Origin: Escherichia phage Phi1
Length of the DNA stretch: 64,000 nt
Reading direction: 5' to 3' (one strand)
Sequence record: EF437941
Below are positions 1-64,000 of the stretch, piece after piece. The notes beneath the pieces were generated by a model, which worked only from the letters and a program-made list of their open reading frames with translations, did not search any database and was not told where the DNA came from. The position numbers and the translations under genes were made by a program. Every line of letters begins with the position of its first letter. Positions within the stretch are counted from its first letter, which is position 1.

Positions 1-2109
1 TTAAAATTTAACATTCTTAACCAGTTTCATAAAGTCTTGTGCGCGTTTGTCATTATGCAGAATACGATACCAGTTATCTACAATATCATACAGTAACGGG
101 CTATTCTCTTTAAACTTCGCACAAACTGCTTTAATTCGTTCGTTTGCTGCCGTGAATTTTTCGTCACAGATCTTTTTAGTTTCTTCGTCCATAATCCAAC
201 GAGTACGAAGGAGTAACTTGGAAACCTCTTTATTATAATGACGACCGTACAGTCTGTCAATAAATTCTGGAATACAGCGTTCTAATTCATCGTCATGAAA
301 CAACATAGTGATCACACCCAGATATTCGCCATACCCCAGATGATTGGTCTTAACCTTCTTAGCCAGACCAGCCAGCTTACCGCGAACAAATTCTAGCGCA
401 CATTCCAATTGTTCGTCAACGAGATATTTTTGTGTCTCGTTTCGAGTAATAATATACTTTGTTACCCCGAAGTAGTCAAGCGCCGTGTGTAATGTATTTT
501 CATTATAGATCGATTGACGGCTACGGCTTTCGAATGTATCACCCACGCGGAACATGTGCAAGCCGGATAACTCGCGAATCTCTGCCGCTTTCATGTGATG
601 GCTGGTTTTATGCCAACTGTCACCAATCTTTTCCATGATATACACGTTAGGCAGCTTAGGAGTCGCTTCACGTTGTGTACGCTCGGTCTTCTCCGGCTTA
701 ACTGCTTTAGCACGCAGATCATCGGCCTCGGACACTTTAATCACGGTCATTTCAGATTCATCATAATACTGTTTGATGTACTCGAAAGTCTCCATATGTT
801 TTTCGTTTTTCTGACGGAACACCAGTACCTTTTTATTGATGCCGTATTCCTGGACCATACCGTTAAGAGTCAGTGCACGCAGTTTCGGTTTATCGGTGTC
901 ATCAATAAGACACGTAATATCTTCTTTATGCATCCATACAAAATGCGTAATGTTGTATTGACTGCTAACGAAAGCAGGGCGCAATTTACTGATTGTGTGA
1001 CGAGTATGATACAGAGTATACACTTGACCTTCTACGTCATTTGGCGAATCTTTACCCGCATTCACAAACTTATTATAGATTGCTACCGGGTCGTCCCATT
1101 GTCCGATCTTACCCATCTTGCTAATAATATTGCGTTGCGTCGATGAATACTCGCTCATAAATTGAGCAAGTTTACGCTCTGTTTTAATGTTGGCGATCTT
1201 TTCTTTAACCTTTTCCAACATCATTTCATTGATTTCTGCAATGCGTTTTTCGATGTTAGCTTTAGTCTCAATTGACAAGTGAACTTCTTCACGCGATGGC
1301 ATCAGGTCCAGATCACCCAACTCAAAATTAATGTAAATGGTCTGGTGCTGGCGGTTTACAGCTTCTAACCATGTTCCGCGAACATATTCATACGGGATCG
1401 GATACTGGATCTTACCCATGATTGCATATACCACATACGCATCATTATCTCGACCATTACAAACATAATAATTATCAAAGCTAGGGAAATAATTAATTTC
1501 GATTGCGTTGATATTCGGTTTGTGTTCCCCAAAATGACGCAGTACAAACTGTGCTTCTCGATGCCATGTCTGAATGTCTTTTTCTTTCACCGGAATAGTG
1601 ATTTTCAGACCATTGTCTTCATAGGTCGGTTCGTCGAAAATCTGCACCATTTTCGGCATAGAGTTTTGCACGAATGCGGTAAAGCCATAAGCGCGACCAT
1701 TGTAGTAGTTTACGATTGTAAAGGTGTCGGTGTAGCTATAAGCAGATTTCGCACCCAAACCAAAAGATCCGATATAATCATTAGTTTGGTCTTTTGTTGA
1801 TTCAAAGTAAACCGTAAACAGTTGTTCTAATTCTTTCTTAGACGGAATACCAGTACCATAATCACGCACAGAAAAATACGGTTCGATTGCAGTCGGTAAA
1901 TGAATATCAAACGGACGATCTAAGGTTCCGGCTTCTTTGTGGGTGTCGGTAGCATTGCATGAATACTCACGGACGCAAGCACGCTCACAATATTGATAAG
2001 TGTTCTTAGAAAGCACCATAAAAGCCTTGCTACTTGCTTTCAGTGAAAAATCAACCGCACCGCTCAAGTCACTGCCAAATACTTCTTCATTATCAATATG
2101 CATTTTCAT
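1..2109 (-). CDS. rIIA: rIIA protein (membrane-associated; GHKL/HSP90-like ATPase fold in N-terminal half)
   Basis: 702-aa ORF; GTGIP and GSFGLGAKSAY ATPase-type motifs; GAGGA RBS before ATG; position next to topo II gene as in T4. Confidence 0.8.
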   Translation of the reverse strand: MKMHIDNEEVFGSDLSGAVDFSLKASSKAFMVLSKNTYQYCERACVREYSCNATDTHKEAGTLDRPFDIHLPTAIEPYFSVRDYGTGIPSKKELEQLFTVYFESTKDQTNDYIGSFGLGAKSAYSYTDTFTIVNYYNGRAYGFTAFVQNSMPKMVQIFDEPTYEDNGLKITIPVKEKDIQTWHREAQFVLRHFGEHKPNINAIEINYFPSFDNYYVCNGRDNDAYVVYAIMGKIQYPIPYEYVRGTWLEAVNRQHQTIYINFELGDLDLMPSREEVHLSIETKANIEKRIAEINEMMLEKVKEKIANIKTERKLAQFMSEYSSTQRNIISKMGKIGQWDDPVAIYNKFVNAGKDSPNDVEGQVYTLYHTRHTISKLRPAFVSSQYNITHFVWMHKEDITCLIDDTDKPKLRALTLNGMVQEYGINKKVLVFRQKNEKHMETFEYIKQYYDESEMTVIKVSEADDLRAKAVKPEKTERTQREATPKLPNVYIMEKIGDSWHKTSHHMKAAEIRELSGLHMFRVGDTFESRSRQSIYNENTLHTALDYFGVTKYIITRNETQKYLVDEQLECALEFVRGKLAGLAKKVKTNHLGYGEYLGVITMLFHDDELERCIPEFIDRLYGRHYNKEVSKLLLRTRWIMDEETKKICDEKFTAANERIKAVCAKFKENSPLLYDIVDNWYRILHNDKRAQDFMKLVKNVKF

Positions 2110-2123
2110 AATATAATCCTCAC

Positions 2124-2381
2124 TTAATTAAAATCTTCTTTGTCCATCTCTGCGTAGATTACATCCCACGCCCATAAATCAATAAACGCATTATATGTCA
2201 CGGTGCAATCGTTGTCAATCACTTCTTTCGCATATTTCTTGATGTTTTCGTAGGAAACTTGCGGATCAATTTTGTGTTTACGAAGGTGCGCATATTCATA
2301 CCTCAAACATTTCATAAACAGGTCCATCGATTTCTTTTCTCGATGGTACTTGGCGATCAGAAAATCAAAACTTCGACTCAT
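2124..2381 (-). CDS. hypothetical protein (rIIA.1 position)
   Basis: 85-aa ORF tightly packed downstream of rIIA neighbour genes; no recognisable motif. Confidence 0.5.
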   Translation of the reverse strand: MSRSFDFLIAKYHREKKSMDLFMKCLRYEYAHLRKHKIDPQVSYENIKKYAKEVIDNDCTVTYNAFIDLWAWDVIYAEMDKEDFN

Positions 2382-2392
2382 TTTCTACTCCC

Positions 2393-2587
2393 TTATACAT
2401 TTTCAATCACCCATTGCAGATGGGCTTCTGCGTCAACCAGTTCAGCGCGGCTTTTCTCTAAGAACTTGCTGTATTCTTTACGTTCCCAATCAGCAATTTC
2501 GTTTTTCAGGACTTCTTCATAGTAAGCAATTACGCCTTTCAGGTCTGAAACTTTACGGCTTGCCAGTTCGATGTAATGGTTACGCAT
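2393..2587 (-). CDS. hypothetical protein
   Basis: 64-aa ORF, start overlaps stop of upstream gene. Confidence 0.45.
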   Translation of the reverse strand: MRNHYIELASRKVSDLKGVIAYYEEVLKNEIADWERKEYSKFLEKSRAELVDAEAHLQWVIENV

Positions 2588-2774
2588 TTTGATTCTCCTT
2601 TGTTACTAGATAACGAATTTGGTCTTGCATTGCGATCAGTTCCCAGCGTGCTACTTTCATCATGGAAACTGACTCTTTGAACATAATATTAGCTTTTTCC
2701 TTCTCCCCTGTCAAGTAGATTTCTGCAATTTTTTCACAAAATTTTTGAGTTTCTTCATTCTTAAACGGTTTCAT
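2580..2774 (-). CDS. hypothetical protein
   Basis: ORF track start is TTG; first ATG (MKPFKNEE) chosen; promoter cassette immediately upstream. Confidence 0.45.
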   Translation of the reverse strand: MKPFKNEETQKFCEKIAEIYLTGEKEKANIMFKESVSMMKVARWELIAMQDQIRYLVTKENQNA

Positions 2775-2804
2775 ATAAGTCAACCTTTTGTTTTTGATGG
2801 GGAC

Positions 2805-2833
2805 ATTATGCTATATCCCCGATCCAGTGTCAA
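2805..2833 (-). promoter_or_regulatory. early sigma70-like promoter with stem-loop around -10 (PeSL-type)
   Basis: minus strand TTGACA-N17-CATAAT; GGGGATATAGCATAATGTCCCC hairpin. Confidence 0.5.
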
Positions 2834-2840
2834 TAACTTT

Positions 2841-3140
2841 TTAATCTTTTTTCAGTGCATCCATTACTCGCGCTGCGATCAGTTCTCGTAAGCACTGATA
2901 ACCATGATATTTGATGGCAATATCACGCAGGTCATTAACCAGTTCCCGTACTTCATGGTCTTTCAAATCGTCTCTGTATTTCGATTTAACCGTGTCTTTA
3001 GGTGGATTGCGGATAACCTGAAAACCTTGTTCTGCAATCACTGCGGCTTCTCGCTGGCGTTCATGCTGTACTGTATTTTTGATCAGGTCTACTTCCATGA
3101 ACTTTGCCATACTCATCATCATGTTATTCTTTTTGCTCAT
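2841..3140 (-). CDS. hypothetical protein
   Basis: ORF 2841..3221 trimmed to internal ATG (MSKKNN) because a promoter cassette occupies 3175..3202. Confidence 0.5.
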   Translation of the reverse strand: MSKKNNMMMSMAKFMEVDLIKNTVQHERQREAAVIAEQGFQVIRNPPKDTVKSKYRDDLKDHEVRELVNDLRDIAIKYHGYQCLRELIAARVMDALKKD

Positions 3141-3174
3141 TATTAAATCCTCATAAAAGAAAAGGGAGACTCCC

Positions 3175-3202
3175 ATTATAGAGAATCTCCCTTGTATGTC
3201 AA
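3175..3202 (-). promoter_or_regulatory. early promoter (PeSL-type)
   Basis: TTGACA ... TATAAT with GGGAG..CTCCC inverted repeat flanking -10. Confidence 0.5.
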
Positions 3203-3205
3203 GTG

Positions 3206-5029
3206 TTATGATTGCATCCAAATTTTGCGTTGATCTGCATCTTCACTATAGAGCAAATCGAATAGCTCTTTATAGTTTTCCGGCAACGTGATGATCTCCA
3301 TTACAGGATCGTTGATCACGCGATGATAATCTGATTCTGTAAGAGATGCTAACCCTTTGATATATCGAATGCTATAACCTTTGATATTATCTCGGTCGTT
3401 CTCAAAATCTTCTAGGTCATAATACCATCGAACATCATCACCTTTCTTTGGTTCCGCAATGATAATAGGTGTTTTGATAAACCGGATTCGACCATCTTCG
3501 AACAATTCAGGCCAACGTGCAAAGAAAGAGATCAGACTAGGTTTAATAGACCCGATCCCGTCAGTATCAGCGTCAGTCATAATCGCAATATTTTTGTATT
3601 GCATAACTTCCAATGCATCAACACCAAATTGCAAGCCAGTGATCGCCATGATGTTAAAAATTTCGGCGTTCTTAACGATCTTTGCCTCCGGTTGTTCCCA
3701 CGTTGTAAGAGTTTTGCCTCGCAACGGGAAACCGCCATGTAAATCTTGATCACGTACAGAGATCAGATAGTTGATCGCGGAATCACCTTCCGTCAAAAAC
3801 AGGGTAGTTTCTGCGTCAGTTCCAATAAGGTTAGCTTTAACGTGCTTTGCTACCTTAGCCCGTTTTGCTGCCTTTGCTGCCTTAGTCGCTGCCGCTTTAT
3901 CTGCTGCCTCTTTGCGTGCCAGGACTACAGCAATAATAGGCATAATAATGTTTTCTTTCTTCGCAATGACTTTAGCCAGCTTTTTAAAATCCAGATCAAT
4001 ATGACGCTTGATATCACCAGTTGGATTAGTCAAGCGTTCTTTTGTCTGTGAATCAAAACGAAGGTTAGGCAATTCACGAACAATCAAAATACAGGTCAAT
4101 CCAGACTTAACCGCAGCTTTAGTAACATCAACCTTATATTCTTTCTTGATTCGTTTTACAATCTCTTCACAAAGATCATCTGTCACGTAGTCTACGTGTG
4201 TTCCCCCGTTTTTGGTAAACAGACCATTAGCAAAGGATACTGATTTAAAACCTTCTCCCTCGACCGCAGGAACTAGGGCAAGTGAAAAGTTTTTATCTTC
4301 AATGACAAACGGATCATCATTGTATAGTTTAGCATAATCCTTGAACTTACTAACAATACGTTTACCATTAAACTTAAACGTGATCTTAGGAAAGATTACG
4401 CTCAATGATTGCAGACGATCATGAACAATATCTAAAACAGAGTTGTCCATCATATAACCTTCGAAGTGGTCGAAGTCTGGGCAAAATGTAACCTTTGTTC
4501 CCTTCAATTTTGATGGTTTTGATGACCATGTGATATTTTCAGCACCGTTTGTGCACTGTACGGTCATTTCTGTTTCGCCGTCACAAGTTACACCAGTAAA
4601 CCAATCGCTAAAGAAATTTGACAACGACGACCCCACACCGTTCATACCTTGCGTTAATCGATTGGTATCATCAAAGTTAGACCCTGCTTTTGTTCGTGTC
4701 CATGCGGCTACAGGTTGAGGAATCTGTGTACCCTCTGGGGTAGTAACCATATGTTGAGGAATACCGCGACCATTGTCTGTTACCGTAACAATATTGTTTT
4801 GGATATCGACGCTAATCACATTGGCAAATTCAAAATTAGTGCGGATCGCCTCGTCTACAGAGTTATCGATGATCTCATCAATGATTTTAACCAGTCCAGG
4901 AACATATGAAATTTTTGTCCATTTACCGAACAGGAAACGTTGATGTTCTTCGTAAGTTGTTGATCCTATATACATTCCTGCACGCTTAAGGACATGTTCA
5001 CGATCAGATAAAATGCGAAACTCACTCAT
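3206..5029 (-). CDS. 39: DNA topoisomerase II large subunit (gp39, 39/60 fused form; GyrB-like ATPase + Toprim)
   Basis: 607 aa; GHKL ATPase motifs (NGRGIP, GxxGxG), Toprim EGDSA and DxD motifs; size matches unsplit gp39 of T2-type phages. Confidence 0.9.
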   Translation of the reverse strand: MSEFRILSDREHVLKRAGMYIGSTTYEEHQRFLFGKWTKISYVPGLVKIIDEIIDNSVDEAIRTNFEFANVISVDIQNNIVTVTDNGRGIPQHMVTTPEGTQIPQPVAAWTRTKAGSNFDDTNRLTQGMNGVGSSLSNFFSDWFTGVTCDGETEMTVQCTNGAENITWSSKPSKLKGTKVTFCPDFDHFEGYMMDNSVLDIVHDRLQSLSVIFPKITFKFNGKRIVSKFKDYAKLYNDDPFVIEDKNFSLALVPAVEGEGFKSVSFANGLFTKNGGTHVDYVTDDLCEEIVKRIKKEYKVDVTKAAVKSGLTCILIVRELPNLRFDSQTKERLTNPTGDIKRHIDLDFKKLAKVIAKKENIIMPIIAVVLARKEAADKAAATKAAKAAKRAKVAKHVKANLIGTDAETTLFLTEGDSAINYLISVRDQDLHGGFPLRGKTLTTWEQPEAKIVKNAEIFNIMAITGLQFGVDALEVMQYKNIAIMTDADTDGIGSIKPSLISFFARWPELFEDGRIRFIKTPIIIAEPKKGDDVRWYYDLEDFENDRDNIKGYSIRYIKGLASLTESDYHRVINDPVMEIITLPENYKELFDLLYSEDADQRKIWMQS

Positions 5030-5132
5030 TATTAAACCTCTTCATAACATAACCATAACTTACTGCAACCGCCACAAAGACGGCTGCAACAATCATATTA
5101 AAAATTGAGTGATTGTCAAGTATATGACTCAT
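5022..5132 (-). CDS. small hydrophobic protein (36 aa)
   Basis: short ORF MSHILDNHSIFNMIVAAVFVAVAVSYGYVMKRFNNE; ATGA overlaps both neighbours; not in ORF track (<60 aa). Confidence 0.3.
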   Translation of the reverse strand: MSHILDNHSIFNMIVAAVFVAVAVSYGYVMKRFNNE

Positions 5133-5302
5133 GACACACGCACATTTTTATCGTAATACCCGCCATTAATCCCGCGCGGGGCAGTTAATCCCTGTTTGCA
5201 TTCTTTACCACATTCAGGACATTCTGCCTTTTCACGCTCGGAAATTTTGCGGATTTTCTGAAATTGACCATGTTCTTCACAAGAATAATCATATAATGGC
5301 AT
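5129..5302 (-). CDS. FmdB-family zinc-ribbon protein
   Basis: MPLYDYSCEEHG...CPECG: N-terminal MP-x-Y-x-Y-x-C and paired CxxC typical of FmdB zinc ribbon; internal ATG chosen. Confidence 0.6.
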   Translation of the reverse strand: MPLYDYSCEEHGQFQKIRKISEREKAECPECGKECKQGLTAPRGINGGYYDKNVRVS

Positions 5303-5303
5303 A

Positions 5304-5972
5304 TTATCCCCTTTGTTTCTTAACTGAATTTGGATCTGGATTTTCTGGCAAGTCTTCCAGACCCATAGCATAACGTTGTGCATAGATTAGCATAAGAATA
5401 TCGCGAGCGCAATCATGAATTGCATCATGCGCGATAAATCCGTCTAGCGTACCCATTGGTAACGGACACTCACACATCCCGCGATGCATCAATGTACGCT
5501 CAATGGCGGTACGAACATCTCGGATGTTCCAGAATCGCACAGGTTCAAGATTGAACGTCTCTCGTGTATTGTGTGCACGTCGAATCATATCAACTAGTAA
5601 TGGAATATCAAACGCATTACCGCGTGACCACATTACGGATTTAACCGGATCTACTCCTACGGATTCACAGAATGCGTTAAAACGCGCTAAACCTTCTTTA
5701 GTTGATACTTCCGTACCATTTGTGATTAATTGCTTTCTCATGCCTTCTGAGGCGGTATTCTTCCACCATTCAACCACACCATGATCAAACACCCTTACAC
5801 CTTTCTGGGAAGGAATATCAAATTTTACCAGAAAGGAATTGTCAACCAGTTCTTTAAATGTAGGTGGGTTGTGCGGATCTTCTTTAAATCCGATTGCTGC
5901 CATATTGATCACCGCCCCATCAGGCGGATAACCTAAACTTTCAAAGTCAATCATTAAATCCACAGGAAGCAT
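5304..5972 (-). CDS. dexA: exonuclease A (DexA, DnaQ-like 3'-5' exonuclease)
   Basis: DFESLG exo motif I, HDAIHDC motif III; close resemblance to T4 DexA as I remember it; internal ATG chosen. Confidence 0.85.
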   Translation of the reverse strand: MLPVDLMIDFESLGYPPDGAVINMAAIGFKEDPHNPPTFKELVDNSFLVKFDIPSQKGVRVFDHGVVEWWKNTASEGMRKQLITNGTEVSTKEGLARFNAFCESVGVDPVKSVMWSRGNAFDIPLLVDMIRRAHNTRETFNLEPVRFWNIRDVRTAIERTLMHRGMCECPLPMGTLDGFIAHDAIHDCARDILMLIYAQRYAMGLEDLPENPDPNSVKKQRG

Positions 5973-5973
5973 T

Positions 5974-6216
5974 TTAAATATCCTCCGCGATATGCCGGAA
6001 CAACTCCAGATCGTTTTTATCAAGAATGAAACCACTACAATCAATAATTCCTTTACCGTAATTATCGGTTAACAATCGGTCCGTTGCCATGTATGCGCGT
6101 ACTTTGTTGTTAAAATTCATTACATGTTGTGCATAGTCACAATGAATCTTTTGACGGTTCCACGCGACAATTGACTGTAGATGTATTACATTAGCCATAT
6201 CATTAATAACAACCAT
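5974..6216 (-). CDS. hypothetical protein
   Basis: 80-aa ORF; same TGA-T-ATG junction architecture as the two genes upstream. Confidence 0.45.
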   Translation of the reverse strand: MVVINDMANVIHLQSIVAWNRQKIHCDYAQHVMNFNNKVRAYMATDRLLTDNYGKGIIDCSGFILDKNDLELFRHIAEDI

Positions 6217-6446
6217 ATCAAAAACCTCGCTTAGTGAAATGTTCTGTCATTTTATTGATACATACATCTTGGTAGTCACGAGATTTTTTTGACGAATTAA
6301 GAGCTACAGCCAAAAAATCCTGTAACTGTTCGTTTGTCATTTTTGGCTTACAACGCGTATCTAAACTCTTCGTTCTTCTAGCTTCATTAGCCATATCAAA
6401 AACCTCGCTTAGTGAAATGCTCGATCATTTTATTGATACATGCAGC
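6213..6446. repeat. direct repeat pair (about 56 bp each, at 6213..6268 and 6391..6446)
   Basis: ccatatcaaaaacctcgcttagtgaaatg...cattttattgatacat repeated with few mismatches; covers 3' end of one small gene and start of next. Confidence 0.7.
6218..6394 (-). CDS. hypothetical small protein (paralog, C-terminal CINKMTEHFTKRGF)
   Basis: 58-aa ORF found by manual translation; shares C-terminal 14 aa with next gene. Confidence 0.45.
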   Translation of the reverse strand: MANEARRTKSLDTRCKPKMTNEQLQDFLAVALNSSKKSRDYQDVCINKMTEHFTKRGF

Positions 6447-6563
6447 TTCACTATCGCCGGACACGTTCCAGCCGTATAGACCCCATCTAAAGCACATGGT
6501 AACAGTTCCATTGTGACGGCTTACCGTCACATCATTAAATTCTGGGATACTTCGCATAATCAT
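6396..6563 (-). CDS. hypothetical small protein (paralog, C-terminal CINKMIEHFTKRGF)
   Basis: 55-aa ORF found by manual translation; GAGGA RBS. Confidence 0.45.
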   Translation of the reverse strand: MIMRSIPEFNDVTVSRHNGTVTMCFRWGLYGWNVSGDSEAACINKMIEHFTKRGF

Positions 6564-6573
6564 AATAATTTCC

Positions 6574-7965
6574 TCAAATATAGTCTACTCGATACCGCGC
6601 ACGGGTAACACCCACATATAATAACTGCATTGCCAATTCGAAGTCAACATTGTCTGTACACATGCAAGGAGTATACAGGAACACGCGGTCTACGCTGATC
6701 CCTTGTGACTTATGAATGGTGCAAGCTGGTAATGCTTTTACATTCAAGAACATACGTTTCATAGTCCAGAAAGAGTCCCAATCTGGTTTAAATTTTGGAT
6801 TCTCTTTCTTCATTTCGCGATATTGTCCGGCGACCGTATTCAGATAGATAGAGAAAATGTTCTTCTGACGTTGTTCTGTCAGAATGTTGATTTCTACCAA
6901 ATCCGGTTTATCTGTAGTGATTCCGACTGCATCTAAACCGACTTTCTGATTTAGGATTTCTTTGTCTTCGTCATCATCGACGCTTTCCACTTTCAGAGTA
7001 TAGCCTAAAACTGGTTGCGGGTCTACTCCCGTGCAACGTAATGTAAATTCACGCGGGATGACCTCTTTAACTCGGATCATCTCACCATTGTTAAAAATGA
7101 CATTGGGAATCTTCTTCCCGCGTTCATCTCGCAGATATTCGATCAACGGTTCCTGAGTAACCAGAATTTCATCTACAATCACTGGTTCATCGGTGTTATA
7201 AACGCGCTTGCGCACAATTTCATTGAGTTTTTCGACGCTCTTGTTAGTGTAAGCCAGAATACGGTTTTCTAGAAGGTCTTCCGGCGTTTTAACGGTTTCG
7301 AAATAATGTTTCATAAACTCCGGCAGAGTTGAGCTATGGAATACACCCTCGTTACCGCACTGCTTTTCGAATACCCATTTACCGTTACGGACAGCGGTCG
7401 CCACATCAATGATCGGTGCATTAGATCGTTTAATTTCTGTCAACTCCACGTTTTGAAAATTTTCATCCGTGAAGAAAGGAGAAATTGACGTTGCACCGCT
7501 CGGATCAACTGGTCGTAACTGGTGCGGATCGCCCACGGCAATAATAACAATTCGACCGTTGATACTCTTCATGAGAATATCAAATAACTTCTTATCGACC
7601 ATACTCGCTTCATCAACAATGATGATCTGAACATCATCTAGTTTAGGAGTATCTTTTTGTTCAAATACTTGAGTATCTTCATAGTTGGTCGGGTTAAGAC
7701 GCAATAAAGCATGTAAAGTAAATGCTTGACGACCTACCGCTTTACTCAAAACCTTTTTAGCCTGGTGGGTAGGCGTTGCCAAAACCACACCAGTTACACC
7801 ACGGCGGACCATTTCCTGAACAATGAATTTCATCATTGCGGTTTTACCAGTACCCGCCGCACCCCGGACAGTTGTATGCTTCTTTTGTTCAATGCGTTTC
7901 ATTAGAACATCAAAAGCATGTTTTTGCCCGTCTGTCAACATATCGAAAGTTAATACTCTGCTCAT
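6574..7965 (-). CDS. dda: Dda DNA helicase (SF1)
   Basis: 463 aa; Walker A GAAGTGKT, DEASM Walker B; strong similarity along length to T4 Dda as remembered. Confidence 0.9.
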   Translation of the reverse strand: MSRVLTFDMLTDGQKHAFDVLMKRIEQKKHTTVRGAAGTGKTAMMKFIVQEMVRRGVTGVVLATPTHQAKKVLSKAVGRQAFTLHALLRLNPTNYEDTQVFEQKDTPKLDDVQIIIVDEASMVDKKLFDILMKSINGRIVIIAVGDPHQLRPVDPSGATSISPFFTDENFQNVELTEIKRSNAPIIDVATAVRNGKWVFEKQCGNEGVFHSSTLPEFMKHYFETVKTPEDLLENRILAYTNKSVEKLNEIVRKRVYNTDEPVIVDEILVTQEPLIEYLRDERGKKIPNVIFNNGEMIRVKEVIPREFTLRCTGVDPQPVLGYTLKVESVDDDEDKEILNQKVGLDAVGITTDKPDLVEINILTEQRQKNIFSIYLNTVAGQYREMKKENPKFKPDWDSFWTMKRMFLNVKALPACTIHKSQGISVDRVFLYTPCMCTDNVDFELAMQLLYVGVTRARYRVDYI

Positions 7966-8279
7966 TATCCTAAAATCCTCACCTTGCGAACACAGATAGT
8001 ATTGAGTTCTCGCCGTACCCGTTCTTTTTCATATTCCGGAATTTTATATTCGATACCATCCCGAACAATGTCAGAGGACCGGATTATACCAAATTTCCTT
8101 TTGGGCACAACCTTGTATTTCGGTTCACCTGCTAATAGACTCTCACGATAATCTATCTGATCACACATTGACGCTAACGCAGCATCATGTGTTTCGCAAG
8201 TTAGGACGCGACCCTTCGCGTCCACTGAGTATTGAAAGAATCCGTCTTTATCACGATAACATACAGCAAATACATGCAT
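7965..8279 (-). CDS. hypothetical protein (dda.1 position)
   Basis: 104-aa ORF, stop overlaps dda start (TAATG). Confidence 0.5.
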   Translation of the reverse strand: MHVFAVCYRDKDGFFQYSVDAKGRVLTCETHDAALASMCDQIDYRESLLAGEPKYKVVPKRKFGIIRSSDIVRDGIEYKIPEYEKERVRRELNTICVRKVRILG

Positions 8280-9034
8280 TATAAACCTACCTTCGCTTTC
8301 ATCAATTCAATCCACGACGCATCAATCGGAAGCCCGTATTTCACGCGTTCTTTTTGTGCTGGCGTTAAGTTCTCATACTTAGAAAGAGATTCAATCAAAA
8401 CGCTGGTATATTTTAGCACGATTTCGGTATTGTTTGCAATAGCCTTAAGTTTTTCTTCTTTCTTGTTGATTTCGCTAAGTGCTTGCTTGAGATCTGCAAT
8501 TTTCTGATAACGTTCTTCCATACGGAAGAGAGTATTTTTAATCGCTCGCTCGGCTGCCTCTGCTTTCTCCGGTTCGTTGTGCTTTTTGTGGCGCTCGATT
8601 GCTAATTTCTTTTCTTCGATTGCCAGTTCCTGATTTTTGATGCGATTCTCGTTAAGTTCGATCCACTCGATGTACTTCGCACGTAGGGCAATTTCATCAT
8701 CAGAAAGTTTACCGTTAGTTCCTAGTTCCTGGATCTCTTTAAGAGATTCGATAGTGTGATTGCCACGGAAAGAATTATATTTCAGTTTAACCGGAATTAC
8801 ATTGCCATCAACATATCCCAGATTGCAATCAATGCGCTCTAAGGAGAGTCCGTCATCACCTTCACCGAAAGCCTCACCCGAATAGGCGCAACGAGTCTGA
8901 CGGTAAATGTTGCGCACAGTGACTAAGCTCATAGAGAAGTCTTTGTTGCGACGTGAAGCGCCAGCCATGATAGAGTTCAGACGGAAAACAACCAGCGCCA
9001 ATTCTTCGTTAGATTTAAAAGCAAATAGTTTCAT
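8279..9034 (-). CDS. hypothetical protein at srd position (possible Srd-like)
   Basis: 251 aa, coiled-coil C-terminal half; assignment positional only. Confidence 0.5.
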   Translation of the reverse strand: MKLFAFKSNEELALVVFRLNSIMAGASRRNKDFSMSLVTVRNIYRQTRCAYSGEAFGEGDDGLSLERIDCNLGYVDGNVIPVKLKYNSFRGNHTIESLKEIQELGTNGKLSDDEIALRAKYIEWIELNENRIKNQELAIEEKKLAIERHKKHNEPEKAEAAERAIKNTLFRMEERYQKIADLKQALSEINKKEEKLKAIANNTEIVLKYTSVLIESLSKYENLTPAQKERVKYGLPIDASWIELMKAKVGL

Positions 9035-9063
9035 AATTGATTCTCCTTAGTTGGTATGTGTGT

Positions 9064-9092
9064 ATTATTGTCTATCTGGTTTGTGTTGTCAA
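9064..9092 (-). promoter_or_regulatory. early promoter
   Basis: TTGACA-N17-AATAAT followed by GGAGAATCAA RBS. Confidence 0.45.
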
Positions 9093-9095
9093 CAC

Positions 9096-9599
9096 TTAAA
9101 TTAAAGAAAATTTGTAAATCTCTATCAGATCGCCGTTACACGCGTAAACTTCCTCGATCTCATCAAGGATCATGGTCGTCCCTGTCTTGTATATGCACTC
9201 GCGCTCATCTGCCAACATAGCATACAAAGACAGTCGAGTAGTCGGATTGTCATACTCTTTAGACACCACTCGGTCAATAGCATGTTCGTAATAATTCATG
9301 CAAGGCTTGGTGGGTTTTATCGCAATAATCTTTCCTGTTGCATAAACATCGGTTGCAAAGTCCTCGGCTGTTGATTGCAGTGGCGTAAAGCTCATAGGAC
9401 GCTCTACAACGAAAGAATCACCTACAATTAAGGTATCCAACTTACGGCCTTCTCTTTTGCTCACACCGCGATACAAGGCTTCATGATGCACTAACCGTTC
9501 AGTCTTTTCGATCAATCCATTAAGGATCGACATATCGATATTTTCTTTAGAGTTCATCACTTCATCAATGATATTAAGTTCTTCTGGTGTAAATTGCAT
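9096..9599 (-). CDS. ADP-ribosyltransferase, ModA/ModB-like
   Basis: candidate R-S-ExE triad (YRG ... SFT ... ERE) in order; position between srd-like gene and gene 56 as modA/modB in T4; internal ATG with GGAGG RBS. Confidence 0.5.
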   Translation of the reverse strand: MQFTPEELNIIDEVMNSKENIDMSILNGLIEKTERLVHHEALYRGVSKREGRKLDTLIVGDSFVVERPMSFTPLQSTAEDFATDVYATGKIIAIKPTKPCMNYYEHAIDRVVSKEYDNPTTRLSLYAMLADERECIYKTGTTMILDEIEEVYACNGDLIEIYKFSLI

Positions 9600-9667
9600 A
9601 ATAAAAAGCCTCCAATCTTTCGACGGGAGGCATAATAAAACCATTATAGATTAGTGTCAACTAATTT

Positions 9668-10192
9668 TTAGTAGCCGCGTTCTTGACGGGCGAAGTTTTC
9701 AGCATTTTTCAGATAGTACAGAATAAAGAGTTCTTGAGCCTCAATACCCAGCGGGATCATCTTTGACAGAATGAAGTGGATAGCGTCCACAAATTCAAAT
9801 TTCACTTCAAGCTGATCTTCTGGTGACAGTTCAGAGAATTTACGCGCTCGCGCTTCCCCGTGGTTCTTTTTCCACATTTTCCAGATTGCGCTTGCATCTT
9901 TACCGTTGGACATTCCACCCAGCGATGTGTAAAGCTCTCGTGTTTCGTCTGCGATAGCGTCATCCATCCGTTGCATCCAATCCAGCATTTCACCGCAAGT
10001 CTCTAGCTTAGTTGGATTTGGGACCCAATCAAATTTTTCGGATAATGCAACCTGCAAACCAGTTTGCATTTCGAGCATCACCTGAAACGGATCTTTACCT
10101 TCTGCAATCGCGTGATGATATGCGGCGATAGCCGCGTTAATATCTTTTTCGTTAACCAGACCAGCACAAGAATTAAATTCTGACATATTCAC
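9668..10192 (-). CDS. 56: dCTP pyrophosphatase gp56 (MazG-like)
   Basis: 174 aa; C-terminal LYYLKNAENFARQERGY and central MazG-like helices match T4 gp56 as remembered. Confidence 0.8.
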   Translation of the reverse strand: MNMSEFNSCAGLVNEKDINAAIAAYHHAIAEGKDPFQVMLEMQTGLQVALSEKFDWVPNPTKLETCGEMLDWMQRMDDAIADETRELYTSLGGMSNGKDASAIWKMWKKNHGEARARKFSELSPEDQLEVKFEFVDAIHFILSKMIPLGIEAQELFILYYLKNAENFARQERGY

Positions 10193-10200
10193 CTCATTAA

Positions 10201-11229
10201 TTAAAATTTACAATATTTCATAAACCGCATTTTAGCCATCAGACCTTGTACGGTGTTCTCTTTGATGTATTCCATGATCTGGTCGCGTGTAGCGCCCTCG
10301 TCCTGAATCATGGCATTAACGTCTTTAGAATGCCACGGGCAACGATCCCACAAAACAATCTTTTCCCCTGCATTGATAAACTTTTCCAGTCGGTGCATTG
10401 TATCGGCTGACCGTGGTTCCGCATCAAGTACAAACACTCGTTGGTCTGGGAAAGGGATTTCATCTAATCCCAACGTACCGCCAGTAATTGCACACCCGTT
10501 ATCAATAAACAATGAATCGATCGGACCTTCTAAGAAATACACTGGTTTACTCGGATCGGCGCGTTCAAGACCATAGACCTTACTCGCTAACTCGTGAGTT
10601 TTAATCGTCATATATTTGGTCTTTCCGTAATCCTTTCTCAATGCTCGCCCCTGAATGGATTCTATCTTGTTCTCGCGGTTAAAGATAGGAATCACTAAAC
10701 GCGGTTCAGGTTGTGGATTCTTGAAAGTATCAGCCTTAATGTGATTTGCTACCTTTTGCCATTCTCTCGTGAAATACAGAAGATCCCATTTATCGTGGGG
10801 AATGCAACGATCACTGACATACTTTATTATAGGATGATTAGCCGGAAGAGTATCTAATCTCTCGCAGAAAGGCAATGTTTGCACTTTCTTAATCTCCGGC
10901 TTTTCTACCTTTTTCAGTGGCTTGAACGTGGTGTTCTTGTGGTCGCCTTGTTCCTTCCGTCGTTCCATAAGCCATTCCCTGAATAGGTCCGGCTTATATT
11001 GTTTGAGAAATTCACCTAACGGCTGATTGTAGTTACAGTTGAAACAGCCGCAACGCAAACTATCCTTATAGGTATAGATACGGAATCGCGCTTGAGTATG
11101 ATTTTTCTTTGAGTCACCGCAGATCGGACAACTACAGACCAGCGTAAATGAGCTAGTATGCAACCGTTTAAAATTTCGTTCGCCGTATATGGCTTTTTCC
11201 GCTATTTCATAATCTGCGTAGTAAATCAT
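10201..11229 (-). CDS. 61: DNA primase gp61
   Basis: 342 aa; N-terminal CPICGD zinc ribbon, Toprim-like core, C-terminal MAKMR..KY; same length as T4 gp61. Confidence 0.9.
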   Translation of the reverse strand: MIYYADYEIAEKAIYGERNFKRLHTSSFTLVCSCPICGDSKKNHTQARFRIYTYKDSLRCGCFNCNYNQPLGEFLKQYKPDLFREWLMERRKEQGDHKNTTFKPLKKVEKPEIKKVQTLPFCERLDTLPANHPIIKYVSDRCIPHDKWDLLYFTREWQKVANHIKADTFKNPQPEPRLVIPIFNRENKIESIQGRALRKDYGKTKYMTIKTHELASKVYGLERADPSKPVYFLEGPIDSLFIDNGCAITGGTLGLDEIPFPDQRVFVLDAEPRSADTMHRLEKFINAGEKIVLWDRCPWHSKDVNAMIQDEGATRDQIMEYIKENTVQGLMAKMRFMKYCKF

Positions 11230-11238
11230 AATAACCTC

Positions 11239-11442
11239 TTATAGCTCAAATTTCATGAAAGTTCCTACACTTTCATTTTCATTCTCTCCGTTTTCATCTA
11301 AGCCAAATTTATAGACACTACCATCTGGCGATGTGTAAGAGAATACACGAAAACGGCCTACCGGATCAAGTTCTGTAAATTCATATTCTTTTCCGGCTTC
11401 AAAAAGTGCATATGTGCTTTTAAGACATTTCATCGTAATCAT
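11239..11442 (-). CDS. hypothetical protein
   Basis: 67-aa ORF. Confidence 0.5.
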   Translation of the reverse strand: MITMKCLKSTYALFEAGKEYEFTELDPVGRFRVFSYTSPDGSVYKFGLDENGENENESVGTFMKFEL

Positions 11443-11582
11443 TTAAGCGCCACCGACAACAGAATGAGAACTACACCAACATACATTGTGATCTCGGATA
11501 ACTTTTCTGTTTTTGTTTTGTGTCCAGATAATCCGAAAACAACAACACCGATAATAGCGGACAGCAAGCCAACGATAAACAT
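11439..11582 (-). CDS. small membrane protein (47 aa)
   Basis: manual translation MFIVGLLSAIIGVVVFGLSG...; stop overlaps next ATG. Confidence 0.4.
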   Translation of the reverse strand: MFIVGLLSAIIGVVVFGLSGHKTKTEKLSEITMYVGVVLILLSVALK

Positions 11583-11589
11583 GATGATA

Positions 11590-11766
11590 CTAAGCACCGT
11601 CTTTCTCCTTTTTGCGTTTTTCTTTACCCGCTACACTAGGTCCACGATTGGTAATAGATCCGTTCGTTTCACCTGCTGCGATCTTCTCAGGATTGCCGCC
11701 AGCATCGCCAGCGGTCATATCTTCTTTGAGTTTATTTTCTTCAACAAACTGTTTAAAGCCAATCAT
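11590..11766 (-). CDS. small protein (58 aa)
   Basis: manual translation MIGFKQFVEENKLKEDMTAGDAGG...; ATGA overlap with upstream gene. Confidence 0.4.
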   Translation of the reverse strand: MIGFKQFVEENKLKEDMTAGDAGGNPEKIAAGETNGSITNRGPSVAGKEKRKKEKDGA

Positions 11767-12140
11767 AGAATAATCTCTTTCAGTAAGTCAACAATCTGGT
11801 CTTTTGTCAGTTTATCCTGATTCTCTACAATCTTGATAACACAAGCGTTAACATCTTTTCGAGTCACGCGGGAGATCGTTTTAATACGATGAAACGGTTC
11901 GTAGAAATATACTGCTTCATTATAGAGAGCGGATACTTTACGACGCATTTGATCTTTATCCGACAAGAAAACAAGTGCTGTTTTATGACCTTCTACACCC
12001 GCCACGTTATATAGTTCAGCAACACCCCAGCGACCGTCCGGTTCAATCATTCCGGCGTGTTTACCGTCGATAAAAATAAGAATATCTCCGTTGAATGCGG
12101 TTTTGAATGCTACATCTTCCGGCGTAATCATATTTTTCAT
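11763..12140 (-). CDS. hypothetical protein
   Basis: 125-aa ORF. Confidence 0.55.
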   Translation of the reverse strand: MKNMITPEDVAFKTAFNGDILIFIDGKHAGMIEPDGRWGVAELYNVAGVEGHKTALVFLSDKDQMRRKVSALYNEAVYFYEPFHRIKTISRVTRKDVNACVIKIVENQDKLTKDQIVDLLKEIIL

Positions 12141-12170
12141 AATATAGTCTCCTTAGAGTTTCATTATAAA

Positions 12171-12806
12171 TTAATCTAATGTAGAAAGCAAATGTTTTGT
12201 TTCTTTCAGTTGTCGTTCAAGATTTTTGCGTTTCTCTTTAAGTTGCATTTTAGCATTATTTCGCTCTCTTGTAACCTCTTTATCAATGCTCTTATTCCAG
12301 TTATCAATATCAGAATAAGTTGGCATACCCAATTCTAGACCTAATGCGGTTGGATGCAGGGTAACAGTCCATAAACCGCTAATCTTCTTAAACAGGTCTG
12401 GGTGTATTGTACTACCTACATCTTCCGGTGTCAACTCTTTTTCTTCTTTCAGTGGTGGGGTCTCGTCATATGGTTCCAGTGCATTTACTTTAATATCAGA
12501 TACCTCATCAAAGAATCCTCGTACATCCGCAGGAAATACACAAGCAATTTCCCAACCGTGATCACGCAGAGAAGTAATATTTTTCACTCCCCCACCATGT
12601 GTGATGATTGATGTGACATTGCCATCAAGGTCCACCGAATTTACGAGAAATGGCTTATCGTCTGTCAGATCATTATAAAACTGTGCTTCGGCTGTAGTCA
12701 TCTCCAGAAACAGATCTCGGATCGGACGACCATCAGGTGCGTTACCTTCCTTGAGAGTATAAAAGCGACTTACGATCCATTTTGGCGGTAAAGCATTAGC
12801 GATCAT
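12171..12806 (-). CDS. hypothetical protein
   Basis: 211-aa ORF with C-terminal coiled coil. Confidence 0.55.
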   Translation of the reverse strand: MIANALPPKWIVSRFYTLKEGNAPDGRPIRDLFLEMTTAEAQFYNDLTDDKPFLVNSVDLDGNVTSIITHGGGVKNITSLRDHGWEIACVFPADVRGFFDEVSDIKVNALEPYDETPPLKEEKELTPEDVGSTIHPDLFKKISGLWTVTLHPTALGLELGMPTYSDIDNWNKSIDKEVTRERNNAKMQLKEKRKNLERQLKETKHLLSTLD

Positions 12807-12856
12807 GTTATATCTCCTATCAAATCATTCACCAGCGCCCCGCAGGGCGCATTTTA

Positions 12857-14269
12857 TTAGAAAGTCATGTTATTTGCTAGCTCGTCGAGTTTTTCTCGTT
12901 TCTCGGCTTGCTGTGCGCTTTGTGGTTTAACTTGTGCATTCTCCTGATCTGCGATCTGGTTTGGTACTTCATACCAACGCTGATTGCCTTTTTTCACACC
13001 AACGTTAAACCGTGAATAATAGTTCTTGTCACCGTAACGAGACTTGATCTGCTTCATGAGTTGAACGCCCATTTTAGCCAGGTCTTCGGTTTCGATAACA
13101 CCCAACATAAAATCGGCTGTAGCCGGAAGACCTGCTGATTCAGCGGTATCACTCATGTTAAGGTCGGAAGCATCCCAACCCGCGCGGGTAGTCTGTGCCG
13201 CAGTCCAACCAACAACATCCCACTTAACAAAAAATCCTCGCAGTTCTTCCGCAATCGCCTTAACTAGTGTGTAACTATTTTCAGAGTATACACGCAAGCG
13301 AGACGATGCGCAAATCCCCAGATAGTCAACAATCACAACATCAGGTTTAAACTGTTTCTTGAGTCGCAATTCATTCATTAACGCCTCAAAGTGATTGGAG
13401 TTCGCGCCACCAGTCGGATACTGCTTGATCATCAATTTTCCAACCGGACGATCTCCGATCTTCTTATTCTTAACACGCTTCATACGTGCTGAATATTCCG
13501 CAAAAGAAACATTACCATTATCCAATTCATCTAATGTAATGTCAAGCAAGTTTGCGTCGATACGTTTGGCTACGACATGCTCTGCCATCTCCATTGAGAT
13601 ATACAATACATCATAACCACATTCCATATAATCCGCAGCAAGAGAACACAATCCAAGCGATTTACCAACATTTACACCAGCAAGCAACACATTTAGCGTT
13701 TTTCTTTCCGCCCCTCCTTTCGTGATTTTATTCAACATCGGCAGCTTAAACGGGATCTTATTCGCTTTAGTCTGATATAGCAAGAATCGTTTTTCAAAGT
13801 CATTAAACCAGTCATGACCTACATCAGAATCAAACGTAATGGATAGTGCTTCCTGCATGATCTCAGGAATAGCTCCCTCACTCGGCAATTTCTTATTCTG
13901 TTTCTCTTTTGGTAGTTGTGCGTTCGCCTGAATCTCTAGCGCCCGTGACATTGCATTATACATGGCACGGTCACGAATAAATTTTTCGGTTTCCTTCATT
14001 AACCAATCAAGGTCTTCCGGTGTATTCTCCAGCGAATCGAGAAGAGTTTTAGCCCCTTCATATGTTGTCTGATTGCCTCTCTCCTTGTCCAAAGCAATCT
14101 GTAATGCAGTTGGCGTAGGAATATTGGAATATTCGTCTACGTGCTTTTTAATCAGCTTATAAATCAGTTTTTCTTCGTCTTCGGTGAAGTAGTCCGCTTT
14201 AAGGTGAGGCCATACATTCGTAAAGAATGCGCCATTGTAAATCAACTGTGAAAAGATAGTTTTAATCAT
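12857..14269 (-). CDS. 41: replicative DNA helicase gp41 (DnaB-like)
   Basis: 470 aa; Walker A GVNVGKS; RecA-fold C-terminal domain. Confidence 0.9.
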   Translation of the reverse strand: MIKTIFSQLIYNGAFFTNVWPHLKADYFTEDEEKLIYKLIKKHVDEYSNIPTPTALQIALDKERGNQTTYEGAKTLLDSLENTPEDLDWLMKETEKFIRDRAMYNAMSRALEIQANAQLPKEKQNKKLPSEGAIPEIMQEALSITFDSDVGHDWFNDFEKRFLLYQTKANKIPFKLPMLNKITKGGAERKTLNVLLAGVNVGKSLGLCSLAADYMECGYDVLYISMEMAEHVVAKRIDANLLDITLDELDNGNVSFAEYSARMKRVKNKKIGDRPVGKLMIKQYPTGGANSNHFEALMNELRLKKQFKPDVVIVDYLGICASSRLRVYSENSYTLVKAIAEELRGFFVKWDVVGWTAAQTTRAGWDASDLNMSDTAESAGLPATADFMLGVIETEDLAKMGVQLMKQIKSRYGDKNYYSRFNVGVKKGNQRWYEVPNQIADQENAQVKPQSAQQAEKREKLDELANNMTF

Positions 14270-14583
14270 ACATAGCCCCCAACTACACGCATAACAAAGG
14301 TCTTGAGTTTATACCAGAAAGTTTCTTTTTTCAACTTTTCTTCTGCTTCTTTGATCTGCGCGGTTAACGCCTTAATGACGTGTGGATATACCACATCACG
14401 ATCTGACGGCGTGGAGTAGTCGACCACAATACCTTTAGTGTCTGGATCGTATTCAACATTATGAATATAGACAATATGATGTTCTCCCTCTTCATCAACA
14501 ATTATCAGTTCCTGAATAACTGTCTTCATTGCTTCTTGAATCAAGCCGTGTGCTTCTTCTAAACTTGTTGGCTTCTTATCCAT
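14266..14583 (-). CDS. hypothetical protein (gene 40 position)
   Basis: 105-aa ORF between gp41 and uvsX. Confidence 0.5.
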   Translation of the reverse strand: MDKKPTSLEEAHGLIQEAMKTVIQELIIVDEEGEHHIVYIHNVEYDPDTKGIVVDYSTPSDRDVVYPHVIKALTAQIKEAEEKLKKETFWYKLKTFVMRVVGGYV

Positions 14584-14605
14584 AATATAATCCTCTCTAG
14601 ATATG

Positions 14606-14625
14606 AAAAAGGGGCACGTAGCCCC
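14606..14625 (-). terminator. rho-independent terminator
   Basis: GGGGCACGTAGCCCC hairpin followed by T-run on minus strand, downstream of uvsX. Confidence 0.55.
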
Positions 14626-14638
14626 TTTACTACCATTG

Positions 14639-15709
14639 TTATGCTAACATATCTTCGATTTCTTTGTCAACTGCTTCGTCGCTGATCACTTGCCCCAGCT
14701 TATAATGATCGTTGATTGCTTCGTTAAACTTATCGTTTGTCAGAAGTGGTTTCCAGAACTCAATGCTATTGGTTTCTTTAGCACGGAACTTGCGTTCTTC
14801 GGTTTCCATCTCTCCGGTCTCAGTATTCAGGATTGAACGAGAATACCAGCCGTTTGACGGTTTCACTACCCAGCCTAACTCTACAGCCAACTCCAGCAAA
14901 CCGGAATAAGGATCGATGCCACCGCTAAATGTTACGCTAATCGGGAACTTAGATTTTTCTTTAACGGTTCGTGATTTTTCCGCATTCAGGATAAAATCAT
15001 AACCAGTAATTTCGGTTCCTTCTTTCTGCTGACGACGACCAATAATAAAAACTTCATTGGCTGAATACATTGCGCCAGTACCGCCGGACATAACGGTCTT
15101 ACTAAACATTTCTTGCGTTTCGTAAGTGTGGTTAATAGCGATGCACGGGATATCATTCATAGTCAGATACGGCGTAACCATACGGAACAAGCCTTTAAGT
15201 GCTTTAGCTCGCGTCATATCCTGTGCGGATTTCTCATTAATCGCGTCTTCAACTTCTTTTTTACTTGCTAAGTTACCGATTGAGTCAATAAAGATGATCA
15301 CTTTATCTTCACGGGTAATTTGCTCAAGCTGGTTCATGATTTCAAATTTAAGTTCTTCGATGTTCTTGATTGGAACATGCACCACGCGATCAGGATCTAC
15401 ACCCATAGATTCAAGATAAGCGGATGTAATACCGAACTCAGAATCAAAGAACAAACACGCCGCATCAGGATTCTGTTTCATGTATGCACTAACGCAAGTT
15501 AATCCCATGTTTGATTTAAAGTGCTTAGACGGACCAGCAAAGAAAATCAGACCAGATTGAAAGCCTTTTTTAAGATCACCTGAAAACGCAATATTCAGCA
15601 TCGGGATCTTAGTGCGAGTATTTGTTTTTTCGTTAAAGAAGCTGGATTTAGACAGTACCGCAGTAGTTTTCAGGGTAGAGTTCTTTTTCAGTTTTTCCAG
15701 TACAGACAT
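14639..15709 (-). CDS. uvsX: UvsX recombinase (RecA-like)
   Basis: 356 aa; Walker A GPSKHFKS; RecA core. Confidence 0.9.
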   Translation of the reverse strand: MSVLEKLKKNSTLKTTAVLSKSSFFNEKTNTRTKIPMLNIAFSGDLKKGFQSGLIFFAGPSKHFKSNMGLTCVSAYMKQNPDAACLFFDSEFGITSAYLESMGVDPDRVVHVPIKNIEELKFEIMNQLEQITREDKVIIFIDSIGNLASKKEVEDAINEKSAQDMTRAKALKGLFRMVTPYLTMNDIPCIAINHTYETQEMFSKTVMSGGTGAMYSANEVFIIGRRQQKEGTEITGYDFILNAEKSRTVKEKSKFPISVTFSGGIDPYSGLLELAVELGWVVKPSNGWYSRSILNTETGEMETEERKFRAKETNSIEFWKPLLTNDKFNEAINDHYKLGQVISDEAVDKEIEDMLA

Positions 15710-15720
15710 TATTAATACCT

Positions 15721-15948
15721 CTATTCAGTTAATCCGTAATACTTTAATTGCTTCATTGTTATTCGATCTTTGTAGTGCTCTTGAATTAACTTTTTCATCG
15801 CATCAACATCGATCGTCACAAATACTTCGTTGCTGTGATTTCCGTGAACTTTCTTGAAATGCTCTATGCCTTCCTCACGTTCGCGTTTAATCTTTTCAAT
15901 GTCTCTCATAATATATTTCTCACGTTGGCGGGTATCGTCACCCAACAC
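15721..15948 (-). CDS. hypothetical protein
   Basis: 75-aa ORF between DNA polymerase and uvsX, where T4 carries beta-gt and gene 42. Confidence 0.5.
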   Translation of the reverse strand: MLGDDTRQREKYIMRDIEKIKREREEGIEHFKKVHGNHSNEVFVTIDVDAMKKLIQEHYKDRITMKQLKYYGLTE

Positions 15949-15970
15949 CCGCCATTATACACACTTTATC

Positions 15971-18649
15971 TTAAATGTCAAACAGGTCCGTAAGCGATGC
16001 CACCTTTTCATATTGCAGCTTTGCAGCCGTGGTAATGTTCTCAAGCGGTTTGACGAAAGTCTTATTAAACAACAAAGGCCAGTCTAACCACTTCAACACT
16101 TCTGATTCAATTTCTGGAGGAATACGAGTACCAGACAACCAACCAAAACAGATTTCTCCAAACGGATTTCGATCTTTAAGCGGTACAATCATAACCTTCT
16201 CGCCTTCACGAATCGGATCTAGTCCGAATTTTCGAGCATTACGATTATAACACAATACACTCTTAACCGCATACGGACAACCCTTAATCGGATACCCGTT
16301 TGAATCGCTGTATTTCTGTAGGTTGTTTGCCGATGATACCGCAGCAACCTCAAGATAGTCAAGTTTTCTAAACTCTTGCTCAAAAATACCGTAGTATTCC
16401 TGCAATGACTCTTCACCTTCCTGCAACATACGGCGAATACATTCTTTCAGTGATTTCTGACATGCTTTAGGTGTAGAACTACGCTGTGTTTCCAAACCCA
16501 TGATTTTTAGCTTAGGTTCAGCAAAGCGCGTTCCTTCCATATCCCAAACATTAAGAGCATAGCGTTTTTTACCCGTCCAGAATCCACCGATACCCGCAGA
16601 TTTCAACGGAGGACCAGCAATTGCCTCACGGTCCATAAACATCAAGTGCTCGTAGTTGTTCATGTACTCGCATAACTCGCGATATCCCTTGTCGATAATA
16701 GGTTCCATTCGATGTTTACCGAAATTATCAAGGAAGTCAACAAGTTTTTCGGTATCGTCGAAACGGTCTTCCCCGCCAACCTTATCAATAACATTATTAA
16801 CCAGCACATAAACGGAGTCAGTATCACAATAACGAACATATGCAAAATCGGTTGTTCCGCAAAGCTCGTTTAAGTATTCGTTAATCTTACGCTCAATCCA
16901 CTGAATTGCAAGCTGACCGAACAGTGTGATCGCACTCGCGTTACGGAGATCATAAAAACGGAATTTAGGATTCCCCAACGCACCATAAAGGGAGTTGATC
17001 AAAACTTTACGAGAAAGCTGGTTTGTATTGCACAAGATCGACTCGTCTTTACATTCTTCCAGCAATTTCTCTAAGGCATCTTTACTTAATTCAGAAAGCA
17101 TCGATTTAAACGCTTCATCAAAGTCGTGACGCACTTCAACGCTATAGCTAATGGTTCCCCCATAAACATGATTTTCATCGTGTAGAATCGCTTTACAGAG
17201 TTCAGCATTGCGATCACATGCCAACATCATGTTTTTGTACTGCTTACGCTGATCGAATACCTTTTTAATCTCAATCGGTACGATACCATGAATATCTTTT
17301 CGATACATCCACCCGTTAGGCGAGCAAGAATACTCATCACTAGGACGCGGTGCAGTTTTATTGATATACGCGTGCATCGGTGCAGCATCAAAAGATCCCG
17401 CGATTGTTTCAGGCGAAATATTAACCTGTCGAATAATAGATGGATACAGACTTGTCAAGTCAAAGCTCATCATCCAACGGTAAGCATTCGGCACAGGTTC
17501 TTTTACGAATGCGCCAGGATAAGTCTGCTTCGGCTGTATCTTGTTCTCTGGTACTACTTTACCCTCAGCTTTCAGAGATCCGAAGATAATAGCATCCCAT
17601 ACTTTCATCGGGTTATAAACATGGTTAAATTTAATCTTTGCATAGAAACATAGGCTATACACCAGATCAATAAAACCACGCTTTTTATCAATCGCCAGCA
17701 CACGATCAACGTCGCCGATGTTATAATCGATGTAAAGTTGATGGTTGTCATCACGCAATTTCTTTAACGGACCATCATAATCAACCTTACCGATTCCGGT
17801 CTCATATTCAGCAACATAATCTAATGCATATGTTGGTTGAGTCGTAAAGCTAAATTTCTTGTACAGGTCAATATAATCAAGGCTTTCGATCCCCATGATC
17901 GTAAATGCTTCACGCTCGTTGCCAAAATCATCCTGTGAGATTCGGGATTTAATCTTACCGCACGGGCTTAGACGGTTAGCGGTTCTACTTCCGAACTTAT
18001 TACTGATACGTTTAATGATATATGGAATATCGAATGTTTCTGTGTTCCAGCCAGTGAAACCAACGGGTCGGTTTTCCTCAAAGAATCGGATGTATTCTAA
18101 TAGCAATTCATCTTCTGTGTCATAGACGTTATAAACAACGCGCTCTACAATATCAGGTCGAAGAATAGACTTGCTTGCTTCCCAGATTTCACCGCTTTTT
18201 CCTTTCAAATCAAATACAAAGAAACGATCATGCACGGAATCATAATGCGTAATTGCATCGATAGGATATTTCGCTTCTTCTGGTTTAGGAAATTCCGGTG
18301 CAGTGACCTCGATATCAACCCATGCTACACGGATTTTATTTCGGTCATATCGAATCTCGCCTTTATACGTATCGGACAGATATGAGATGATAAAATCATC
18401 CATCCCTAGTGCCTCTTGCCCCATTTCTCCCATCTTTTTACGCCATTTGTTGGCCTCGTTCATAGATGGGAATTTTTTAGCAATGCAAGGCTTGCCATAG
18501 ATATCTTTATAATTCGTAACCATACCAGGCGCGGCATGATGAAATAAAGTTGGCGTGTATTCAACGTAACGCTCTTGTTCTTGTCCAACATCATCAATAT
18601 AACGCTCGTAGATCTTATCACCCACTCGCTCACATGACAGAAAATACAT
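15971..18649 (-). CDS. 43: DNA polymerase gp43 (family B)
   Basis: exo motifs, DxxSLYPS and YGDTDS polymerase motifs; start set at internal ATG with AAGGAG RBS (MYFLSCERVG). Confidence 0.95.
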   Translation of the reverse strand: MYFLSCERVGDKIYERYIDDVGQEQERYVEYTPTLFHHAAPGMVTNYKDIYGKPCIAKKFPSMNEANKWRKKMGEMGQEALGMDDFIISYLSDTYKGEIRYDRNKIRVAWVDIEVTAPEFPKPEEAKYPIDAITHYDSVHDRFFVFDLKGKSGEIWEASKSILRPDIVERVVYNVYDTEDELLLEYIRFFEENRPVGFTGWNTETFDIPYIIKRISNKFGSRTANRLSPCGKIKSRISQDDFGNEREAFTIMGIESLDYIDLYKKFSFTTQPTYALDYVAEYETGIGKVDYDGPLKKLRDDNHQLYIDYNIGDVDRVLAIDKKRGFIDLVYSLCFYAKIKFNHVYNPMKVWDAIIFGSLKAEGKVVPENKIQPKQTYPGAFVKEPVPNAYRWMMSFDLTSLYPSIIRQVNISPETIAGSFDAAPMHAYINKTAPRPSDEYSCSPNGWMYRKDIHGIVPIEIKKVFDQRKQYKNMMLACDRNAELCKAILHDENHVYGGTISYSVEVRHDFDEAFKSMLSELSKDALEKLLEECKDESILCNTNQLSRKVLINSLYGALGNPKFRFYDLRNASAITLFGQLAIQWIERKINEYLNELCGTTDFAYVRYCDTDSVYVLVNNVIDKVGGEDRFDDTEKLVDFLDNFGKHRMEPIIDKGYRELCEYMNNYEHLMFMDREAIAGPPLKSAGIGGFWTGKKRYALNVWDMEGTRFAEPKLKIMGLETQRSSTPKACQKSLKECIRRMLQEGEESLQEYYGIFEQEFRKLDYLEVAAVSSANNLQKYSDSNGYPIKGCPYAVKSVLCYNRNARKFGLDPIREGEKVMIVPLKDRNPFGEICFGWLSGTRIPPEIESEVLKWLDWPLLFNKTFVKPLENITTAAKLQYEKVASLTDLFDI

Positions 18650-18681
18650 AATATAAACTCCTTCACTTACGAAAGACACTC

Positions 18682-18710
18682 ATTATAGGGGAATCGACTT
18701 AGTTTGTCAA
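18682..18710 (-). promoter_or_regulatory. promoter upstream of gene 43
   Basis: TTGACA-N17-TATAAT on minus strand, about 30 nt before the polymerase ATG. Confidence 0.5.
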
Positions 18711-18731
18711 TACCCCTATCCCATCAGTATC

Positions 18732-19094
18732 TTAGCGTCCGATCTGATATTTCTCGATCAGCGTCCACTCTTCTTTCTGTTTGAAAGACAGTACACGGAA
18801 ATTATTAACTTCGGTAGTTTCAAAATCACTATCAATCAAGGTACACAGATTCCACTGCGCCAGAAGTTTTGCAATGTTATTACGGCGTAATTCATCTTCC
18901 CACGTCATTTTAACACTACGACCATCTAATTTCAACAACTCCTTGAAATGAACGATGTAATAGCGCCCCTTCTTCTGGAGAATATGACAAGACTGATACA
19001 GTGTCTTGTCTCGATTGTTGGCAATGCCGCAGCGGGTTAAAGTTTCCTTAATTTTAAGGAAGTTTTCAGGACTAATCAAATTAATTTCAATCAT
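18732..19094 (-). CDS. regA: translational repressor RegA
   Basis: 120 aa; near-collinear match to T4 RegA as remembered. Confidence 0.9.
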   Translation of the reverse strand: MIEINLISPENFLKIKETLTRCGIANNRDKTLYQSCHILQKKGRYYIVHFKELLKLDGRSVKMTWEDELRRNNIAKLLAQWNLCTLIDSDFETTEVNNFRVLSFKQKEEWTLIEKYQIGR

Positions 19095-19095
19095 T

Positions 19096-19674
19096 TTACC
19101 ACCTTTCTATAATCTTTTTAAGTCGTTTCCTTTCTGTCTGATTCTGAGTAACACCCGCAAAAAGTTCATCGGTCGCATACGGTTTAATGTGCTTCAATAA
19201 CTTGTCCATATATCCCTTTTCATTAGCCAAATCGAGATAAAACCGGGCGTCATCCATATTTACACAATATGCTTTCGCCACTGCCATTAAAACCAATTTT
19301 TGGTCCAATTCTTCTGTTAGTTTAGCCCATTTACCGTATCGTTTCCCCTTAGAAATACTCTGTAAGAGATAATCAAAATGCATTTGATCTGGGAGGCCAT
19401 GACCGATTAAATTCATCACATACGCGCTATATAGACAATCTGCGTGCTGGGAAAGAGCGGTGTTAATCCATCTCTGGTTATATGCAGAATTGTTTCCCAC
19501 ATTAACGCGCTGTTTATCTAAGGTGATATGATCCATCAGAGCAAATAATGCATTGTCGGTTTTCTCGGTGAATGTATCCGCTAATTCAGACACCTTTTCC
19601 CAATCACGAGAGCGCCATGCAATTTCATGCTCGTTTAATTGTGTATCATCTTCACCGAAAAATTGACCTAACAT
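19096..19674 (-). CDS. 62: clamp loader small subunit gp62
   Basis: 192 aa; position between regA and gp44. Confidence 0.8.
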   Translation of the reverse strand: MLGQFFGEDDTQLNEHEIAWRSRDWEKVSELADTFTEKTDNALFALMDHITLDKQRVNVGNNSAYNQRWINTALSQHADCLYSAYVMNLIGHGLPDQMHFDYLLQSISKGKRYGKWAKLTEELDQKLVLMAVAKAYCVNMDDARFYLDLANEKGYMDKLLKHIKPYATDELFAGVTQNQTERKRLKKIIERW

Positions 19675-20648
19675 TATACGAACTCCAATTCAACCATTAA
19701 TTGCATTAACAAAAAGACAATATGAATCTCTTTATCAGCCGCGTGCGCAAACATCTGATTATTTTCACCGATAATCTCAGTGAGACGAATAATAGAAGCT
19801 GGCTTAACTTGAGTATACAACTCATTATAAAGTTTCTTGACAAATTGAGCGTATGTATTGGTATATCGCGGTGCAAGTTTACGCACATTAGCAAACTGTT
19901 TAGTTTTAAGTGCTTCCACCACATCGGTTACTTCGGTATTGCTACTTTCGATAACCATGCTCAATACGCCAGCATCAATTTTACCATGTTTAGCGTAGCG
20001 ATCCAAAAGTTTCATTACGCGCCGGAAGTCTGGAAAGTTCTGCTTAACCAGTTCCGCTAATACGCGCATTTCTTCTACTGGCACACCTTCTTTATCAAGA
20101 ATTGCTTTACACCGGACGATCATTTCTTTCATCATGCGAAGCTGATCATCTTTAGTCGGAGATCCAAACGTGATGGGATCAAATCGAGATCGTAACGCCG
20201 GGATAATACCTTCTAGATCGTTTGCTGTGATAATGAATGTCACGTTGTTTGAGTATGCCTCAGAGAAACTACGCAAGTGTCTTTGAGCGTCAGCTAGCCC
20301 CGCTCGGTCATACTCATCGATAATAACAACTTTGCCTTTTTCTCGTTTTTCTTCATCGAGTGATACACTCTGCGCAAAGCGTGTAATCTCATCGCGGATA
20401 AAATCAATCTTACAATCTGCGCCGTTAACAAACAGATAATCAACACCCACATCTTCGCAAAGCGCCTTAGCAACGGTTGTTTTACCAGTACCCGGCGATG
20501 GGCTATGCAGAATCATTGAAGGGATTCGGCCTTGCTTAACAATCTGCGCGAAGATCTTTTTATCTGCTTCCGGCAGAATACATTCAGAAATTGATTTCGG
20601 ACGGTATTTCTGTTCCCACTGAAACTCATTTTCATTAACACTCAGCAT
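19674..20648 (-). CDS. 44: clamp loader large subunit gp44 (AAA+)
   Basis: Walker A SPSPGTGKTT, DEYD Walker B, SRC motif-like; internal ATG with GAGGTGA RBS. Confidence 0.9.
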   Translation of the reverse strand: MLSVNENEFQWEQKYRPKSISECILPEADKKIFAQIVKQGRIPSMILHSPSPGTGKTTVAKALCEDVGVDYLFVNGADCKIDFIRDEITRFAQSVSLDEEKREKGKVVIIDEYDRAGLADAQRHLRSFSEAYSNNVTFIITANDLEGIIPALRSRFDPITFGSPTKDDQLRMMKEMIVRCKAILDKEGVPVEEMRVLAELVKQNFPDFRRVMKLLDRYAKHGKIDAGVLSMVIESSNTEVTDVVEALKTKQFANVRKLAPRYTNTYAQFVKKLYNELYTQVKPASIIRLTEIIGENNQMFAHAADKEIHIVFLLMQLMVELEFV

Positions 20649-20713
20649 ATAATCACCTCTCACAAATTACATCATTAAAACGGGGAGTATTTACACTCCC
20701 CACAAACATTATA

Positions 20714-21403
20714 TTAGTCGGTGTAGCTGGAGTCAAGGTCACACGCGATCATATAAGATACGGTTTCACTTGCCAGCCATACAGCCTTACGGCGAGTGAA
20801 GCTCAGTTTGTAATCGCCGAAGTCAGTAGCAACCAGTTTCATGTTATCTTTACGAATAAAGAAATGGAAGTCTGCGGTTCCGGTATATTCGCCCATATCA
20901 AGACAAAACATCTCATTAGGATTATTTTTGTCAATCTCTTCCCAGCCTTTGATCATAAGACGACCATCAATCGGCAGAAATTCAAGGCGATCCACTTTAA
21001 GCTGATTGCTCATTTTCATAAGCTGTTTCAGATCGTCGTTGCTCAGTTCGTAATCTACATCGCTTGCAGGTGGAGTAACTCGGCCTTTCGGTGACACGAT
21101 AGCGGCAGCACTAGCACCAGGATAATTAATTTTCAGACGATCATTAGACACACGAATGTTTCCGGTGCGGTCATCAACCGTAATATCTGCTTCATCGCCT
21201 ACCAGATTCAGAATACCCAGGAAAGAGTTAAGATCATAGATCCCAATTTCGTGTTCCAGTTCTTGATTCAGAGTCGCTTCACCATATACAACGTTTGTCA
21301 TGTTTTTGGTGATCAGGACGTTTCCTTTTTTCAGGATGATACCTGGGTTAATAGCGGAAAAGTTTTTCAGGGTAGCAATGGTTTCTTTAGTCAGTTTCAT
21401 CAA
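20714..21403 (-). CDS. 45: sliding clamp gp45
   Basis: 229 aa; position and size. Confidence 0.85.
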   Translation of the reverse strand: MMKLTKETIATLKNFSAINPGIILKKGNVLITKNMTNVVYGEATLNQELEHEIGIYDLNSFLGILNLVGDEADITVDDRTGNIRVSNDRLKINYPGASAAAIVSPKGRVTPPASDVDYELSNDDLKQLMKMSNQLKVDRLEFLPIDGRLMIKGWEEIDKNNPNEMFCLDMGEYTGTADFHFFIRKDNMKLVATDFGDYKLSFTRRKAVWLASETVSYMIACDLDSSYTD

Positions 21404-21430
21404 ATCACCTTTATCATGTTAATCAATTAA

Positions 21431-21808
21431 TTACGGGTTTACTTCGTGTTCGTTACGAATCTTGAGCATTTTGTTTTGGAAGTTTTCCGCAGCTTGCTCA
21501 TCAATATTATGAGTATACTTAAATCCAATGTATGCTGTCAAGTATTGTTGCAGAGCATAGACAGTAACAGGATTCTTTGCGGTCTTCTTGCCTTCTAGAT
21601 ATACCAGATCACCACGAACATCAAACGCAAGTTTACGACGAATCACATTATCAACAAACTCATCAACAACAAAATGCCAAATGTTGCTATCGGTTCCAAT
21701 ATCAAAATTAACCACACAGCCATGTTTGACATAATCAAACGGTATCGGGAATAGTTTATAGTCAAGTTCGATAAACATTAATTGTTCTTTTAAGCTCATA
21801 CGTTTCAT
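21431..21808 (-). CDS. hypothetical protein (rpbA position)
   Basis: ORF downstream of gene 45; start ambiguous. Confidence 0.5.
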   Translation of the reverse strand: MKRMSLKEQLMFIELDYKLFPIPFDYVKHGCVVNFDIGTDSNIWHFVVDEFVDNVIRRKLAFDVRGDLVYLEGKKTAKNPVTVYALQQYLTAYIGFKYTHNIDEQAAENFQNKMLKIRNEHEVNP

Positions 21809-21812
21809 TCTA

Positions 21813-22190
21813 TCACTTCCCATCAGCAATTGCGATCAGACGAGTTACTACTACGCTAGCGGCTTCAATCAGCAGTTCATCAGTGTCAATCTGATAACCC
21901 TTTTCGAGAATATCTTTACCTCGAATAGTTTTAGCGCCTTTAGCAATTGAATCATTATAATACTTGCGCATTGCCGCGATCCATTCTTTTTGCACCATAT
22001 CGTCAATATGCGCGTACAGTTCAAAGCGTGCTTGCTGCGGGATAACCTTCATTTTAGCTTTCTCGCTTTCCGGCATTTGTAGTACCCACGCTTTACGGAT
22101 CTTATTCATTGCTCGGTCAAATTCGAGGCTGGTTTTCTTGTTCTGAATGTCTGCTACAGTAATTTTAGCCAGGTTTGCGGAAGTAGTCAT
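21813..22190 (-). CDS. hypothetical protein
   Basis: ORF 21813..22205 with start moved to ATG after GGAGA RBS. Confidence 0.5.
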   Translation of the reverse strand: MTTSANLAKITVADIQNKKTSLEFDRAMNKIRKAWVLQMPESEKAKMKVIPQQARFELYAHIDDMVQKEWIAAMRKYYNDSIAKGAKTIRGKDILEKGYQIDTDELLIEAASVVVTRLIAIADGK

Positions 22191-22220
22191 AATATTAATC
22201 TCCAAAATAAAATCAGTATA

Positions 22221-22451
22221 TCACGTTCTAAAGTTTGTTGCAACCCCAGCATCAGGGTAATCAAGTTTATCTAAGTTGGGGACCAGCATAAACTCATGAT
22301 GACGACAAGACAACATTTTTGTTATGTCTTCATCGCTGTATATGCTGTTTTTCATATCCCCCATACTAACTACATATTCTTCACCGGAATATAGATTGAT
22401 TAAGGTATACAATTCTAACTCCGGCTGCGTTACTCTGTCAAATGTTAACAT
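22221..22451 (-). CDS. hypothetical protein
   Basis: 76-aa ORF. Confidence 0.45.
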   Translation of the reverse strand: MLTFDRVTQPELELYTLINLYSGEEYVVSMGDMKNSIYSDEDITKMLSCRHHEFMLVPNLDKLDYPDAGVATNFRT

Positions 22452-24120
22452 TCATTTCAGTGAATCGCCCACGTTTAACCATCTTGAGATGACGGCTAAA
22501 ATCATCAGGGTTATGGTCACGATGGCTGATAATATACACGTTATCATCTAACTTGTCAATGATGGAATCAAGTGCTTTTACGCCTTGAACGTCCGTAGCC
22601 CCATCATAAATTTCGTCGAGTACCAACAAAGAAATATTAGTACCAGATACCTTACCAGCAACATCACGCCATGTAAAGAGCATCGCAAGATCAATACGTG
22701 CTTTTTCGCCTTGACTGAATGATGTATACGAAAACGATTCACGCCCCCGTGATTTGATTGTTTCGTTAAACTCTTCATCTAGCGTAAAGATATAATCCGC
22801 TTCCATGATATCAAGATAATACGCAATCCGATCATTGAAATATGGAATATATTTCTTGACGATAGACGCCTTAACACCGGAATCTTTCAACATTTCTGTT
22901 ACAAATCCACGGTGATATTTTTCAAGAACTAGCTTTGATTTTTCATTAGTGATCTCTACCAGTTCGTGTTCCAGTTTAGCAAGTTCTTCGGAATTGTCAA
23001 CCCTTTCTTTTTGCAATTCTTGCATTGCTTTCTGGATCTGCTTAGCACGACCTACAGATGCCGTTAAATTCGCTCTCTGTAACTCTATAGCGCGTTTAAT
23101 TTCCAAGACCTTAGTTTGTGCTGTCTGGAAAGAATTGGCCTTCTCTGCGTACTCTACGCGTTTCTCGTCAATCAGAGACAGTTTATGTTCTGCTTGTGCT
23201 TTTTGTTCGCGTACAGCTTGATCATTACCCTGAATGATCGGTTGTGTGCACGTAGGACAGATCCCGCCTTTCTCATGCATATGAATAACACGGTCAAAGT
23301 TCTGGATCTGCGCACCAATCTGTGCGATGGCCGTATTAATTTTAGCCAATGCCGCGCTAGGATCTTCCGGCATAACAACAGCCAATAGCTCATCGGTCAA
23401 GCGCGTTTCTTCGGCTTTAAACGCTTTAGCTGATTCTACTTCTTTCTCGTACATATTCTGCAAACGCTGTAGATTCTCGGCACTCGCCTTGCTAGCGTCT
23501 TCTATGTACTTTTTATGAGTGTTGATTTGTTGCTGAACGTGATTAGCTTTCATTTCCTGCATTTGGATATTCTGGGTAATCTCGCGCACATACGCTTTAT
23601 TCAGTTTATCCATTTCGCCTAGCGTAGCAATATCTAATAGGTCTTCTACCAGTTTACGGCGACCCGCTGCCGGAAGACTCATAAACGGAACATAACCAGC
23701 AGTGCCTAAAACAACGATCTGTTTGAAGCTGGCTAGGTTCATGCCTATGATACCTTCAAAATATTCCTGAAAGTCTTTGGTGCTTGCGCTCTCGTCGATC
23801 TTTTGACCGTCGCGATGCACTTCGAATACTTCCGGCTTTTGACCACGTTTGATATAAAACTCTTTCCCGTCCAGTTCAAACCAGACTTCGACTAACAGTT
23901 TCTTTTTGTGAACGCTGTTAATCAATTGGCCTTTCTTGATACTACGAAACGGTTTACCGAACAACACAAAGCAAAGCGCCTCGATCATTGTTGATTTACC
24001 AGCACCGTTAACACCAGTGATTAGTGTCTTTTTGAATCCGTCTAGCTGAATCTCTACAGGTTCAGCACCCACGCTCATTATATTTTGATAGCGCAAGGTT
24101 TTAAAATTTAACTTTGCCAT
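22438..24120 (-). CDS. 46: recombination endonuclease subunit gp46 (Rad50/SbcC-like ATPase)
   Basis: 560 aa; Walker A GVNGAGKST, coiled coil with CPTC zinc hook, signature and D-loop at C-terminus. Confidence 0.9.
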   Translation of the reverse strand: MAKLNFKTLRYQNIMSVGAEPVEIQLDGFKKTLITGVNGAGKSTMIEALCFVLFGKPFRSIKKGQLINSVHKKKLLVEVWFELDGKEFYIKRGQKPEVFEVHRDGQKIDESASTKDFQEYFEGIIGMNLASFKQIVVLGTAGYVPFMSLPAAGRRKLVEDLLDIATLGEMDKLNKAYVREITQNIQMQEMKANHVQQQINTHKKYIEDASKASAENLQRLQNMYEKEVESAKAFKAEETRLTDELLAVVMPEDPSAALAKINTAIAQIGAQIQNFDRVIHMHEKGGICPTCTQPIIQGNDQAVREQKAQAEHKLSLIDEKRVEYAEKANSFQTAQTKVLEIKRAIELQRANLTASVGRAKQIQKAMQELQKERVDNSEELAKLEHELVEITNEKSKLVLEKYHRGFVTEMLKDSGVKASIVKKYIPYFNDRIAYYLDIMEADYIFTLDEEFNETIKSRGRESFSYTSFSQGEKARIDLAMLFTWRDVAGKVSGTNISLLVLDEIYDGATDVQGVKALDSIIDKLDDNVYIISHRDHNPDDFSRHLKMVKRGRFTEMNVNI

Positions 24121-24364
24121 TAATCCACTCCGCGATCACACATTCCATAATATTAAATGCTAACACATCTTCATCAATGTTGTAAACACTTGCCGCCTTC
24201 ACTTTAACTAGTGTGTCTTTGCGATCTGGCAACATGATCACATAATCCAGTGTCGCAGGATCATATGTCATAAAGGGATCAATGTAAATCCCTTTATTCA
24301 ATGCCAGATATTCGCGAAGACCTTCTATAACCCTGTGTCTAAGGTAGGTCATCGATAGAATCAT
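24101..24364 (-). CDS. hypothetical protein
   Basis: 87-aa ORF. Confidence 0.45.
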   Translation of the reverse strand: MILSMTYLRHRVIEGLREYLALNKGIYIDPFMTYDPATLDYVIMLPDRKDTLVKVKAASVYNIDEDVLAFNIMECVIAEWINGKVKF

Positions 24365-24957
24365 TTTAGTTTATGTTCCTCTAAAAATTCTTCAATTTCA
24401 CCTTGCAGGTCTTCCGCTTGTTGTTCCAGAATATCGCGAAATTCACCTACAGTCAAGCGGTAATCACATTTCACCAGTCGATGTGGGAGAATATACCCTT
24501 TATACATCGTCTCTGACGCTTCCAGGAATACCCCACTATGCATGACAGAGATCCAACCTGTTAACGTCAATGGAGTATTAGGGAAATAATACTTGCTGGA
24601 TTGTTTCCACTGGACGAAAGCACCATATACAATCGGATTATATTCACCAACCACACTCTTAATAATGGATTCTACTTTGTCTTTTACAAAGTCGCCAATG
24701 CCCATAGTCACCATCAATTCTTGTGGGTGAATCACTTTAAGGTAACGACGGTAGCCGTCATCATACCACATCTTAACAACTGGCTGACCCCACATTTTAG
24801 CAATACGCGCTTTCAGATAACCATAGATCGGATTCTTGTAATATGATTGTTTTATTGTGTATGCGTGCACCAATTCAATAAAATATTCCATTGCTATCGA
24901 ATCAGGATCAGCCGCGACCATAGTCGTATTCATAATATGTTCCTCGTTCAATTTCAT
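24361..24957 (-). CDS. hypothetical protein
   Basis: 198-aa ORF. Confidence 0.5.
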   Translation of the reverse strand: MKLNEEHIMNTTMVAADPDSIAMEYFIELVHAYTIKQSYYKNPIYGYLKARIAKMWGQPVVKMWYDDGYRRYLKVIHPQELMVTMGIGDFVKDKVESIIKSVVGEYNPIVYGAFVQWKQSSKYYFPNTPLTLTGWISVMHSGVFLEASETMYKGYILPHRLVKCDYRLTVGEFRDILEQQAEDLQGEIEEFLEEHKLK

Positions 24958-25225
24958 ATTGTTTCAGGTCTTCTAAAAGTTCATCCACTGCTTGTTTCAG
25001 CACATGACGCAGCGTAAAGTAATAGCTTTCATCAAATTCTATTTCCGCGCGAGGAATAGAGCGAAACTTACACTTAACGGTAGTATCAGTGAGTCGCTTT
25101 TCGACCATCATCCGAACTTCTTCATGCTCTTTGGAATACCATACATCAACGGAGATCCCCTTACGTCGAGCAAACATAGGCAATGCCGCATTAAATTCCA
25201 TTACCTTTTGTGCAAGTGTTTTCAT
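24908..25225 (-). CDS. hypothetical protein
   Basis: 105-aa ORF. Confidence 0.45.
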   Translation of the reverse strand: MKTLAQKVMEFNAALPMFARRKGISVDVWYSKEHEEVRMMVEKRLTDTTVKCKFRSIPRAEIEFDESYYFTLRHVLKQAVDELLEDLKQYEIERGTYYEYDYGRG

Positions 25226-25485
25226 CGTACAGACCCCATAGATCCACGCGCAATAACATTCTGGGTAATATCAGCAACCTTACGGGATACGATGTTTGTT
25301 AGCCCCTCTTTGGTGATATTTTCACGATCAAATGGGATTTCGTCATGAGTCCACAAACCATAGTTAGATCGAAATGATAGCATATACTGACCATCTCGCA
25401 CAACTTCAAATACATGGATCTTAGTGAATTTCGATAAACCTTCGTTGATTTCTTTCAGTGCATTAGCAATCATAACAACCTCCAA
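25222..25485 (-). CDS. hypothetical protein
   Basis: 87-aa ORF. Confidence 0.45.
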   Translation of the reverse strand: MEVVMIANALKEINEGLSKFTKIHVFEVVRDGQYMLSFRSNYGLWTHDEIPFDRENITKEGLTNIVSRKVADITQNVIARGSMGSVR

Positions 25486-25527
25486 TCAATTTTTAGAGAG
25501 TATAACGGGGATTTCTCCCCGCGTCAA

Positions 25528-26553
25528 CTAACTTTTTGCGCTATTTACTTCGGCTAAAAGTTCATCAGAAATACGCTTAACTGCCGCAAGTTCTTCCGGT
25601 TCTAGGTTTTGTTCTTCCAGATATTCGTAGACCATCTGAATAGTGCTTTTAACTTCAATAACACCTGTTTCCTGTGATGCGCTACTCTCCAGCTTATGGA
25701 CCACTTTTAGCTTGTGTACAACGGCCTCTAACGCGCTTTCTAACTTACTTAACCCATTATCAGCAACCGTTGCGATAAGACGCACACTAAGCCCCTTAAA
25801 GCGTTCTACATCGATTTTATCATCTGACGGGTAAGTGATACGCACATGATAAGTTTTGTCATTCTGGATAAACTCTTTTTTGTGTGTATCGGTATCGAAT
25901 ACCCAAAACCCACGCGGATCGTTTTCGTCACCCGCCGTTAGTGTGTATGGTGTACCAATATACGTTACGTTACCGCCATCACTGATAGTATGAAAGTGAC
26001 CGGAAAACACTTCACGGTATTTCTTTAGGAAGTCCGCGCTATAACCTTCGGATTTTAGACCTTTATAGAAATAGTAACCGGACAATTCCCAATGGCCTAC
26101 ACAATATTCGCTGAATGAGTTTTGAATAAACTCTAAAATCTCTGATTTGTTATCATCACAAAACCACGGGAACAGATCAAATGATACACCATCAAAGGTG
26201 AATGTTTCCGGCTTATCAATAACTTTAATACAATCATACTGGCTTAACACTTCACGCGGTGCGTTAGGCTGGATCTTGTTTCGTTTAAACATATCATGAT
26301 TCCCAACCGTGATATAACAAGTAATACCAGCCTCTTCCAGTAGCGGGATAATTTTCGTTCTATTAAAACGCATAGTTGCATGTGTGATTGCTTTTCGGCA
26401 ATCAAACCAGTCCCCTGTCTGAATCCATACCTTAATATTATGCTCTTTGGAGTATTCAACCGCTTTCTTGATGGTATCAAGAATATACTCATGCACCCAC
26501 GGATCATCGCCACCGATACCAGTATGCAGATCACCTAAAAGCAAAATTTTCAT
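25528..26553 (-). CDS. 47: recombination nuclease gp47 (Mre11/SbcD-like)
   Basis: 341 aa; calcineurin-like phosphoesterase motifs GDLH, GDWFD, GNHD. Confidence 0.9.
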   Translation of the reverse strand: MKILLLGDLHTGIGGDDPWVHEYILDTIKKAVEYSKEHNIKVWIQTGDWFDCRKAITHATMRFNRTKIIPLLEEAGITCYITVGNHDMFKRNKIQPNAPREVLSQYDCIKVIDKPETFTFDGVSFDLFPWFCDDNKSEILEFIQNSFSEYCVGHWELSGYYFYKGLKSEGYSADFLKKYREVFSGHFHTISDGGNVTYIGTPYTLTAGDENDPRGFWVFDTDTHKKEFIQNDKTYHVRITYPSDDKIDVERFKGLSVRLIATVADNGLSKLESALEAVVHKLKVVHKLESSASQETGVIEVKSTIQMVYEYLEEQNLEPEELAAVKRISDELLAEVNSAKS

Positions 26554-26599
26554 AGTCTCTTCCTCTCTTCGTTTTCGATGCTCTCACTATATCACAGAA

Positions 26600-26625
26600 A
26601 AATAAAAAGGGAAACCCCTTTCAGA
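26600..26625 (-). terminator. weak hairpin/terminator
   Basis: AAAGGGGTTTCCCTTT followed by T-run on minus strand. Confidence 0.3.
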
Positions 26626-26643
26626 GTCTCCCTTATAAAGCCA

Positions 26644-26958
26644 TTACAGCATACTTAATACCGTTTGCCTTGTACTAATCCACATAGCAGAAAGCAGTTC
26701 TGGCGTGTGTGGCTGTTTGTAGATATCACGTAACTTTCCGATAGCGTAGATATACGCATCACGGTTATCATCGATGATAGCTTGTTCAGCCCACCGCTTA
26801 AGGCGTGCAATCTCTCGCGAGTTCTTACGCAAGATCTTTTCCGCTTTCTTAGCGGCTTTAGCCTCTAGTTCTGCTTGTACTTTGTCTACTTCATTCACTG
26901 CAATCTGGTCATGCTGTTCATCGTAAGTCATGTTATTTTCCTTCCGGGATATAGTCAA
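26644..26958 (-). CDS. hypothetical protein
   Basis: 104-aa ORF. Confidence 0.5.
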   Translation of the reverse strand: MTISRKENNMTYDEQHDQIAVNEVDKVQAELEAKAAKKAEKILRKNSREIARLKRWAEQAIIDDNRDAYIYAIGKLRDIYKQPHTPELLSAMWISTRQTVLSML

Positions 26959-27166
26959 TTATTAAAGAAAATTCATCTTCTGATACATTATAGCTATGTG
27001 AGATTGTACCCGTCAAGACCTCAAGATCCGGTGATTTGATATTGCACGGATCGATAATCACCGGAACACCGCAATCTCTCAAAAATAATTTGGCGAAATA
27101 CGGCACAAGGTCAGTTTCAAACTCGGCTTCTTCCAGCAAACGGGAAATGTTAATTTTCAATCTCAT
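26933..27166 (-). CDS. hypothetical protein
   Basis: 77-aa ORF. Confidence 0.45.
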
Positions 27167-27683
27167 AAAATTGGTCCAGGCTAGGCAATTCCTCGGTCAA
27201 TACATCTTCAACCTTTGGCGCTTTCGGTTTATTGACCGATTCCTCGTAGTTGTTGATTTTATCGTAAATGTCCTGTATGAATGCCTCATCAGCAATCTGG
27301 CACATATCAGCGTCGCGTTCGTCATATACATGATGCACAAAATATTTGTATTTTGCGGCTGTCGCTGTTCTTTCTTTTTTAATGCGCTGCACAAAAGCAT
27401 TAAAGCACGCTTGCGTGATGTAAGCATGAGGATTTTTATACTTTGTCTCGTCAAAATTAATCAAACCCTTGACCGCCGCTTCGATTCCGTCGTCGATCAT
27501 TTCTTCGCGCCATGTTTGACTATAACCAGAAAAGTTAAAACGCCGTGATAGATTTTTAGAGATTTGCATAATTGCCAGGCCGATTTGATCGCTCATTGGC
27601 ACTTGCCGACCTTCTGCTGCAATTCGTTGTTTCCAACGGCAAATTTCTTCGTAAAGCTCTTTATTGTTTACATAATCAGACAT
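27150..27683 (-). CDS. 55: late-transcription sigma factor gp55
   Basis: 177 aa; strong similarity to T4 gp55 as remembered ([31 protein letters not shown]). Confidence 0.9.
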
Positions 27684-27723
27684 TTCGCACCCTCGCTATT
27701 ATTTAGGAAATAACCCTTTCGGG

Positions 27724-29193
27724 CTATTCCCCATTGCCATTATACTTTCTTTGCTTAGTTATCCACACTCTAACCATCTCTACTGATTCGCCGTCAGAGG
27801 GATCAAGAGTTTTTCCTTTTTTCTTCATGCGGTACTTAAATCCGTTAAATCTTGCATTCTCTTGCTCGTTAAAGTCGAACATCTTTTTAAATGATTTTCT
27901 CCCTTTACGCTCACCGCATTCTAGCGGAATCATTCGATCTGTTATTACATTGGCATTAGGCAGAAACGTTTTTAGATAATCCACCAACGCCCAATCAGGA
28001 ACATATAGATTAACATTCTCCTTGCTCTCGTTGTCTCTCAGGTTACAACGCAAACATAATTGAAATGCTGGTTCCAGATAATCAGACACATGACGCGCTT
28101 TCAAAAACTCGTTTGTCGGGAGATCACAACTATTAGCAAGACCTTTTAAAATATCAATCTCCCATCGTTGAGGGTTAAAGCTGAACATCACAGCAACATT
28201 TTTATGATGAATGTAAGAGTTAAGACCATAAGATCCGTAAGGTATCCGCTCACCAATACCATTTGTGCACGCTTCACGGTCCCGATTCACGGTATAAATG
28301 AAGTCATCACCACATTCATTTTTAACCATATCAACAAGACGTTCAAAGGTATTGTTTGTTTCTGACTGGTGACGTGACCAGCGTTCGGAGTCCGTCATAA
28401 GGATGATGTTAACTCTATCTGTATTTTTATACTCTTTGAAATATAGTCTGGATTCTAGCGCACTCGGAACAAAATCGCAATTTGCATAGTATCGTAGATA
28501 CTTCCCACTATATGTATCAAAGAGATTTGCACATGCTATCGTAACCTTTTTAAAGTCTCCCCACGTAACGTGTTTGTTATCGTTCAAGAAAACAATTTTC
28601 GACCCATTCTTCCGGTGTCCTTCGTTATGTTTTACCATAACGTTGATTTTCTTCTCTAATAACGCCTCATAAAGCCCTCTAAGAGAAGAATCGATCATAT
28701 CAGTACCATCCTTTGCACTTTCTATCTTTTCTTTGATAGCGGCCTTCTCAGAGTCTTTTAGAACTAAGTTCTGTAGGCATTCCGATTCGTCGGCGATTGG
28801 TTCGCAATGCTTCGTGATAAGTTCAAGATTAGACTTAAACGGATACTCATTAAATTCAACCAGTTGAGGAACTTCATCAATGTAAAGAGCATATTCACCA
28901 AACATTTTTGAACGTTCCATATTAGATAACGCTGTATGTGTAATGAATATCACATCAGCACCATCTTTAACTGATTGCATTATAGACGCTTGCACTGTCT
29001 TAAGGCTTCTTAGTCTTGTGCTATCAATCAAGACAGCACGACCGCCCATTCTTTTAAACTTATTGTAAGATTGTTCACTTAAAACACGAGATGGCGAAGC
29101 AATAACCGCTTTTTCTTTTGTCTCTAGGACGTGGGAAAGTATAGCATCAGTTTTCCCCGCCGCTGGCAATGCGATTAATGTTTCAATCTTCAT
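27724..29193 (-). CDS. P-loop NTPase, helicase-like (function unknown)
   Basis: 489 aa; Walker A ALPAAGKT at residues 8-15, SPSRVL (motif Ia-like), YIDEVPQ Walker B; remaining 370 aa without motifs I recognise. Confidence 0.65.
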   Translation of the reverse strand: MKIETLIALPAAGKTDAILSHVLETKEKAVIASPSRVLSEQSYNKFKRMGGRAVLIDSTRLRSLKTVQASIMQSVKDGADVIFITHTALSNMERSKMFGEYALYIDEVPQLVEFNEYPFKSNLELITKHCEPIADESECLQNLVLKDSEKAAIKEKIESAKDGTDMIDSSLRGLYEALLEKKINVMVKHNEGHRKNGSKIVFLNDNKHVTWGDFKKVTIACANLFDTYSGKYLRYYANCDFVPSALESRLYFKEYKNTDRVNIILMTDSERWSRHQSETNNTFERLVDMVKNECGDDFIYTVNRDREACTNGIGERIPYGSYGLNSYIHHKNVAVMFSFNPQRWEIDILKGLANSCDLPTNEFLKARHVSDYLEPAFQLCLRCNLRDNESKENVNLYVPDWALVDYLKTFLPNANVITDRMIPLECGERKGRKSFKKMFDFNEQENARFNGFKYRMKKKGKTLDPSDGESVEMVRVWITKQRKYNGNGE

Positions 29194-29498
29194 TAGAAAC
29201 CCTTACGTCGTGCTTTCTGGCATTTCTTAATCATTTTATCAGAAATTTCGCGCTTAGGTGCAATCTCTTTCACACCGAAAGCACTAATGCCAAATTCAGA
29301 GAGAATATATTCAACCAACAATTCACGCACACGCGCTTTACCGATATTCACGCCGTTATTTTTCAGATATGTCTGGCCTTCGACTTGCATCAGATCTAAG
29401 TCTGCGTCGGTAATATTGATTTCTTCCATGCGCCCAAATCGAGAATAAACCATGTGTGCGATTGCATTGTGTACTAACATAATATATTCCTCACTCAA
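29193..29498 (-). CDS. hypothetical protein, translationally coupled to NTPase
   Basis: 101-aa ORF whose stop overlaps NTPase start. Confidence 0.5.
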   Translation of the reverse strand: MSEEYIMLVHNAIAHMVYSRFGRMEEINITDADLDLMQVEGQTYLKNNGVNIGKARVRELLVEYILSEFGISAFGVKEIAPKREISDKMIKKCQKARRKGF

Positions 29499-29501
29499 GA
29501 A

Positions 29502-29660
29502 TTACTTAATGATACTTACTTTACCAGATCCGTGACAATGAGCGCAACACCCATCACCACGCAATCCTGTTCCGTTACAGTGTTTACACTTCTTCAACGG
29601 TAAAGCCATTATAGCAAATAAAGCAATAATGAACACAGAAACTAAATTCTCAATAATCAT
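29502..29660 (-). CDS. small membrane-anchored zinc-finger protein (52 aa)
   Basis: manual translation: N-terminal hydrophobic segment then CKHCNGTG...CAHCHGSG (DnaJ-type CxxCxGxG x2); GAGGG RBS. Confidence 0.4.
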   Translation of the reverse strand: MIIENLVSVFIIALFAIMALPLKKCKHCNGTGLRGDGCCAHCHGSGKVSIIK

Positions 29661-29919
29661 AAATCGCCCTCAGTTCTTTATAGCCTCCAATGTGCTCGTT
29701 GTCAATGAATATCTGGGGGTATACAAATCGGAGGCTCTTTGAGTTCAGCCTCCCCGCCAGTTCTTCAATCATATCACGGTCGGGAATAATGTCAACCCCG
29801 ACCTGCTTGAATACTGGTTTAAGTGTATACGGAATACCCAGATCATCCAGTAGCTTCATTGCACCAATACAACCATAACAATGATAAGCCTCTTTCGGTA
29901 TGCCGTATATCTCGATCAT
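29650..29919 (-). CDS. glutaredoxin/NrdH-like redoxin
   Basis: 89 aa; CYGC dithiol motif near N-terminus, glutaredoxin-like length; nrdH position. Confidence 0.6.
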   Translation of the reverse strand: MIEIYGIPKEAYHCYGCIGAMKLLDDLGIPYTLKPVFKQVGVDIIPDRDMIEELAGRLNSKSLRFVYPQIFIDNEHIGGYKELRAIYDY

Positions 29920-30392
29920 TTCTCAGCCTTTAATCTTTCTAGTTCTTCTTGCAGTTCCTTGATCCGTTGGTCACGTTCAAAGTCACGCTGCAACTTAGTG
30001 GCAAATACTCGTTTAAACTGTTTGTAATCATCGATTTTAAACACTTCTTCTTCGCCATAGCGACGCACAGAAACTTCGTAGTTATTGAAGAATTGTTGCA
30101 TCATTGCTTCGGATGATAGTTCTGCTGATACTACTTTAAAATATTGATCTTCGGTAGGTGAAAACCAATTACAAGCATAAAGATAAACCTTTTCATTGTC
30201 TGGACACTGGTAAGCCTTACCATCGATTTCAATCACAGAAACATATTCAGGTATAGTAGATGAATCAATAGCTAAGACTTTAAACGAACGGTCCCCGATA
30301 AACTCGGAGATCACACGATTCGCATCACTGGTTGCAAAGGCTTTACGCGCTTGTTCGCTTTTCCACTGATAGGTCATACCAACAACAAACAT
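29916..30392 (-). CDS. paralog family A protein
   Basis: MFVVGMTYQWKSEQARKAF...IEIDGKAY...; shares the about 90-aa N-terminal domain with seven neighbours. Confidence 0.55.
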   Translation of the reverse strand: MFVVGMTYQWKSEQARKAFATSDANRVISEFIGDRSFKVLAIDSSTIPEYVSVIEIDGKAYQCPDNEKVYLYACNWFSPTEDQYFKVVSAELSSEAMMQQFFNNYEVSVRRYGEEEVFKIDDYKQFKRVFATKLQRDFERDQRIKELQEELERLKAEK

Positions 30393-30393
30393 A

Positions 30394-31218
30394 TTACCAA
30401 CCTCGCTCTTTACCAATCAAAAATTCAACTTCACGACGTTTAATGTCTTCTTGAAGGTCTTTAATCTTCTGGCGATCTTGCATGATTTCGTCCATTTTGT
30501 CAAGTGCTGCAATAAAATCATCGAAACGTTCAAAGGTTTTACCTTCATTTGCTTCGCCAAATTTAACCATTGTCAGGCCGTAACGACTACTAAACAGACG
30601 TTTCAACTGTCCAACGATCTTAGAATCAGTGGTTATAACTTCCAATTCTTCTACTTCTTGAAAGAATTTTCTATCAGAATCAATAAACCAGCTAGTTCCT
30701 TTATGGTCTTTATCCTCGGTTGCGCTCATTAGAGTATGGTCTTTACCATCAATTTCAATTACATCAATTTGCCCACATGGACTAACCTTTTTAACAGTAA
30801 AAGGTCTATAATTTATTGCTCGTGCAATAACATAATTAAGGTTAGATACGTTTTCAGCATAATGACAGAAGTCGGTCATAGCCTTATCATCTTTCCCAGT
30901 GTAAGTTTTACCAACCTCCCATTTCTGGAGAACTTCTTCAACTTCACGAAAGAATTTTCTATCGAATGGACTAAAGAAATATGTTGCAGTCCAAATGTCT
31001 TTTCCTGTAGCAGTTTTCGCCGTATGATAAACACCGTCTAGCTCTATTGCATTAATCCAACCGTTACCCTCGATCTCGATGATGGTAAATGGCTTGTCAC
31101 CAATAGCTACGCTAATATCGCTATTAAGTGGAGAAAGAACACCTTCTCCGTTAGTAATAAACTCAGTTTTAGAGTTTTCATCTTTCCAAGTGTAAGTTTT
31201 ACCAATTTCCCATTTCAT
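30394..31218 (-). CDS. paralog family A protein (two tandem domain copies)
   Basis: MKWEIGKTYTWKD...DRKFFREVEE then KWEVGKTYTGKD...DRKFFQEVEE, followed by coiled-coil tail. Confidence 0.6.
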   Translation of the reverse strand: MKWEIGKTYTWKDENSKTEFITNGEGVLSPLNSDISVAIGDKPFTIIEIEGNGWINAIELDGVYHTAKTATGKDIWTATYFFSPFDRKFFREVEEVLQKWEVGKTYTGKDDKAMTDFCHYAENVSNLNYVIARAINYRPFTVKKVSPCGQIDVIEIDGKDHTLMSATEDKDHKGTSWFIDSDRKFFQEVEELEVITTDSKIVGQLKRLFSSRYGLTMVKFGEANEGKTFERFDDFIAALDKMDEIMQDRQKIKDLQEDIKRREVEFLIGKERGW

Positions 31219-31230
31219 AATATATTCCCC

Positions 31231-31695
31231 TTAACCGATTTTATCAAGTTCGTTTAATGCTTTCTCTGCTTCCTGTATAGCTTGCACCCTTTCCGGCATT
31301 TTGTCAAGAAAATCTTTCAACTCTTCAAAACTGGAGATATGACGCAAGGCGTTAGCACCGATAGCCGCATGTGATTTGCATTCAAAGCGAATTTTATAAT
31401 TATCCATCGCCAATTTGAGAAGATCAATTAGTTTAGATTCTTCTGGAATACTAATTTCTTCAAATCTGCTACGGTCGTGATCCAGAAACCAACAATATAG
31501 ACCTACATCGGTTGAACTCATATAAGTTCCATCATGAAGATATACAGATCGCACGTATCCTTTTTTCACATCAACCGACGCAACTTTAAACGGTAATCTC
31601 AGATATTTCAAATAATCAACATCATACCATTTAAAAAATTGGTTTGCATCTTTTACATCTTTCCACGCATAGGTCTTACCAACTTCCCATTTCAT
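31231..31695 (-). CDS. paralog family A protein
   Basis: MKWEVGKTYAWKD ... DRSRFEEI; helical C-terminus. Confidence 0.6.
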   Translation of the reverse strand: MKWEVGKTYAWKDVKDANQFFKWYDVDYLKYLRLPFKVASVDVKKGYVRSVYLHDGTYMSSTDVGLYCWFLDHDRSRFEEISIPEESKLIDLLKLAMDNYKIRFECKSHAAIGANALRHISSFEELKDFLDKMPERVQAIQEAEKALNELDKIG

Positions 31696-31699
31696 AATA

Positions 31700-32227
31700 T
31701 CATCTCTCATTTTTGATACGTGATTCTAATTGGATCATACGGTCGCGCGTTTGCTTGTATTCGCGGATAGCACCGATCCGGCTAGGCATACCATCCAGTA
31801 CGCTCTTAATCCCTTCTAGGGTAGTGATTTTAGCAATGCTATTATGTAACCCCATCTTATCGATCAACTGAATGTCGTAGGCTTCCATAAGCAGACCCAG
31901 GCGTTCTAAAGTTAGGTCTTCTTCCTTTTCTTCCGATTCTGGAATCTTAGGTTCAATAGTAACTTCTGTAAAGAAACGACGCTCACCCGACCAAAACCAC
32001 ACGCCGGAACAACCAATAGGGGATTCTTTTAACGTCATAGAGTCGTAACCACTGCCGATAATAGTAATTTCTCTAACATCACCATCATCGTCAATGTCTT
32101 CTACCCTAAACGGGCGACCAGCCAACAAGTCAACAATACATCTGTTAATAGACGACGAAAATTTAGTCAGTTCGGCTTTCGACGCTTCGCATTCAATCTT
32201 GTAAGTTTTACCAACTTCCCATTCCAT
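31700..32227 (-). CDS. paralog family A protein
   Basis: MEWEVGKTYKIE ... ERRFFTEV; helical C-terminus; GAGGTGA RBS. Confidence 0.6.
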   Translation of the reverse strand: MEWEVGKTYKIECEASKAELTKFSSSINRCIVDLLAGRPFRVEDIDDDGDVREITIIGSGYDSMTLKESPIGCSGVWFWSGERRFFTEVTIEPKIPESEEKEEDLTLERLGLLMEAYDIQLIDKMGLHNSIAKITTLEGIKSVLDGMPSRIGAIREYKQTRDRMIQLESRIKNER

Positions 32228-32237
32228 AATAATCACC

Positions 32238-32741
32238 TCAAATAATTTTCACTGGAATACTATTAACAATCTTGTATTGTACTTGATTGTCAGACCCCCG
32301 CCACGGCTTCTTCGTTGGCATATCTTTAATATAACGACCATCGATGAACATGTCAACTGATTCTACAATTTTTCTTTGCTCATCATTCAATTGGTCAAGG
32401 GTATAACCGGACCATAGCCAAATATCTTTATTTGGCATCCATGATTTTACTTCATCGATGATCCGCTGTACACCCTTTAAATTGCGTTTATACAGTGGAT
32501 CTCCACCTAAGAATGTTAGCCCCTGAATAAAATCAGGTCTAAGCAGATCCAGAATCAATCCCATTGTATCATCGGTGAATGGTTCCCCGTTCTTAGGATT
32601 GAGTATACTGGAATTAAAGCAACCATCACATGCGTGTGAACATCCGGTAACGTAAAGGGAGACTCTCACTCCCTCACCGTTAACCATATCACAATCTTTA
32701 ATATCGGCATAGCGTAGTTTGCCGTATGTATCAGAACTCAT
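32238..32741 (-). CDS. nrdG: anaerobic ribonucleotide reductase activating protein NrdG (radical SAM)
   Basis: CSHACDGC (Cx3Cx2C-type cluster) near N-terminus; about 167 aa. Confidence 0.85.
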   Translation of the reverse strand: MSSDTYGKLRYADIKDCDMVNGEGVRVSLYVTGCSHACDGCFNSSILNPKNGEPFTDDTMGLILDLLRPDFIQGLTFLGGDPLYKRNLKGVQRIIDEVKSWMPNKDIWLWSGYTLDQLNDEQRKIVESVDMFIDGRYIKDMPTKKPWRGSDNQVQYKIVNSIPVKII

Positions 32742-32883
32742 ATTCAATTACCCCGAACTCGTTTACAATCTGCGCTTTATAGTAACCGCCGCGAGATGCC
32801 AATAGATAAGCTGGGCTTAGGTATTCGTATTCACGGATTTCTACTTGTGCGTTTTCAGTTTCCCAAATCAGTAAAGTCCACAT
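32731..32883 (-). CDS. small protein (50 aa)
   Basis: manual translation MWTLLIWETENAQVEIREYEY...; preceded by cassette RBS GGAGAATCAAAT. Confidence 0.4.
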   Translation of the reverse strand: MWTLLIWETENAQVEIREYEYLSPAYLLASRGGYYKAQIVNEFGVIEYEF

Positions 32884-32924
32884 ATTTGATTCTCCTGTAA
32901 AGTTGTATCTCGTCTTGATGAATA

Positions 32925-32955
32925 TAGTATAGGGGATCTCGCGATCCCAGTCAAG
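32925..32955 (-). promoter_or_regulatory. early promoter (PeSL-type)
   Basis: TTGACT GGGATCGCGAGATCCCC TATACT: the 17-nt spacer is a perfect hairpin. Confidence 0.5.
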
Positions 32956-32958
32956 CGT

Positions 32959-33486
32959 TTATTTTAAATTTTTTCGAATGTATTCAGACCATTCCTTCCC
33001 TGTCATTTCGGACCCGTTCTGGAAACTGAAATATTCATACGGCATCGAGTCAAGATAAAACAGGATCATACATCGCGCCATATAATACCAATCACGATTA
33101 AAGTAAACTACGTTATCACCAGTACCATCAACCCCTTTATCATAACCATCGCGGGTACGGGAGACCCATTGAATAGTATCAGTTTTCTCACGGATAGTAA
33201 CAGGTTCCCAATATCCAGCACATCCAGCATGACCACACGAACAAGTAAGGAAATATTGTCCTTTTGCTTTGTTGTCATCCCATTCACGATGGATTGGTTC
33301 GATCTCGTGAAACAGTGCCAAACAATCATGATTATGCAACACTGGCTTACCATCAATCAATGCATGGAATGTATGCAAACGACCAGTAGACAAATAGCTA
33401 TCCTCACGCTCAACCAGTTCAATAGCAATCCTTTTAGCTCGTTCTTTGTGTCGTTGTGCTTTACGCTTACGGTTTAATGATTTCAT
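32959..33486 (-). CDS. hypothetical Cys/His-rich protein
   Basis: HNHDC ... CSCGHAGCAGYW; start at ATG after GAGGTGA RBS. Confidence 0.5.
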   Translation of the reverse strand: MKSLNRKRKAQRHKERAKRIAIELVEREDSYLSTGRLHTFHALIDGKPVLHNHDCLALFHEIEPIHREWDDNKAKGQYFLTCSCGHAGCAGYWEPVTIREKTDTIQWVSRTRDGYDKGVDGTGDNVVYFNRDWYYMARCMILFYLDSMPYEYFSFQNGSEMTGKEWSEYIRKNLK

Positions 33487-33503
33487 ATTCACCTCACACA
33501 TTA

Positions 33504-34046
33504 TCAAAGGTCGCGATATAGTACATTATGAAAATGAGAACTTGCATTACCAATATTGTAGATAATAAATTCTTCATCCGGCGCTTGCGCTACAAATTGA
33601 GTATGAGCAACCGCCACAACCTTAAAAATACGATCCGTTATCTTGTGTTTAATTTCTGCTCCTACTTCCATAGGAACATATTCCTGTGTTTCTGTTTCAG
33701 TCGCAAAACAGCCATCTTCTTCATAAGCACGAACAAATCGATCGCAATCAGTACGCTTAACAAATTCAAGAGTATACAATTCTCGTGAATTGTCGGTATA
33801 GACCAATACAGAATTATTATGATAGCGAATCACATACAGGTTATTATCATCGTCAATTACGCAAAAGCTACGGATTCCTTCGCCTTTACTCCAGCAGATA
33901 TTAACCACCGTTCCTCTAATAAAAAAACTTTCCTTTAAATTAAAACTAGTCAATGTGCTAGCGTGCATTTTAACAACAACACCATCGCCAATTTCCAGTT
34001 TACGAAGTTTAACTTCTTTGCTCAGTACACAAAACATCATCATCAT
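33504..34046 (-). CDS. hypothetical protein
   Basis: 180-aa ORF. Confidence 0.5.
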   Translation of the reverse strand: MMMMFCVLSKEVKLRKLEIGDGVVVKMHASTLTSFNLKESFFIRGTVVNICWSKGEGIRSFCVIDDDNNLYVIRYHNNSVLVYTDNSRELYTLEFVKRTDCDRFVRAYEEDGCFATETETQEYVPMEVGAEIKHKITDRIFKVVAVAHTQFVAQAPDEEFIIYNIGNASSHFHNVLYRDL

Positions 34047-34075
34047 GTTGTCCTCTCGTTGTTTTCGATGTGAGC

Positions 34076-34103
34076 ATTATACATTAGCTAATCACGTTGT
34101 CAA
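34076..34103 (-). promoter_or_regulatory. early promoter
   Basis: TTGACA-N16/17-TATAAT. Confidence 0.5.
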
Positions 34104-34113
34104 CACCCCAAAA

Positions 34114-34140
34114 CGAAAAAGCCGACCCTTTCGGATCGGC
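34114..34140 (-). terminator. rho-independent terminator after nrdD
   Basis: AGCCGATCCGAAAGGGTCGGCTTTTTCG; same hairpin family as terminators at 47362 and 53276. Confidence 0.6.
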
Positions 34141-34146
34141 TAAAAA

Positions 34147-36009
34147 TTACATGTGCTTAACGCGGTTTACCATCTCGGAGTGTTTCCCGTGGTTAAATGG
34201 ACGCAGATCAACAGATCCAAGATATCCACTAACGCGACGGATAACATTCATTTTTTCCAGATTATCATTGCCGCAATCAGGACAAACAAAACCAGTCTCG
34301 GTCGCTCTCATTTCCTTAGTAGATCCGCATACATGACACACATCAGAAGGAGTATTAACACCGAAGTAGTGCAATTTATCCATTGCATAGTCTACTACAG
34401 TTTCAAGACCTTTCAGGTTGTTTTTCATGTCTGGGAACTCAACATAAGAGATCATGCCACCGGACGCCAGCCAGTGATAATCTTTCTCAAAGTCGATTTT
34501 CTCAAATGGAGTGACTTTCCGGTCTACGTCGAGGTGGAATGAGTTGGTGTACCAGTCTTTATCGGTAGCGCCCTTAACAATACCAAATTGCTCTCGGTCC
34601 AGTCGATTAAATCGATAGCAAAGGCTCTCGGCTGGCGTACCGTAAAGACTAAACCCAAGTCCGGTTTCGTCCTTCCATTTTTCAGTATAATGACGCAAGA
34701 TCTTAAGAATATGTTTACCGTATCGCTGCACATCTTCCGAATCAAACGGATGAACACCAAACAGGACGCTCAATACCTCATGTAAACCAATATATCCAAG
34801 AGAGATACTAGCGCGACCATCTTTCAGCACTTCAAAAATTTCATCGTTTTGATGAATACGGAAAAATGCACCTTCGGTATACAGTACAGGAGCAACATTG
34901 GCTTTAGCCCCTTTTAAAGCGTCTACGCGACTCATGAGCGCATCAAAGCAAATAGGCATACGATTAGCTAGCTCTTGTTCGAATAGCTCAATTCTGCGCA
35001 TTACAGACGCTTTACCAGCACGACGCGCGGCAATAAGGGCAATACGCGGAAGATTCAGAGTCACAACACCTAAGTTATTACGTCCGTCTAATACTTCTTC
35101 GCCTTTCTCATTATGCCACACACCCAGGAAGCTACGACAACCCATCGGGCTAACCGGAACACTAGATCCAGTGATACTACGGTTATTCTTCGCAGAGATA
35201 TAATCAGGGGTAAGACGCTTACTAGAACATTCCAATGCAAGTTGCTTAATGTCGTAGTTCGGATCTTCCGGGTTAAGGTTTAATCCTTCTTCTAAGAACA
35301 TCACCAGCTTAGGAAACACCGGAGTTATACCATCTTTACCTAAACCTTTAGTTCGAACTTTCAGGATCGCTTTCTGAATCAGTTTTTCTTCCCAGCTAGT
35401 ACCCATACCAAATGTTAAAGTCACAAAAGGCGTTTGACCGTTGGTGGAGAACAAAGTGTTGATTTCATATTCCAACGCTTGATACCCGTCTAGCGTTTCT
35501 TTTTCTGTCTTCTCTTGTGCATAGAGAGTATCAGCTTTGATTCCGTAGGTTTCGGCATCAGCAAGGTGTTTATGATATGTTTTCTCAACATACGGTGCTA
35601 ACACCTGATCGATGTTTGCAATTGTGGTCCCGCCATATTGATGACTTGCCACCTGTGCGATAATTTGAGCGGTTACAGCACAAGCAACACCGATCGATTT
35701 AGGACTTTCGATTTGTGCGCTACCCAATTTAAAACCATTCTCTAACATGTCTTTGAGATTAACAAGACAGCAGTTAGTAAACGGCATAGCGGGTGCATAA
35801 TCCATATCATGATAATGAATATCACCGTCTACATGCGCTTTATAGATGTGCTCAGGTAACACGGTTTTAGCAATCTGTTTAGACACAGCGCCAGCAATCA
35901 GATCTCGACGTGTCGGGAATGTTCGCGCGTCTTTGTTCGCGTTCTCTTTGCTTACTTCGTTTTCTTTACCCGTTGCGATCTCTGTAATGTCTTTGATTAG
36001 TTTTTCCAT
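34147..36009 (-). CDS. nrdD: anaerobic ribonucleoside-triphosphate reductase NrdD
   Basis: 620 aa; C-terminal zinc ribbon CHVCGS...CPDCG and glycyl radical motif RVSGYLG; continuous ORF (no intron). Confidence 0.95.
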   Translation of the reverse strand: MEKLIKDITEIATGKENEVSKENANKDARTFPTRRDLIAGAVSKQIAKTVLPEHIYKAHVDGDIHYHDMDYAPAMPFTNCCLVNLKDMLENGFKLGSAQIESPKSIGVACAVTAQIIAQVASHQYGGTTIANIDQVLAPYVEKTYHKHLADAETYGIKADTLYAQEKTEKETLDGYQALEYEINTLFSTNGQTPFVTLTFGMGTSWEEKLIQKAILKVRTKGLGKDGITPVFPKLVMFLEEGLNLNPEDPNYDIKQLALECSSKRLTPDYISAKNNRSITGSSVPVSPMGCRSFLGVWHNEKGEEVLDGRNNLGVVTLNLPRIALIAARRAGKASVMRRIELFEQELANRMPICFDALMSRVDALKGAKANVAPVLYTEGAFFRIHQNDEIFEVLKDGRASISLGYIGLHEVLSVLFGVHPFDSEDVQRYGKHILKILRHYTEKWKDETGLGFSLYGTPAESLCYRFNRLDREQFGIVKGATDKDWYTNSFHLDVDRKVTPFEKIDFEKDYHWLASGGMISYVEFPDMKNNLKGLETVVDYAMDKLHYFGVNTPSDVCHVCGSTKEMRATETGFVCPDCGNDNLEKMNVIRRVSGYLGSVDLRPFNHGKHSEMVNRVKHM

Positions 36010-36054
36010 TGTATCACCTATGAAAAAGCGGGATTTTCTCCCGCTCGTTGATAG

Positions 36055-36549
36055 TTATTTTACCAGTTCTGCTAATTCTTTTTCTTTAGCTTCCAGTTCA
36101 GCCTTAAGCTGTTTAATCTCTTGTCGCTTCTTATTAGCGGCTTCCTGCTTACTATTTCGGATAATCTGATCTAGATACAACTCCCAATCCTGAATATTTT
36201 TGATAATATAACCGTCAACATTAATTGGTCGGATATTTAGTACAGCTTCCAGTTTAGTCGCAAAAACTTTAATTGCTGGTGTGAAGTATTCATATTCGTT
36301 ATCTTCAAACCAATAACCTAGACTTGCATTCTCAATGCGAAGACGAAGTTCAAGATCAAGGTCTTTATCTTCGGTGTAAAGATCTTGCACATGTCCCATC
36401 GAGCTAACAACAACTTTAAAACGAATTTTATCAACACCACCAAACACATCAGTAAGGATACCAGCAATTGAGCTATTAGCGCAAGATTGGTCGCTGAATG
36501 CGTCAAGGTTTTCTTTAGTTACAGTATACCAAACATCTTGTACCCACAT
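36055..36549 (-). CDS. paralog family A-like protein (divergent)
   Basis: divergent copy of the N-terminal domain plus coiled-coil C-terminus (KQLKAELEAKEKELAEL). Confidence 0.5.
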   Translation of the reverse strand: MWVQDVWYTVTKENLDAFSDQSCANSSIAGILTDVFGGVDKIRFKVVVSSMGHVQDLYTEDKDLDLELRLRIENASLGYWFEDNEYEYFTPAIKVFATKLEAVLNIRPINVDGYIIKNIQDWELYLDQIIRNSKQEAANKKRQEIKQLKAELEAKEKELAELVK

Positions 36550-36579
36550 AATATAATCCTCTCGTTGTTAAGTGGGAGT

Positions 36580-36607
36580 ATTATAGCATACTCCCTTTGC
36601 ATGTCAA
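36580..36607 (-). promoter_or_regulatory. early promoter (PeSL-type)
   Basis: TTGACA ... TATAAT inside GGGAGTATGCTATAATACTCCC hairpin. Confidence 0.5.
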
Positions 36608-37782
36608 GCACGAACTTTTTTCTTTACTGCTTTCACCTTCTGGCGAATTGCTCGAATCTCTTCGATCTCTTTTTCAGTCTCTTTAACAATTTCTTTGCGA
36701 TTCTGAATATCTGTATCGAGATTATCATCAAGTTTAGGCAGCATGTCAATCAAGAACTTTTTAAAGTCTTTCAGGTTTCGGATAACAGCACCTTCACCCA
36801 TTACCGCCACCCCTACACCATCCGGCAGATCACCAAACAGCTTAACCAGTTCAGATAGATGACCATGATCTTCTAGTGCTTCTTCCGGTTCAGATGGCAG
36901 TTCAACAAAGTAATAACGTTCATCATTGCTGATCAGGTGATACCAGCAAAGCCCAAAAGATTTAGGAGTATATTCTACACCACCAACTTCAACCGCGTCA
37001 ACACTTCCGAAAGAATCTACTTTAGTTACCTTAAATCCATGTTCCAGCGTTTTAATAATTTCAATAACATGACTGGATACGGTTTCAGTATTAAACCAAT
37101 GAGGCAAATTATGTGGATTTGGTTTGTATCGTTCGCCTACTTTAAATCTCTGACCACGCTCTTGCATACGGACATATTCAACTCGCGTGATTTCCGCGAA
37201 GTATTCAAATTCGCTACCGTCAAACAAGCAATTCCATTGATCACAAAAACGATCCGCCTTAACGGTTTCACCTTTCGCGGTGATCATGGTAGCCGACCCG
37301 TGCAATTCTTCTTCAACTAAAAAGCCATATTCGACAAAATCAACAAGTTTCATGGCTTCTTTGTGCTCTGGATCATGCTCTCCCCAGAATCGCTTAAATT
37401 CTTGCAAACCTTCCGGGGTAAACGAATAACATTTACCTTTTTCAAAGTAAGTCGGCATTGCATCCTCTTTCTTGTTCATCGCTTCGTATGCCTCTTTTGA
37501 GATACGTTTAAAGAATTTACGCTCATCGTGCATAAGCATAACAGCCCAATAATAAACGATATCCTCAGCGGAATAAACTACATCTCCAGCTTCAATAGTA
37601 ATAACATGACCGTGGTCATCTTTTTCTAATACTTTAAAGCCCTTTTCTACGATTCCAGCAACCCGAATATGACCACGGCGCGAAGCATCGGTCGGAATAG
37701 TTGAATAGCGAGAAAAGTCTAGAAACTCATCTTTACCACCTTCACGGAATGCATAGTAATGCCCTTCAAAGAATTTAGCCAT
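36604..37782 (-). CDS. paralog family A protein (multi-domain, 392 aa)
   Basis: three to four repeats of the family domain (e.g. HDERKFFKRI, NDERYYFVEL) plus coiled-coil tail. Confidence 0.6.
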   Translation of the reverse strand: MAKFFEGHYYAFREGGKDEFLDFSRYSTIPTDASRRGHIRVAGIVEKGFKVLEKDDHGHVITIEAGDVVYSAEDIVYYWAVMLMHDERKFFKRISKEAYEAMNKKEDAMPTYFEKGKCYSFTPEGLQEFKRFWGEHDPEHKEAMKLVDFVEYGFLVEEELHGSATMITAKGETVKADRFCDQWNCLFDGSEFEYFAEITRVEYVRMQERGQRFKVGERYKPNPHNLPHWFNTETVSSHVIEIIKTLEHGFKVTKVDSFGSVDAVEVGGVEYTPKSFGLCWYHLISNDERYYFVELPSEPEEALEDHGHLSELVKLFGDLPDGVGVAVMGEGAVIRNLKDFKKFLIDMLPKLDDNLDTDIQNRKEIVKETEKEIEEIRAIRQKVKAVKKKVRA

Positions 37783-37813
37783 AATATAATCCTCTCGTTG
37801 TTTAAATGGGAGT

Positions 37814-37842
37814 ATCTTACTACTCCCGTTTCATCATGTCAA
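37814..37842 (-). promoter_or_regulatory. early promoter (PeSL-type)
   Basis: TTGACA-N17-TAAGAT with GGGAGTAGTAAGATACTCCC hairpin; -35 overlaps upstream stop codon. Confidence 0.5.
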
Positions 37843-38405
37843 GCGTTAAATGACTTTTGGATCTCTTTCAGTTCAGCTACTTTATCGGCGCTATACTTTG
37901 CTTGATGTTCCATGCGCTTAAGCTCACCTTTGATATAGGTTTCTAGCTTAGGTTTATTCTCAATCAGAAAATCTTTCAAGTCATCGGCATTTTTAAAGTA
38001 TAGCTGATTATCAAAGCTAAAATCTTCCAGCGTCAATGATACCAAAGAAGACTTCGCAAACAAGTTAATCAGATCTTCCAGAGATTCTTCTTTCTTAACT
38101 GGTTTCATTTCTTCAAACTGCTTTTTAGTGATGCGTTTAAAGTATTTGCGCTCGCTTGCATCAATCATTATTGACGCGCCCTCATAATCATGAGTTTCTA
38201 CCAAATACACTTTACCCATAACATTAACCGTAAGAACTTTAAAGCCCCGGTGAAGCACACCATACAGGAACTTGTTATGTTGTGGATAGCGTTTAACAAA
38301 TTCCTCTGCGGACTCAGAATTACGGAAAGTGTAATAACGACCTCGTTCAAAAACAGCATCATTTGAAGACTTAGACGGATACAATTTATACGTTTTCTGT
38401 ACCAT
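37839..38405 (-). CDS. paralog family A protein
   Basis: MVQKTYKLY ... SERKYFKRI; helical C-terminus. Confidence 0.55.
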   Translation of the reverse strand: MVQKTYKLYPSKSSNDAVFERGRYYTFRNSESAEEFVKRYPQHNKFLYGVLHRGFKVLTVNVMGKVYLVETHDYEGASIMIDASERKYFKRITKKQFEEMKPVKKEESLEDLINLFAKSSLVSLTLEDFSFDNQLYFKNADDLKDFLIENKPKLETYIKGELKRMEHQAKYSADKVAELKEIQKSFNA

Positions 38406-38419
38406 AATATAATCCTCTA

Positions 38420-38692
38420 TCATTTCACTAATTGAACAGCACGAAACAGAATGCGGTCACACGGAAGCAGCATAAATTCCCAACGCGGATCAAAGTCTTT
38501 AGCGGTGTATGTTTTCCCATCAACAGAGATTTCACTTACATAACCAATAGGTGACACTTTAAGAACAGTAAATCCATTCTTGATTGCTTCGTAGGTATCT
38601 TTCAGACCTTCGTAGTCGTCCTCTAAGAAGTCTTTACGTGCTTGCTCAGATTTAAAAACATAGGCCACGCCAGCTTTAAACATCTTACGCAT
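38420..38692 (-). CDS. paralog family A protein (single domain)
   Basis: MRKMFKAGVAYVFKSEQARKDF ... VDGKTYTAKDF; AAGGAGAATCAACA RBS. Confidence 0.55.
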   Translation of the reverse strand: MRKMFKAGVAYVFKSEQARKDFLEDDYEGLKDTYEAIKNGFTVLKVSPIGYVSEISVDGKTYTAKDFDPRWEFMLLPCDRILFRAVQLVK

Positions 38693-38723
38693 TGTTGATT
38701 CTCCTTCTTGATTAGATGGGAGC

Positions 38724-38752
38724 ATTTTACTACTCCCATTTCTTATTGTCAA
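38724..38752 (-). promoter_or_regulatory. early promoter (PeSL-type)
   Basis: TTGACA-N17-TAAAAT with GGGAG..CTCCC hairpin. Confidence 0.5.
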
Positions 38753-38755
38753 CTA

Positions 38756-39229
38756 CTATCTTAATCTTTGTATGAATTGTTTCTTATACTTCTTCGTGAT
38801 TTCTTCTCGTGTATCAGCGTCGCAGTAATCGAAACCTTCTGCGTCCATAATAGCAACCATCTCCGCTCGTGTCAAGCGTGAAAATCGTTTTACTTTATCA
38901 ACGGCATATTGAGGATGTAAATGATTGTTGGTGTAGTCTCCTTTGATGTAATTAACATAGTTTGTAGCCCAAACAACGAAATCAGCACCTAAAGCACCAA
39001 CACCAAACCGTTTAAAGTCTCCGGTCAACGATCCTTCTAGGCGGTTGCAACACGAATGAAGCAATCCCCTTACGCGGCCTTGCCCTTTCCCTTCTAGATC
39101 GTGGTCGTGGTCAAGATGGTTTTTGCTCATATCCTCAAAAAGTGGCAATTGACAAAGGGGGCAAATGCCCCCCTGTTTTTCGAATAGTTCTTGTTTGTAC
39201 TCTTTAGCACTCTTAGCAGTCAGTAACAT
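38756..39229 (-). CDS. 49: endonuclease VII (gp49, Holliday junction resolvase)
   Basis: 157 aa from internal ATG; CPLCQ ... HLDHDHDL ... RGLLHSCCN zinc/His-Cys box matches T4 endo VII. Confidence 0.9.
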   Translation of the reverse strand: MLLTAKSAKEYKQELFEKQGGICPLCQLPLFEDMSKNHLDHDHDLEGKGQGRVRGLLHSCCNRLEGSLTGDFKRFGVGALGADFVVWATNYVNYIKGDYTNNHLHPQYAVDKVKRFSRLTRAEMVAIMDAEGFDYCDADTREEITKKYKKQFIQRLR

Positions 39230-39253
39230 AAATTCACCCTCCAAAGAAGGTAT

Positions 39254-39535
39254 TTAACCATTAATCTTGTTTTTGACTACAAAGGATCGGAACTCATCAA
39301 AGCCACCGATATAATCACCATCATAGAAAATCTGCGGCATGGTGGCAATAACTTCTACCCCTGCGCGATCCTGAATATCGGCAATGATAGAATCAATCTT
39401 TACCGGGCGACCGTTTTCGTCCACACCATCATTAACCGGAATGTAGATGTAAGGGATCTTACGCGCTTCACAAAGGCGCTTTGCATTCTGGCAATACTTA
39501 CAGTTGTAACCTTCAAAACCAAAAATTTCTACCAT
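39254..39535 (-). CDS. nrdC: NrdC thioredoxin/glutaredoxin
   Basis: CKYC active site followed by NAKRL as in T4 thioredoxin (CVYC..NAKRL); about 93 aa. Confidence 0.75.
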   Translation of the reverse strand: MVEIFGFEGYNCKYCQNAKRLCEARKIPYIYIPVNDGVDENGRPVKIDSIIADIQDRAGVEVIATMPQIFYDGDYIGGFDEFRSFVVKNKING

Positions 39536-39543
39536 GTTATACC

Positions 39544-40356
39544 TCAATCTACGTTAGTTACATAAACTTCTTGCGTATCAGAAGACTTGCCACCTGAACG
39601 ATCTAGGCAATAGGTCTTATTCAACAAGACGCAGTTTAAATCATTCCGCTTGATAAAGTCAAGAAGATGATCATTTGCCTTTCCCTTATGATGCGTGACA
39701 TTACTTATACCAAACTGAAAACCACGCGCCATAATAGATTCTACCCACTGATAGAATTTAATCTCTTCCTCGTCACTCCAGAACTTATTATATTCCGCAG
39801 AAGTGATAAGGTACGGCGGGTCCAAATAAACGAAATCACCTGGCAAGATCTCGATCTCGTCATAACGACCGGACGTAAAACTGATTCGACCGTCTTTGTT
39901 TTCTTCCTTAAAATTCAGGACACGCTCTACCGCGTTTTCGTTAAAAGTCCGGCGACCAAAATTAGCATTAAATTCGCCCTTCCTGTTATGGCGGTTAATG
40001 TTGCTAAAACTGTGCTGAATCAGAACAAACAGAGATAGCGGATCTGGATTCTCATTATACTTCTTACGGAATGCCATGTAAGCATCTTTATCATCACGAG
40101 ACAAATCATTCTCGGCAATAATCCGCTTGATCGTAGAAACCGGATCAGGACACTCGTCAATCGCTTTGTACGCTTCAATTAAGCGGTGATCATAGTCATT
40201 AGCCAGCACATCCCCTTCGACGTACAGAGACACGCTCAAGCCGCCACAAAAGGCATCAACAAAGCGGTTATAGTGCTTAGGGAAATACTTACTAACACCT
40301 GGCAATAGCTTTTCCTTATTGCCAGTATAGGGAATTAAACCTAATGCTTTCTTCAT
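39544..40356 (-). CDS. dam: DNA adenine methyltransferase Dam
   Basis: 270 aa; FCGG SAM-binding motif and DPPY catalytic motif; collinear with T4 Dam as remembered. Confidence 0.9.
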   Translation of the reverse strand: MKKALGLIPYTGNKEKLLPGVSKYFPKHYNRFVDAFCGGLSVSLYVEGDVLANDYDHRLIEAYKAIDECPDPVSTIKRIIAENDLSRDDKDAYMAFRKKYNENPDPLSLFVLIQHSFSNINRHNRKGEFNANFGRRTFNENAVERVLNFKEENKDGRISFTSGRYDEIEILPGDFVYLDPPYLITSAEYNKFWSDEEEIKFYQWVESIMARGFQFGISNVTHHKGKANDHLLDFIKRNDLNCVLLNKTYCLDRSGGKSSDTQEVYVTNVD

Positions 40357-40787
40357 TATCCCTTCCTCAAATAAGTTCTCTCAATCTCTACCAGTTCGAA
40401 AAATTCTTGCCAATCACACGGAAAATTGCAGTTTCCGAAATGATCCTCTTTGTAAAGTTCTTTACCGGATGGCAGCTTAATATCTGTTACGCTGTAGTAT
40501 CCGCAACAATCGCAATCACCCTCTGTATATTTTGTTTTAGTCGGAATATCCATCATTGCCAGATACAAAGGTACATCGTCTTGCTCAAAGTTCATGTAAC
40601 CTTCATGGTCGAATGAAACAAAGTTATCATCGCCACCGAAAGGGATATAATGGTCATAATCGGTTACAGGTTGACCGTGTAATTCCCATTCTACAATTTT
40701 AACATTACCACTAAACTTTATACCCATAATTTCAACAAGAAAATGAGTATCGTCAATGTAAATCTTACTAGGGGTTGGATAAACCAT
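40356..40787 (-). CDS. hypothetical protein
   Basis: 143-aa ORF. Confidence 0.5.
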   Translation of the reverse strand: MVYPTPSKIYIDDTHFLVEIMGIKFSGNVKIVEWELHGQPVTDYDHYIPFGGDDNFVSFDHEGYMNFEQDDVPLYLAMMDIPTKTKYTEGDCDCCGYYSVTDIKLPSGKELYKEDHFGNCNFPCDWQEFFELVEIERTYLRKG

Positions 40788-40797
40788 TATATAATCC

Positions 40798-41094
40798 TCA
40801 TATCTCAGAGAATAGAATCTCTGTTAGCTTCACTGACTGCTCTCTGAATGTTAGCGTATACTCGAAAGGAAAGTCAACACCTAATTTCAGAAGAGAATAG
40901 CCTACCGCCTCTTTATGTTTATCGGTTAGGGCGATCCTAACCAATTCCCGTTGAATCTCTTTAGGCGGTGAATGGATAGTAACACGGGTATCATGTAATG
41001 TCCAGTCACCATTTCGAATTAAGATTAACGGTTTATCATCATTGAAGATCACCGACCCCTTTCCGGTCGGTGAGTGTTTTATATTAATCATCAA
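40798..41094 (-). CDS. hypothetical protein
   Basis: 98-aa ORF. Confidence 0.5.
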   Translation of the reverse strand: MMINIKHSPTGKGSVIFNDDKPLILIRNGDWTLHDTRVTIHSPPKEIQRELVRIALTDKHKEAVGYSLLKLGVDFPFEYTLTFREQSVKLTEILFSEI

Positions 41095-41305
41095 ATTCTA
41101 AGAAATATTCTGGAACGATATAACCGTTAAAGTCATTACACTTATAAAAATGTGGTGCATTTAATGCTGGATGAGCATTAGTAAAGAGTTTACCCTCTAG
41201 AAACAGAATGTAATTAATAGGTCTAATACCGACAGAATCAGGGTCTAAACCTTTTTCTTTCAGTTCAGCCAGCGTTAAAACTCGTCCAGATCGTAACTTA
41301 GCCAT
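41084..41305 (-). CDS. hypothetical protein
   Basis: 73-aa ORF. Confidence 0.45.
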   Translation of the reverse strand: MAKLRSGRVLTLAELKEKGLDPDSVGIRPINYILFLEGKLFTNAHPALNAPHFYKCNDFNGYIVPEYFLEFDD

Positions 41306-41591
41306 GATTTACCCCCAATTCATCAAGATTATGTCGCAGCATTTCAGAGTATTTTTCTACTTCCTTAATCTTAGTGTGGATCTCCACGATCTCATCTTCA
41401 CTATCAGAAAGTTTAATGGCAATAGGGGTGCTGCTTTTACCCACCTTGATCGCTTCTTTCAGTTCAACCAACATGTCCGCGTGTTTCAATAGTAATTCTT
41501 CACGTTGAACATAAGCTACGGTCAAAGCCTCATCAGCGATTTCTAAAGCATTTTCAGCGACACCAACAACCATTTTACGAGTAGACAGCAT
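41298..41591 (-). CDS. hypothetical protein
   Basis: 97-aa ORF. Confidence 0.45.
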   Translation of the reverse strand: MLSTRKMVVGVAENALEIADEALTVAYVQREELLLKHADMLVELKEAIKVGKSSTPIAIKLSDSEDEIVEIHTKIKEVEKYSEMLRHNLDELGVNHG

Positions 41592-41605
41592 AAATTCACC
41601 TCACA

Positions 41606-41914
41606 TTATTTCACATTAACGCCGTCATCAATCCAGCCGACGCTATTTGGTTTAACAGTTTTACCATAGGATGCATACTTAATCAAGCATGGTTTAACAT
41701 CATTATCAAATCTTCCTAAACGTACCCCAAGATCAGGAATATCCATGTATGCGGCTTTATATCCCCATGTGCCATATTCAGAATCAATCTCAACCGGACG
41801 GCCTTTAAAAGCATACACTACACCGTGACGGTCAACGATAACATAGCAATAACCAGCCGGAAGATACACAGTTTCGCCGTAAACTTTAACTGGAGTAGCA
41901 GAAGAGATAAACAT
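41606..41914 (-). CDS. hypothetical protein
   Basis: 102-aa ORF. Confidence 0.5.
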   Translation of the reverse strand: MFISSATPVKVYGETVYLPAGYCYVIVDRHGVVYAFKGRPVEIDSEYGTWGYKAAYMDIPDLGVRLGRFDNDVKPCLIKYASYGKTVKPNSVGWIDDGVNVK

Positions 41915-41984
41915 AATATAATCCTCACATCGTTCATTTGATGCGGTTATTATAGATTAACCGCATTTTCATGTCAAACAGTTT

Positions 41985-42293
41985 TTAAAAATCTTCTTCC
42001 GGTTTATATCGACCGTCATCGACTGGTTTTGGACTGAATCCGGTATGTGTGCGCGGCTTCGCTTCCGGTTTACCGGCAATCATCAAACCAAAACATTTCA
42101 GCCCTTTATAACACATAACAATATTAACCACGCTCCAAGTTATAGGCCATATAATAGAACAAATGGCATATGCTCCAATATCGACCTCTTTGGTGTCCTT
42201 GTCGAATCTGGCATACAAGCAAATTATAAGATAGGTGATCATTGCACCAGTAGGCCAAATATAAAGCACATTAACAATATCTTGTGTTGTCAC
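41985..42293 (-). CDS. hypothetical membrane protein
   Basis: 102 aa, two hydrophobic segments. Confidence 0.5.
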   Translation of the reverse strand: MTTQDIVNVLYIWPTGAMITYLIICLYARFDKDTKEVDIGAYAICSIIWPITWSVVNIVMCYKGLKCFGLMIAGKPEAKPRTHTGFSPKPVDDGRYKPEEDF

Positions 42294-42302
42294 GTTATCC
42301 TC

Positions 42303-42581
42303 CTACATGTCTTGCAGAGCATAAAAGCATTTTTCTTCGTAGTCATAGAAAATGTCAAAGTATGCTTTTTCTACATACTCACCATTGATCCAAGCGGCAG
42401 TAACAATCAGAGTGGTCCAGTTAGATCCGCTCTCAACGGTAAAGGTTTTAATACCCAGCTTAACAGCCAAGTCACGAGCAAACTGGTCGCAACCACGACA
42501 GGATGTGATATTGGAAGTTTTGATTTTAAAGCCACCGCGAGTTTTAGAAATTTCTACTTTAGCGAAAGACAGGTTGCTCAT
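42303..42581 (-). CDS. hypothetical protein
   Basis: 92-aa ORF with cassette RBS. Confidence 0.5.
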   Translation of the reverse strand: MSNLSFAKVEISKTRGGFKIKTSNITSCRGCDQFARDLAVKLGIKTFTVESGSNWTTLIVTAAWINGEYVEKAYFDIFYDYEEKCFYALQDM

Positions 42582-42623
42582 TTTGATTCTCCTTAAGAAA
42601 GTATGTTTCGTTTTGATGTGTGT

Positions 42624-42652
42624 AGTATAGGGGATACGTGATCCCCTGTCAA
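42624..42652 (-). promoter_or_regulatory. early promoter (PeSL-type)
   Basis: TTGACA GGGGATCACGTATCCCC TATACT: spacer is a perfect palindrome. Confidence 0.5.
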
Positions 42653-42659
42653 CAACTTT

Positions 42660-42989
42660 TTATGATTTTAGTGAATTAACTACTACATCAAAATGATGTA
42701 CAGAGTACACCTTACGAAACACGTATTCATCATGTTTAGGAATCGCCCCTAACCGCTCTATTTCGCTCGCTGACACGATAAACCGCTTATCTGGTGCATT
42801 TACCTTATATGCTTCAACAACGCACGGAAAACGCGTTTTAGCGAGTTCTGGATAGTTTTCCGAATCCATCAGGACAATGAATACCCTATTACATTGATTG
42901 TAGAATCCTGTTTTTGATTTCATCAAGTTTTCTTCTCTGTGAAATTCGTGCAATCTTCCTTTCATGATTTCGTTGGTTCCTGTCTTCAT
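42660..42989 (-). CDS. hypothetical protein
   Basis: ORF; start uncertain (overlaps upstream ORF). Confidence 0.45.
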   Translation of the reverse strand: MKTGTNEIMKGRLHEFHREENLMKSKTGFYNQCNRVFIVLMDSENYPELAKTRFPCVVEAYKVNAPDKRFIVSASEIERLGAIPKHDEYVFRKVYSVHHFDVVVNSLKS

Positions 42990-43230
42990 AGTCTACCCAC
43001 TCAACAAGGTCTTTACCTAACTCGAAAGCCCATTCTCGGTCCTGCTTTACGTTTTGTAGGTATGGGCTTTCCGACACTCGACGAAGTGATGTTGTCGTAA
43101 CAAGAATGATCCCAGGAATGGTCGGATGTTCCTTGCCATATACAATAGGACGCGAGTTACTATCAATACCTTGTAAGAAGGTGTATCCTGAATCACTTAG
43201 AATCATATACTTTTTCATTTCACACATCAC
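42889..43230 (-). CDS. hypothetical protein
   Basis: 113-aa ORF. Confidence 0.45.
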   Translation of the reverse strand: MMCEMKKYMILSDSGYTFLQGIDSNSRPIVYGKEHPTIPGIILVTTTSLRRVSESPYLQNVKQDREWAFELGKDLVEWVDYEDRNQRNHERKIARISQRRKLDEIKNRILQSM

Positions 43231-43487
43231 AGTTTCCTCAACCAGTTATTAAAGCGAGTAAACCATGATGCTTTTCGTGCTTCTTCTTCGGCTTTGCACG
43301 CACGCAAACCACTGAAACACCATTCATAATCATCACTGAAACATGATTCAACAGGAACACCCGCATTTCGTAGTTCTCTGGTCGTTATCATGAATCCTTG
43401 ACATAATGGGCGACCTTCAACAATGATAGGAAGTTTAACTTTTTCCATGAAAGTATACCCAGCACGGTCAATAATTTCAATCTTCAT
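43227..43487 (-). CDS. paralog family B protein
   Basis: MKIEIIDRAGYTFMEKVKLPIIVEGR...; paralog of 43505..43702 and 45820..46041. Confidence 0.5.
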   Translation of the reverse strand: MKIEIIDRAGYTFMEKVKLPIIVEGRPLCQGFMITTRELRNAGVPVESCFSDDYEWCFSGLRACKAEEEARKASWFTRFNNWLRKL

Positions 43488-43504
43488 AATATAATCTCAA
43501 TTAG

Positions 43505-43702
43505 TTATACCGCCCAGGCTTCATTTGCACGAAAACACCATTCATACTCAGGAAAATAACCTTTAATTGGTACGCCAGCTTTTTGTAGTTCCTGCGTTTC
43601 TACAAGATAATCAAGCCCATAACGACGACCTTCCACGATGATAGGAAGTTTAACGCCATTCATGAAAGAAAATCCACCGTCATCAATAATTTCAATTTTC
43701 AT
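43505..43702 (-). CDS. paralog family B protein
   Basis: MKIEIIDDGGFSFMNGVKLPIIVEGR...YEWCF. Confidence 0.5.
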   Translation of the reverse strand: MKIEIIDDGGFSFMNGVKLPIIVEGRRYGLDYLVETQELQKAGVPIKGYFPEYEWCFRANEAWAV

Positions 43703-43946
43703 TTACATTATCTCCATAGATCTTTCCAGCAATATCAATTTCACCAGCGCGAACATCTAGGATAAGATGCGGTAGGTGTATGCAGTTTTCCCACCCTACG
43801 CGCTTCATTTCTTCTACGGTAACGTAAGCCCACCCGTTCGCTGTAATAAAGTCTACTTCAACCTTGATAGGAAAGCAAGACTTTTCTATGTCTTCGAATC
43901 CGACAATATGTTTTGTTGTTGAATATGGAATATATCCGGTGATCAT
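43692..43946 (-). CDS. hypothetical protein
   Basis: 84-aa ORF. Confidence 0.45.
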   Translation of the reverse strand: MITGYIPYSTTKHIVGFEDIEKSCFPIKVEVDFITANGWAYVTVEEMKRVGWENCIHLPHLILDVRAGEIDIAGKIYGDNVNEN

Positions 43947-44404
43947 TTTGTGATCTCCTTATACTCAACACACCATAAGCGGGTAGCCCATGATAAACGC
44001 TCATAACGCTGGCAGAAATCGGACCATAGATATTGTGCACCGTTCGGCATAGTTGAAATATGCGTTTTCTCTCCAACTTTCACGAAAGAAGTATTCGATT
44101 TTGTGATCTCGACCGGAGTATATCCGAAAGCGGGTTCCAATCCAACATCTGAACTAAATTCCAATTTAACAGAATTTGTTTTTCTGACCGCTGTACGGTT
44201 TCCTTCTGGGTATAGCACAGCAGGTTTAGCGCCTAAGCGGATAAACTCAGTGTTTTTAATAAACAGAATATCATGATAACCGTCATATTCCGACACTTCC
44301 ATAGTAACAGGAAAATCGATATGTGCTAAACCTGGTAGATCTCGCATATCATGAAATGTAGCCATCAACTTTTTCATCTTGTATGCCTCACTCTTCTGTT
44401 TCAT
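43943..44404 (-). CDS. hypothetical protein
   Basis: 153-aa ORF. Confidence 0.5.
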   Translation of the reverse strand: MKQKSEAYKMKKLMATFHDMRDLPGLAHIDFPVTMEVSEYDGYHDILFIKNTEFIRLGAKPAVLYPEGNRTAVRKTNSVKLEFSSDVGLEPAFGYTPVEITKSNTSFVKVGEKTHISTMPNGAQYLWSDFCQRYERLSWATRLWCVEYKEITK

Positions 44405-44624
44405 TTCTTTTATATGGTACTATAACAGGATTAATACAGCAAGCACCAATTACGTTATGAGCACCACAATTTAAACATTTATAGTCATGGAACTTATTAA
44501 GAAATCGACCAAACTCATAACCGACTAGCGCCGCATGTACTTGAGTCTCGATCTCATCCATATCAGCCAATGTTTTAACCTTCATAGTATAATCCTCAAA
44601 TGGTAGTTTTGCGAAGATGGTCAT
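44388..44624 (-). CDS. hypothetical protein
   Basis: 78-aa ORF. Confidence 0.45.
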   Translation of the reverse strand: MTIFAKLPFEDYTMKVKTLADMDEIETQVHAALVGYEFGRFLNKFHDYKCLNCGAHNVIGACCINPVIVPYKRNETEE

Positions 44625-44886
44625 TACATGCTTTTAATGCATCGGTCGCGGTGTCATAGCGAGTATTATCATAGCACCAATAACCATCTGTCAACTGATA
44701 AATTAATCCATCCTTTTTAGCTTCGATGAAAGACAACTCTTTGAAAGTTTCTACTTTCTTTGCTGATACTCCACGGTCACGGCGTTTATAGAGTTTAGCT
44801 AAAATGCGTTCAGCTTGTTCCTCTTTATCGCCAGACAGATCCCAGATGATGCTTCGGATATGCTTGATTAATTGTTCAGTGGTCAT
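44596..44886 (-). CDS. hypothetical protein
   Basis: 96-aa ORF with cassette RBS. Confidence 0.5.
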   Translation of the reverse strand: MTTEQLIKHIRSIIWDLSGDKEEQAERILAKLYKRRDRGVSAKKVETFKELSFIEAKKDGLIYQLTDGYWCYDNTRYDTATDALKACNDHLRKTTI

Positions 44887-44915
44887 CTTTGATTCTCCTT
44901 AGTTGGTATGCGTGC

Positions 44916-44943
44916 ATTATAGCATTGTGATTATCTTTGTCAA
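44916..44943 (-). promoter_or_regulatory. early promoter
   Basis: TTGACA-N16-TATAAT. Confidence 0.5.
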
Positions 44944-44947
44944 CACC

Positions 44948-44981
44948 CAAAAAACAAAAAAGGCTATCCCGAAGGATAGCC
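44948..44981 (-). terminator. rho-independent terminator
   Basis: GGCTATCCTTCGGGATAGCC hairpin followed by T-run on minus strand. Confidence 0.6.
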
Positions 44982-44988
44982 CATAAAA

Positions 44989-45765
44989 TTACACGCGAGC
45001 ACCGTAGATCGTGCCTACTTTATCCCAACGAGGGGCATTACCAGTAACGGCTTTACCAGCAGCACCACCGTTATATTCTGTACCGTTACCCTGAGTATTA
45101 CATCTTCCTCCAGCAGCACCAACGTTACCTCCAGCACCGCCTGTATATGCACTAAGAGACCCCGAACCAACAGATCCTTTACCTGGAGCGGAAATGGAGC
45201 CAGCGGTTGCACCAGAACCCATATTAGAGGAAGACCCACCAGCACCGAATGGGCGACCACCGCCACCACCAAATACTAGTATACCCCTGTTACCGCCACC
45301 ACCACCGCCACCGCCGCCAACGATAGCACCGTTATTTGTAATTCGTAGACGTGTACCGATAGCGTTATTGATTGCGTTTCCACCAGCAGCGCCAGCAGCG
45401 TTACTACCACCATTACCCCCACGTCCGTAGACAGTCACACCGGAGTTAATGATCAATGTTACATATTCGTTTGTTAACGAGCTAGGGAAGTCAAGACAAG
45501 GAACGCCAGTAGAATGAGAAACAATATTACCAGTGATAGTAATTACTACCGGAGTAGATCCTTGTGCTTTCATCCAGTTAATAAGAGTGTCTTTATTGTA
45601 AGAGTTACTAGCACCAATGCTATAATGAATCTCTTTAGAGCGTCCGACCATTGCCGACATATACGCCGGACGACCTAAGCGTACAGCTTGCATTGCGGCG
45701 CTCATCCACCGTTGACCAGTCTCGGACACCGCAGATGATCCTACCCATCCAGAAGATATTGCCAT
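44989..45765 (-). CDS. glycine-rich protein (function unknown)
   Basis: 258 aa; globular N-terminal region then long Gly/Ala/Ser/Asn low-complexity region with G9 run; GAGGA RBS; own terminator. Confidence 0.6.
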   Translation of the reverse strand: MAISSGWVGSSAVSETGQRWMSAAMQAVRLGRPAYMSAMVGRSKEIHYSIGASNSYNKDTLINWMKAQGSTPVVITITGNIVSHSTGVPCLDFPSSLTNEYVTLIINSGVTVYGRGGNGGSNAAGAAGGNAINNAIGTRLRITNNGAIVGGGGGGGGGNRGILVFGGGGGRPFGAGGSSSNMGSGATAGSISAPGKGSVGSGSLSAYTGGAGGNVGAAGGRCNTQGNGTEYNGGAAGKAVTGNAPRWDKVGTIYGARV

Positions 45766-45819
45766 AAAATTTCCTCACAAGAAAAGCCCCAATTAAGGGG
45801 CATTGATTGATAATATTAC

Positions 45820-46041
45820 TTAGATGACCTCTGCTTCACCATCCAGGAAGAAAGACCATGTTTTGTTAGGATAGCGAAGCGCCCATGATTCAGCAGTTTT
45901 AACACCAGCTTCGAACAATTGACGGCTGGTTACTTTAGCCATACCATCTTCGATGGCAACGTTTTCAATAATCATCGGGTACTTAGCGCCACGCATGAAA
46001 CCGAAACCAGCGGAAGATTTGATAATTTTAACAGTTGCCAT
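45820..46041 (-). CDS. paralog family B protein
   Basis: MATVKIIKSSAGFGFMRGAKYPMIIENV...; internal ATG after GGAGAATCAAAA. Confidence 0.5.
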   Translation of the reverse strand: MATVKIIKSSAGFGFMRGAKYPMIIENVAIEDGMAKVTSRQLFEAGVKTAESWALRYPNKTWSFFLDGEAEVI

Positions 46042-46080
46042 TTTTGATTCTCCTAGAAAGTGTCGTGTTTCGATGGGTGT

Positions 46081-46110
46081 ATTATGCAATAACACCGGAA
46101 CGATGTCAAC
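46081..46110 (-). promoter_or_regulatory. early promoter
   Basis: TTGACA-N17-CATAAT. Confidence 0.5.
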
Positions 46111-46127
46111 ACTTTCTAAGAAAAATT

Positions 46128-46412
46128 TTAAATTAATCGAATATAGCCCAGAATTTCAGCACCTTTAGCTAGTCCTAAAACCTCCCATTCAAGGTCGCCG
46201 TAGTCATAATTTGCAACCATCAGTTCACCGTTTTTCATGCAGCAATCATGAGAGAAAATTTGCCCCGCATAAACTACGATAGTAATAAACTTTCCTGATT
46301 CTGGCGGTATGGAAGACAAAGCGACCATATGACCATTCAGCTTAGTCACCAGTGATGGAACAATAAAATTCGGGCTTACCTGAATACCGTTAAATTCGTT
46401 TGTGTCTTTCAT
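46128..46412 (-). CDS. hypothetical protein
   Basis: 94-aa ORF. Confidence 0.45.
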   Translation of the reverse strand: MKDTNEFNGIQVSPNFIVPSLVTKLNGHMVALSSIPPESGKFITIVVYAGQIFSHDCCMKNGELMVANYDYGDLEWEVLGLAKGAEILGYIRLI

Positions 46413-46759
46413 GCCAGACCTCGCAAAACACTAATAGCATAATCATGCTGGTTATTCATAATATCAATTGCATTGTGATAACGAGCTAAACCATCAAGGA
46501 TAAATTCTTGTTTATCCTGTTTCAGTTTGGTATCACGCGCAGCCATAAGAGCATCGAGAACAGGTCCAAAGTGATTATCTAATTCATCTTCGGTTGCAAT
46601 GTTTCCTATTGCATCGTCGATCCGTGATTCTAATGCTTGCTTTTCGTTGATCACTTGCTGGGTATATTCCAACACATCAAGAATATCGCGGGTAACGTCG
46701 CCATGATAAGGTATCCCCGCATGAAGATGATCAATTAATCGCTGAATATCAATGTTCAT
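46409..46759 (-). CDS. hypothetical protein
   Basis: 116-aa ORF. Confidence 0.5.
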   Translation of the reverse strand: MNIDIQRLIDHLHAGIPYHGDVTRDILDVLEYTQQVINEKQALESRIDDAIGNIATEDELDNHFGPVLDALMAARDTKLKQDKQEFILDGLARYHNAIDIMNNQHDYAISVLRGLA

Positions 46760-47094
46760 TTGTAACCCTCCTCTGAAAGCACATCCCAGATCGTTGCGTC
46801 AAGATGCATTAAATTCCACATAATAGAGTCATAACTACCGAAGCCAGAAGTAAAAATTACATCACACTGGCGATAAGTCTTATGAAAATCGGTAGCGGTC
46901 TTTGCGTCAATAGGCATATCGTCACCGGAAAGCACCAGACATTTAAGAATCATAACTCTGTTAGCCGTTGGCGCTTGCTTAGTCTTTTCAGCATATTTTT
47001 CGATGATCCGTTTTGCCTTTTCTTCTTTGATACGTCCAGACCAAATCCGGTTTCGGTATTGATTCATAATAATTTCAATCACATCATTTTGCAT
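46756..47094 (-). CDS. hypothetical protein
   Basis: 112-aa ORF. Confidence 0.5.
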   Translation of the reverse strand: MQNDVIEIIMNQYRNRIWSGRIKEEKAKRIIEKYAEKTKQAPTANRVMILKCLVLSGDDMPIDAKTATDFHKTYRQCDVIFTSGFGSYDSIMWNLMHLDATIWDVLSEEGYK

Positions 47095-47293
47095 TCTTCA
47101 CGGTCTCCATAATTGTTTTGTAAGCCAGTTTAAGATGATCACCGAAAAACTTTGCAGTGTTACCCTTCGGATCGCGGAGCATGGTTTCTACGATCTCATC
47201 GGCAGTAACAATTTCTCCTTTCTTTGCTGCATGTTCTACCATATACTTCAAAGTTTCTTCGGAAGCAAGTGCTGCGGCTACTGGATTAATCAT
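47084..47293 (-). CDS. hypothetical protein
   Basis: 69-aa ORF with cassette RBS. Confidence 0.5.
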   Translation of the reverse strand: MINPVAAALASEETLKYMVEHAAKKGEIVTADEIVETMLRDPKGNTAKFFGDHLKLAYKTIMETVKNAK

Positions 47294-47322
47294 TTTGATT
47301 CTCCTTTGTTGTCGATGTGTGC

Positions 47323-47351
47323 ATTATGCTATACCATGATCCGGTTGTCAA
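47323..47351 (-). promoter_or_regulatory. early promoter
   Basis: TTGACA-N17-CATAAT. Confidence 0.5.
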
Positions 47352-47361
47352 CACCTAAAAA

Positions 47362-47387
47362 CGAAAAAGCCACCCTTTCGGATGGCT
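47362..47387 (-). terminator. rho-independent terminator
   Basis: AGCCATCCGAAAGGGTGGCT hairpin followed by T-run. Confidence 0.55.
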
Positions 47388-47402
47388 TTTGATTATATTT
47401 TA

Positions 47403-47700
47403 TTCACGTCCATTTGTATAGTAGTGTTTGAATCGACCGTAACCAGTTTCAATGGTCATTGTTCTTTGGTGAACAATAGCCCAATAACCGTTACAGGAAT
47501 ATTGCAGATACAAATCTTTACCTTTCATAAACTCATTAAAGATTGTTTCTGCCAGTCATAATAGACAACATCTTCAAGTTACCCATCCATGCGGGTCTTC
47601 CGATTCGGCAGTAATTGAACACGCGAAAGTATGAGGAAGCCAAATGGTTGTGTTAATGCTAGTTTTCTTTTACTTCTGGTATGTATCCCACTGTGACTAA
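47403..47700 (-). pseudogene. possible decayed gene / gene remnant
   Basis: three short minus-strand ORF fragments (14, about 40, and 42 codons) in different frames, no long ORF, no obvious RBS. Confidence 0.25.
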
Positions 47701-47702
47701 CA

Positions 47703-48101
47703 TTAAGCCAGTCGAGTGAGTTTATAAATTGTTTTAAAGCATAGAGCTTTGATATCGTCTAAAACACTCTGTAACGAGCTATCAACATCATTATAAATCT
47801 CACTAGCCATTTGCGTTAACTCTTGCAAATAGGCAATTTCGCTAATCTCCTTGCGGACGACCAACGTTGGCTGATAACGACCAGTGATCCCAATATTGGT
47901 TTCAGTGAAATTATCAACCAATTCTTGCATTTCAAGATAGAACTCTTCTAGAGCCTTATGTTTTGCATAAGACCCCGGACCAGTTACCCCAAAATGCGCA
48001 GAATGCATATAAGTAACACTCATCAGACATTCACCGATAAAGCGGTCAACTTTATTAGCTTTCCCATCTTCGGACGTCTTTCGAAAATCACTGAATTTCA
48101 T
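47703..48101 (-). CDS. hypothetical protein, possibly ferritin/Dps-like
   Basis: YMHSAHFGVTGPGSYAKHKALEEFY resembles Dps helix-A/B signature; shorter than Dps; start set at internal ATG. Confidence 0.45.
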   Translation of the reverse strand: MKFSDFRKTSEDGKANKVDRFIGECLMSVTYMHSAHFGVTGPGSYAKHKALEEFYLEMQELVDNFTETNIGITGRYQPTLVVRKEISEIAYLQELTQMASEIYNDVDSSLQSVLDDIKALCFKTIYKLTRLA

Positions 48102-48390
48102 GTTCTCGATTCTCCATATTATGCAACATAACAAATTGTTGTGCGGCATATTCCCCCATAATAAAACACTGCTTAGAATCCATACATTTACTACGAGCAT
48201 ACATCTTCATAATATGGGCATGAAATTTCTGGCTGGTTTCAATGGAAGGAGATATTTTGTTTACATATACTATCATTGCACCGTCGAAATAATCAGTAAA
48301 GTCACCAGTTGGATCATATTGATCAGCACTAACGCTTCCGACCGCAGTAAAGCATATTGCCGCTGTTAGAGTTTTACGAATAAATGACAT
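48088..48390 (-). CDS. rI: RI lysis-inhibition antiholin-like periplasmic protein
   Basis: 100 aa; N-terminal signal/anchor; two Cys in C-terminal domain; adjacent to tk; late-promoter motif upstream. Confidence 0.55.
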   Translation of the reverse strand: MSFIRKTLTAAICFTAVGSVSADQYDPTGDFTDYFDGAMIVYVNKISPSIETSQKFHAHIMKMYARSKCMDSKQCFIMGEYAAQQFVMLHNMENREHEIQ

Positions 48391-48423
48391 AAGTCATTCC
48401 CCCAGATTTAAAATATTCAGTTA

Positions 48424-48431
48424 TATTTATA
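48424..48431 (-). promoter_or_regulatory. T4-type late promoter motif TATAAATA
   Basis: exact TATAAATA on minus strand about 35 nt upstream of the rI-like ATG. Confidence 0.45.
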
Positions 48432-48458
48432 ATCTGGGGCTTTATTTATGATTAACTC

Positions 48459-49055
48459 TTATTTGGTAGTACCGTCAATAAAATGTTTACGGCACACAGA
48501 AACATATTTATCCTCTGCACCAACTTCTATTTGAGCACCATCGCGAATAACATTACCATCTTTATCTACTCGAAGGACCATTGTTGCTTTCTTGCCACAA
48601 TGACAAATACCCTTCATTTCGACCAGCTTATCGGCAAATGCCATTAATGCCGCAGATCCTTCAAATAGATTGCCCTGAAAGTCAGTGCGAAGGCCATAGC
48701 ACAGTACAGGGATATTTGCATCATCAACAAGCGCACACAAGCCTAAAACATGCTCTTTAGTCATAAATTGGGCTTCGTCTACAAAAACTGCATCTGGACG
48801 CCATCGATCCGGTCTACGCTTACCTAACGATTCACGATAAACCAAGTCGAAAAGATCATCAGATTTAGTGAAGGTGATCGCTGGAGCACTTAGGCCAATT
48901 CGGGAAACGACTTCACTTTCTGAATCTCGATTATCAATCGCTGGCTTAAGAATTAATACTCGCATATCACGTTCGGTATAGTTATAAGCACTTTGTAATA
49001 GGGAAGTTGATTTGCCAGCGTTCATAGATGCATAGTAGAAATATAATTGCGCCAT
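48459..49055 (-). CDS. tk: thymidine kinase
   Basis: 198 aa; P-loop MNAGKST, VDEAQF, zinc ribbon CHCGKKA ... CRKH. Confidence 0.9.
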   Translation of the reverse strand: MAQLYFYYASMNAGKSTSLLQSAYNYTERDMRVLILKPAIDNRDSESEVVSRIGLSAPAITFTKSDDLFDLVYRESLGKRRPDRWRPDAVFVDEAQFMTKEHVLGLCALVDDANIPVLCYGLRTDFQGNLFEGSAALMAFADKLVEMKGICHCGKKATMVLRVDKDGNVIRDGAQIEVGAEDKYVSVCRKHFIDGTTK

Positions 49056-49348
49056 TAATTAATCTCCAAAAATCCAGCAAGACCTAAACCGATATAAGTC
49101 CATATACCAATAAAAAAGATGTTAATGCTCATGGCAAGGATAAACCCTTTCAGCGTTTTGGGATACCCAACCCAATATTCCCGACCATCTTCTAACCGGA
49201 TCAACTTATTGCCTTGCGAGTCCATATCAACTACAACATGTTTATTTCGAGATTGCACTAGATATTGTTTTACAATCTCTACACCCGCCATAATAACAAT
49301 AACGAAAATAAAAGTCCACACAACAAGATTAATGATAGTCTCAAGCAT
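49055..49348 (-). CDS. hypothetical membrane protein
   Basis: 97 aa, two hydrophobic segments. Confidence 0.5.
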   Translation of the reverse strand: MLETIINLVVWTFIFVIVIMAGVEIVKQYLVQSRNKHVVVDMDSQGNKLIRLEDGREYWVGYPKTLKGFILAMSINIFFIGIWTYIGLGLAGFLEIN

Positions 49349-49391
49349 TTTCTATCACCTCCACCCAATCAGGTGTTTCCTGAAAGACTCC

Positions 49392-49583
49392 TTAGCCTTC
49401 ATGATGGTCGCAACCTTTATTGCTACAGTACATCCACCAATCCCACATTCCCCACGGTAAACGCTGCATATCGTCGTTACAACAAGTGAAGATGATAGGC
49501 CAACCACATCTAACACATCGGCAGTTTTCTTTCATGTGAGCGGTATTAGGCTTCTTCATAGATGACTCCAATATAATCGACAT
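49392..49583 (-). CDS. Cys-rich small protein
   Basis: 63 aa; CRCVRCG ... CCND ... CSNKGC. Confidence 0.4.
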   Translation of the reverse strand: MSIILESSMKKPNTAHMKENCRCVRCGWPIIFTCCNDDMQRLPWGMWDWWMYCSNKGCDHHEG

Positions 49584-49786
49584 TTACATTTAGGGCAATG
49601 CGGTTCTTTAATATAATACCCGTCTGTCTTTGGAACACTAACAGGAGCGGTTTTTATATTATATTCAGTGAAACAACGAAAACAAGTTACGTTTTCTACA
49701 GACTGACGTTTCACCCAATCACCGGAATATAGATCATTTTTATTTGTCATATTCAACCACCACAATGTTAATGTCTGGAGTAGCAA
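49556..49786 (-). CDS. Cys-rich small protein (zinc-ribbon-like)
   Basis: CFRCF ... CPKCKC. Confidence 0.4.
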   Translation of the reverse strand: MLLQTLTLWWLNMTNKNDLYSGDWVKRQSVENVTCFRCFTEYNIKTAPVSVPKTDGYYIKEPHCPKCKCRLYWSHL

Positions 49787-50195
49787 TATTAATAATCTCT
49801 TCTACACATTCCCACTCAAGGCCACCGATACCGCAACCGATTTTAGGAATATAGAAAGGCTGTATAGCACCTTCAAAAACATCATTGAGAGACTCAAATC
49901 CTTTCAGGATAGCACCATATTCAGCATTTGGACCCGGTCGGAATTGGGTATAGAGATTCACCCCGCACCAGTTATAACCATTAACTTGATGCGTCCAGAT
50001 ACTAAACCCACCCAACTTTTCTACCTTACCGCGAGAAGTTTGCTTGTCAATCTCTAACGCTTGCGGGAACTCTTTCGCGATCTTTGCAGCAATACCAGCG
50101 CCCATAGTATGAAAACAATTACAACCATGAATTAAATGACCGTTTCCTTGTTTAAACAGGGCGATGAGATCGCCCTTTACAGTATCAATAATCAT
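49740..50195 (-). CDS. macro domain protein (ADP-ribose binding/processing)
   Basis: 151 aa; HGCNCFHTMGAGIA and GCGIGG motifs typical of macro domains. Confidence 0.65.
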   Translation of the reverse strand: MIIDTVKGDLIALFKQGNGHLIHGCNCFHTMGAGIAAKIAKEFPQALEIDKQTSRGKVEKLGGFSIWTHQVNGYNWCGVNLYTQFRPGPNAEYGAILKGFESLNDVFEGAIQPFYIPKIGCGIGGLEWECVEEIINIATPDINIVVVEYDK

Positions 50196-50210
50196 AATAT
50201 AAACCTCTCA

Positions 50211-50570
50211 TTAGTCACGGGAAGACAACCCAGCCATAAAACGGCTTAACAGTGTGTCGCGATAAGCAAAGCATAATTGCTTATCAGGGGCAGTATCACA
50301 CAGGTTGCGTTTTGTTTTAGCAAAGCTGGCAATACTCAGATCCCATGCTCGATTTTTTCGTTTTTCGTCTCGACCTTGTTTGTATGCTTCATCAAGTTCG
50401 AGCGCGATAAAATCACTACACATGTTATCATCATCACAGAAAGTTTTAATTATCTTTTTGTTGATCTCAAATCCTTTGTATTCGAACTTTGGATAAGGGC
50501 GCTCATTACTAGCAAGCGCACCAGCCGAGAACATCATAGCAATCATAGCAATTATTGTCAACTTTTTCAT
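50211..50570 (-). CDS. secreted/periplasmic hypothetical protein
   Basis: 119 aa; N-terminal signal peptide (MKKLTIIAMIAMMFSAGALA), four Cys. Confidence 0.5.
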   Translation of the reverse strand: MKKLTIIAMIAMMFSAGALASNERPYPKFEYKGFEINKKIIKTFCDDDNMCSDFIALELDEAYKQGRDEKRKNRAWDLSIASFAKTKRNLCDTAPDKQLCFAYRDTLLSRFMAGLSSRD

Positions 50571-50577
50571 ATATTCC

Positions 50578-51168
50578 TCAATAGCGTTTAGTCTTAAGAA
50601 TGCCTTTACTCTTTAGATGGTTAGCCTTTTTTAGTACGTCATCAGCATAACCTAATCCGGCTTTATAGTTCCATCCAGCATTGTAAGAAGCTAGCGCGAG
50701 TCGGATATTACCGTTTCGAATATCCAGCCAGTATGCTAACTCATCCATCGCGTAGAATGCAGAAACCTCGCGATTCATGATAAAGTTGATAGTCTGGCGA
50801 TCACTCATTTTAACACCACGCTTTGCATTTTTCGCTTTCACCGTTTTAAGGTAATTTTGAAATAATCCATAAGCATGATGATTTTTCTTTGGTGCTAAGT
50901 TTGCACCCGCGCTTGATTCTTGCCATGCGATACCCGCTAGGATGTGGCCTAAACCCTTTCCGTTATAGCGAATATTCGGATGGTACTTTTTCAACTTACC
51001 GCTTTTCTCGAATTGCTCGCCGTATTGATAGGCGAAATGTAAATTATCTAGTTGGTGTGCTGTAAAGTTGTCTATCGGCGCTTTTTTGATCGGTGCGCTA
51101 GTCGATGCGTGTGTAGCACCAACGGCTAGTGACAGACTCAATACTATCGCTTTTAGAACTTTTAACAT
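50578..51168 (-). CDS. soluble lytic transglycosylase-like protein with signal peptide
   Basis: 196 aa; signal peptide; SLT motifs GIAWQES (catalytic Glu) and SYNAG. Confidence 0.65.
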   Translation of the reverse strand: MLKVLKAIVLSLSLAVGATHASTSAPIKKAPIDNFTAHQLDNLHFAYQYGEQFEKSGKLKKYHPNIRYNGKGLGHILAGIAWQESSAGANLAPKKNHHAYGLFQNYLKTVKAKNAKRGVKMSDRQTINFIMNREVSAFYAMDELAYWLDIRNGNIRLALASYNAGWNYKAGLGYADDVLKKANHLKSKGILKTKRY

Positions 51169-51204
51169 TAATTTCTCCTGTTTGGCTTAACTTTCTGATT
51201 CCAT

Positions 51205-51231
51205 AATATAGCCCTATCACCAGAAAGTCAA
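51205..51231 (-). promoter_or_regulatory. promoter (TTGACT-N15-TATATT; possible MotA-box-like TGCTTGA)
   Basis: minus strand AATGCTTGACT...TATATT upstream of SLT gene. Confidence 0.35.
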
Positions 51232-51254
51232 GCATTATTTTTAACCAATTTCCA

Positions 51255-51677
51255 TTATTGGTCTACCTTCAAAACAACCGCCGACATTTTACCCGCCAGT
51301 CGTTTTGGATTCTCTATAATCATTCGGCAGCATAGACCGTGATATGGCTTACCCTCTTCGATTAGATCTACTGTCATCCCGATCCACATGTTACCGTCAG
51401 TAATTTCTAATCGATTAGGTCGGTCTTCCATTTTCAGGAAGTCGAAGATCTCCGGCAAACGAGTTTCTATCTTATTGAATAGTTCCATTGTCTTATGTTC
51501 ATCAATATGACGATCGGTTAGACGGTCGATCATATGCGGACTAAAGCGAATGAAAATATACTCACCATAACCATCATTCAAGCACTTTTCTTTGATCTTC
51601 GCATTGGTTTTGCGCATTTCGGTTTCGAAGAATCTACGCAGCTTACTACGGCGAACATGTACGTTAATTGTTTCCAT
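51255..51677 (-). CDS. regB: RegB site-specific endoribonuclease
   Basis: RRSKLRRFFETE, RLEITDGNMWIGMTV, CRMIIENPKRLAGK match T4 RegB as remembered; start at ATG after AAGGA. Confidence 0.85.
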   Translation of the reverse strand: METINVHVRRSKLRRFFETEMRKTNAKIKEKCLNDGYGEYIFIRFSPHMIDRLTDRHIDEHKTMELFNKIETRLPEIFDFLKMEDRPNRLEITDGNMWIGMTVDLIEEGKPYHGLCCRMIIENPKRLAGKMSAVVLKVDQ

Positions 51678-51681
51678 TTTA

Positions 51682-52017
51682 TTATCCTTTCTTAAACAAA
51701 TTGCGAATCCAGTATACAAACGGGATTTCTTTAAACTTGAATTTCTCTATAGTTAATTCTTTAGTAGCAAGATGAATACCATAAGCATCATGTGTCACGA
51801 TATGCCATTTTCTATAGTCCAAATGTGAACAACCGTCTGGATCTAGGTTAATAAGAGTTTCTCGCTCACTAGGATTATTTTTCCACAATTTTGTAATAGG
51901 ATCGCACATAATTCGACCTAGCGTACCATGAATAATCTCACAACGGTAAAGTTTTCCAGCAGTGAGATAGGCGCACCCGTCATAGTCGGTATAAACAAAC
52001 ACTTCTTTAACACTCAT
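51682..52017 (-). CDS. paralog family C protein
   Basis: DGCAYL ... DPDGCSHLDYRKW; internal ATG after AAGGAG. Confidence 0.5.
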   Translation of the reverse strand: MSVKEVFVYTDYDGCAYLTAGKLYRCEIIHGTLGRIMCDPITKLWKNNPSERETLINLDPDGCSHLDYRKWHIVTHDAYGIHLATKELTIEKFKFKEIPFVYWIRNLFKKG

Positions 52018-52045
52018 TTTAATACTCCTTTGTTTCGATGGGGGT

Positions 52046-52074
52046 ATATTACTACCCCCGTTTTGTTGTGTCAA
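52046..52074 (-). promoter_or_regulatory. early promoter (PeSL-type)
   Basis: TTGACA-N17-TAATAT within GGGGGTAGTAATATACCCCC hairpin. Confidence 0.5.
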
Positions 52075-52320
52075 CTACTTTTTCAAGATTTTTTTAATTG
52101 CGTTCCAAAGACCTTTATTCTCAGGTTGTTTTGGTTCTTCGATCAGTGTCCAGGTTCGACCGTCTAAGTGTGCACAATTTTTAAGACAAATAAAAATCTG
52201 GTGTCCCTTATCATCACGGATATAACCACTATTCGCAAATCTTTCATGTGGTGTATATTCATACAGTGTATTTGGTGTAATATACTTGCGGTTACTATAA
52301 GGTGTCATCACATACATCAT
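52075..52320 (-). CDS. paralog family C protein
   Basis: NCAHLDGRTW motif. Confidence 0.5.
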   Translation of the reverse strand: MMYVMTPYSNRKYITPNTLYEYTPHERFANSGYIRDDKGHQIFICLKNCAHLDGRTWTLIEEPKQPENKGLWNAIKKILKK

Positions 52321-52511
52321 GGTACTAACTCCCATTTATCACCGCGAAGATGAGAACATCCACCATCAAGAAGGATCGTAATACGAAACCCCGCATCATC
52401 TTCAATATACCCGATAGTCGGTGGATATTCGTCGTCTCGTGCCGGGGTAAAATCATACATCTTTCCCGGTGTGATATCAGTGCCTTTATTGCTATTGGTA
52501 TAAACTTGCAT
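52317..52511 (-). CDS. paralog family C protein
   Basis: GGCSHLRGDKW motif. Confidence 0.5.
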   Translation of the reverse strand: MQVYTNSNKGTDITPGKMYDFTPARDDEYPPTIGYIEDDAGFRITILLDGGCSHLRGDKWELVP

Positions 52512-52532
52512 TTTCTTAATCTCCTATATTAA

Positions 52533-53231
52533 CTAACCACGGGTATAGTGTTCCAGAACAACTGTCAGATGAATATATTCTAATAGATCTTTCCAAAAGT
52601 CAACATCTGGTTCTTCCGGCATACCGTTTTTCTTTGCCTCTTCACGAGCGAGTTTAACACGCTCGTAGAGATCTTTCAATTCTTCCCGCACATTATCAAA
52701 GGTTCTTTCTCCTAACTTACACGCTAAAATAGAAGAACGTCGCGCGAGCGGGAATTGTAGATCACCTGTCTGATAGATTTCAAGTAGCTGATAACCAACA
52801 CGCAGAGCATGAGAAAGATCTTTCCAGTTACTGAAATACTTTTCAGATTTGGCTACCTGTTTCTTGAGATAACCAGACAAACCCCACATCCCAACATGAT
52901 AGAATTTATCGCGATGTGTTCGGATGTATTCCCATTCTCTGGAGGATTCGATCAACATGTTACTAGGAGCGTGCACCATGTCAATAGCGCCGATATCACC
53001 TTTACATGCCAGATTGATAAACCGTTTTAGACTGAACATATTAACGTCAATATCGTCTTTGGTGTTCTTGATACCTTGACCGCTAGTGCTTTGGTCATAG
53101 TGTTCTTTCATCGATCCTAAGATAATTTCTTTCGCAGTCGGAACAAAGATACCACGATAATCTTTATCGGAATTTTCAGTATCAAGGCCGTATAAGTGAG
53201 ATCCGAAGACCATTTTAACCATTGTATGCAT
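52533..53231 (-). CDS. Pol-beta superfamily nucleotidyltransferase (function unknown)
   Basis: 232 aa; N-terminal FGSHLYG-x6-SDKD = G[SG]x(9-13)DxD nucleotidyltransferase signature; helical C-terminal half; GAGGG RBS. Confidence 0.65.
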   Translation of the reverse strand: MHTMVKMVFGSHLYGLDTENSDKDYRGIFVPTAKEIILGSMKEHYDQSTSGQGIKNTKDDIDVNMFSLKRFINLACKGDIGAIDMVHAPSNMLIESSREWEYIRTHRDKFYHVGMWGLSGYLKKQVAKSEKYFSNWKDLSHALRVGYQLLEIYQTGDLQFPLARRSSILACKLGERTFDNVREELKDLYERVKLAREEAKKNGMPEEPDVDFWKDLLEYIHLTVVLEHYTRG

Positions 53232-53275
53232 AATTAAACCCTCAGTTGATTAAGAGATTGCATCATATCATCATA

Positions 53276-53308
53276 AAACGAAAAAGCCAACCCTTTTCGG
53301 ATTGGCTT
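53276..53308 (-). terminator. rho-independent terminator
   Basis: GCCAATCCGAAAAGGGTTGGC hairpin followed by T-run, downstream of grcA-like gene. Confidence 0.55.
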
Positions 53309-53317
53309 GATGAAAAA

Positions 53318-53734
53318 TTAGAGAGATTCGGTAAAGGTACGCGCGATAACGTCACGCTGCTGGTCTGGAGTCAGACTATTGAAGCGCACCGCGTAACCAG
53401 AAACGCGAATTGTAAGCTGCGGGTACTTCTCAGGATGTTCAACAGCGTCCAGCAACATTTCTCGTAACAATACGTTAACATTCAAATGCTGACCACCTTC
53501 GACAACCGGAGCACCATTATCTACAATGACAGGGCGGAAGCTAGTTGTGTGCAGTGCCAGCGAATCGACGTCTTCTGCGGTGATCACATGATCTTCTGCG
53601 AAAGTTTTACTAACAATTACTTTAGCGCCGATCAGTGCTTTCGGTTCGGATACCAGAATCATAGGCGCGAAGTGTCCACCAATAATAGTACCTTTATGCT
53701 CACCTTTCATGATTTGAATTGCTTTAAATTCCAT
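53318..53734 (-). CDS. grcA: autonomous glycyl radical cofactor GrcA/YfiD-like protein
   Basis: 138 aa; C-terminal about 60 aa nearly identical to E. coli GrcA as I remember it ([11 protein letters not shown]...[32 protein letters not shown]). Confidence 0.85.
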
Positions 53735-53744
53735 AATTCACCTC

Positions 53745-53870
53745 TTATAGATCAGGACGTTCGTCATTAACTTTTCCAACCAAAACACCATAGAGTTTAT
53801 CAGGTTGGACTTTACGATTCTTTTTAATTGTAGCACGAAATCGACGAGCTACGCTATCTTTATTTTTCAT
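53745..53870 (-). CDS. small basic protein (41 aa)
   Basis: manual translation MKNKDSVARRFRATIKKNRKVQPDKLYGVLVGKVNDERPDL; TAATG overlap with upstream gene. Confidence 0.35.
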   Translation of the reverse strand: MKNKDSVARRFRATIKKNRKVQPDKLYGVLVGKVNDERPDL

Positions 53871-54355
53871 TAGTTGATACCTAAGCCAATGAAAATAGGT
53901 TGGTCTTCTACATTACCCATCCCAACACTAAGTCGATTTACTTCTAAAAACTGCAATACGCTGTCAGTAAATCCGCGCATGGTAGTATCTAGGATAAAAA
54001 TTGTTTTGTCAAGACTACGACCTCGCCATGTGATCGGATTCAGGAAAGTTCGGATCGACGTACAATCTACATTTGAAATATTTACATTTTCACCGCGACC
54101 GCGATCTCGGATCGTTTTGACATGTTCCCGCGTTGTTGAAACGATAAAGACACTATAGCCTTTTCGCGTATAATGATCATATAACTTGATTGTAGCGTCT
54201 GTATGCCCTGTTTGACGGCCTAAATTGATTGAGACGATGGAATCTAGGTCATCAGCAAAATTGCGTCGCTTACGGCGTTCTATGATGCCATTTACGGCAG
54301 ATACACACGCAGCATAAATCAAATCTTTACTTTCTAATTTTACATCAATATTCAT
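53870..54355 (-). CDS. hypothetical protein
   Basis: 161-aa ORF. Confidence 0.5.
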   Translation of the reverse strand: MNIDVKLESKDLIYAACVSAVNGIIERRKRRNFADDLDSIVSINLGRQTGHTDATIKLYDHYTRKGYSVFIVSTTREHVKTIRDRGRGENVNISNVDCTSIRTFLNPITWRGRSLDKTIFILDTTMRGFTDSVLQFLEVNRLSVGMGNVEDQPIFIGLGIN

Positions 54356-54417
54356 GGTAAAGTCTCCAGTGAACGGGGAGAGATCCTTAGATGGTCTCCC
54401 CGTTGATGGTTAATATT

Positions 54418-54807
54418 TTATTTTTGGTCTGGGTATTTGCTGTGTGGTAATTGTAGATGAGGACCATCTTTAAACGATACCCAATCCCCACCCCATTCAA
54501 CAGGAACACCCAATTCTCGACCAGCTTGTTTAAATGCATCAGCGATCATGCGGTAATATTTCATATTCCATGTATCTTTATCTTTCGGATACGCTACAAC
54601 GTCAACCGCGAAACCGTGAAGATGACGAGATTTCATAGTCTTAGATTTACCTTCCGCAACATATTTCTTTTGCGTTGCGAGACTACGCACACCTTCCGTA
54701 ATACCAAAATCGACCGGAGTCAGTTCTAACGCACGATGAACGACTTTTACCAGGTCTGGATGTACACCAACAAGCCGATCTTTGCTTCTTTGAGATAATT
54801 TAAACAT
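54418..54807 (-). CDS. endolysin, L-alanyl-D-glutamate peptidase (peptidase M15/VanY-like)
   Basis: 129 aa; SRHLHGFAVDV zinc-binding motif (SxHxxGxAxD) and C-terminal His; occupies the position of lysozyme e. Confidence 0.8.
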   Translation of the reverse strand: MFKLSQRSKDRLVGVHPDLVKVVHRALELTPVDFGITEGVRSLATQKKYVAEGKSKTMKSRHLHGFAVDVVAYPKDKDTWNMKYYRMIADAFKQAGRELGVPVEWGGDWVSFKDGPHLQLPHSKYPDQK

Positions 54808-54835
54808 TATTCACCCCCTTTGTGAGTGATAATAT

Positions 54836-55027
54836 TTAGATTCCGGCGATCCTGCATAGAGTTCTTGTATTAGCACCAATAAGGATAGCATTAACGACAA
54901 CCATTCCCCAATCAACCCACGGATTATTATAAATGTTAAATCCGTTTGTTAGGCCAAATACAAGCATTCCAGTACACATACTCAGAGCAACAATCAACAT
55001 CACGGTAAAACCAAATGCAAATCTCAT
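54836..55027 (-). CDS. small membrane protein
   Basis: 63 aa, two hydrophobic helices. Confidence 0.45.
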   Translation of the reverse strand: MRFAFGFTVMLIVALSMCTGMLVFGLTNGFNIYNNPWVDWGMVVVNAILIGANTRTLCRIAGI

Positions 55028-55028
55028 A

Positions 55029-55295
55029 TCATTTTCCTTTTCTCTGTTTACGTTTATAAAAGTAATACATTACATCATCACGTCCGGTGATCCAACATGC
55101 TAGGGCAGTAAACAGGTTTACAATTCCCAACACACCTACTGACGCGGCGCTGTCAACAGACATAGGAACAGTAAAGGCCATAGCTAACATAGCAACGCCA
55201 CAAATGACATTAAGCACCATTATAATAAGACCGAAGAAAACCATTGTCAATCCTCCCAAATAAGAAAACCAACAATCACGCCAGTGATAAGACAT
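55029..55295 (-). CDS. small membrane protein
   Basis: 88 aa, hydrophobic. Confidence 0.45.
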   Translation of the reverse strand: MSYHWRDCWFSYLGGLTMVFFGLIIMVLNVICGVAMLAMAFTVPMSVDSAASVGVLGIVNLFTALACWITGRDDVMYYFYKRKQRKGK

Positions 55296-55438
55296 GATGC
55301 GCCGCTAATAAGACAACCCGCGCCAAGTGATTCCCACCAGATCAGAGAAGCGACAATAACGCAAAATCCCCAGACTACCGCAATCACAACATAGGCAATG
55401 GTCGCCCAAAACATATATTTGTTCATAATAAACCCCAT
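55247..55438 (-). CDS. small membrane protein
   Basis: 63 aa, hydrophobic. Confidence 0.4.
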   Translation of the reverse strand: MGFIMNKYMFWATIAYVVIAVVWGFCVIVASLIWWESLGAGCLISGASCLITGVIVGFLIWED

Positions 55439-55611
55439 TCACCAAACAAATAAGAAAAAAGCCATATCAACAGAAACGAGGCAATTGATCCGGCAAGCAA
55501 AATGATATTAGAGAATCCGCCGTCTATCCAGGCGACAAAACAGAATACGCCAGTATAGAAGCATAAACCCATTACAAAGCATACTATAAGCAACCATAGA
55601 CAAAACGCCAT
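55423..55611 (-). CDS. small membrane protein
   Basis: 62 aa, hydrophobic. Confidence 0.4.
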   Translation of the reverse strand: MAFCLWLLIVCFVMGLCFYTGVFCFVAWIDGGFSNIILLAGSIASFLLIWLFSYLFGEWGLL

Positions 55612-55672
55612 AGAAAGCCCTCCATCGAGATAAATTAGTGCGGGTAGGGGACTGCACTACCCGCTTTGTTAA

Positions 55673-55831
55673 TCAACGCAGAGCTTGTTCTAGCGCGATC
55701 CCAAACCATCCACAAACAACGCCCATACAGACAGCTACAAGAAGATTCATTCTCTCTTTAGGGATCATTGCAATCATAACAACAACCATACAGAAAGCCA
55801 TTACCATTGAAGTTAACATTTGTTCAACCAT
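55673..55831 (-). CDS. small membrane protein (52 aa)
   Basis: manual translation MVEQMLTSMVMAFCMVVVMIAM... Confidence 0.35.
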   Translation of the reverse strand: MVEQMLTSMVMAFCMVVVMIAMIPKERMNLLVAVCMGVVCGWFGIALEQALR

Positions 55832-55833
55832 TA

Positions 55834-56172
55834 TCACACCTTTAAAGTCATAGACGCATAAACATTAATGCCAGGCCAGTTAGGATCGCAATTATACTCA
55901 ACATCCCACAAATAAAGCGGTTTAGATGTATCAGCCAAGTTTTTAAAATCTTCTACCCACATTTCAATGCTATATGATGGATAAACTAGGCTGTCATATC
56001 CTCCGTAACGTTGGCCTACTGGTCGGTCAGTAAAAACTACCTCAAGATCCGGTAATTCTTTTTCAAGGATAACCGCCAGCGCATAAATCAGACGGTCTTC
56101 CTTGTTACGCTGCCGAAGGACCGTTGTCAGTTGGTTTTTCTGGTTCACTAGCAAGCACCTCCACATTTTCAC
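55834..56172 (-). CDS. hypothetical protein (start uncertain; overlaps upstream ORF by 68 nt)
   Basis: 112-aa ORF. Confidence 0.4.
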   Translation of the reverse strand: MKMWRCLLVNQKNQLTTVLRQRNKEDRLIYALAVILEKELPDLEVVFTDRPVGQRYGGYDSLVYPSYSIEMWVEDFKNLADTSKPLYLWDVEYNCDPNWPGINVYASMTLKV

Positions 56173-56425
56173 AGAATGAAATTTTCACAGACACAATTTT
56201 ACCATAAGTGAAGAATGAATATACATTATCGATATATTCAACGTCACCTACAATCACATCAAACTGCGGATCAGCAACCGCCGCAACATATTCTACCAGT
56301 TCATCAAGAGAATGCAACTTAATTTCATCAATTCGGCTGTATTTGGTTGCATCTTTGATTTTAAAACCACGTTCTTTCAGCTTATCAATTAGAATTTCAC
56401 GCGGAGTTTCAAACAGTTTGCTCAT
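56105..56425 (-). CDS. hypothetical protein
   Basis: 106-aa ORF with GAGGATT RBS. Confidence 0.5.
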   Translation of the reverse strand: MSKLFETPREILIDKLKERGFKIKDATKYSRIDEIKLHSLDELVEYVAAVADPQFDVIVGDVEYIDNVYSFFTYGKIVSVKISFCENVEVLASEPEKPTDNGPSAA

Positions 56426-56446
56426 AATATAATCCTCACATTAAAT

Positions 56447-56647
56447 CTAAAATTTGTTAACGACGAATTGCATAATTAGACTAATCACAAACATTGCAAA
56501 CCAAGTATAAATGCAACAGATAAAAGCTACATACAATTCAATCTGGTCAGAGAATACACCGGGTAAAAGCATTAGCAAAATAACAACAGTAAAGACGCTA
56601 GCGATACCCGCAACAAAACCAATATCATTTTTACTAATCGTCATCAA
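56447..56647 (-). CDS. small membrane protein
   Basis: 66 aa hydrophobic. Confidence 0.45.
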   Translation of the reverse strand: MMTISKNDIGFVAGIASVFTVVILLMLLPGVFSDQIELYVAFICCIYTWFAMFVISLIMQFVVNKF

Positions 56648-56853
56648 GTCACCGTTTTGTAAAGAAACACAATAAAATCCAAGACAAGAAAGACAGTGTA
56701 AATGATCATCGTCAAGACAGTAAACACTGTCAAATTTTCATCGTTAGTTAATTCATAGTCGCCCATCCATACAATCACAAGATATAGCATTGAAAGAATG
56801 GAAGCACCTACGAAGTTAAAAAACATATTCTTGAGCGTCATATTAACAACCAT
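56644..56853 (-). CDS. small membrane protein
   Basis: 69 aa hydrophobic. Confidence 0.45.
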   Translation of the reverse strand: MVVNMTLKNMFFNFVGASILSMLYLVIVWMGDYELTNDENLTVFTVLTMIIYTVFLVLDFIVFLYKTVT

Positions 56854-57025
56854 CGCGGCTTAAGTCAACAGCAATTGCATACAGCATAATGAATATGCTA
56901 GCAGATCCAAGAATCAATACACCCTCACATTTTGAAACTCGCTCATCAAAATGTAACATTATCCATCCGAGGATGTTAAAGGCGCAGACCGCGCCTATGT
57001 TCGCTAACCAATTAATCTTTTTCAT
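56843..57025 (-). CDS. small membrane protein
   Basis: 60 aa hydrophobic. Confidence 0.4.
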   Translation of the reverse strand: MKKINWLANIGAVCAFNILGWIMLHFDERVSKCEGVLILGSASIFIMLYAIAVDLSRDGC

Positions 57026-57033
57026 AATATACC

Positions 57034-57360
57034 TTAGAAAGAAACAGTTTTCAAGAAATCCAGATTTTCAGTACCGAAAACAGAAAAGTAGTGTTTTCCT
57101 TTTTCGGTTTTAGAGAAAGCGATTGTCTTCTCTACATGGTGACGGAAGCCAGACAGACGATCACCCAGGTCAAGGCGGCAAGCGTAAGTAGTGCCGTTTT
57201 CGAAAGTAACCTCGATTTGAGTTTTGTCATATTCGCTTTCATAGGCTTTTGCTGCCGCGTCCTGTGCTTTACGCTCGAAGTCTTCGAAGTGGAATACTTC
57301 GTTTGCGTTAGCGAATACAGAAGATTCAGAGAAGATAACTTTAACAGATACTGGTTTCAT
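57034..57360 (-). CDS. hypothetical protein
   Basis: 108-aa ORF with cassette RBS. Confidence 0.5.
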   Translation of the reverse strand: MKPVSVKVIFSESSVFANANEVFHFEDFERKAQDAAAKAYESEYDKTQIEVTFENGTTYACRLDLGDRLSGFRHHVEKTIAFSKTEKGKHYFSVFGTENLDFLKTVSF

Positions 57361-57402
57361 TTTGATACTCCTTAGTAGTTCGTGTTTCGTTTCGATGGGT
57401 GT

Positions 57403-57431
57403 ATTATGCTATACACCCTCTTGTGTGTCAA
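57403..57431 (-). promoter_or_regulatory. early promoter
   Basis: TTGACA-N17-CATAAT. Confidence 0.5.
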
Positions 57432-57439
57432 CAACTTTT

Positions 57440-57628
57440 TTAGTCTTTTTTCATAATTTCTAGAGCAGTTTCTACAGCACCTTTCCAACCCTCCCACATA
57501 ATGGACATAGTAATGAAGTTAAAGCACCCGCAGGAATCAACCTTTTTAGAGATAAACCATTCAACAAATCCTTCGCTCATACCATGCTCTTTAGCGGATT
57601 CGCGTAATTGTTCAATTTGGTCTTCCAT
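57440..57628 (-). CDS. hypothetical protein
   Basis: 62-aa ORF. Confidence 0.45.
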   Translation of the reverse strand: MEDQIEQLRESAKEHGMSEGFVEWFISKKVDSCGCFNFITMSIMWEGWKGAVETALEIMKKD

Positions 57629-57637
57629 AGTATCACC

Positions 57638-57826
57638 TCAACACTTAACGTTATTCAAACGATTTTGAAAGTACATATAGCAAGCATAATTTTGCTTTGG
57701 TTGTACCGTATCAGATAGACACGCTTTTACAGCCTCGCGGTCCGATGGATCTACACCCTCAGCTTTAAGTAATGCTAAAATCTGGTTATATCGTACTCTT
57801 AGTTGTACTAATGGTTTATCCCCCAT
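57638..57826 (-). CDS. hypothetical protein
   Basis: start at internal ATG after GGGGG RBS. Confidence 0.45.
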   Translation of the reverse strand: MGDKPLVQLRVRYNQILALLKAEGVDPSDREAVKACLSDTVQPKQNYACYMYFQNRLNNVKC

Positions 57827-57836
57827 ATTACCCCCA

Positions 57837-58064
57837 TTATAGTTGATCAGCAATGTATGCGGTGCATTTGCGGAGTTTAGCCATAGCACCACCTTTCATG
57901 TCGCTTGCGCCTACAATGTTCATGATCTCTAAGCGATCAGCCGGATTCAGTCTAGTAGCCCAGATCTGGTTAGCCAGTTCCATTTTACCCATCTGCGGTT
58001 CCATCTCAAACAGTTCACGCTCAAAGTCGATAATTTCTTTTGCGGCGTCTTTAAAGTTAATCAT
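57837..58064 (-). CDS. hypothetical protein
   Basis: 75-aa ORF with cassette RBS. Confidence 0.5.
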   Translation of the reverse strand: MINFKDAAKEIIDFERELFEMEPQMGKMELANQIWATRLNPADRLEIMNIVGASDMKGGAMAKLRKCTAYIADQL

Positions 58065-58093
58065 TTTGATTCTCCCGTTTCGTTGATGGTTGT

Positions 58094-58122
58094 ATTGTAG
58101 GGGAGTTATCCTCCCCTGTCAA
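58094..58122 (-). promoter_or_regulatory. early promoter (PeSL-type)
   Basis: TTGACA GGGGAGGATAACTCCCC TACAAT: spacer is a hairpin. Confidence 0.5.
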
Positions 58123-58130
58123 CACTTTTA

Positions 58131-58316
58131 TCAGAAATATGCAATATAGTTTGCCAGTCCTACAGAGTCATCATTCGGCATTGCTTTTACTGCCAGTTCA
58201 AACCCTGCTTCAACTTTCTGTTTAGCGGATTCTTCGTTATAACCCCAGATTACCAGAATAGCTACTACGTTTTCTTTGCTTACTGCTTTCAGTGCTTTAG
58301 TGATGCGACGTGCCAT
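58131..58316 (-). CDS. hypothetical protein
   Basis: 61-aa ORF. Confidence 0.45.
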   Translation of the reverse strand: MARRITKALKAVSKENVVAILVIWGYNEESAKQKVEAGFELAVKAMPNDDSVGLANYIAYF

Positions 58317-58362
58317 AATTTGATTCTCCGTTTAAGAAAGTGTGTTTCGTTTCGATGGGTGT

Positions 58363-58391
58363 ATTATGCTATAGGCCGGATCTGGTGTCAA
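58363..58391 (-). promoter_or_regulatory. early promoter
   Basis: TTGACA-N17-CATAAT. Confidence 0.5.
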
Positions 58392-58415
58392 CAACTTTTT
58401 TAAAAAAATTTTAGG

Positions 58416-58444
58416 CAATAAAAAAGCCACTCCGAAGAGTGGCT
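58416..58444 (-). terminator. rho-independent terminator
   Basis: AGCCACTCTTCGGAGTGGCT hairpin (UUCG loop) followed by T6. Confidence 0.6.
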
Positions 58445-58448
58445 TATA

Positions 58449-58590
58449 GGGAAGGTAGCGAATCTTCCTTGTCTCCAACCTGCTAGCGGCCTAGCAAGTG
58501 AATGCTTTAGCGTACCGGATCGCCCACATACGCTGTAATAAATGCGGCTAGGTGACGTCCAAATCATTCTAACCGCGCTGTCTTTAGTTC
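58449..58590 (-). ncRNA. candidate small structured RNA (untranslated region between late-promoter motif and terminator)
   Basis: no plausible ORF; two stable hairpins; TATAAATA motif at 58596..58603 upstream and terminator downstream. Confidence 0.25.
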
Positions 58591-58594
58591 ACTA

Positions 58595-58813
58595 TTATTT
58601 ATATCGCTTTCTCTCGCGACGTTTTTGATCTTCTTCCTTGATAGAGTTAAATGCATCAAAAAGACACATGACACTGATAATGAACATAACCGTATTTTCT
58701 ACGATATCCAACGGCTTCGCATCAGTACAGATCACCCAAACGGTAAGAAATGCAAATAAGGCAGAAGAGATCACAAGCATGATACTTGCTAAGATATAAA
58801 AAGTCATTTTCAT
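58595..58813 (-). CDS. small membrane protein
   Basis: 72 aa, two TM helices then basic tail. Confidence 0.45.
   Translation of the reverse strand: MKMTFYILASIMLVISSALFAFLTVWVICTDAKPLDIVENTVMFIISVMCLFDAFNSIKEEDQKRRERKRYK
58596..58603 (-). promoter_or_regulatory. T4-type late promoter motif TATAAATA
   Basis: exact TATAAATA on minus strand. Confidence 0.35.
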
Positions 58814-59004
58814 GGTTTTACCTCAATTCTTCGATATTCATCACACATCCACGCAGTAAGCAAGAATCCCAACACATAAGCAACAAAATACGTTAATGCT
58901 TCTTCTGGTTCGGTGCTATGCGCCATCATCAGACCAGCGAGAAAGGTCTTAACAATTACATTTAAAATAATTAGCCACGCAAATAATTTCATCGTTTGCC
59001 CCAT
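58810..59004 (-). CDS. small membrane protein
   Basis: 64 aa. Confidence 0.45.
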   Translation of the reverse strand: MGQTMKLFAWLIILNVIVKTFLAGLMMAHSTEPEEALTYFVAYVLGFLLTAWMCDEYRRIEVKP

Positions 59005-59228
59005 TTCGGACGAGTCTTTTCAAACTTATACATTACGCAACAATCTCGAATCATCCACGTAACAAGAGCACCAGTCAACACAGACAACACACAGAAGAAG
59101 TAAAACGGTCCGGTTGCATTATCAACATGAGCAAGCCATGTAAAGAAAACACATGCAAGGAATGTAAAGAACATCATAAAACACAAGAAAGCAAAATATT
59201 TTATGCTACTCATAGCGCCACCATACAA
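58989..59228 (-). CDS. small membrane protein
   Basis: 79 aa. Confidence 0.45.
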   Translation of the reverse strand: MYGGAMSSIKYFAFLCFMMFFTFLACVFFTWLAHVDNATGPFYFFCVLSVLTGALVTWMIRDCCVMYKFEKTRPKWGKR

Positions 59229-59316
59229 CAGATCATAAGAAAACCCAACGCAATAAGAATTGCATCAAATTTAGTGAACTCCGGTCCACCTATCAACATC
59301 ATTCGTTCCTGTTCAG

Positions 59317-59559
59317 TTATAGATCACAGAGCCATCTTAAAGCACCACATAAAGCGAGCAGAATACTAGGTATAAACGAGATCAAAACAAGTTTGCAAAA
59401 ATCATCTAAGGTAACACCGGAATAGCTACCAACTGTAACAACACCGATCATAAGACACAGAAAGAAAACAAATGCAATCAGAAACAAAGTATTGCTAAAC
59501 AGTTTAGTGATCATTAGACACCCCACGACGGTCAATTTCAAAAACTTTTTTATCATCAA
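59317..59559 (-). CDS. small membrane protein
   Basis: 80 aa. Confidence 0.45.
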   Translation of the reverse strand: MMIKKFLKLTVVGCLMITKLFSNTLFLIAFVFFLCLMIGVVTVGSYSGVTLDDFCKLVLISFIPSILLALCGALRWLCDL

Positions 59560-59707
59560 CGAAGCATGTCACAACTGCCTCGTTGACTTCCGCAAATTGT
59601 TGTGTTACCCACTTAAGGTCAGATCGAAACAATGTTCTATTAATAACAAATGTTTTACCGCTCTTATCCTTACCCATAAATTTTGCTTTAACCATATCCA
59701 ATTCCAT
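59504..59707 (-). CDS. hypothetical protein
   Basis: 67-aa ORF with AAGGTGA RBS. Confidence 0.45.
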   Translation of the reverse strand: MELDMVKAKFMGKDKSGKTFVINRTLFRSDLKWVTQQFAEVNEAVVTCFVDDKKVFEIDRRGVSNDH

Positions 59708-59716
59708 ATTATCACC

Positions 59717-59875
59717 TTATTTGCTAATCGCTAAACCTAATCCGAAGAGAGCACCCGACGCTACAGTATACCCGAAAGTTTCAAAGGCAGTAAAGATATC
59801 TAAGCCACCAGCTAACAGAGTTGCAGTAAACAGAGTACCAGCTACGAACATAAAAGTTTTACCGATAAATTTCAT
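59717..59875 (-). CDS. small membrane protein (52 aa)
   Basis: manual translation MKFIGKTFMFVAGTLFTATLLAGGLDIF... Confidence 0.4.
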   Translation of the reverse strand: MKFIGKTFMFVAGTLFTATLLAGGLDIFTAFETFGYTVASGALFGLGLAISK

Positions 59876-59906
59876 TTTGATTCTCCTTTCGTTTGTTTGT
59901 GGGGGT

Positions 59907-59935
59907 ATCTTACTACCCCCGTTTCATGTTGTCAA
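59907..59935 (-). promoter_or_regulatory. early promoter (PeSL-type)
   Basis: TTGACA-N17-TAAGAT inside GGGGGTAGTAAGATACCCCC hairpin. Confidence 0.5.
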
Positions 59936-59941
59936 CTATTT

Positions 59942-60316
59942 TTAAGAATATTTTACTTCGTCTACAATGTCTTTCATGACATTGATTTCCATTCCGGTCA
60001 GAACACGTTGGAACATGTGCTGAACATACGCTTTCAGGTATTCATTTGATGGCTTGCTATCGAAAGTCTTTTTAGTGTAGTAGTCATCACCGAAAGCTAC
60101 TGTAATTACATTTTCGTCGTCGTTCCAAGCGATATAAGCAAATTTGCCGTTATCCCAGAAGCGAGCACTAATTGCTACTTTTGTTGAATCGAATCCTACT
60201 TCGCTGTGAGATTCAAGAACTACTTGCGTGCCAGTTTCTTTATGAATGTAGTAGCGGGATACTAAGTCAAAGTTACGGGTGTAGTGACATTCGAACTTAT
60301 CTTTAAACATCATCAT
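59942..60316 (-). CDS. hypothetical protein
   Basis: ORF with GGAGAATCAAAA RBS. Confidence 0.5.
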   Translation of the reverse strand: MMMFKDKFECHYTRNFDLVSRYYIHKETGTQVVLESHSEVGFDSTKVAISARFWDNGKFAYIAWNDDENVITVAFGDDYYTKKTFDSKPSNEYLKAYVQHMFQRVLTGMEINVMKDIVDEVKYS

Positions 60317-60354
60317 TTTTGATTCTCCCAAGTGTTTTTCGTTTCTATGTGTGC

Positions 60355-60383
60355 ATTATGCTATAGTCGTTTATGGTTGTCAA
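60355..60383 (-). promoter_or_regulatory. early promoter
   Basis: TTGACA-N17-CATAAT. Confidence 0.5.
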
Positions 60384-60391
60384 CACATAAA

Positions 60392-60420
60392 AACAAAAAA
60401 ACCCCGAAAAATTTTCGGGG
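60392..60420 (-). terminator. rho-independent terminator
   Basis: CCCCGAAAATTTTTCGGGG hairpin followed by T-run. Confidence 0.6.
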
Positions 60421-60427
60421 TATAGAA

Positions 60428-60898
60428 TTACAGTTTGGTCGTCCACTCCAGGTCTAGATCTTCGACATATTCATGAGATCGGACAATCTCTAAATCGAAC
60501 TCTAGGTCAGTGCCAAATTTACGCGCACCAACATCATAAGAAAGCGTGATATGCGGTACATATTCAGGATAATCCCACGTCGCACCTAAAGCAGTTCCGA
60601 TATCGTGTCTGAATTGCATGTAGTCGCTTTCAAATGCCAACACAAGCGCATTAGTACCGGATTGAGTTTCAAACACTTTCAGATGGCATAGAGAGCCTAA
60701 AAACTTTTCACCCTCTTCTGGGATAAACGGAACATAGACACGAGAATATAAGATAGTGCTATGCAGTTTATCACGAGGAACGGCATTAGGCAGATCGTAG
60801 AACTCCTGCAATTTTTCAATGCGGTCTAGTGTATCCTCAGTGAATTTAACAGCCGCATATGTACCTTTAACGGATTCTCGAAACGGGGTCATAATCAA
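60428..60898 (-). CDS. 57B: 2H phosphoesterase, gp57B/Acb1-like (anti-CBASS cyclic-nucleotide phosphodiesterase candidate)
   Basis: 156 aa; two H-x-T/S-x motifs (HSTI, HITL) at the spacing of 2H phosphoesterases; immediately downstream of 57A-like and gene 1 as in T4. Confidence 0.65.
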   Translation of the reverse strand: MIMTPFRESVKGTYAAVKFTEDTLDRIEKLQEFYDLPNAVPRDKLHSTILYSRVYVPFIPEEGEKFLGSLCHLKVFETQSGTNALVLAFESDYMQFRHDIGTALGATWDYPEYVPHITLSYDVGARKFGTDLEFDLEIVRSHEYVEDLDLEWTTKL

Positions 60899-61161
60899 GC
60901 CTCCGTGATCAGTTCTACTTCCTCTTTATCGTCTTCCGCTGCTTCGTCTTTAGGGAGAAGTGCTTTCACTTCTTCGACAATCGCATCAAGGGAAACAGTG
61001 CCGTTTTCGTCTGGCTGAATACCCAGAATGCGTACCAGTTCCATCAATACACGCTCACGATCTTTCAGTTGGCCTTCTAAGAATGCGGCCTTTTCTTGAG
61101 TGTCAAACAGACGTACTTTCAGGACATTAATCATTTGTTCATGCTGATTGGACATATTCAC
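60895..61161 (-). CDS. 57A: tail-fibre assembly chaperone gp57A-like
   Basis: 88 aa, acidic coiled coil; position between gene 1 and 57B. Confidence 0.55.
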   Translation of the reverse strand: MNMSNQHEQMINVLKVRLFDTQEKAAFLEGQLKDRERVLMELVRILGIQPDENGTVSLDAIVEEVKALLPKDEAAEDDKEEVELITEA

Positions 61162-61187
61162 ATCTCCTACTTGTTGATAACTTTTTA

Positions 61188-61844
61188 TTAAATGTTCGCG
61201 AGAATCGCGCTTTCAAATTCTTCTAATGTGCCATTATTTATAATGATGGTTTCACCGTCAATAGGCAAAATTCCTTTTTCGGTGGAGTGAGTCGATACAA
61301 TACCAGTATCACGCTGAATATGCAACACCTTAGCACCCATAGAACGCATGAGAGCAATTTCAATAGGCTGACGCACATCAACCACTACAAAATACCCTTC
61401 TTCATTTTTGCGCTTCATAAACTCATCCACAAAGAGATTACACCAATAAAGCGGATTGATCAAGTTAACCATTATATCAGTACCGAGAGTGGTTAACATG
61501 AGACGAATAGACCAGACGTTATTATGTTTTTCGCCGATCTCATTAACGACCTTGTAAATCTCAGCCAGACGATCACAAGTAAAGGAGCTACCGCCATACT
61601 TCGAATCTAGCATAAGCAGACACTGAATAAACCACTTATGCGCGGTGTAGGTATCAATACCTAGATCGGCTTCTCTGTCACGCCCTAACCCGTCAAAGTC
61701 AAGATAAGTCAGACCTAAGTCTGGTTGACATTCGCATAAGATTTCTTTGATCGGTGCTGCCAGTTGATAACTGTGTCCATCAATGATTAACGCGGCAGTG
61801 TCTTTTCCTACTCGCTTTTTACCACAAAGTGCAATCAATTTCAT
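61188..61844 (-). CDS. 1: deoxynucleoside monophosphate kinase gp1
   Basis: 218 aa; P-loop GKKRVGKDT, TLGTD, VVVDVRQ; collinear with T4 gp1 as remembered. Confidence 0.85.
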   Translation of the reverse strand: MKLIALCGKKRVGKDTAALIIDGHSYQLAAPIKEILCECQPDLGLTYLDFDGLGRDREADLGIDTYTAHKWFIQCLLMLDSKYGGSSFTCDRLAEIYKVVNEIGEKHNNVWSIRLMLTTLGTDIMVNLINPLYWCNLFVDEFMKRKNEEGYFVVVDVRQPIEIALMRSMGAKVLHIQRDTGIVSTHSTEKGILPIDGETIIINNGTLEEFESAILANI

Positions 61845-61859
61845 TATATAAGCCTCTTA

Positions 61860-62450
61860 TTACTTTCTAAAAGCAGGGTGCATAGCTTTAATACCTTCCA
61901 CCCGCTGACGATCCGCCGCCTGAATTGCTGGGCGAGGAACGATCAGTTGACCATCACGTTCAATGCTCATTGTTTTAAATGGAAGAATTGCAGTACACAC
62001 CAGAGATTCATGCATATCATCGGTGTATGTTAACTCAAGTTCCCCCAATTGTGAACACCAACAACCATAAAAGTTAAAGGTGCAAACAATGTTACGTCGT
62101 TCATTGTCCATCATGTGAACTTGAACGGCTTCCGGCATTGAATCCTTCCACGCTGTGGAATTACCGTTATTGTAGTCTACTATAGAAAGCATCCATGTGT
62201 AAAGGTTTAGATAGCTTTCTAGATGTTCATCGACAATAAACCGAACTACCAACGGGTCAAACTCCACATGACTAGACGGATAATCAGCAACCGCCAAACC
62301 ATATTGACCAGCAACTTGCTTAGTCGGTGGAATGGTTATAGCAGGAAGTGTAACACCTTGACAGTTTAAAGTAAAGCCTTTTGTTAGTTGTCCATCTGGA
62401 ATATTGATCTGCCAGTTACTAGGGTTAGCATAGTTAAAGAGATTAGACAT
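61860..62450 (-). CDS. hypothetical protein at gene 3 position (possible tail completion protein)
   Basis: 196-aa ORF following gene 1; positional inference only; GAGGAA RBS. Confidence 0.4.
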   Translation of the reverse strand: MSNLFNYANPSNWQINIPDGQLTKGFTLNCQGVTLPAITIPPTKQVAGQYGLAVADYPSSHVEFDPLVVRFIVDEHLESYLNLYTWMLSIVDYNNGNSTAWKDSMPEAVQVHMMDNERRNIVCTFNFYGCWCSQLGELELTYTDDMHESLVCTAILPFKTMSIERDGQLIVPRPAIQAADRQRVEGIKAMHPAFRK

Positions 62451-62639
62451 TACTGATTCCTCAAATGAAAATATTTATTAACAATTGTCGCTTTGCGACG
62501 TGCCGTAGGCACTGACTACTTTTTAACCGAAACAAATTTTTATTATTCTAAAGATCTTTCTTCGTTTTGGTTATGTTTTAACCAATAACTATATTTTTAT
62601 ACAGTAATAAATAAAACGGGTACTATACGAGGACTTCTT

Positions 62640-62894
62640 ATGACAGAAGACATTTTGTTAAAACTCTATGATCGTTTGGATAACGAATTAGCAACATTGC
62701 GGGGTGAAGTTCTCTATTTGTCTAAATGCAATACAGATCTGCTTAAGCAGATTGCAGAAAGGGATGACCAAATAAAATCCCTTTCAGGTGCATTACGTGA
62801 TCGCGACAAGGCATTAGAGATTTTACAGCGTGTTACCAATAAGGAAGAATTAAAAGACTTCTTACATGGTTATGCTCATGCTATCGATCTATAA
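62640..62894 (+). CDS. hypothetical coiled-coil protein (plus strand)
   Basis: 84-aa ORF with GAGGA RBS 7 nt upstream; followed by strong bidirectional terminator. Confidence 0.5.
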   Translation: MTEDILLKLYDRLDNELATLRGEVLYLSKCNTDLLKQIAERDDQIKSLSGALRDRDKALEILQRVTNKEELKDFLHGYAHAIDL

Positions 62895-62895
62895 T

Positions 62896-62926
62896 AAAAA
62901 AGCCCGTCAATGACGGGCTTAATTTT
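62896..62926. terminator. bidirectional rho-independent terminator
   Basis: AAAAA AGCCCGTCAATGACGGGCT TAATTTT between convergent genes. Confidence 0.6.
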
Positions 62927-63977
62927 AATATGTATCAGCTAATTTAATTATGTTATCAAGTTCCGTGATTGGTAAAGTTTCTGTGTATCCATCTTTCAAC
63001 ATGGATTTGTCAACAACGCCACAATGATAAGTTCTCTTTATTTCCTTTTCAAGTTCCCACGGAATCCAGCCATCAACACTTTGTTTGACGTAAACAAGTT
63101 TGTGAACAAACTTAGATTTCTGCATATGTTGTTTCATTCTGGTTTCTGGTAATTCATTGGTTACACCAAACTTTATAAATTTATCATCTAACGTCTGGAT
63201 ATAAAAATATCCCATCTCAGATGGACGATAGCCAGAAGAACTACATTTCGGACACCCTTTAGATCTATGACCATCAAAAGTACAAAATCTAACAGAAAAC
63301 TCCTGATTGTGTTTATTGCACTTCATTTTCAACCATGATTTATCAGATCCTATCCATCCACCATCAAATTCAATAAAACTATAATTTAATTGGTCGCATC
63401 TTTCAATTATTCGTTTAATAGCCACACTTTCTGGTAACAAGTGTGTTGTCTTTTTACTTTCGTTTACACATTTCTTACAACCACATGTCCCACACTTCGT
63501 GAAGTTAAAGAATTGTGTGTTCTTCCAAATATGGTTATGTTTCTTACATTTTAATATCATTTTAGTAGTGACGTGCTTCCACGCACCAACAAAACCTAAA
63601 AATTCATAGTTTAATTCCTCACATCTTTCTTTTGCTATTTTAATAGCGTCTTCTTCTAGTAAAGACCCGTTACACTGCGGACAGCCTACTATAACCTTTT
63701 TACCATAGAAACTATTGCTAGAAACATCATAGATAGACCCGTGCTTATTGCATTGGATAACAGATCTAGTCAATTTTCCTTTCCATTCTCCAGAAAATCC
63801 TAAGAATGTATGGTCGACAAGTTTACACCTTTCAATAACTTTATCCGCAAATTCTCTAGGAGATTTTGTTACCTTGTTTACTCTGTATTCTATTTCTTCC
63901 GGTTGACGAAGATCATAAACGTGGGGATTGCTCCCCACGGAATTAATATTACGCATCTTTCCACACCTTCCTTGCAT
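62925..63977 (-). CDS. multi-zinc-ribbon protein with C-terminal T5orf172/GIY-YIG-like domain (homing-endonuclease-like)
   Basis: 350 aa; three repeated modules with CxxC pairs; C-terminus GYFYIQ...KFGVT...R...E pattern resembling GIY-YIG/T5orf172. Confidence 0.5.
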   Translation of the reverse strand: MQGRCGKMRNINSVGSNPHVYDLRQPEEIEYRVNKVTKSPREFADKVIERCKLVDHTFLGFSGEWKGKLTRSVIQCNKHGSIYDVSSNSFYGKKVIVGCPQCNGSLLEEDAIKIAKERCEELNYEFLGFVGAWKHVTTKMILKCKKHNHIWKNTQFFNFTKCGTCGCKKCVNESKKTTHLLPESVAIKRIIERCDQLNYSFIEFDGGWIGSDKSWLKMKCNKHNQEFSVRFCTFDGHRSKGCPKCSSSGYRPSEMGYFYIQTLDDKFIKFGVTNELPETRMKQHMQKSKFVHKLVYVKQSVDGWIPWELEKEIKRTYHCGVVDKSMLKDGYTETLPITELDNIIKLADTY

Positions 63978-64000
63978 CGTAATTTTTTCCCTTTGACAAG

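Follow-up and report, generated by a model that had tools for sequence, protein, structure and literature searches.

What is the stretch at positions 47403–47700 of the window, the 64,000 nucleotides of Escherichia phage Phi1 DNA (sequence record EF437941) that we analyzed? An earlier note, made from the letters of the sequence, took these ~300 bp to be the site of a gene inactivated by frameshifts. We asked which gene this would have been, how it was lost, and whether what is left of it still has a function.

A large gap at the end of the tk/rI/rI.-1 unit

The window belongs to Krischvirus, the genus of the RB49-like T-even phages, and shares ~97% identity over 20 kb with RB49, Cognac, ECD7, and other members. 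Every gene neighboring 47403–47700 is carried on the minus strand (Table 1). The distance from rI.-1 to the next gene is 410 bp (47703 to 47293), the largest gap locally. The same gap measures 329 bp in RB49, where the remaining intergenic distances of the homologous stretch range from −14 to +89 bp.

The boundaries given in the earlier note proved to be right, with the rI.-1 stop codon on one side and a predicted intrinsic terminator on the other. This terminator is kept in all alleles that we aligned and is also annotated in GEC-3S and G2248. The predicted early promoter beyond it belongs to the next transcription unit and marks the downstream limit of the locus; small ORFs follow this promoter and run to the gp38 adhesin gene (44989–45765, minus strand).

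Table 1. Features of the rI.-1 to terminator locus and its surroundings, in window coordinates
Feature	Coordinates	Strand	Remarks
tk	48459–49055	−	First in transcription order of the locus
rI, antiholin	48088–48390	−	After tk
rI.-1, 132 aa	47703–48101	−	Pfam DUF5856 (PF19174, E = 7.8e-21); homologous position in the RB49 and GEC-3S annotations
rI.-1 stop codon	47705–47703	−	Start of the relic region
Decayed RBS	47683–47692	−	AGTGGGATAC versus intact AAGGGGGAATAC; 2-bp deletion plus a substitution (alignments)
Former start codon	47680–47682	−	ATG changed to ATA; common to the RB49-type relic
5′ stub, codons 1–30	47592–47682	−	Versus G2248 locus 1–151: 89.5% identity, E = 1.6e-53 (BLAST)
Deletion junction, direct repeat GGAAGACCCG	47592–47601	−	The two BLAST segments overlap by 8 query bases
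3′ stub, codons 650–714 and ancestral TAA (47402–47400)	47400–47591	−	
Residual 42-codon ORF	47400–47528	−	Start is ancestral internal Met673; 41/42 identical to G2248
Fragment IPEVKEN, then stop		−	Frame 2
Fragment TSINTTIWLPHTFACSITAESEDPHGWVT, then stop		−	Frame 0
Fragment EDVVYYDWQK		−	Frame 1
Fragment TIFNEFMKGKDLYLQYSCNGYWAIVHQRTMTIETGYGRFKHYYTNGRE, then stop		−	Frame 0
Intrinsic terminator (predicted)	47390–47365	−	11-bp stem, 5 GC pairs, GAAA loop, then T-run TCGTTTTT
Sigma-70-type early promoter (predicted), TTGACA-17-CATAAT	47351–47323	−	11/12 match; annotated in GEC-3S

Several features of the surroundings were recorded along the way. DUF5856 was the sole Pfam result for rI.-1, the ORF called Dps-like in the earlier note and labeled "starvation-inducible transcriptional regulator" in RefSeq. 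The mechanical ORF list gives this gene 165 aa (47703–48200, minus strand, start at 48200), and its annotated homologues start at the equivalent of 48101 (132 aa), which leaves a 14-nt overlap with the end of rI. A second promoter-like site at 46109–46081 (minus strand) has hexamers and spacing identical to those of the promoter at 47351–47323 (TTGACA-17-CATAAT, 11/12). Each of the two stands ahead of a block of small ORFs, the first one after the terminator, and this layout of promoter, small ORFs, and terminator is presumably what the earlier note called "cassettes." Finally, the last 40 nt of rI.-1 (47742–47703, minus strand) contain TTTATAAACTC, which precedes the former start codon of the lost gene described below by ~40 nt. 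The T4 late-promoter core has the consensus TATAAATA, and the two are alike at 6 of 8 positions. TTTATAAACTC is invariant in all alleles, and this conservation proves nothing because the motif lies inside the rI.-1 coding sequence. It might once have served as a promoter for late transcription of the lost gene.

The gap contains the two ends of a gene that is intact in six relatives

As the earlier note had observed, the region is devoid of long reading frames: no ORF of more than 59 aa was present in any of the six frames of 47403–47700. The minus strand has two ORFs only, one of 42 aa with an ATG start (47400–47528) and one of 35 aa with a TTG start (47536–47643). Three-frame translation of this strand revealed the pieces of one ancestral protein spread across the three frames (Table 1), in agreement with the claim that three ORF fragments lie here in different frames.

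We searched for homologues by megablast with 47250–47800 and then, more sensitively, with its central 171 bases. Megablast returned 57 Krischvirus records, always in two pieces that covered 72% of the query and spanned ~470 bp versus 551 bp. Among the matches listed, coverage of the window allele stayed below 80% in every record, and 40 of 40 rows spanned 468–471 bp, the length of the allele found in RB49. In a three-way alignment, the flanks were conserved and the center lacked homology. The central 171 bases matched six phages, G2248, Brandy, UPWr_E1, SSG23, SFHK24, and JK32, in all of which this sequence forms the 3′ end of an intact CDS of 2,139–2,148 bp (712–715 aa). The CDS sits exactly between rI.-1 and the conserved terminator and is annotated as a "hypothetical protein." The search for an intact homologue in related phages, suggested in the earlier note, was therefore successful: the homologue occupies the exact position and spans the ORF fragments, and the region is made up of the remains of a decayed gene and not of conserved non-coding DNA. 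Intact copies are present in 6 of the 57 Krischvirus records; the other 51 retain only codons 5–32.

These results make it very probable that 47403–47700 is a non-functional deletion relic, or pseudogene stub, of a ~2.15-kb Hoc-like gene that lay between rI.-1 and the terminator. The locus is a case of ordinary gene loss and not a new element.

A large in-frame deletion is the main lesion of the relic

The window keeps codons 1–30 and 650–714 of a 714-codon gene, in the right order and orientation. The main lesion is an in-frame deletion of 1,857 bp (619 codons) leading from codon 30 to codon 650, so that Pro30 is joined to His650. In BLAST, the 3′ stub aligned with G2248 locus 2001–2268 at 95.1% identity (E = 3e-119), a segment that includes the stop codon and the terminator, and the segment aligned with the 5′ side (G2248 1–151) consists of the end of rI.-1 plus codons 1–30. 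Both stubs also aligned with the ends of the intact gene in Brandy and JK32. The 3′ stub corresponds to the second half of a Hoc-type C-terminal domain. The nucleotide count agrees as well: 95 codons and the stop codon (288 nt), with 1 nt gained and 6 nt lost, give 283 nt, the length of 47682–47400. The three ORF fragments in different frames can therefore be read as pieces of one ancestral protein.

The frameshifts are accessory lesions within the stubs, namely a +1 insertion, a 4-bp deletion, and two 1-bp deletions. The insertion, near 47665 in the 5′ stub, places a TAG (47661–47659) in frame. The 4-bp deletion and one of the 1-bp deletions lie just past the junction (within 47592–47578) and lead to an in-frame TGA at 47576–47574, and the other 1-bp deletion lies in an A-run of the 3′ stub (within 47551–47541). 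Downstream of the A-run, 42 codons continue in the ancestral frame to the ancestral TAA at 47402–47400. Translation initiation signals have also decayed. No Shine-Dalgarno sequence of the lost gene is left in the window, which reads CAGTGGGATACATA where intact homologues have AAGGGGGAATACATG; the absence of an RBS noticed earlier is thus confirmed.

Together, these data describe a pseudogene by its usual marks, homology to an intact syntenic gene and a reading frame destroyed by start loss, frameshifts, premature stops, and a large deletion. Gene decay was correctly recognized in the earlier note. Its mechanism has to be revised, since the 1,857-bp deletion is the main lesion and the frameshifts are secondary, and so does its scale, since the decayed gene measured ~2.15 kb, about seven times the size of the gap, instead of ~300 bp.

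Two relic types point to independent deletions of a full-length copy

Apart from the six phages with the intact gene, every other isolate sampled has a different, shorter relic at the same position, and in RB49, GEC-3S, Cognac, phiS, FL04, MIZ4, JSE, and ECD7 it is one common allele. This RB49-type relic keeps G2248 locus 1–182, a 35–40-bp island at ~1916–1954 that is 95% identical to Brandy (E = 7e-13), and 2169–2269. Compared with the window, it retains segments that the window has lost (G2248 locus 152–182 and ~1916–1954) and lacks one that the window has kept (2001–2168). The different segments kept by the two relic types indicate independent deletions of a full-length copy, with large deletions having occurred at least twice. 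The decay of the RBS, the change of ATG to ATA, and the +1 insertion are common to both types, which suggests that silencing of the gene came before its deletion.

We also considered the reverse polarity, in which a short non-coding region would be ancestral and the 714-aa gene would have been inserted later in six phages. Such a gain would suit the minority status of the intact gene and the larger genomes of the six phages that carry it (168–176 kb). It does not explain why both relic types hold coding sequence from both gene ends, ordered and piecewise in frame, nor why they contain different interior pieces, which only loss from a full-length ancestor accounts for. In addition, the intact copies diverge to 58% identity yet are full-length, as expected for an old gene under selection. 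The relic-to-gene BLAST, the allele alignment, and the frame translation effectively refute gain in place of loss; we rejected it and leave it next to no probability.

The junction of the window deletion offers a clue to the mechanism of the loss. It falls within a direct repeat of 8 bp (GAAGACCC) when compared with the 3′ site of G2248 and of 10 bp when compared with that of Brandy. At the 5′ deletion site, the window and the RB49-type alleles have CGGAAGACCCG; at the 3′ site, intact alleles of the G2248 type have TGAAGACCCA, and Brandy has TGGAAGACCCG. A junction at which a single copy of an 8–10-bp repeat survives is what replication slippage, or else illegitimate recombination at short repeats, is expected to leave behind. 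Classical work on the rII region of T4 has made spontaneous deletions of this kind, with endpoints in short direct repeats, well known. The window junction is like these in lying in an 8–10-bp direct repeat of which one copy is kept; unlike the rII deletions, which were selected as laboratory mutants, it belongs to a natural allele and is recognized by comparison.

We propose the following sequence of events. The 5′ lesions common to the window and the RB49-type relic would first have silenced the gene. Recombination at the short direct repeats, of the slipped-strand or illegitimate kind, would then have taken out the gene body in an event separate from the two different deletions that would lie behind the RB49-type relic. 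Today, transcription of tk, rI, and rI.-1 probably runs on through the relic to the terminator, making the relic the 3′ untranslated end of their message, and the sequence would be evolving neutrally.

A scan of IMG/VR for the lesioned 5′ motif did not find a full-length allele carrying the 5′ lesions: 16 of the 17 matches came from unrelated phages and were due to chance, and the remaining one, in the Krischvirus ECD7, was of the RB49 type. For this reason, the order of silencing first and deletion later is one that we infer, and recombination could alternatively have spread the lesioned 5′ end among alleles. The genes downstream do not reveal the donor lineage of the 3′ stub of the window, as sliding identity over shared genes against RB49, GEC-3S, G2248, Brandy, and JK32 gave a mosaic of 87–100%.

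The window-type junction had no second copy in the 57 phage records, IMG/VR, the JGI metagenomes, or the 44 retrieved loci, and the window-type allele therefore stands on one assembly. This uniqueness, together with the location of one 1-bp deletion in a homopolymer run, would be expected if the junction and indels were assembly or sequencing errors and the gene of the source phage were intact or otherwise deleted. We regard an artefact of this kind as highly improbable. A 10-bp repeat is far below the length of assembler k-mers or reads, making a collapse of 1.86 kb unlikely; a 4-bp deletion is atypical of homopolymer error; and the 5′ lesions are common to at least eight independently sequenced genomes, so that the gene was already dead. 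The 1-bp indels in the relic, one of them in the A-run, could individually be sequencing errors.

The lost protein is predicted to be a long Hoc-like paralogue

To what kind of protein did the stubs belong? Fifteen full-length cluster representatives of the intact protein share 58–100% identity and many invariant residues, indicating a real gene under selection. Pfam reported no significant family for the intact protein. An AlphaFold2 model built from the 15-sequence alignment had a mean pLDDT of 75.6, with values of >80 at residues 1–260, and showed successive β-strand modules up to about residue 604, ~7 domains by our own count. Past ~604, the model continues with a low-confidence linker and then a small α/β C-terminal domain, with pLDDT values of 31–64. 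The best Foldseek matches in the PDB were multi-Ig ectodomains such as those of contactins and sidekicks (E down to 1e-18), and the family profile gave weak matches to an "Immunoglobulin-like domain protein."

The C-terminal part points to Hoc. PHROG 1149, "Hoc-like head decoration," matched residues 478–698 (E = 4.3e-11). The family profile matched T4 Hoc residues 302–361 (E = 0.015), BLASTP matched RB49 Hoc residues 314–377 (E = 0.02), and hhalign against an alignment of four Hocs paired columns 626–688 with 317–381 (E = 1.4e-4). The region also matched the C terminus of a strongly Hoc-like 846-aa protein of G2248 (E = 4e-5). The scores of these five separate comparisons are individually modest, and they are consistent in that all five align residues 626–688. 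The motifs held in common are C.(Y/W)WV.DE(L/I) and (D/E)S.NG(Y/F), seen as WWV.DEI/YWVIDEL and ESRNGY/DSCNGY, respectively. The first motif includes the position aligned to Trp310 of T4 Hoc, a residue located at the capsid interface (PMC10385173).

We therefore predict that the ancestral 714-aa protein began with ~7 Ig-like domains, which a linker connected to a C-terminal domain similar to the capsid-binding domain of Hoc. From this resemblance we infer that the protein bound the capsid and was expressed late. Canonical hoc is kept in all 57 Krischvirus records, including all six with the intact gene, and the lost gene was thus an extra paralogue.

Like Hoc of T4 and RB49, the ancestral gene encoded a protein with a row of Ig-like domains at the N terminus and the Hoc-aligned domain at the C terminus. 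It differs from Hoc, which has three domains in 376–404 aa, in its ~7 Ig-like domains, in its very low sequence identity, and in its position: it adjoins rI.-1 in the early-gene region, whereas hoc is located between gene 24.3 and inh. The window itself keeps only 95 broken codons of it.

Second Hoc-like genes, giving two Hoc-type proteins per phage, have been described in Serratia phage Muldoon and Enterobacter phage PG7, and the Hoc-like protein of Muldoon has 10 Ig-like domains in 1,174 aa (PMC10385173). The Krischvirus case is similar in that a T4-like phage would carry more than one protein with a Hoc C-terminal capsid-binding domain and long Ig strings. In contrast to Muldoon and PG7, which belong to other genera and have intact genes, the Krischvirus paralogue is intact in a minority and a relic in the rest. 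Our literature searches found no description of the Krischvirus 714-aa gene or of its relic.

The remaining sequence is most likely a passive spacer

A relic may acquire a new role, and two such roles were weighed against the reading of the region as a dead stub. In the first, the ends of the gene would have been exapted as functional non-coding sequence, a small RNA or a structured 3′ UTR that stabilizes or regulates the rI.-1/rI/tk transcript. Transcription up to the terminator is expected, a relic of some kind persists in 51 of the 57 isolates instead of being fully deleted, and the stretch including the terminator folds better than shuffled sequences (z = −2.71). Without the terminator hairpin, however, the z-score is −1.21 and 11 of 100 shuffles fold equally well; the folding signal is therefore that of the terminator alone. 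Rfam searches of 46500–48500 at permissive thresholds gave chance matches only, the best at 21 bits where the gathering score is 55, and a scan of the region for tRNA and tmRNA genes found none.

Sequence variation also argues against a conserved RNA. Different internal sequence is kept in the window-type and RB49-type alleles, and the RB49-type relic varies as much as synonymous sites do. Mean pairwise diversity over the RB49-type alleles is 0.029 (the window allele being a single sequence), close to the 0.027 and 0.047 at third codon positions of the flanking genes and about 3–4 times the 0.007 and 0.009 at their first and second positions. A non-coding function is very unlikely in the light of these results.

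In the second role, one of the short ORFs, the 42-aa ORF or the 35-aa TTG ORF, would be a micro-protein gene, encoding for example a capsid-interacting fragment of Hoc type. The 42-codon ORF possesses an ATG, the ancestral frame and stop, a sequence all but unchanged from the intact protein (41/42), and SCNGYW, a motif conserved in the Hoc-type domain. Its ATG, on the other hand, is an ancestral internal methionine codon, preceded by a lone SD-like triplet, GAG, merely 3 nt upstream, which is not an adequate SD. The ORF is interrupted by an in-frame TAG in the RB49-type allele, where it is absent as such, and it is without the CPYWVIDELV segment, the part that aligns with tryptophans of Hoc for which contact with the capsid has been described (PMC10385173). 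Its product has no PHROG match, and an exact product look-up found no recorded gene. We judge the 42-codon ORF to be a relic and not a gene, and consider a micro-protein from either ORF extremely unlikely.

The most likely present role of the relic is thus a passive one, that of a 3′ untranslated spacer that is read through to the terminator. We predict that this terminator once closed the transcript of the Hoc-like gene and now closes that of rI.-1. For the window itself, the finding has little importance, and the gap should be annotated as a pseudogene remnant, a dead gene stub.

A further Hoc paralogue and the occurrence of long Hoc-like genes in Krischvirus

G2248 carries a third Hoc-like gene, that of the 846-aa protein mentioned above (MK327932.1, 105645–108185; PHROG 1149, E = 1e-46), directly upstream of canonical hoc. 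A CDS of nearly equal size is found at this position in UPWr_E1. In RB49, hoc is adjoined by RB49p168.2 (NC_005066.1, 100194–100391), a 65-aa "hypothetical protein" that aligns at 82% identity (E = 4e-21) with the final 39 aa of the G2248 protein. This match suggests that RB49p168.2, too, is what deletion has left of a large Hoc paralogue. It would be a relic of the same kind as that in the window, at another locus outside the window, with the difference that it is an annotated CDS in RB49 and the window relic is unannotated.

A broader scenario can be drawn from the two loci. Krischvirus may ancestrally have had up to three Hoc-type fiber genes (hoc, the 714-aa gene, and the 846-aa gene), with recurrent, independent loss of the long ones, in the lineage of the window and at both loci in the RB49 clade, by selection against long Ig fibers (through a packaging limit, the host or niche, or laboratory isolation) and not by drift. 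We put this forward as a speculation that we think is probably not correct. If it were true, the relics would mark a recurrent adaptive switch in capsid decoration.

As a by-product, our analysis brought out that Krischvirus has a family of long Hoc-like paralogues that had gone unannotated, each of them a "hypothetical protein" in GenBank. These long paralogues are gone from most cultured RB49-like phages through at least two independent sets of deletions, with a parallel relic beside hoc. A part in adhesion to mucus and to the surface of cells has been attributed to the Ig domains of Hoc (PMC10385173), and extra Hoc-type fibers may therefore matter when RB49-like phages are chosen for therapy or capsid display.

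Finally, we looked at contigs from Logan, ENA, and NCBI that encode the exact rI.-1 protein of the window (L035–L044). The intact 714-aa gene followed rI.-1 in 8 of the 10 places listed, in a listing that merges similar places and is not a count; in the other two, the same gene was cut by the contig end (L043) or the RB49 relic state was present (L037). The contrast with 6 of 57 cultured isolates is a hint of a bias between isolates and the environment.

What the first reader, a model, noticed from the sequence alone, without database searches (positions are those of the whole stretch)
49740..50195. Macro-domain protein in the tk-regB interval
HGCNCFHTMGAGIA and GCGIGG motifs indicate a macro domain (ADP-ribose binding or hydrolysis). 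Macro domains can reverse ADP-ribosylation, so this may counter ADP-ribosylating host defences (DarT-like) or regulate the phage's own ModA/ModB-type enzyme (9096..9599).
Basis: partly seen in the sequence, partly recalled or inferred. Interest (0 to 1): 0.55.

Follow-up and report, generated by a model that had tools for sequence, protein, structure and literature searches.

The report
Phage Tk.4/AdfM macrodomain, anti-DarTG2 factor

The parts
49740..50195 (-). tk.4/adfM ortholog: 151-aa stand-alone macrodomain. Key residues: H23, N26, the G32-A-G34 loop, N80-x-Y82-T83-Q84, and the P117-x-I-G120-x-G122-I-G-G125 loop.
50196..50210 (-). 15-nt vs/tk.4 intergenic spacer holding the ribosome-binding site (GAGAGG, 8 nt before the ATG)
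   Evidence: Read directly from the sequence...UAA UGAGAGGUUUAUAUU AUG.
50211..50570 (-). Upstream co-oriented gene vs (valyl-tRNA synthetase modifier family). It serves as a synteny anchor.
   Evidence: phrog_1256, 1.8e-33. Occupies the same position as T4 vs.
50578..51168 (-). vs.1 (SLT-domain protein). Synteny anchor.
   Evidence: Pfam SLT. 53% identical to T4 Vs.1.
51255..51719 (-). regB endoribonuclease. Synteny anchor. The true start is probably the internal ATG, as annotated in JSE.
   Evidence: Pfam REGB_T4, 1.6e-48. JSE annotation.
49556..49750 (-). Downstream small zinc-binding-domain gene. Its ATG overlaps the tk.4 stop, which suggests translational coupling.
   Evidence: Pfam PF23903, 1.8e-23, and phrog_4864 matching from residue 13. 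Overlap ATGACAAATAA. The JSE annotation has the same 11-nt overlap.
48459..49055 (-). tk thymidine kinase. Synteny anchor.
   Evidence: Pfam TK, 1e-51. 53% identical to T4 Tk.

Best explanation
The gene is the Krischvirus ortholog of T4 tk.4 (adfM), a stand-alone macrodomain of the ALC1-like class (the class containing TARG1, DarG, Poa1p and BT1257). It is transcribed with the regB-vs.1-vs-tk.4-tk block. Its most likely job is as an 'orphan antitoxin-like' ADP-ribosylglycohydrolase. When the host DarT2 toxin ADP-ribosylates thymidines in single-stranded phage DNA, the macrodomain binds the ADP-ribose in its cleft (N26, the G32-A-G34 loop and the G120-x-G122 loop) and hydrolyses the base-ribose bond. 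That restores replicable DNA and lets the phage grow on DarTG2 hosts. The chemistry is probably not DarG's lysine-dependent route. The catalytic Lys position is Gln84 here and in T4 Tk.4, as in S. coelicolor SCO6735, where Gln85 is essential and a water-mediated mechanism was proposed. What is shown: the ORF, the macro fold, the class, orthology with T4 Tk.4, the Gln at the catalytic position, and purifying selection. What is shown only for relatives: the anti-DarTG2 phenotype (T4), removal of DarT2 ADP-ribose from DNA in vitro (PhiKZ AdfM, which is Lys-type), and cleavage of thymidine-linked ADP-ribose on DNA in vitro (SCO6735, which is Gln-type). What is inferred: that this protein does the same.

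For: Orthology: 44% identity, E 4e-45, end to end with T4 Tk.4. The gene order regB-vs.1-vs-tk.4-...-tk is identical in T4 and JSE. RB49 and JSE annotate the gene as tk.4. There is one copy per genome.

Function of the ortholog: tk.4 was the only significant HIDEN-SEQ hit on DarTG2, and the knockout was sensitised. Before that, T4 lacking adfA and adfN was known to remain DarTG2-resistant (PMC11825919).

Biochemical precedent: PhiKZ AdfM removes DarT2 ADP-ribose from DNA, and its N23A mutant is impaired (PMC13309987). N26 is invariant here (62/62). SCO6735 cleaves dT-ADPr, and its Q85A mutant is dead (PMC9411070). Q84 aligns to SCO6735 Gln85, to the BT1257 Gln, and to Lys80 of DarG and Lys84 of TARG1. 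It is conserved in 61/62 homologs and in 79/80 bacterial relatives.

The only hit in NCBIfam and in PADLOC is DarG. dN/dS is 0.18, and every substitution lies outside the motifs.
Against: Nothing has been measured on this protein or on any Krischvirus. Function is transferred across 44% identity. Even for T4, enzymatic removal of ADP-ribose from DNA is inferred in the preprint, not shown. The DarG catalytic lysine is absent. DarG-model scores are weak (49.5 bits against a cut-off of 250 in NCBIfam; 52 bits in PADLOC against 133 for PhiKZ AdfM). The family is roughly equidistant from BT1257, SCO6735, DarG, TARG1 and Poa1p, so substrate specificity cannot be read from sequence. The closest cellular relatives are not DarT-linked, so the family's ancestral role may be something else. 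The Q84 equivalence rests on profile alignments and a published structural alignment. I could not superpose coordinates.
Confidence: 0.7

Rival explanations
1. It blocks DarT2 stoichiometrically, by binding the toxin or shielding ADP-ribosylated DNA, rather than by hydrolysis. On this view it is an inhibitor or reader, not an eraser.
For: Catalytically dead SCO6735 Q85A, DarG K80A and TARG1 K84A all still inhibit DarT in vitro by interaction, and SCO6735 does so most strongly (PMC9411070). The canonical catalytic Lys is missing here.
Against: The protein lacks DarG's C-terminal DarT-binding domain; it matches only positions 2-141 of the 338-position DarG model. The active-site residues N26, Q84 and the glycine loops are near-invariant across distant phage and bacterial homologs that face different or no DarT proteins. 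That pattern fits catalysis better than partner binding.
Confidence: 0.1
2. It is a metabolic ADP-ribose-derivative hydrolase: an ADP-ribose-1''-phosphate phosphatase like yeast Poa1p, or an O-acetyl-ADP-ribose deacetylase. This is what the 'phosphatase' and 'A1pp' database labels imply.
Against: These labels are inherited from domain names, not from assays. Residue 30, which by my own reading of the Poa1p sequence (recalled from memory, not a tool alignment) corresponds to Poa1p S30, is not conserved in this family (T 39, I 5, S 4, M 3, V 3, A 2 of 62). The only phenotype found for the T4 ortholog is DarTG2-specific. From my own knowledge, no phage or E. coli pathway is known to need Appr-1''-p removal during T-even infection.
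Confidence: 0.08
3. It reverses or tunes ADP-ribosylation (or RNAylation) laid down by the phage's own ModB-like/Alt enzymes.
For: A ModB-like ART is present in the same window at 9096..9644. Writer/eraser pairs are common in ADP-ribosylation systems.
Against: T4 Alt and ModA are reported to modify arginine; the review does not give ModB's target residue. Arginine linkages are cleaved by DraG/ARH-type enzymes, while TARG1/MacroD-type macrodomains cleave ester linkages (PMC8120803). The two genes lie 40 kb apart and are not co-located. Tk.4-like macrodomains occur in at least 511 bacterial species and in many phage families that are not known to carry Mod/Alt. In the preprint, tk.4 insertions were depleted specifically in the presence of DarTG2.
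Confidence: 0.04
4. Its main or additional target is a different ADP-ribosylating immunity system: RNA- or protein-targeting ARTs, or other DarT variants. On this view DarTG2 is only one substrate source.
For: SCO6735 acts on both DNA and protein substrates. Stand-alone relatives are widespread in bacteria with no DarT nearby. The authors of PMC11825919 speculate that anti-DarT factors may also detoxify other DNA or RNA ADP-ribosylating defences.
Against: There is no direct evidence. The only screen reported links tk.4 to DarTG2.
Confidence: 0.08

Closest known systems
T4 Tk.4 = AdfM (anti-DarT factor Macrodomain; bioRxiv 10.1101/2025.11.20.689424)
   Same: Stand-alone macrodomain of about 150 aa. 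44% identical end to end. Same position between vs and tk. Same HGCNCFHTMG, NLYTQF and P-x-IG-x-GIG motifs, including Gln at the catalytic-Lys position.
   Different: A different genus (Krischvirus rather than Tequatrovirus). The diphosphate-loop residue 125 is Gly here and Lys in T4. This protein scores higher than T4 Tk.4 against DarG models (49.5 vs 30.3 bits in NCBIfam; 52 vs 36 bits in PADLOC). It is untested experimentally.
PhiKZ gp104 'AdfM' (PMC13309987)
   Same: A phage-encoded stand-alone macrodomain in the same PHROG (phrog_335). The conserved Asn is present (N23 in PhiKZ, N26 here). The proposed role is the same, and for PhiKZ it is biochemically shown: removal of DarT2 ADP-ribose from DNA.
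   Different: PhiKZ is Lys-type (FPTK) and far closer to DarG (133 bits against 52). It matches this family's profile only weakly (hhalign 26% identity, E 2.9e-10) and is imported into a phage nucleus. The shared name covers two distinct lineages.
DarG antitoxin macrodomain (M. tuberculosis / T. aquaticus; PDB 5M3I, 5M31)
   Different: No C-terminal DarT-binding domain. No adjacent DarT. Lys80 is replaced by Gln. It is far below the NCBIfam equivalog cut-off.
S. coelicolor SCO6735 (PDB 5E3B) and B. thetaiotaomicron BT1257 (PDB 2FG1/2AFC)
   Different: Only 21-24% identical. They have a mobile loop 5-6 residues longer after the Gln, carrying Lys89 and Lys93, and a GGWGKG first loop instead of TMGAG.
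Human TARG1/OARD1 and yeast Poa1p
   Same: Same ALC1-like class. Top Foldseek hits.
   Different: TARG1 uses a Lys84/Asp125 dyad, which is absent here. Poa1p is a phosphatase with Ser at the position of Q84 by my own reading of its sequence (recalled from memory, not a tool alignment).

Membership tests
Macro domain (Pfam PF01661) | Score above the Pfam gathering cut-off over the whole domain | tested here: met
   29.9 bits against a cut-off of 22; residues 22-135 cover profile positions 1-118 of 118.
Macro domain (Pfam PF01661) | Three-layer alpha/beta/alpha macro fold | tested here: met
ALC1-like macrodomain class (TARG1 / DarG / Poa1p / BT1257 / SCO6735) | Closest structural and sequence neighbours belong to this class rather than to the MacroD, PARG or macroH2A classes | tested here: met
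T4 Tk.4 / AdfM orthologous group | Full-length similarity plus conserved genomic position, single copy | tested here: met
   44% identity, E 4e-45, residues 1-150 against 1-152. Order regB-vs.1-vs-tk.4-...-tk in T4, JSE and the window. One place per record. No second macro gene in the window.
T4 Tk.4 / AdfM orthologous group | Required for growth on DarTG2-expressing hosts | not testable with these tools
   Shown only for T4. It needs a deletion mutant of this phage.
DarG antitoxin (NCBIfam NF048014 equivalog) | Score above the equivalog cut-off; two-domain architecture with a C-terminal DarT-binding domain | tested here: not met
   49.5 bits against a cut-off of 250. Only model positions 2-141 of 338 are matched, and the protein is 151 aa.
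DarG antitoxin (NCBIfam NF048014 equivalog) | Catalytic Lys80 (PTK motif) | tested here: not met
   Gln84 aligns to Lys80 in three independent alignments. It is Gln in 61/62 family members.
DarG antitoxin (NCBIfam NF048014 equivalog) | Encoded next to a DarT toxin | tested here: not met
   tblastn with P. aeruginosa DarT2 finds nothing significant in the window (best E 2.0) or in 80 bacterial loci with Tk.4-like genes (best E 0.8). This was a single query sequence, so sensitivity is limited.
Gln-type DNA ADP-ribosylglycohydrolases (SCO6735-like) | Gln at the TARG1-Lys84/DarG-Lys80 position, plus the conserved Asn that orients it | tested here: met
   Q84 aligns to SCO6735 Gln85 and the BT1257 Gln, and N26 to Asn27. 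The roles of these residues are described in PMC9411070.
Gln-type DNA ADP-ribosylglycohydrolases (SCO6735-like) | Extended basic mobile loop (Lys89/Lys93) and Lys34 for DNA binding | tested here: not met
   SCO6735 and BT1257 carry a 5-6 residue insertion after the Gln that the Tk.4 family lacks. The Lys34 position is Ala33 here.
Gln-type DNA ADP-ribosylglycohydrolases (SCO6735-like) | Hydrolysis of thymidine-linked ADP-ribose on ssDNA | not testable with these tools
   Needs a biochemical assay.
Poa1p-like ADP-ribose-1''-phosphate phosphatases | The residues mutated in the deposited Poa1p structures, presumably functionally important (His23, Ser30) | tested here: inconclusive
   H23 is present (59/62). 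Position 30 is Thr here but variable in the family. The Poa1p mutant names come from PDB entries 6LFS and 6LFT, and the residue correspondence was made by eye from my recollection of the Poa1p sequence.

The most novel reading that the evidence does not exclude
The T-even 'AdfM' lineage (Tk.4) is not a captured DarG antitoxin. It is a phage copy of a widespread, stand-alone, DarT-independent bacterial macrodomain family that uses a lysine-free, Gln84-dependent mechanism like SCO6735. If so, two unrelated macrodomain lineages (Lys-type PhiKZ AdfM and Gln-type Tk.4) converged on anti-DarT2 activity. The more than 500 bacterial species carrying Tk.4-like genes would then hold a 'genome guardian' against incoming DNA ADP-ribosylating toxins, possibly with a wider substrate range than thymidine-ADP-ribose.
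Probability: 0.4. Interest if true: 0.4.

Novelty: already known. Interest (0 to 1): 0.22.

Why it matters
For this window the finding mainly corrects the annotation. Public records call this protein 'hypothetical protein' or 'phosphatase', while the best current evidence makes it an anti-DarTG2 counter-defence factor. That helps predict host range for RB49-like therapeutic phages on DarTG2-carrying E. coli. The Gln-for-Lys active site is a modest mechanistic point. It suggests that T-even AdfM works like SCO6735 rather than DarG, which would affect the choice of catalytic-dead controls (Q84A or N26A, not a Lys mutant). It also separates Tk.4 from the PhiKZ protein that shares its name.

Tried and rejected
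(1) I looked for a DarT toxin next to the gene or next to its bacterial relatives, to test the 'orphan antitoxin' origin. tblastn with P. aeruginosa DarT2 found none. Only one DarT2 query was used, so distant DarTs could be missed.

(2) I clustered all flanking ORFs of 80 bacterial loci to find a conserved partner gene. None emerged. The only recurrent cluster is an antisense shadow ORF over the macro gene itself; otherwise the neighbours are taxon-specific housekeeping genes.

(3) I searched the window for the other T-even anti-DarT factor, adfA (T4 61.2). No homolog was found at E of 1e-3 or better. adfN (30.3) was not searched for.

(4) A small 7-sequence MAFFT alignment with reference macrodomains misplaced the SCO6735/BT1257 'NMIGQH' segment into an insertion. 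I rejected it in favour of the HMM profile alignments and the published structure-based alignment.

(5) A near-consensus sigma-70 site sits just inside vs (50561..50533, 11 of 12 matches with an extended -10 TG) and could drive tk.4. It has no counterpart in T4 and is only a pattern match, so I did not build on it.

(6) T4 tk.1, tk.2, tk.3 and vs give no tblastn hit in the window. vs is recovered only by the PHROG profile.

(7) I considered the 'phosphatase' label to be inherited annotation rather than evidence.

Full report
OBSERVATION. HGCNCFHTMGAGIA occupies residues 23-36 and GCGIGG residues 120-125. It lies in a co-oriented minus-strand block: tk (48459..49055), a 97-aa ORF, two small zinc-binding-domain ORFs, this gene, vs (50211..50570), vs.1 (50578..51168) and regB (51255..51719). 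A GAGAGG ribosome-binding site sits 8 nt before the ATG. The stop codon overlaps the next gene's start (ATGACAAATAA).

WHAT THE WINDOW IS. Megablast of 48400-51800 finds 57 phage records at 90-99% identity. All listed hits are Krischvirus members or RB49/JSE-like coliphages (RB49, JSE, GEC-3S, Cognac and others). The protein is 100% identical to the copies in phages Cognac, JEP8 and AV108. In RB49 and JSE the gene is annotated tk.4. Other records call it 'macro domain protein', 'phosphatase' or 'hypothetical protein'.

IS IT A MACRODOMAIN? Yes.
- Pfam Macro scores 29.9 bits against a gathering cut-off of 22, across the whole model.
- phrog_335 gives 1.5e-62.
- Single-sequence phmmer against PDB sequences finds M. 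tuberculosis DarG macrodomain (5M3I, 9e-8), BT1257, TARG1/OARD1 and SCO6735.
- A 62-sequence family profile raises these hits to 1e-12 to 4e-15.
- The AlphaFold2 model built on that alignment has mean pLDDT 94 and pTM 0.89, with an alternating strand/helix pattern.
- Foldseek against the PDB puts TARG1 first (E 1.3e-10, TM 0.75-0.81), followed by Poa1p, T. aquaticus and M. tuberculosis DarG, BT1257 and SCO6735.

ORTHOLOGY WITH T4 tk.4. T4 Tk.4 (NC_000866 60922-61389) aligns end to end at 44% identity, E 4e-45. It sits in the same place: regB, vs.1, vs, tk.4, three small genes, tk. JSE has the same order. Each Krischvirus record listed has one copy, and the window has no second macro gene. Against a diverged Krischvirus allele (LF73P4, 83% aa identity), dN/dS is 0.18. 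All 27 substitutions fall outside residues 1-47, 80-93 and 113-136, which hold the motifs. The gene is therefore functional and constrained.

WHAT IS KNOWN ABOUT THE ORTHOLOG. A November 2025 preprint (bioRxiv 10.1101/2025.11.20.689424) used transposon-insertion sequencing of T4. It found tk.4 to be the single significant hit depleted on DarTG2-expressing E. coli, and a clean knockout sensitised T4 to DarTG2. The authors renamed the gene adfM (anti-DarT factor Macrodomain). They state that enzymatic removal of ADP-ribose from DNA 'seems likely', so it was not shown. This fits the earlier finding that T4 lacking adfA and adfN stays DarTG2-resistant (PMC11825919). Independently, a 2026 Cell Reports paper (PMC13309987) gave the name AdfM to PhiKZ gp104. 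It showed in vitro removal of DarT2-placed ADP-ribose from a TNTC oligonucleotide, loss of activity in N23A, rescue of DarT2 toxicity, and DarTG2 sensitivity of the deletion phage.

ACTIVE SITE: A GLN-TYPE ENZYME. In DarG and TARG1 the key catalytic residue is a lysine (Lys80 and Lys84, in the motif [PI]-T-K). PhiKZ AdfM has it too (FPTKDNW). In this protein the aligned residue is Gln84 (N-L-Y-T-Q-F). Three independent alignments agree: phmmer, the family HMM and hhalign against PhiKZ gp104. T4 Tk.4 has the same NLYTQF. In the 62-sequence alignment the position is Gln in 61 and Lys in 1. N26 (the Asn mutated in PhiKZ N23A), G24, M31, G34, A36, D50, N80, Y82, P117, G120 and G122 are invariant.

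The family HMM aligns Q84 to the Gln of BT1257 and to Gln85 of SCO6735. For SCO6735, PMC9411070 reports several things:
- Gln85 is structurally equivalent to TARG1 Lys84 and DarG Lys80.
- Q85A abolishes activity.
- The enzyme cleaves thymidine-linked ADP-ribose on DNA and protects S. coelicolor from DarT.
- A water-activated mechanism is proposed.
- Asn27 helps lock Gln85 in the right rotamer.
- Inactive mutants still inhibit DarT by interaction.
A lysine-free macrodomain of this class can therefore do the DarG reaction. Tk.4 differs from SCO6735 and BT1257 in lacking their 5-6-residue longer basic loop and Lys34. Its diphosphate loop (GCGIGGLEW) looks more like that of DarG (GVGNGGLDW).

DISTANCE FROM DarG. 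The only NCBIfam hit is antitoxin_DarG, but at 49.5 bits against a cut-off of 250, covering only the macro part (positions 2-141 of 338). PADLOC DarG gives 52 bits for this protein, 36 for T4 Tk.4 and 133 for PhiKZ gp104. The two proteins called 'AdfM' are different lineages of one PHROG, one Lys-type and DarG-like, the other Gln-type.

CELLULAR RELATIVES. A scan of one genome per bacterial and archaeal species with the family motif found 511 loci encoding relatives. The best 80 are 36-47% identical and come from Desulfobacterales, Roseobacter-group bacteria, Shewanella, Pseudoalteromonas, Bacteroidota, Verrucomicrobiota and others, many on megabase contigs. All 80 are stand-alone ORFs of 140-190 aa, and 79 carry N-x-Y-[TS]-Q. 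None has a DarT2-like gene within 4 kb (single query). No neighbouring gene family is conserved across taxa. This favours acquisition from stand-alone bacterial macrodomains over direct capture of a DarG antitoxin. No rooted phylogeny was made, and the motif-based scan pre-selects this subfamily.

SPREAD IN PHAGES. tblastn finds the protein in 2734 of 50,697 phage records at E of 1e-5 or better. These include T4-like phages of Escherichia, Klebsiella, Acinetobacter, Aeromonas and Vibrio, Vequintavirus, phages of about 83-98 kb infecting Escherichia, Shigella and Pseudomonas (e.g. SP22, K5), and Salmonella, Klebsiella and Serratia phages of about 157 kb (e.g. GG32). The nearest non-Krischvirus relatives are Vequintavirus proteins at 67-70% identity, well above the 44% to T4.

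THE ModA/ModB ALTERNATIVE. The ORF at 9096..9644 is a ModB-like ADP-ribosyltransferase (phrog_832 5e-21; 33% identity to T4 ModB) next to srd. According to PMC8120803, ModA targets Arg265 of RNA polymerase alpha and Alt targets Arg84 of MazF; ModB's target residue is not given there. The same review states that arginine and serine linkages are cleaved by DraG/ARH enzymes, whereas MacroD- and TARG1-like macrodomains break ester linkages. The two genes are 40 kb apart, and the family is common in genomes without Mod/Alt. I give this reading about 4%.

VERDICT. The gene is the Krischvirus tk.4/adfM ortholog, and its most likely function is removal of DarT2-placed ADP-ribose from phage ssDNA (confidence about 0.7). 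The steps from T4 genetics and from SCO6735 and PhiKZ biochemistry to this protein are inferred. The kind is already known, and the macro domain is already annotated in several public records. The one point I did not find stated in the papers I read is that the T-even AdfM lineage is Gln-type (SCO6735-like) and distinct from the Lys-type PhiKZ AdfM and DarG. Interest is low (0.22).

Noticed in passing
window 49740..50195 compared with Vequintavirus records (e.g. OK272482 49894-50352 = L085:2501-2959): The Krischvirus macrodomain is 67-70% identical to those of rV5-like Vequintavirus coliphages (JLBYU08, ECP2303, Bas59) but only 44-52% identical to those of T4-like Tequatrovirus and Mosigvirus. 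In Vequintavirus the gene sits in a different context, near an SSB gene. This suggests exchange of the gene between unrelated E. coli phage families.
   Followed up: partly
window 50211..50570 (-), gene vs; T4 L001:4387-4734: Both this Vs and T4 Vs ('valyl-tRNA synthetase modifier') begin with what looks by eye like a cleavable signal peptide (MKKLTIIAMIAMMFSAGALA|SNE; MTKILVLCIGLISFSASASA|DTS) and contain several cysteines. That is odd for a protein said to modify a cytoplasmic synthetase. The HIDEN-SEQ preprint reports vs as the most depleted T4 gene in minimal medium. No signal-peptide predictor was available.
   Followed up: no
window 50561..50533 (-): A near-consensus sigma-70 promoter-like site (TTGACA-17-TATGAT with an extended -10 TG, 11 of 12 matches) lies just inside the 5' end of vs. 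It would start a transcript that skips the vs start codon and reads into tk.4. There is no equivalent site in T4. This is a pattern match only.
   Followed up: partly
window 49392..49583 and 49556..49750 (-): Between tk.4 and tk, the window has two small zinc-binding-domain genes (Pfam PF23895 and PF23903) and a 97-aa hydrophobic-looking ORF (49055..49348, phrog_16027). T4 has tk.1-tk.3 in this position, and those give no tblastn match in the window.
   Followed up: no
window 9096..9644 (-), with srd at 8279..9034 and a gp56-like NTP pyrophosphatase at 9668..10192: There is a single ModB-like ADP-ribosyltransferase (33% identity to T4 ModB; no separate ModA hit), placed between srd and gene 56. 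In T4 the arrangement is modA-modB upstream of srd. No homolog of the anti-DarT1 factor adfA (T4 61.2) was detected anywhere in the 64-kb window, although 61 and 61.1 are present.
   Followed up: partly
loci L003-L082 (bacterial genome contigs): Stand-alone Tk.4-like, Gln-type macrodomains occur in at least 511 bacterial species representatives, many of them marine or sediment taxa. They have no DarT and no conserved neighbour, and their cellular role appears uncharacterised.
   Followed up: partly
literature (PMC13309987 compared with bioRxiv 10.1101/2025.11.20.689424): The name AdfM was given independently to two different macrodomain lineages: PhiKZ gp104 (Lys-type, DarG-like, 133 bits to PADLOC DarG) and T4 Tk.4 (Gln-type, 36 bits). 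This is likely to cause annotation confusion.
   Followed up: yes

Follow-up and report, generated by a model that had tools for sequence, protein, structure and literature searches.

Both ORFs, of 196 and 119 aa, that the earlier note had placed at this locus are found in the ORF listing, at exactly the positions it gave, within the window (the whole 64,000-nucleotide stretch of DNA that was analysed). The source is an RB49-like T4-type phage (Krischvirus), and the pair represents the RB49-type copies of T4 vs.1 and vs, with 97-100% identity to deposited RB49-group phages (Table 1). The gene order regB-vs.1-vs-tk.4-...-tk-rI is identical in the window, RB49 and T4. Vs.1 matches phrog_600 at 1.3e-59 and has homologues in 2063 phage records; NCBIfam gave no match for either Vs.1 or Vs. 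These are already catalogued T4-family genes, rediscovered here, and the SLT part of the observation is not new, the SLT similarity of vs.1 having been in print since 2006 (PMC1524935). In the searchable literature we found no function assigned to any member of the Vs.1 family, nor any paper after 2006 tying phage vs.1 to a transglycosylase or to the periplasm. As the earlier note had also said, both are early genes that stand outside the lysis set; the endolysin of the window is a separate M15 peptidase (54418-54807). What it had overlooked is the label 'valyl-tRNA synthetase modifier' of the 119-aa protein, which is at odds with predicted export. Plus-strand ORFs overlapping the pair (104, 63, 58 and 40 aa) were rejected as antisense artefacts, all homologues and annotations being on the minus strand. 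An Rfam search of 49500-52000 returned nothing credible.

Table 1. Features of the vs.1-vs locus in window coordinates (a slash marks the predicted cleavage site)
Feature	Position	Strand	Basis
Putative sigma70-like early promoter upstream of vs.1, TTGACT-17-TATTAT	51203..51231	-	Consensus scan, 10/12 matches; predicted
vs.1 orthologue, 196-aa precursor, family-1 lytic transglycosylase predicted to be exported	50578..51168	-	ORF listing
Predicted Sec signal peptide of Vs.1, residues 1 to ~21, MLKVLKAIVLSLSLAVGATHA/S	51106..51168	-	n/h/c-region heuristic, homologue conservation
SLT catalytic domain of Vs.1, residues 76-167	50668..50943	-	Pfam envelope
vs.1-vs junction, 7 nt, TGA GGAATAT ATG	50571..50577	-	Sequence
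vs orthologue, 119-aa precursor, small four-Cys helical protein (PF26829 'ValRS_modifier', phrog_1256)	50211..50570	-	ORF listing, phrog_1256 at 1.8e-33
Predicted Sec signal peptide of Vs, residues 1-20, MKKLTIIAMIAMMFSAGALA/S	50511..50570	-	Heuristic, homologue conservation

Vs.1 as a family-1 lytic transglycosylase

By its sequence and fold features, Vs.1 is a family-1 lytic transglycosylase (Pfam SLT / GH23), in agreement with the earlier note, which had based its SLT assignment on the motifs GIAWQES and SYNAG, located here at residues 79-85 and 161-165. The match to Pfam SLT (PF01464) lies above threshold (25.6 bits against a gathering score of 21.3; E 9.6e-6), and 16 of 17 diverse homologues also match it (E <= 0.01). 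The catalytic Glu84 is part of the WQES motif (E84-S85; codon 50917-50919 in the window) and is placed by the structure model at the C-terminal end of helix 74-85, in a goose-lysozyme-like alpha-helical fold. E84, G101, Y162, G165 and Y174 are invariant among 17 sequences (down to 28% identity) and also among 23 sequences. Motif II reads YGLFQN, with GLFQ at residues 101-104, G101 invariant and F103, Q104 and N105 conserved at >= 90%; in motif III, SYNAG is followed by Y174 as the downstream Tyr.

Single-sequence searches of the PDB gave no meaningful match for Vs.1 and no match whatever for Vs. It was the Vs.1 profile alone that reached EtgA, the lytic transglycosylase of the EPEC T3SS (PDB 8urn, 4xp8), as best PDB match (E 0.0017), through the E-S motif, with E84 aligned to the WNES motif of EtgA. 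The two proteins share aligned E-S and AYNAG motifs, small size and a single SLT-type domain (8urn covers EtgA residues 18-152), but their identity is only ~20%, Vs.1 has no known envelope-spanning machine, and EtgA has an extra Asp and lysozyme-like features (entry 'EtgA D60N') whereas no conserved second acid is evident in Vs.1. The housekeeping enzymes Slt70, MltF, MltC, MltD and MltE (Pfam SLT PF01464, GH23) have the catalytic Glu and motifs in common with Vs.1, as well as the periplasmic site predicted for it. Unlike them, Vs.1 has no accessory domain (superhelical U/L, LysM, ABC-type) and no lipobox, is phage-encoded and early, and has a clade-specific insertion of 10-18 residues in T4-like phages.

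Within the phages, T4 Vs.1 (T4p112; phrog_600) and the Ackermannviridae and FelixO1-like orthologues have a signal-peptide-like N-terminus and the E-S/GxFQ/SYNxG motifs in common with the window protein. T4 Vs.1 is 48% identical to it over the alignment, the RB49-type protein having 15 additional residues (ASTSAPIKKAPID) at its mature N-terminus. The insertion, which precedes the catalytic helix (residues ~52-72), is present in Vs.1 of Vs-bearing phages, mostly without Cys; Vs.1 of Vs-less phages mostly lacks it and has 2-4 Cys, although this association is confounded by phylogeny and the insertion is kept at three Vs-less loci. Among other phage enzymes, staphylococcal Kayvirus Tgl is also a phage protein with LT motifs that is secreted by the host machinery and stands apart from the main endolysin (PMC7150955); the likeness is one of description, Tgl belonging to a Gram-positive host and being kin to IsaA/SceD and not to the Slt family. 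Endolysins of lysis cassettes are the main muralytic enzymes, late, required for lysis and released or activated by a holin, whereas Vs.1 has an early mRNA in T4 and is non-essential there. Virion-associated entry transglycosylases (T7 gp16, PRD1 P7 type) are packaged in the virion, usually as a domain of a larger structural protein, a description that Vs.1 does not fit either.

Predicted export and linkage of Vs.1 and Vs

Both proteins start with an n-region of charge +2, followed by 13-18 hydrophobic residues free of charge and then by a small-x-small site (THA/S, ALA/S), and neither has a further hydrophobic segment or a lipobox. By our heuristic both conform to a Sec type I signal peptide (positive n-region, 7-15-residue h-region, small residues at -3 and -1, no further TM segment). 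The prediction combines this heuristic of our own with conservation of the property among homologues: although the N-terminal sequences differ, 24 of 25 homologues of Vs.1 and 63 of 66 homologues of Vs start in a signal-peptide-like manner. When the full profile is taken as a positive n-region, a hydrophobic stretch shorter than ~20 residues and a hydrophilic remainder, the products of vs.1 and vs are the only 2 among 122 gene-like ORFs of the window to have it. In the structure model of Vs.1, residues 18-29 have low pLDDT, the mark of a linker that follows the N-terminal helix. The earlier note had named a missing catalytic Glu or a missing signal-peptide prediction as findings that would speak against it, and neither was encountered for the 196-aa protein. 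Its description of the 119-aa neighbour, with a signal peptide and four cysteines, also holds, the four Cys being invariant in the family.

These Cys of Vs are at residues 45, 51, 91 and 100 (41-sequence alignment), and 60 of 66 family members have exactly four Cys in the mature part. The conserved N-terminal property together with the four invariant Cys leads us to predict export for Vs. Conserved Cys pairs also occur in distant Vs.1 clades, and these, with the four Cys of Vs, fit an oxidising compartment. Also counted toward export is the report that His-tagged full-length T4 Vs is insoluble in the cytoplasm (PMC8076793). On these sequence grounds both Vs.1 and Vs are predicted to be exported and relieved of their signal peptides, and the Cys of Vs may form disulfides. 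The four Cys could instead bind zinc. Taken together, the features of Vs fit poorly with 'valyl-tRNA synthetase modifier', a label that presupposes a target in the cytoplasm.

The AF2 model of Vs has four helices (pLDDT 75.6). The assignment to PF26829 was taken from the precomputed one of a protein (P0026) that is 97% identical to the window Vs. The family is confined to T4-like phages and is small: an exhaustive profile search among 1.84 billion representatives gave 27 clusters and no distant family, all matches being members or fragments except one spurious repeat protein (P0089). T4 Vs (T4p111; PF26829; phrog_1256) has all four Cys, the C-terminal GL motif and the position after vs.1 in common with the window Vs, but the identity is ~24% and the RB49-type mature protein has an extra N-terminal stretch of ~15 residues.

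As regards linkage, 11 loci were examined, annotated or metagenomic, and in each of them vs was found only immediately after vs.1. The short spacer of the window is replaced by a stop-start overlap (TAATG or 8 nt) in T4, Acj61, Melville, KP179 and PSTCR6, and 40 of the 48 IMG/VR loci that have vs show a gap between -8 and +7 nt, linkage there being measured starting from the Vs.1 side. Vs.1 is present without Vs in Ackermannviridae, FelixO1-like phages, Aeh1 and Vibrio phages, so the enzyme does not need Vs. The predicted promoter site is annotated as promoter/-35/-10 in GEC-3S, and T4 vs.1 and vs both belong to the class early-RNA/middle-protein (PMC9697503 supplements). Control by RegB through a GGAG Shine-Dalgarno sequence was considered and dropped, as T4, Melville, KP179 and PSTCR6 lack the GGAG that stands before vs.1 in the window, Acj61 and FelixO1.

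Possible roles of the pair in the infected cell

Published transposon data show that T4 vs and vs.1 are both non-essential, 46 of the 52 TA sites of vs.1 being hit. Mean insertion reads in LB liquid are 26.6 for vs and 22.6 for vs.1 as against 120-770 for neighbouring genes, and holin t has zero reads in the same liquid-culture dataset (10.1101/2025.11.20.689424). On comparing LB with M9, the log2FC is -2.19 for vs (adjusted p 0) and -0.87 for vs.1 (p 0.0055, adjusted p 0.155); vs is the most M9-depleted T4 gene, which this 2025 screen credits to ValRS, without mention of an export signal or a linked transglycosylase (10.1101/2025.11.20.689424). Differences in transposon reads can also stem from insertion bias or polarity.

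Our best reading, held tentatively and with a chance that we put slightly short of even, is that vs.1 and vs form an early periplasmic module in which an exported lytic transglycosylase and its partner remodel the wall without lysis. The two genes would be transcribed as one early unit from the promoter at 51231-51203. Vs.1 would be made as a 21.9-kDa precursor, exported by Sec and cut after ~Ala21, giving a basic (pI ~9.9) periplasmic family-1 lytic transglycosylase of ~19.8 kDa whose Glu84 would cut the MurNAc-GlcNAc bond of peptidoglycan to leave a 1,6-anhydroMurNAc end. Vs would be produced by coupled translation off the vs.1 message, likewise exported and cleaved at Ala20 to ~11.6 kDa, and would mature into a four-helix protein with two local disulfides (C45-C51, C91-C100) that most likely acts as a partner of Vs.1, tuning or targeting the enzyme. 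The wall of the infected cell would be remodelled or loosened and not lysed, and the module would be dispensable yet raise phage fitness, most clearly in nutrient-poor medium. We infer the enzymatic activity of Vs.1 from its sequence, and its physical or functional partnership with Vs and the physiological purpose of the module are our interpretation of the evidence given here. A precedent is EtgA, a small exported lytic transglycosylase controlled by binding its small helical partner EscI (PMC10880428), which we use as a model for the proposed relation, Vs not being homologous to EscI. As the vs knockout is clearly worse than the vs.1 knockout in M9, Vs is not simply an obligate co-factor of Vs.1. 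What makes the question worth asking is that Vs.1 is an early, predicted exported wall-cutter conserved in >2000 phage genomes of three phage groups, and that Vs, its constant companion in T4-like phages, has conserved sequence features that contradict the cytoplasmic ValRS-modifier label. If the pair does act on the cell wall, a 50-year-old textbook annotation would have to be revised, and wall remodelling would be indicated as something that contributes to the fitness of phages growing in starved hosts.

Speaking against such a module is the long-standing annotation of Vs as a binder of the cytoplasmic host ValRS (Muller & Marchin 1975/1977, as cited in PMC8076793), and the M9 phenotype would be equally natural for a translation-related function. 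The label may then be correct, a reading that we consider doubtful while still giving it serious weight: Vs would be the tau factor that binds host ValRS in the cytoplasm, its N-terminus would not be (only) an export signal, and Vs.1 would be an unrelated periplasmic transglycosylase, adjacent by synteny without coupling. It has on its side the way in which RB49, T4 and hundreds of records annotate the gene, the name ValRS_modifier that Pfam gives to PF26829, and the classical biochemistry, again as cited in PMC8076793. The strong depletion of vs in minimal medium, where amino-acid supply limits translation, an effect much stronger than that of vs.1, and the occurrence of Vs.1 without Vs in several phage families are also in its favour. 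Moreover, valS(ts) hosts are reported to have served for the selection of vs mutants, and this would point to an effect on ValRS in vivo. However, signal-peptide properties kept in nearly all Vs homologues despite sequence drift and four Cys in the mature part of most make up a pattern that is expected of exported proteins and rarely seen in a protein that binds its target in the cytoplasm, and the stop/start overlap with the gene of an exported enzyme recurs at most IMG/VR loci. Also, the 1986 T4 sequence record names the gene just 'ORF 60.9', so that the assignment of the ORF to vs came later. For T4 Vs we predict a precursor of 13.06 kDa and a mature form of 11.05 kDa, and the cleaved form is the nearer to the size of the tau factor, which we take to be ~10 kDa. 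The opposite and more specific claim would be that Vs in the infected cell is an exported, disulfide-bonded partner or regulator of Vs.1 and not a cytoplasmic ValRS modifier, the ValRS story reflecting a later mis-assignment of the ORF to locus vs or binding that takes place only once the cells are broken, and the M9 defect of T4 delta-vs being a cell-wall phenotype and not one of translation; stated this fully, we regard it as unlikely.

The greater harm of the vs knockout in M9 would also be expected if unrestrained Vs.1 does damage, that is, if Vs were a periplasmic inhibitor (antidote) that restrains a potentially lethal Vs.1 until lysis, the pair being mainly a lysis-timing or lysis-assisting device linked to the RI antiholin system. 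Translational coupling would yield Vs and Vs.1 in matched quantity; in Acj61 and in a metagenomic locus (L014), vs.1 and vs form an unbroken run with the gene of a third signal-peptide protein and rI, and vs.1 lies near spanin genes in Aeh1 and FelixO1. For lysis timing and superinfection exclusion, both raised by the earlier note, this nearness of rI in some phages is the sole hint from gene context. This we nevertheless hold to be improbable. With a pure antidote, vs.1 insertions should be neutral, yet they are themselves under-represented in LB to an extent like that of vs, for which reason we have downgraded it. Many phages have Vs.1 without Vs, the all-helical Vs model matches no known inhibitor fold (Ivy, MliC/PliC and PliG have characteristic beta-rich folds and inhibitory loops, unlike Vs), and T4 lysis genetics (t, e, rI, rIII, spanins) explains lysis without the non-essential vs.1. 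That Vs.1 serves at the start of infection, in DNA entry or superinfection exclusion as the earlier note had suggested, and would do so either as a virion-borne wall-piercer or by altering the wall to the detriment of later phages, seems to us very improbable indeed. Early expression would suit exclusion, and there are weak matches to phrog_2013 'lytic tail protein' (E 0.0022) and phrog_342 'internal virion protein with endolysin domain' (E 0.005), but these amount to the shared SLT domain alone (residues 76-171). A role in DNA entry is particularly unlikely for a protein that would be synthesised after infection and that its predicted cleavable Sec signal peptide would take away from the cytoplasm, where virions are assembled. 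In T4-type phages gp5 already serves entry and Imm/Sp serve exclusion, and T4 vs.1 tolerates insertion at most of its TA sites, unlike the gene of an entry enzyme.

A probable exported lytic transglycosylase and its neighbour

The ORF listing places both genes exactly where the earlier note had put them, and all genes of the region lie on the minus strand. The 2.1 kb round vs.1-vs is 99% identical to GEC-3S, RB49 and about 55 further Krischvirus genomes; RB49 labels vs.1 'conserved hypothetical protein' and vs 'valyl-tRNA synthetase modifier', and its gene order (regB, vs.1, vs, tk.4, with tk and rI further on) is identical in T4. The T4 tk.4 product was recently named AdfM, an anti-DarT2 factor (10.1101/2025.11.20.689424).

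Judged by its sequence, Vs.1 belongs to the family-1 lytic transglycosylases. It scores 25.6 bits against Pfam SLT (cutoff 21.3), as 16 of 17 diverse homologues also match, and a homologue is contained in 2063 phage records. The SLT motifs noticed earlier were recovered as GIAWQES (residues 79-85) and SYNAG (161-165). We aligned 17 sequences with identity down to 28% (T4-like, Cba120, FelixO1, Aeh1 and one Vibrio phage), in which the catalytic glutamate, E84, is invariant, as are G101, W147, Y162, G165 and Y174; all of them retain the motifs E-S, G-x-F-Q and S-Y-N-x-G. The alignment shows no evident second acidic residue under conservation, which would suit a transglycosylase better than a lysozyme. 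The top PDB match of the profile is EtgA, the type III secretion transglycosylase, aligned via its WNES (WQES in Vs.1) and the AYNAG motif.

Signal peptides were called by a heuristic together with conservation of the property across homologues. Both proteins have a predicted one, as the earlier note held, made up of a +2 n-region, a 13-18-residue hydrophobic stretch free of charges, and a small-x-small site (putative cleavage at THA|S in Vs.1 and ALA|S in Vs); neither has a later hydrophobic segment. Among 122 gene-like ORFs of the window (a scan whose overlap filter left out the rI antiholin), no others have a positive n-region together with a hydrophobic stretch as long as a signal peptide's while being hydrophilic over the rest of the protein. 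The same test was passed by 24/25 Vs.1 and 63/66 Vs homologues, the failures being gene calls cut short or, in one case, a false hit, and the N-terminal sequences of those passing are unrelated to each other. Vs.1 is very probably an exported lytic transglycosylase, and export of Vs is fairly likely.

Features of the window and of the comparison loci (L)
Feature	Position	Strand	Remark
vs.1	window 50578-51168	-	196 aa
vs	window 50211-50570	-	119 aa
Sigma70-like promoter	window 51231-51203	-	upstream of vs.1
Sigma70-like site	window 50533-50561	-	TTGACA-17-TATGAT, upstream TG; within first vs codons
tk.4 orthologue, macrodomain protein	window 49740-50195	-	Pfam Macro 6e-7; next gene after vs
rI.-1/DUF5856 ORF	window 47703-48200	-	165 aa; overlaps rI end by about 110 nt
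rI	window 48088-48390	-	
M15-peptidase endolysin	window 54418-54807		
Five small ORFs	window 54836-56644	-	52-88 aa; each mostly hydrophobic transmembrane-like segments
Vs.1 of vs-less phages, mostly with Cys near mature N-terminus and C-terminus	L003:2495-3112; L004:2501-3049 (FelixO1); L005:2504-3028 (Aeh1); L006:2525-3079		also 31 IMG/VR loci (L047-L093 subset)
phrog_4957 gene	L007:1830-2255 (Acj61); L008:1824-2225 (Melville); L009:1740-2132 (KP179); L010:1725-2165 (PSTCR6); L014:3327-3770 (metagenomic phage)		
pseT and Rz-like spanin genes adjoining vs.1	L005:1541-2208 (Aeh1); L004:4250-4597 (FelixO1)		

The Vs family and its linkage to vs.1

Vs matches phrog_1256 (1.8e-33) and PF26829 'ValRS_modifier'. 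It belongs to a small, narrowly distributed four-cysteine family, only 27 clusters being found when 1.84 billion representative proteins were searched with its profile. The four cysteines reported before are residues 45, 51, 91 and 100; together with G66 and G114 they are invariant in a 41-sequence alignment, and exactly four cysteines past the N-terminal segment occur in 60/66 members. An AF2 model (pLDDT 75.6) predicts four helices, with C45/C51 on either side of the helix 1-2 turn and C91/C100 on either side of the loop preceding helix 4.

The linkage is one-way: vs is accompanied by vs.1, but the converse fails. Wherever vs was found (T4, the RB49 group, Acj61, Melville, KP179, PSTCR6 and three metagenomic contigs), vs.1 lies immediately upstream, its stop overlapping the vs start as TAATG or, in T4, by 8 nt; in the window the genes abut (7 nt). 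Among 79 IMG/VR loci with vs.1, vs is downstream in 48, at a junction of -8 to +7 nt in 40 of these; in the remaining 8 (among L015-L093) an insertion places it 471-1216 nt downstream. The other 31 loci, from Ackermannviridae, FelixO1-like, Aeh1, some Aeromonas and Vibrio phages, have no vs within 3 kb. Where Vs accompanies it, Vs.1 has 10-18 additional residues inserted ahead of the catalytic helix and mostly no cysteine; where Vs is missing, Vs.1 mostly does without this insertion and has a cysteine pair, one near the mature N-terminus and one near the C-terminus, sometimes plus CxxxC (Ackermannviridae, FelixO1-like, Aeh1, Vibrio D509). Phylogeny confounds the pattern, which also has exceptions in three vs-less loci keeping the insertion. 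In Aeh1 and FelixO1 vs.1 adjoins pseT (polynucleotide kinase) and Rz-like spanin genes, not regB/vs.

Also, a third small protein, phrog_4957 (130-147 aa, signal-peptide-like N-terminus, two conserved cysteines), directly follows vs in five comparison loci; neither the window nor the T4 locus has it. The rI antiholin gene comes immediately or shortly afterwards in Acj61 and L014, so that several genes in a row there encode products predicted to be exported.

Expression, phenotype and possible roles

A sigma70-like promoter lies 35 nt upstream of vs.1, and T4 vs and vs.1 are classed as early-RNA/middle-protein in a time course (PMC9697503 supplements). Both are non-essential in T4. Mean insertion reads in liquid LB were 26.6 for vs and 22.6 for vs.1, while non-essential genes nearby had 120-770, and in M9-glucose vs showed the strongest depletion of all T4 genes (log2FC -2.19, adjusted p 0), with vs.1 at -0.87 (p 0.0055, adjusted p 0.155), values that polarity and insertion bias of transposons may affect (HIDEN-SEQ preprint, 10.1101/2025.11.20.689424). 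The preprint ascribes the vs effect to ValRS modification, its main text being silent on vs.1.

We consider most likely among the readings, though tentatively, a mechanism of early glycan cutting by exported Vs.1 with Vs as partner. One message from the early promoter would supply both proteins; Vs.1 would be exported, cleaved and cut periplasmic glycan strands via Glu84, while Vs, made in coupled amounts, would be exported and oxidised and might tune or target Vs.1; the analogy is with EtgA, which has a helical partner in EscI (PMC10880428). The Vs.1-Vs partnership itself we hold to be somewhat doubtful. Vs solely as obligate co-factor is argued against since the vs knockout is worse than that of vs.1 in M9, and solely as antidote since vs.1 insertions are themselves under-represented.

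The classical reading, in which Vs modifies ValRS, is less likely than this mechanism in our judgement. The label implies cytoplasmic binding, but the signal-peptide-like N-terminus, the four invariant cysteines and translational coupling to a predicted-export enzyme appear to be features of an exported protein. Also, full-length T4 Vs carrying a His tag proves insoluble in the cytoplasm (PMC8076793). In the 1986 T4 sequence record the gene appears simply as 'ORF 60.9', which means that it was assigned to vs at a later date. We nevertheless keep this reading as a strong rival, because the selection of vs mutants on valS(ts) hosts would point to a genuine effect on ValRS in vivo. Predicted masses of T4 Vs are 11.05 kDa (mature) and 13.06 kDa (precursor); the tau factor, which binds host ValRS, has a reported size of about 10 kDa.

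Of the earlier note the observation stands and the interpretation only in part. DNA entry is unlikely because Vs.1 is stand-alone, dispensable, predicted to be exported and made after infection. Superinfection exclusion has no support; for lysis timing there are only hints from gene context, as vs.1, vs, the phrog_4957 gene and rI form an unbroken series in Acj61 and in one metagenomic phage, and spanin genes neighbour vs.1 in Aeh1 and FelixO1. It may be noted that the finding as first written is ordinary, since both genes were already known, as was the SLT similarity of vs.1 (Nolan et al. 2006, PMC1524935, itself citing an earlier PSI-BLAST report); the residual interest lies in the conflict between Vs sequence features and annotation, the strict transglycosylase linkage and the new minimal-medium phenotype.

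Minor observations in the window

The sigma70-like site inside vs has 11/12 consensus matches, the top of a 3-kb scan; a transcript from it would miss the vs start codon and cover tk.4 and later genes, and it could be a chance match. Five small hydrophobic ORFs, annotated as hypothetical in RB49, directly precede the endolysin gene in the direction of transcription. The 165-aa form of the rI.-1 ORF probably has an over-extended start, because the RB49 annotation begins further in, giving 133 aa.
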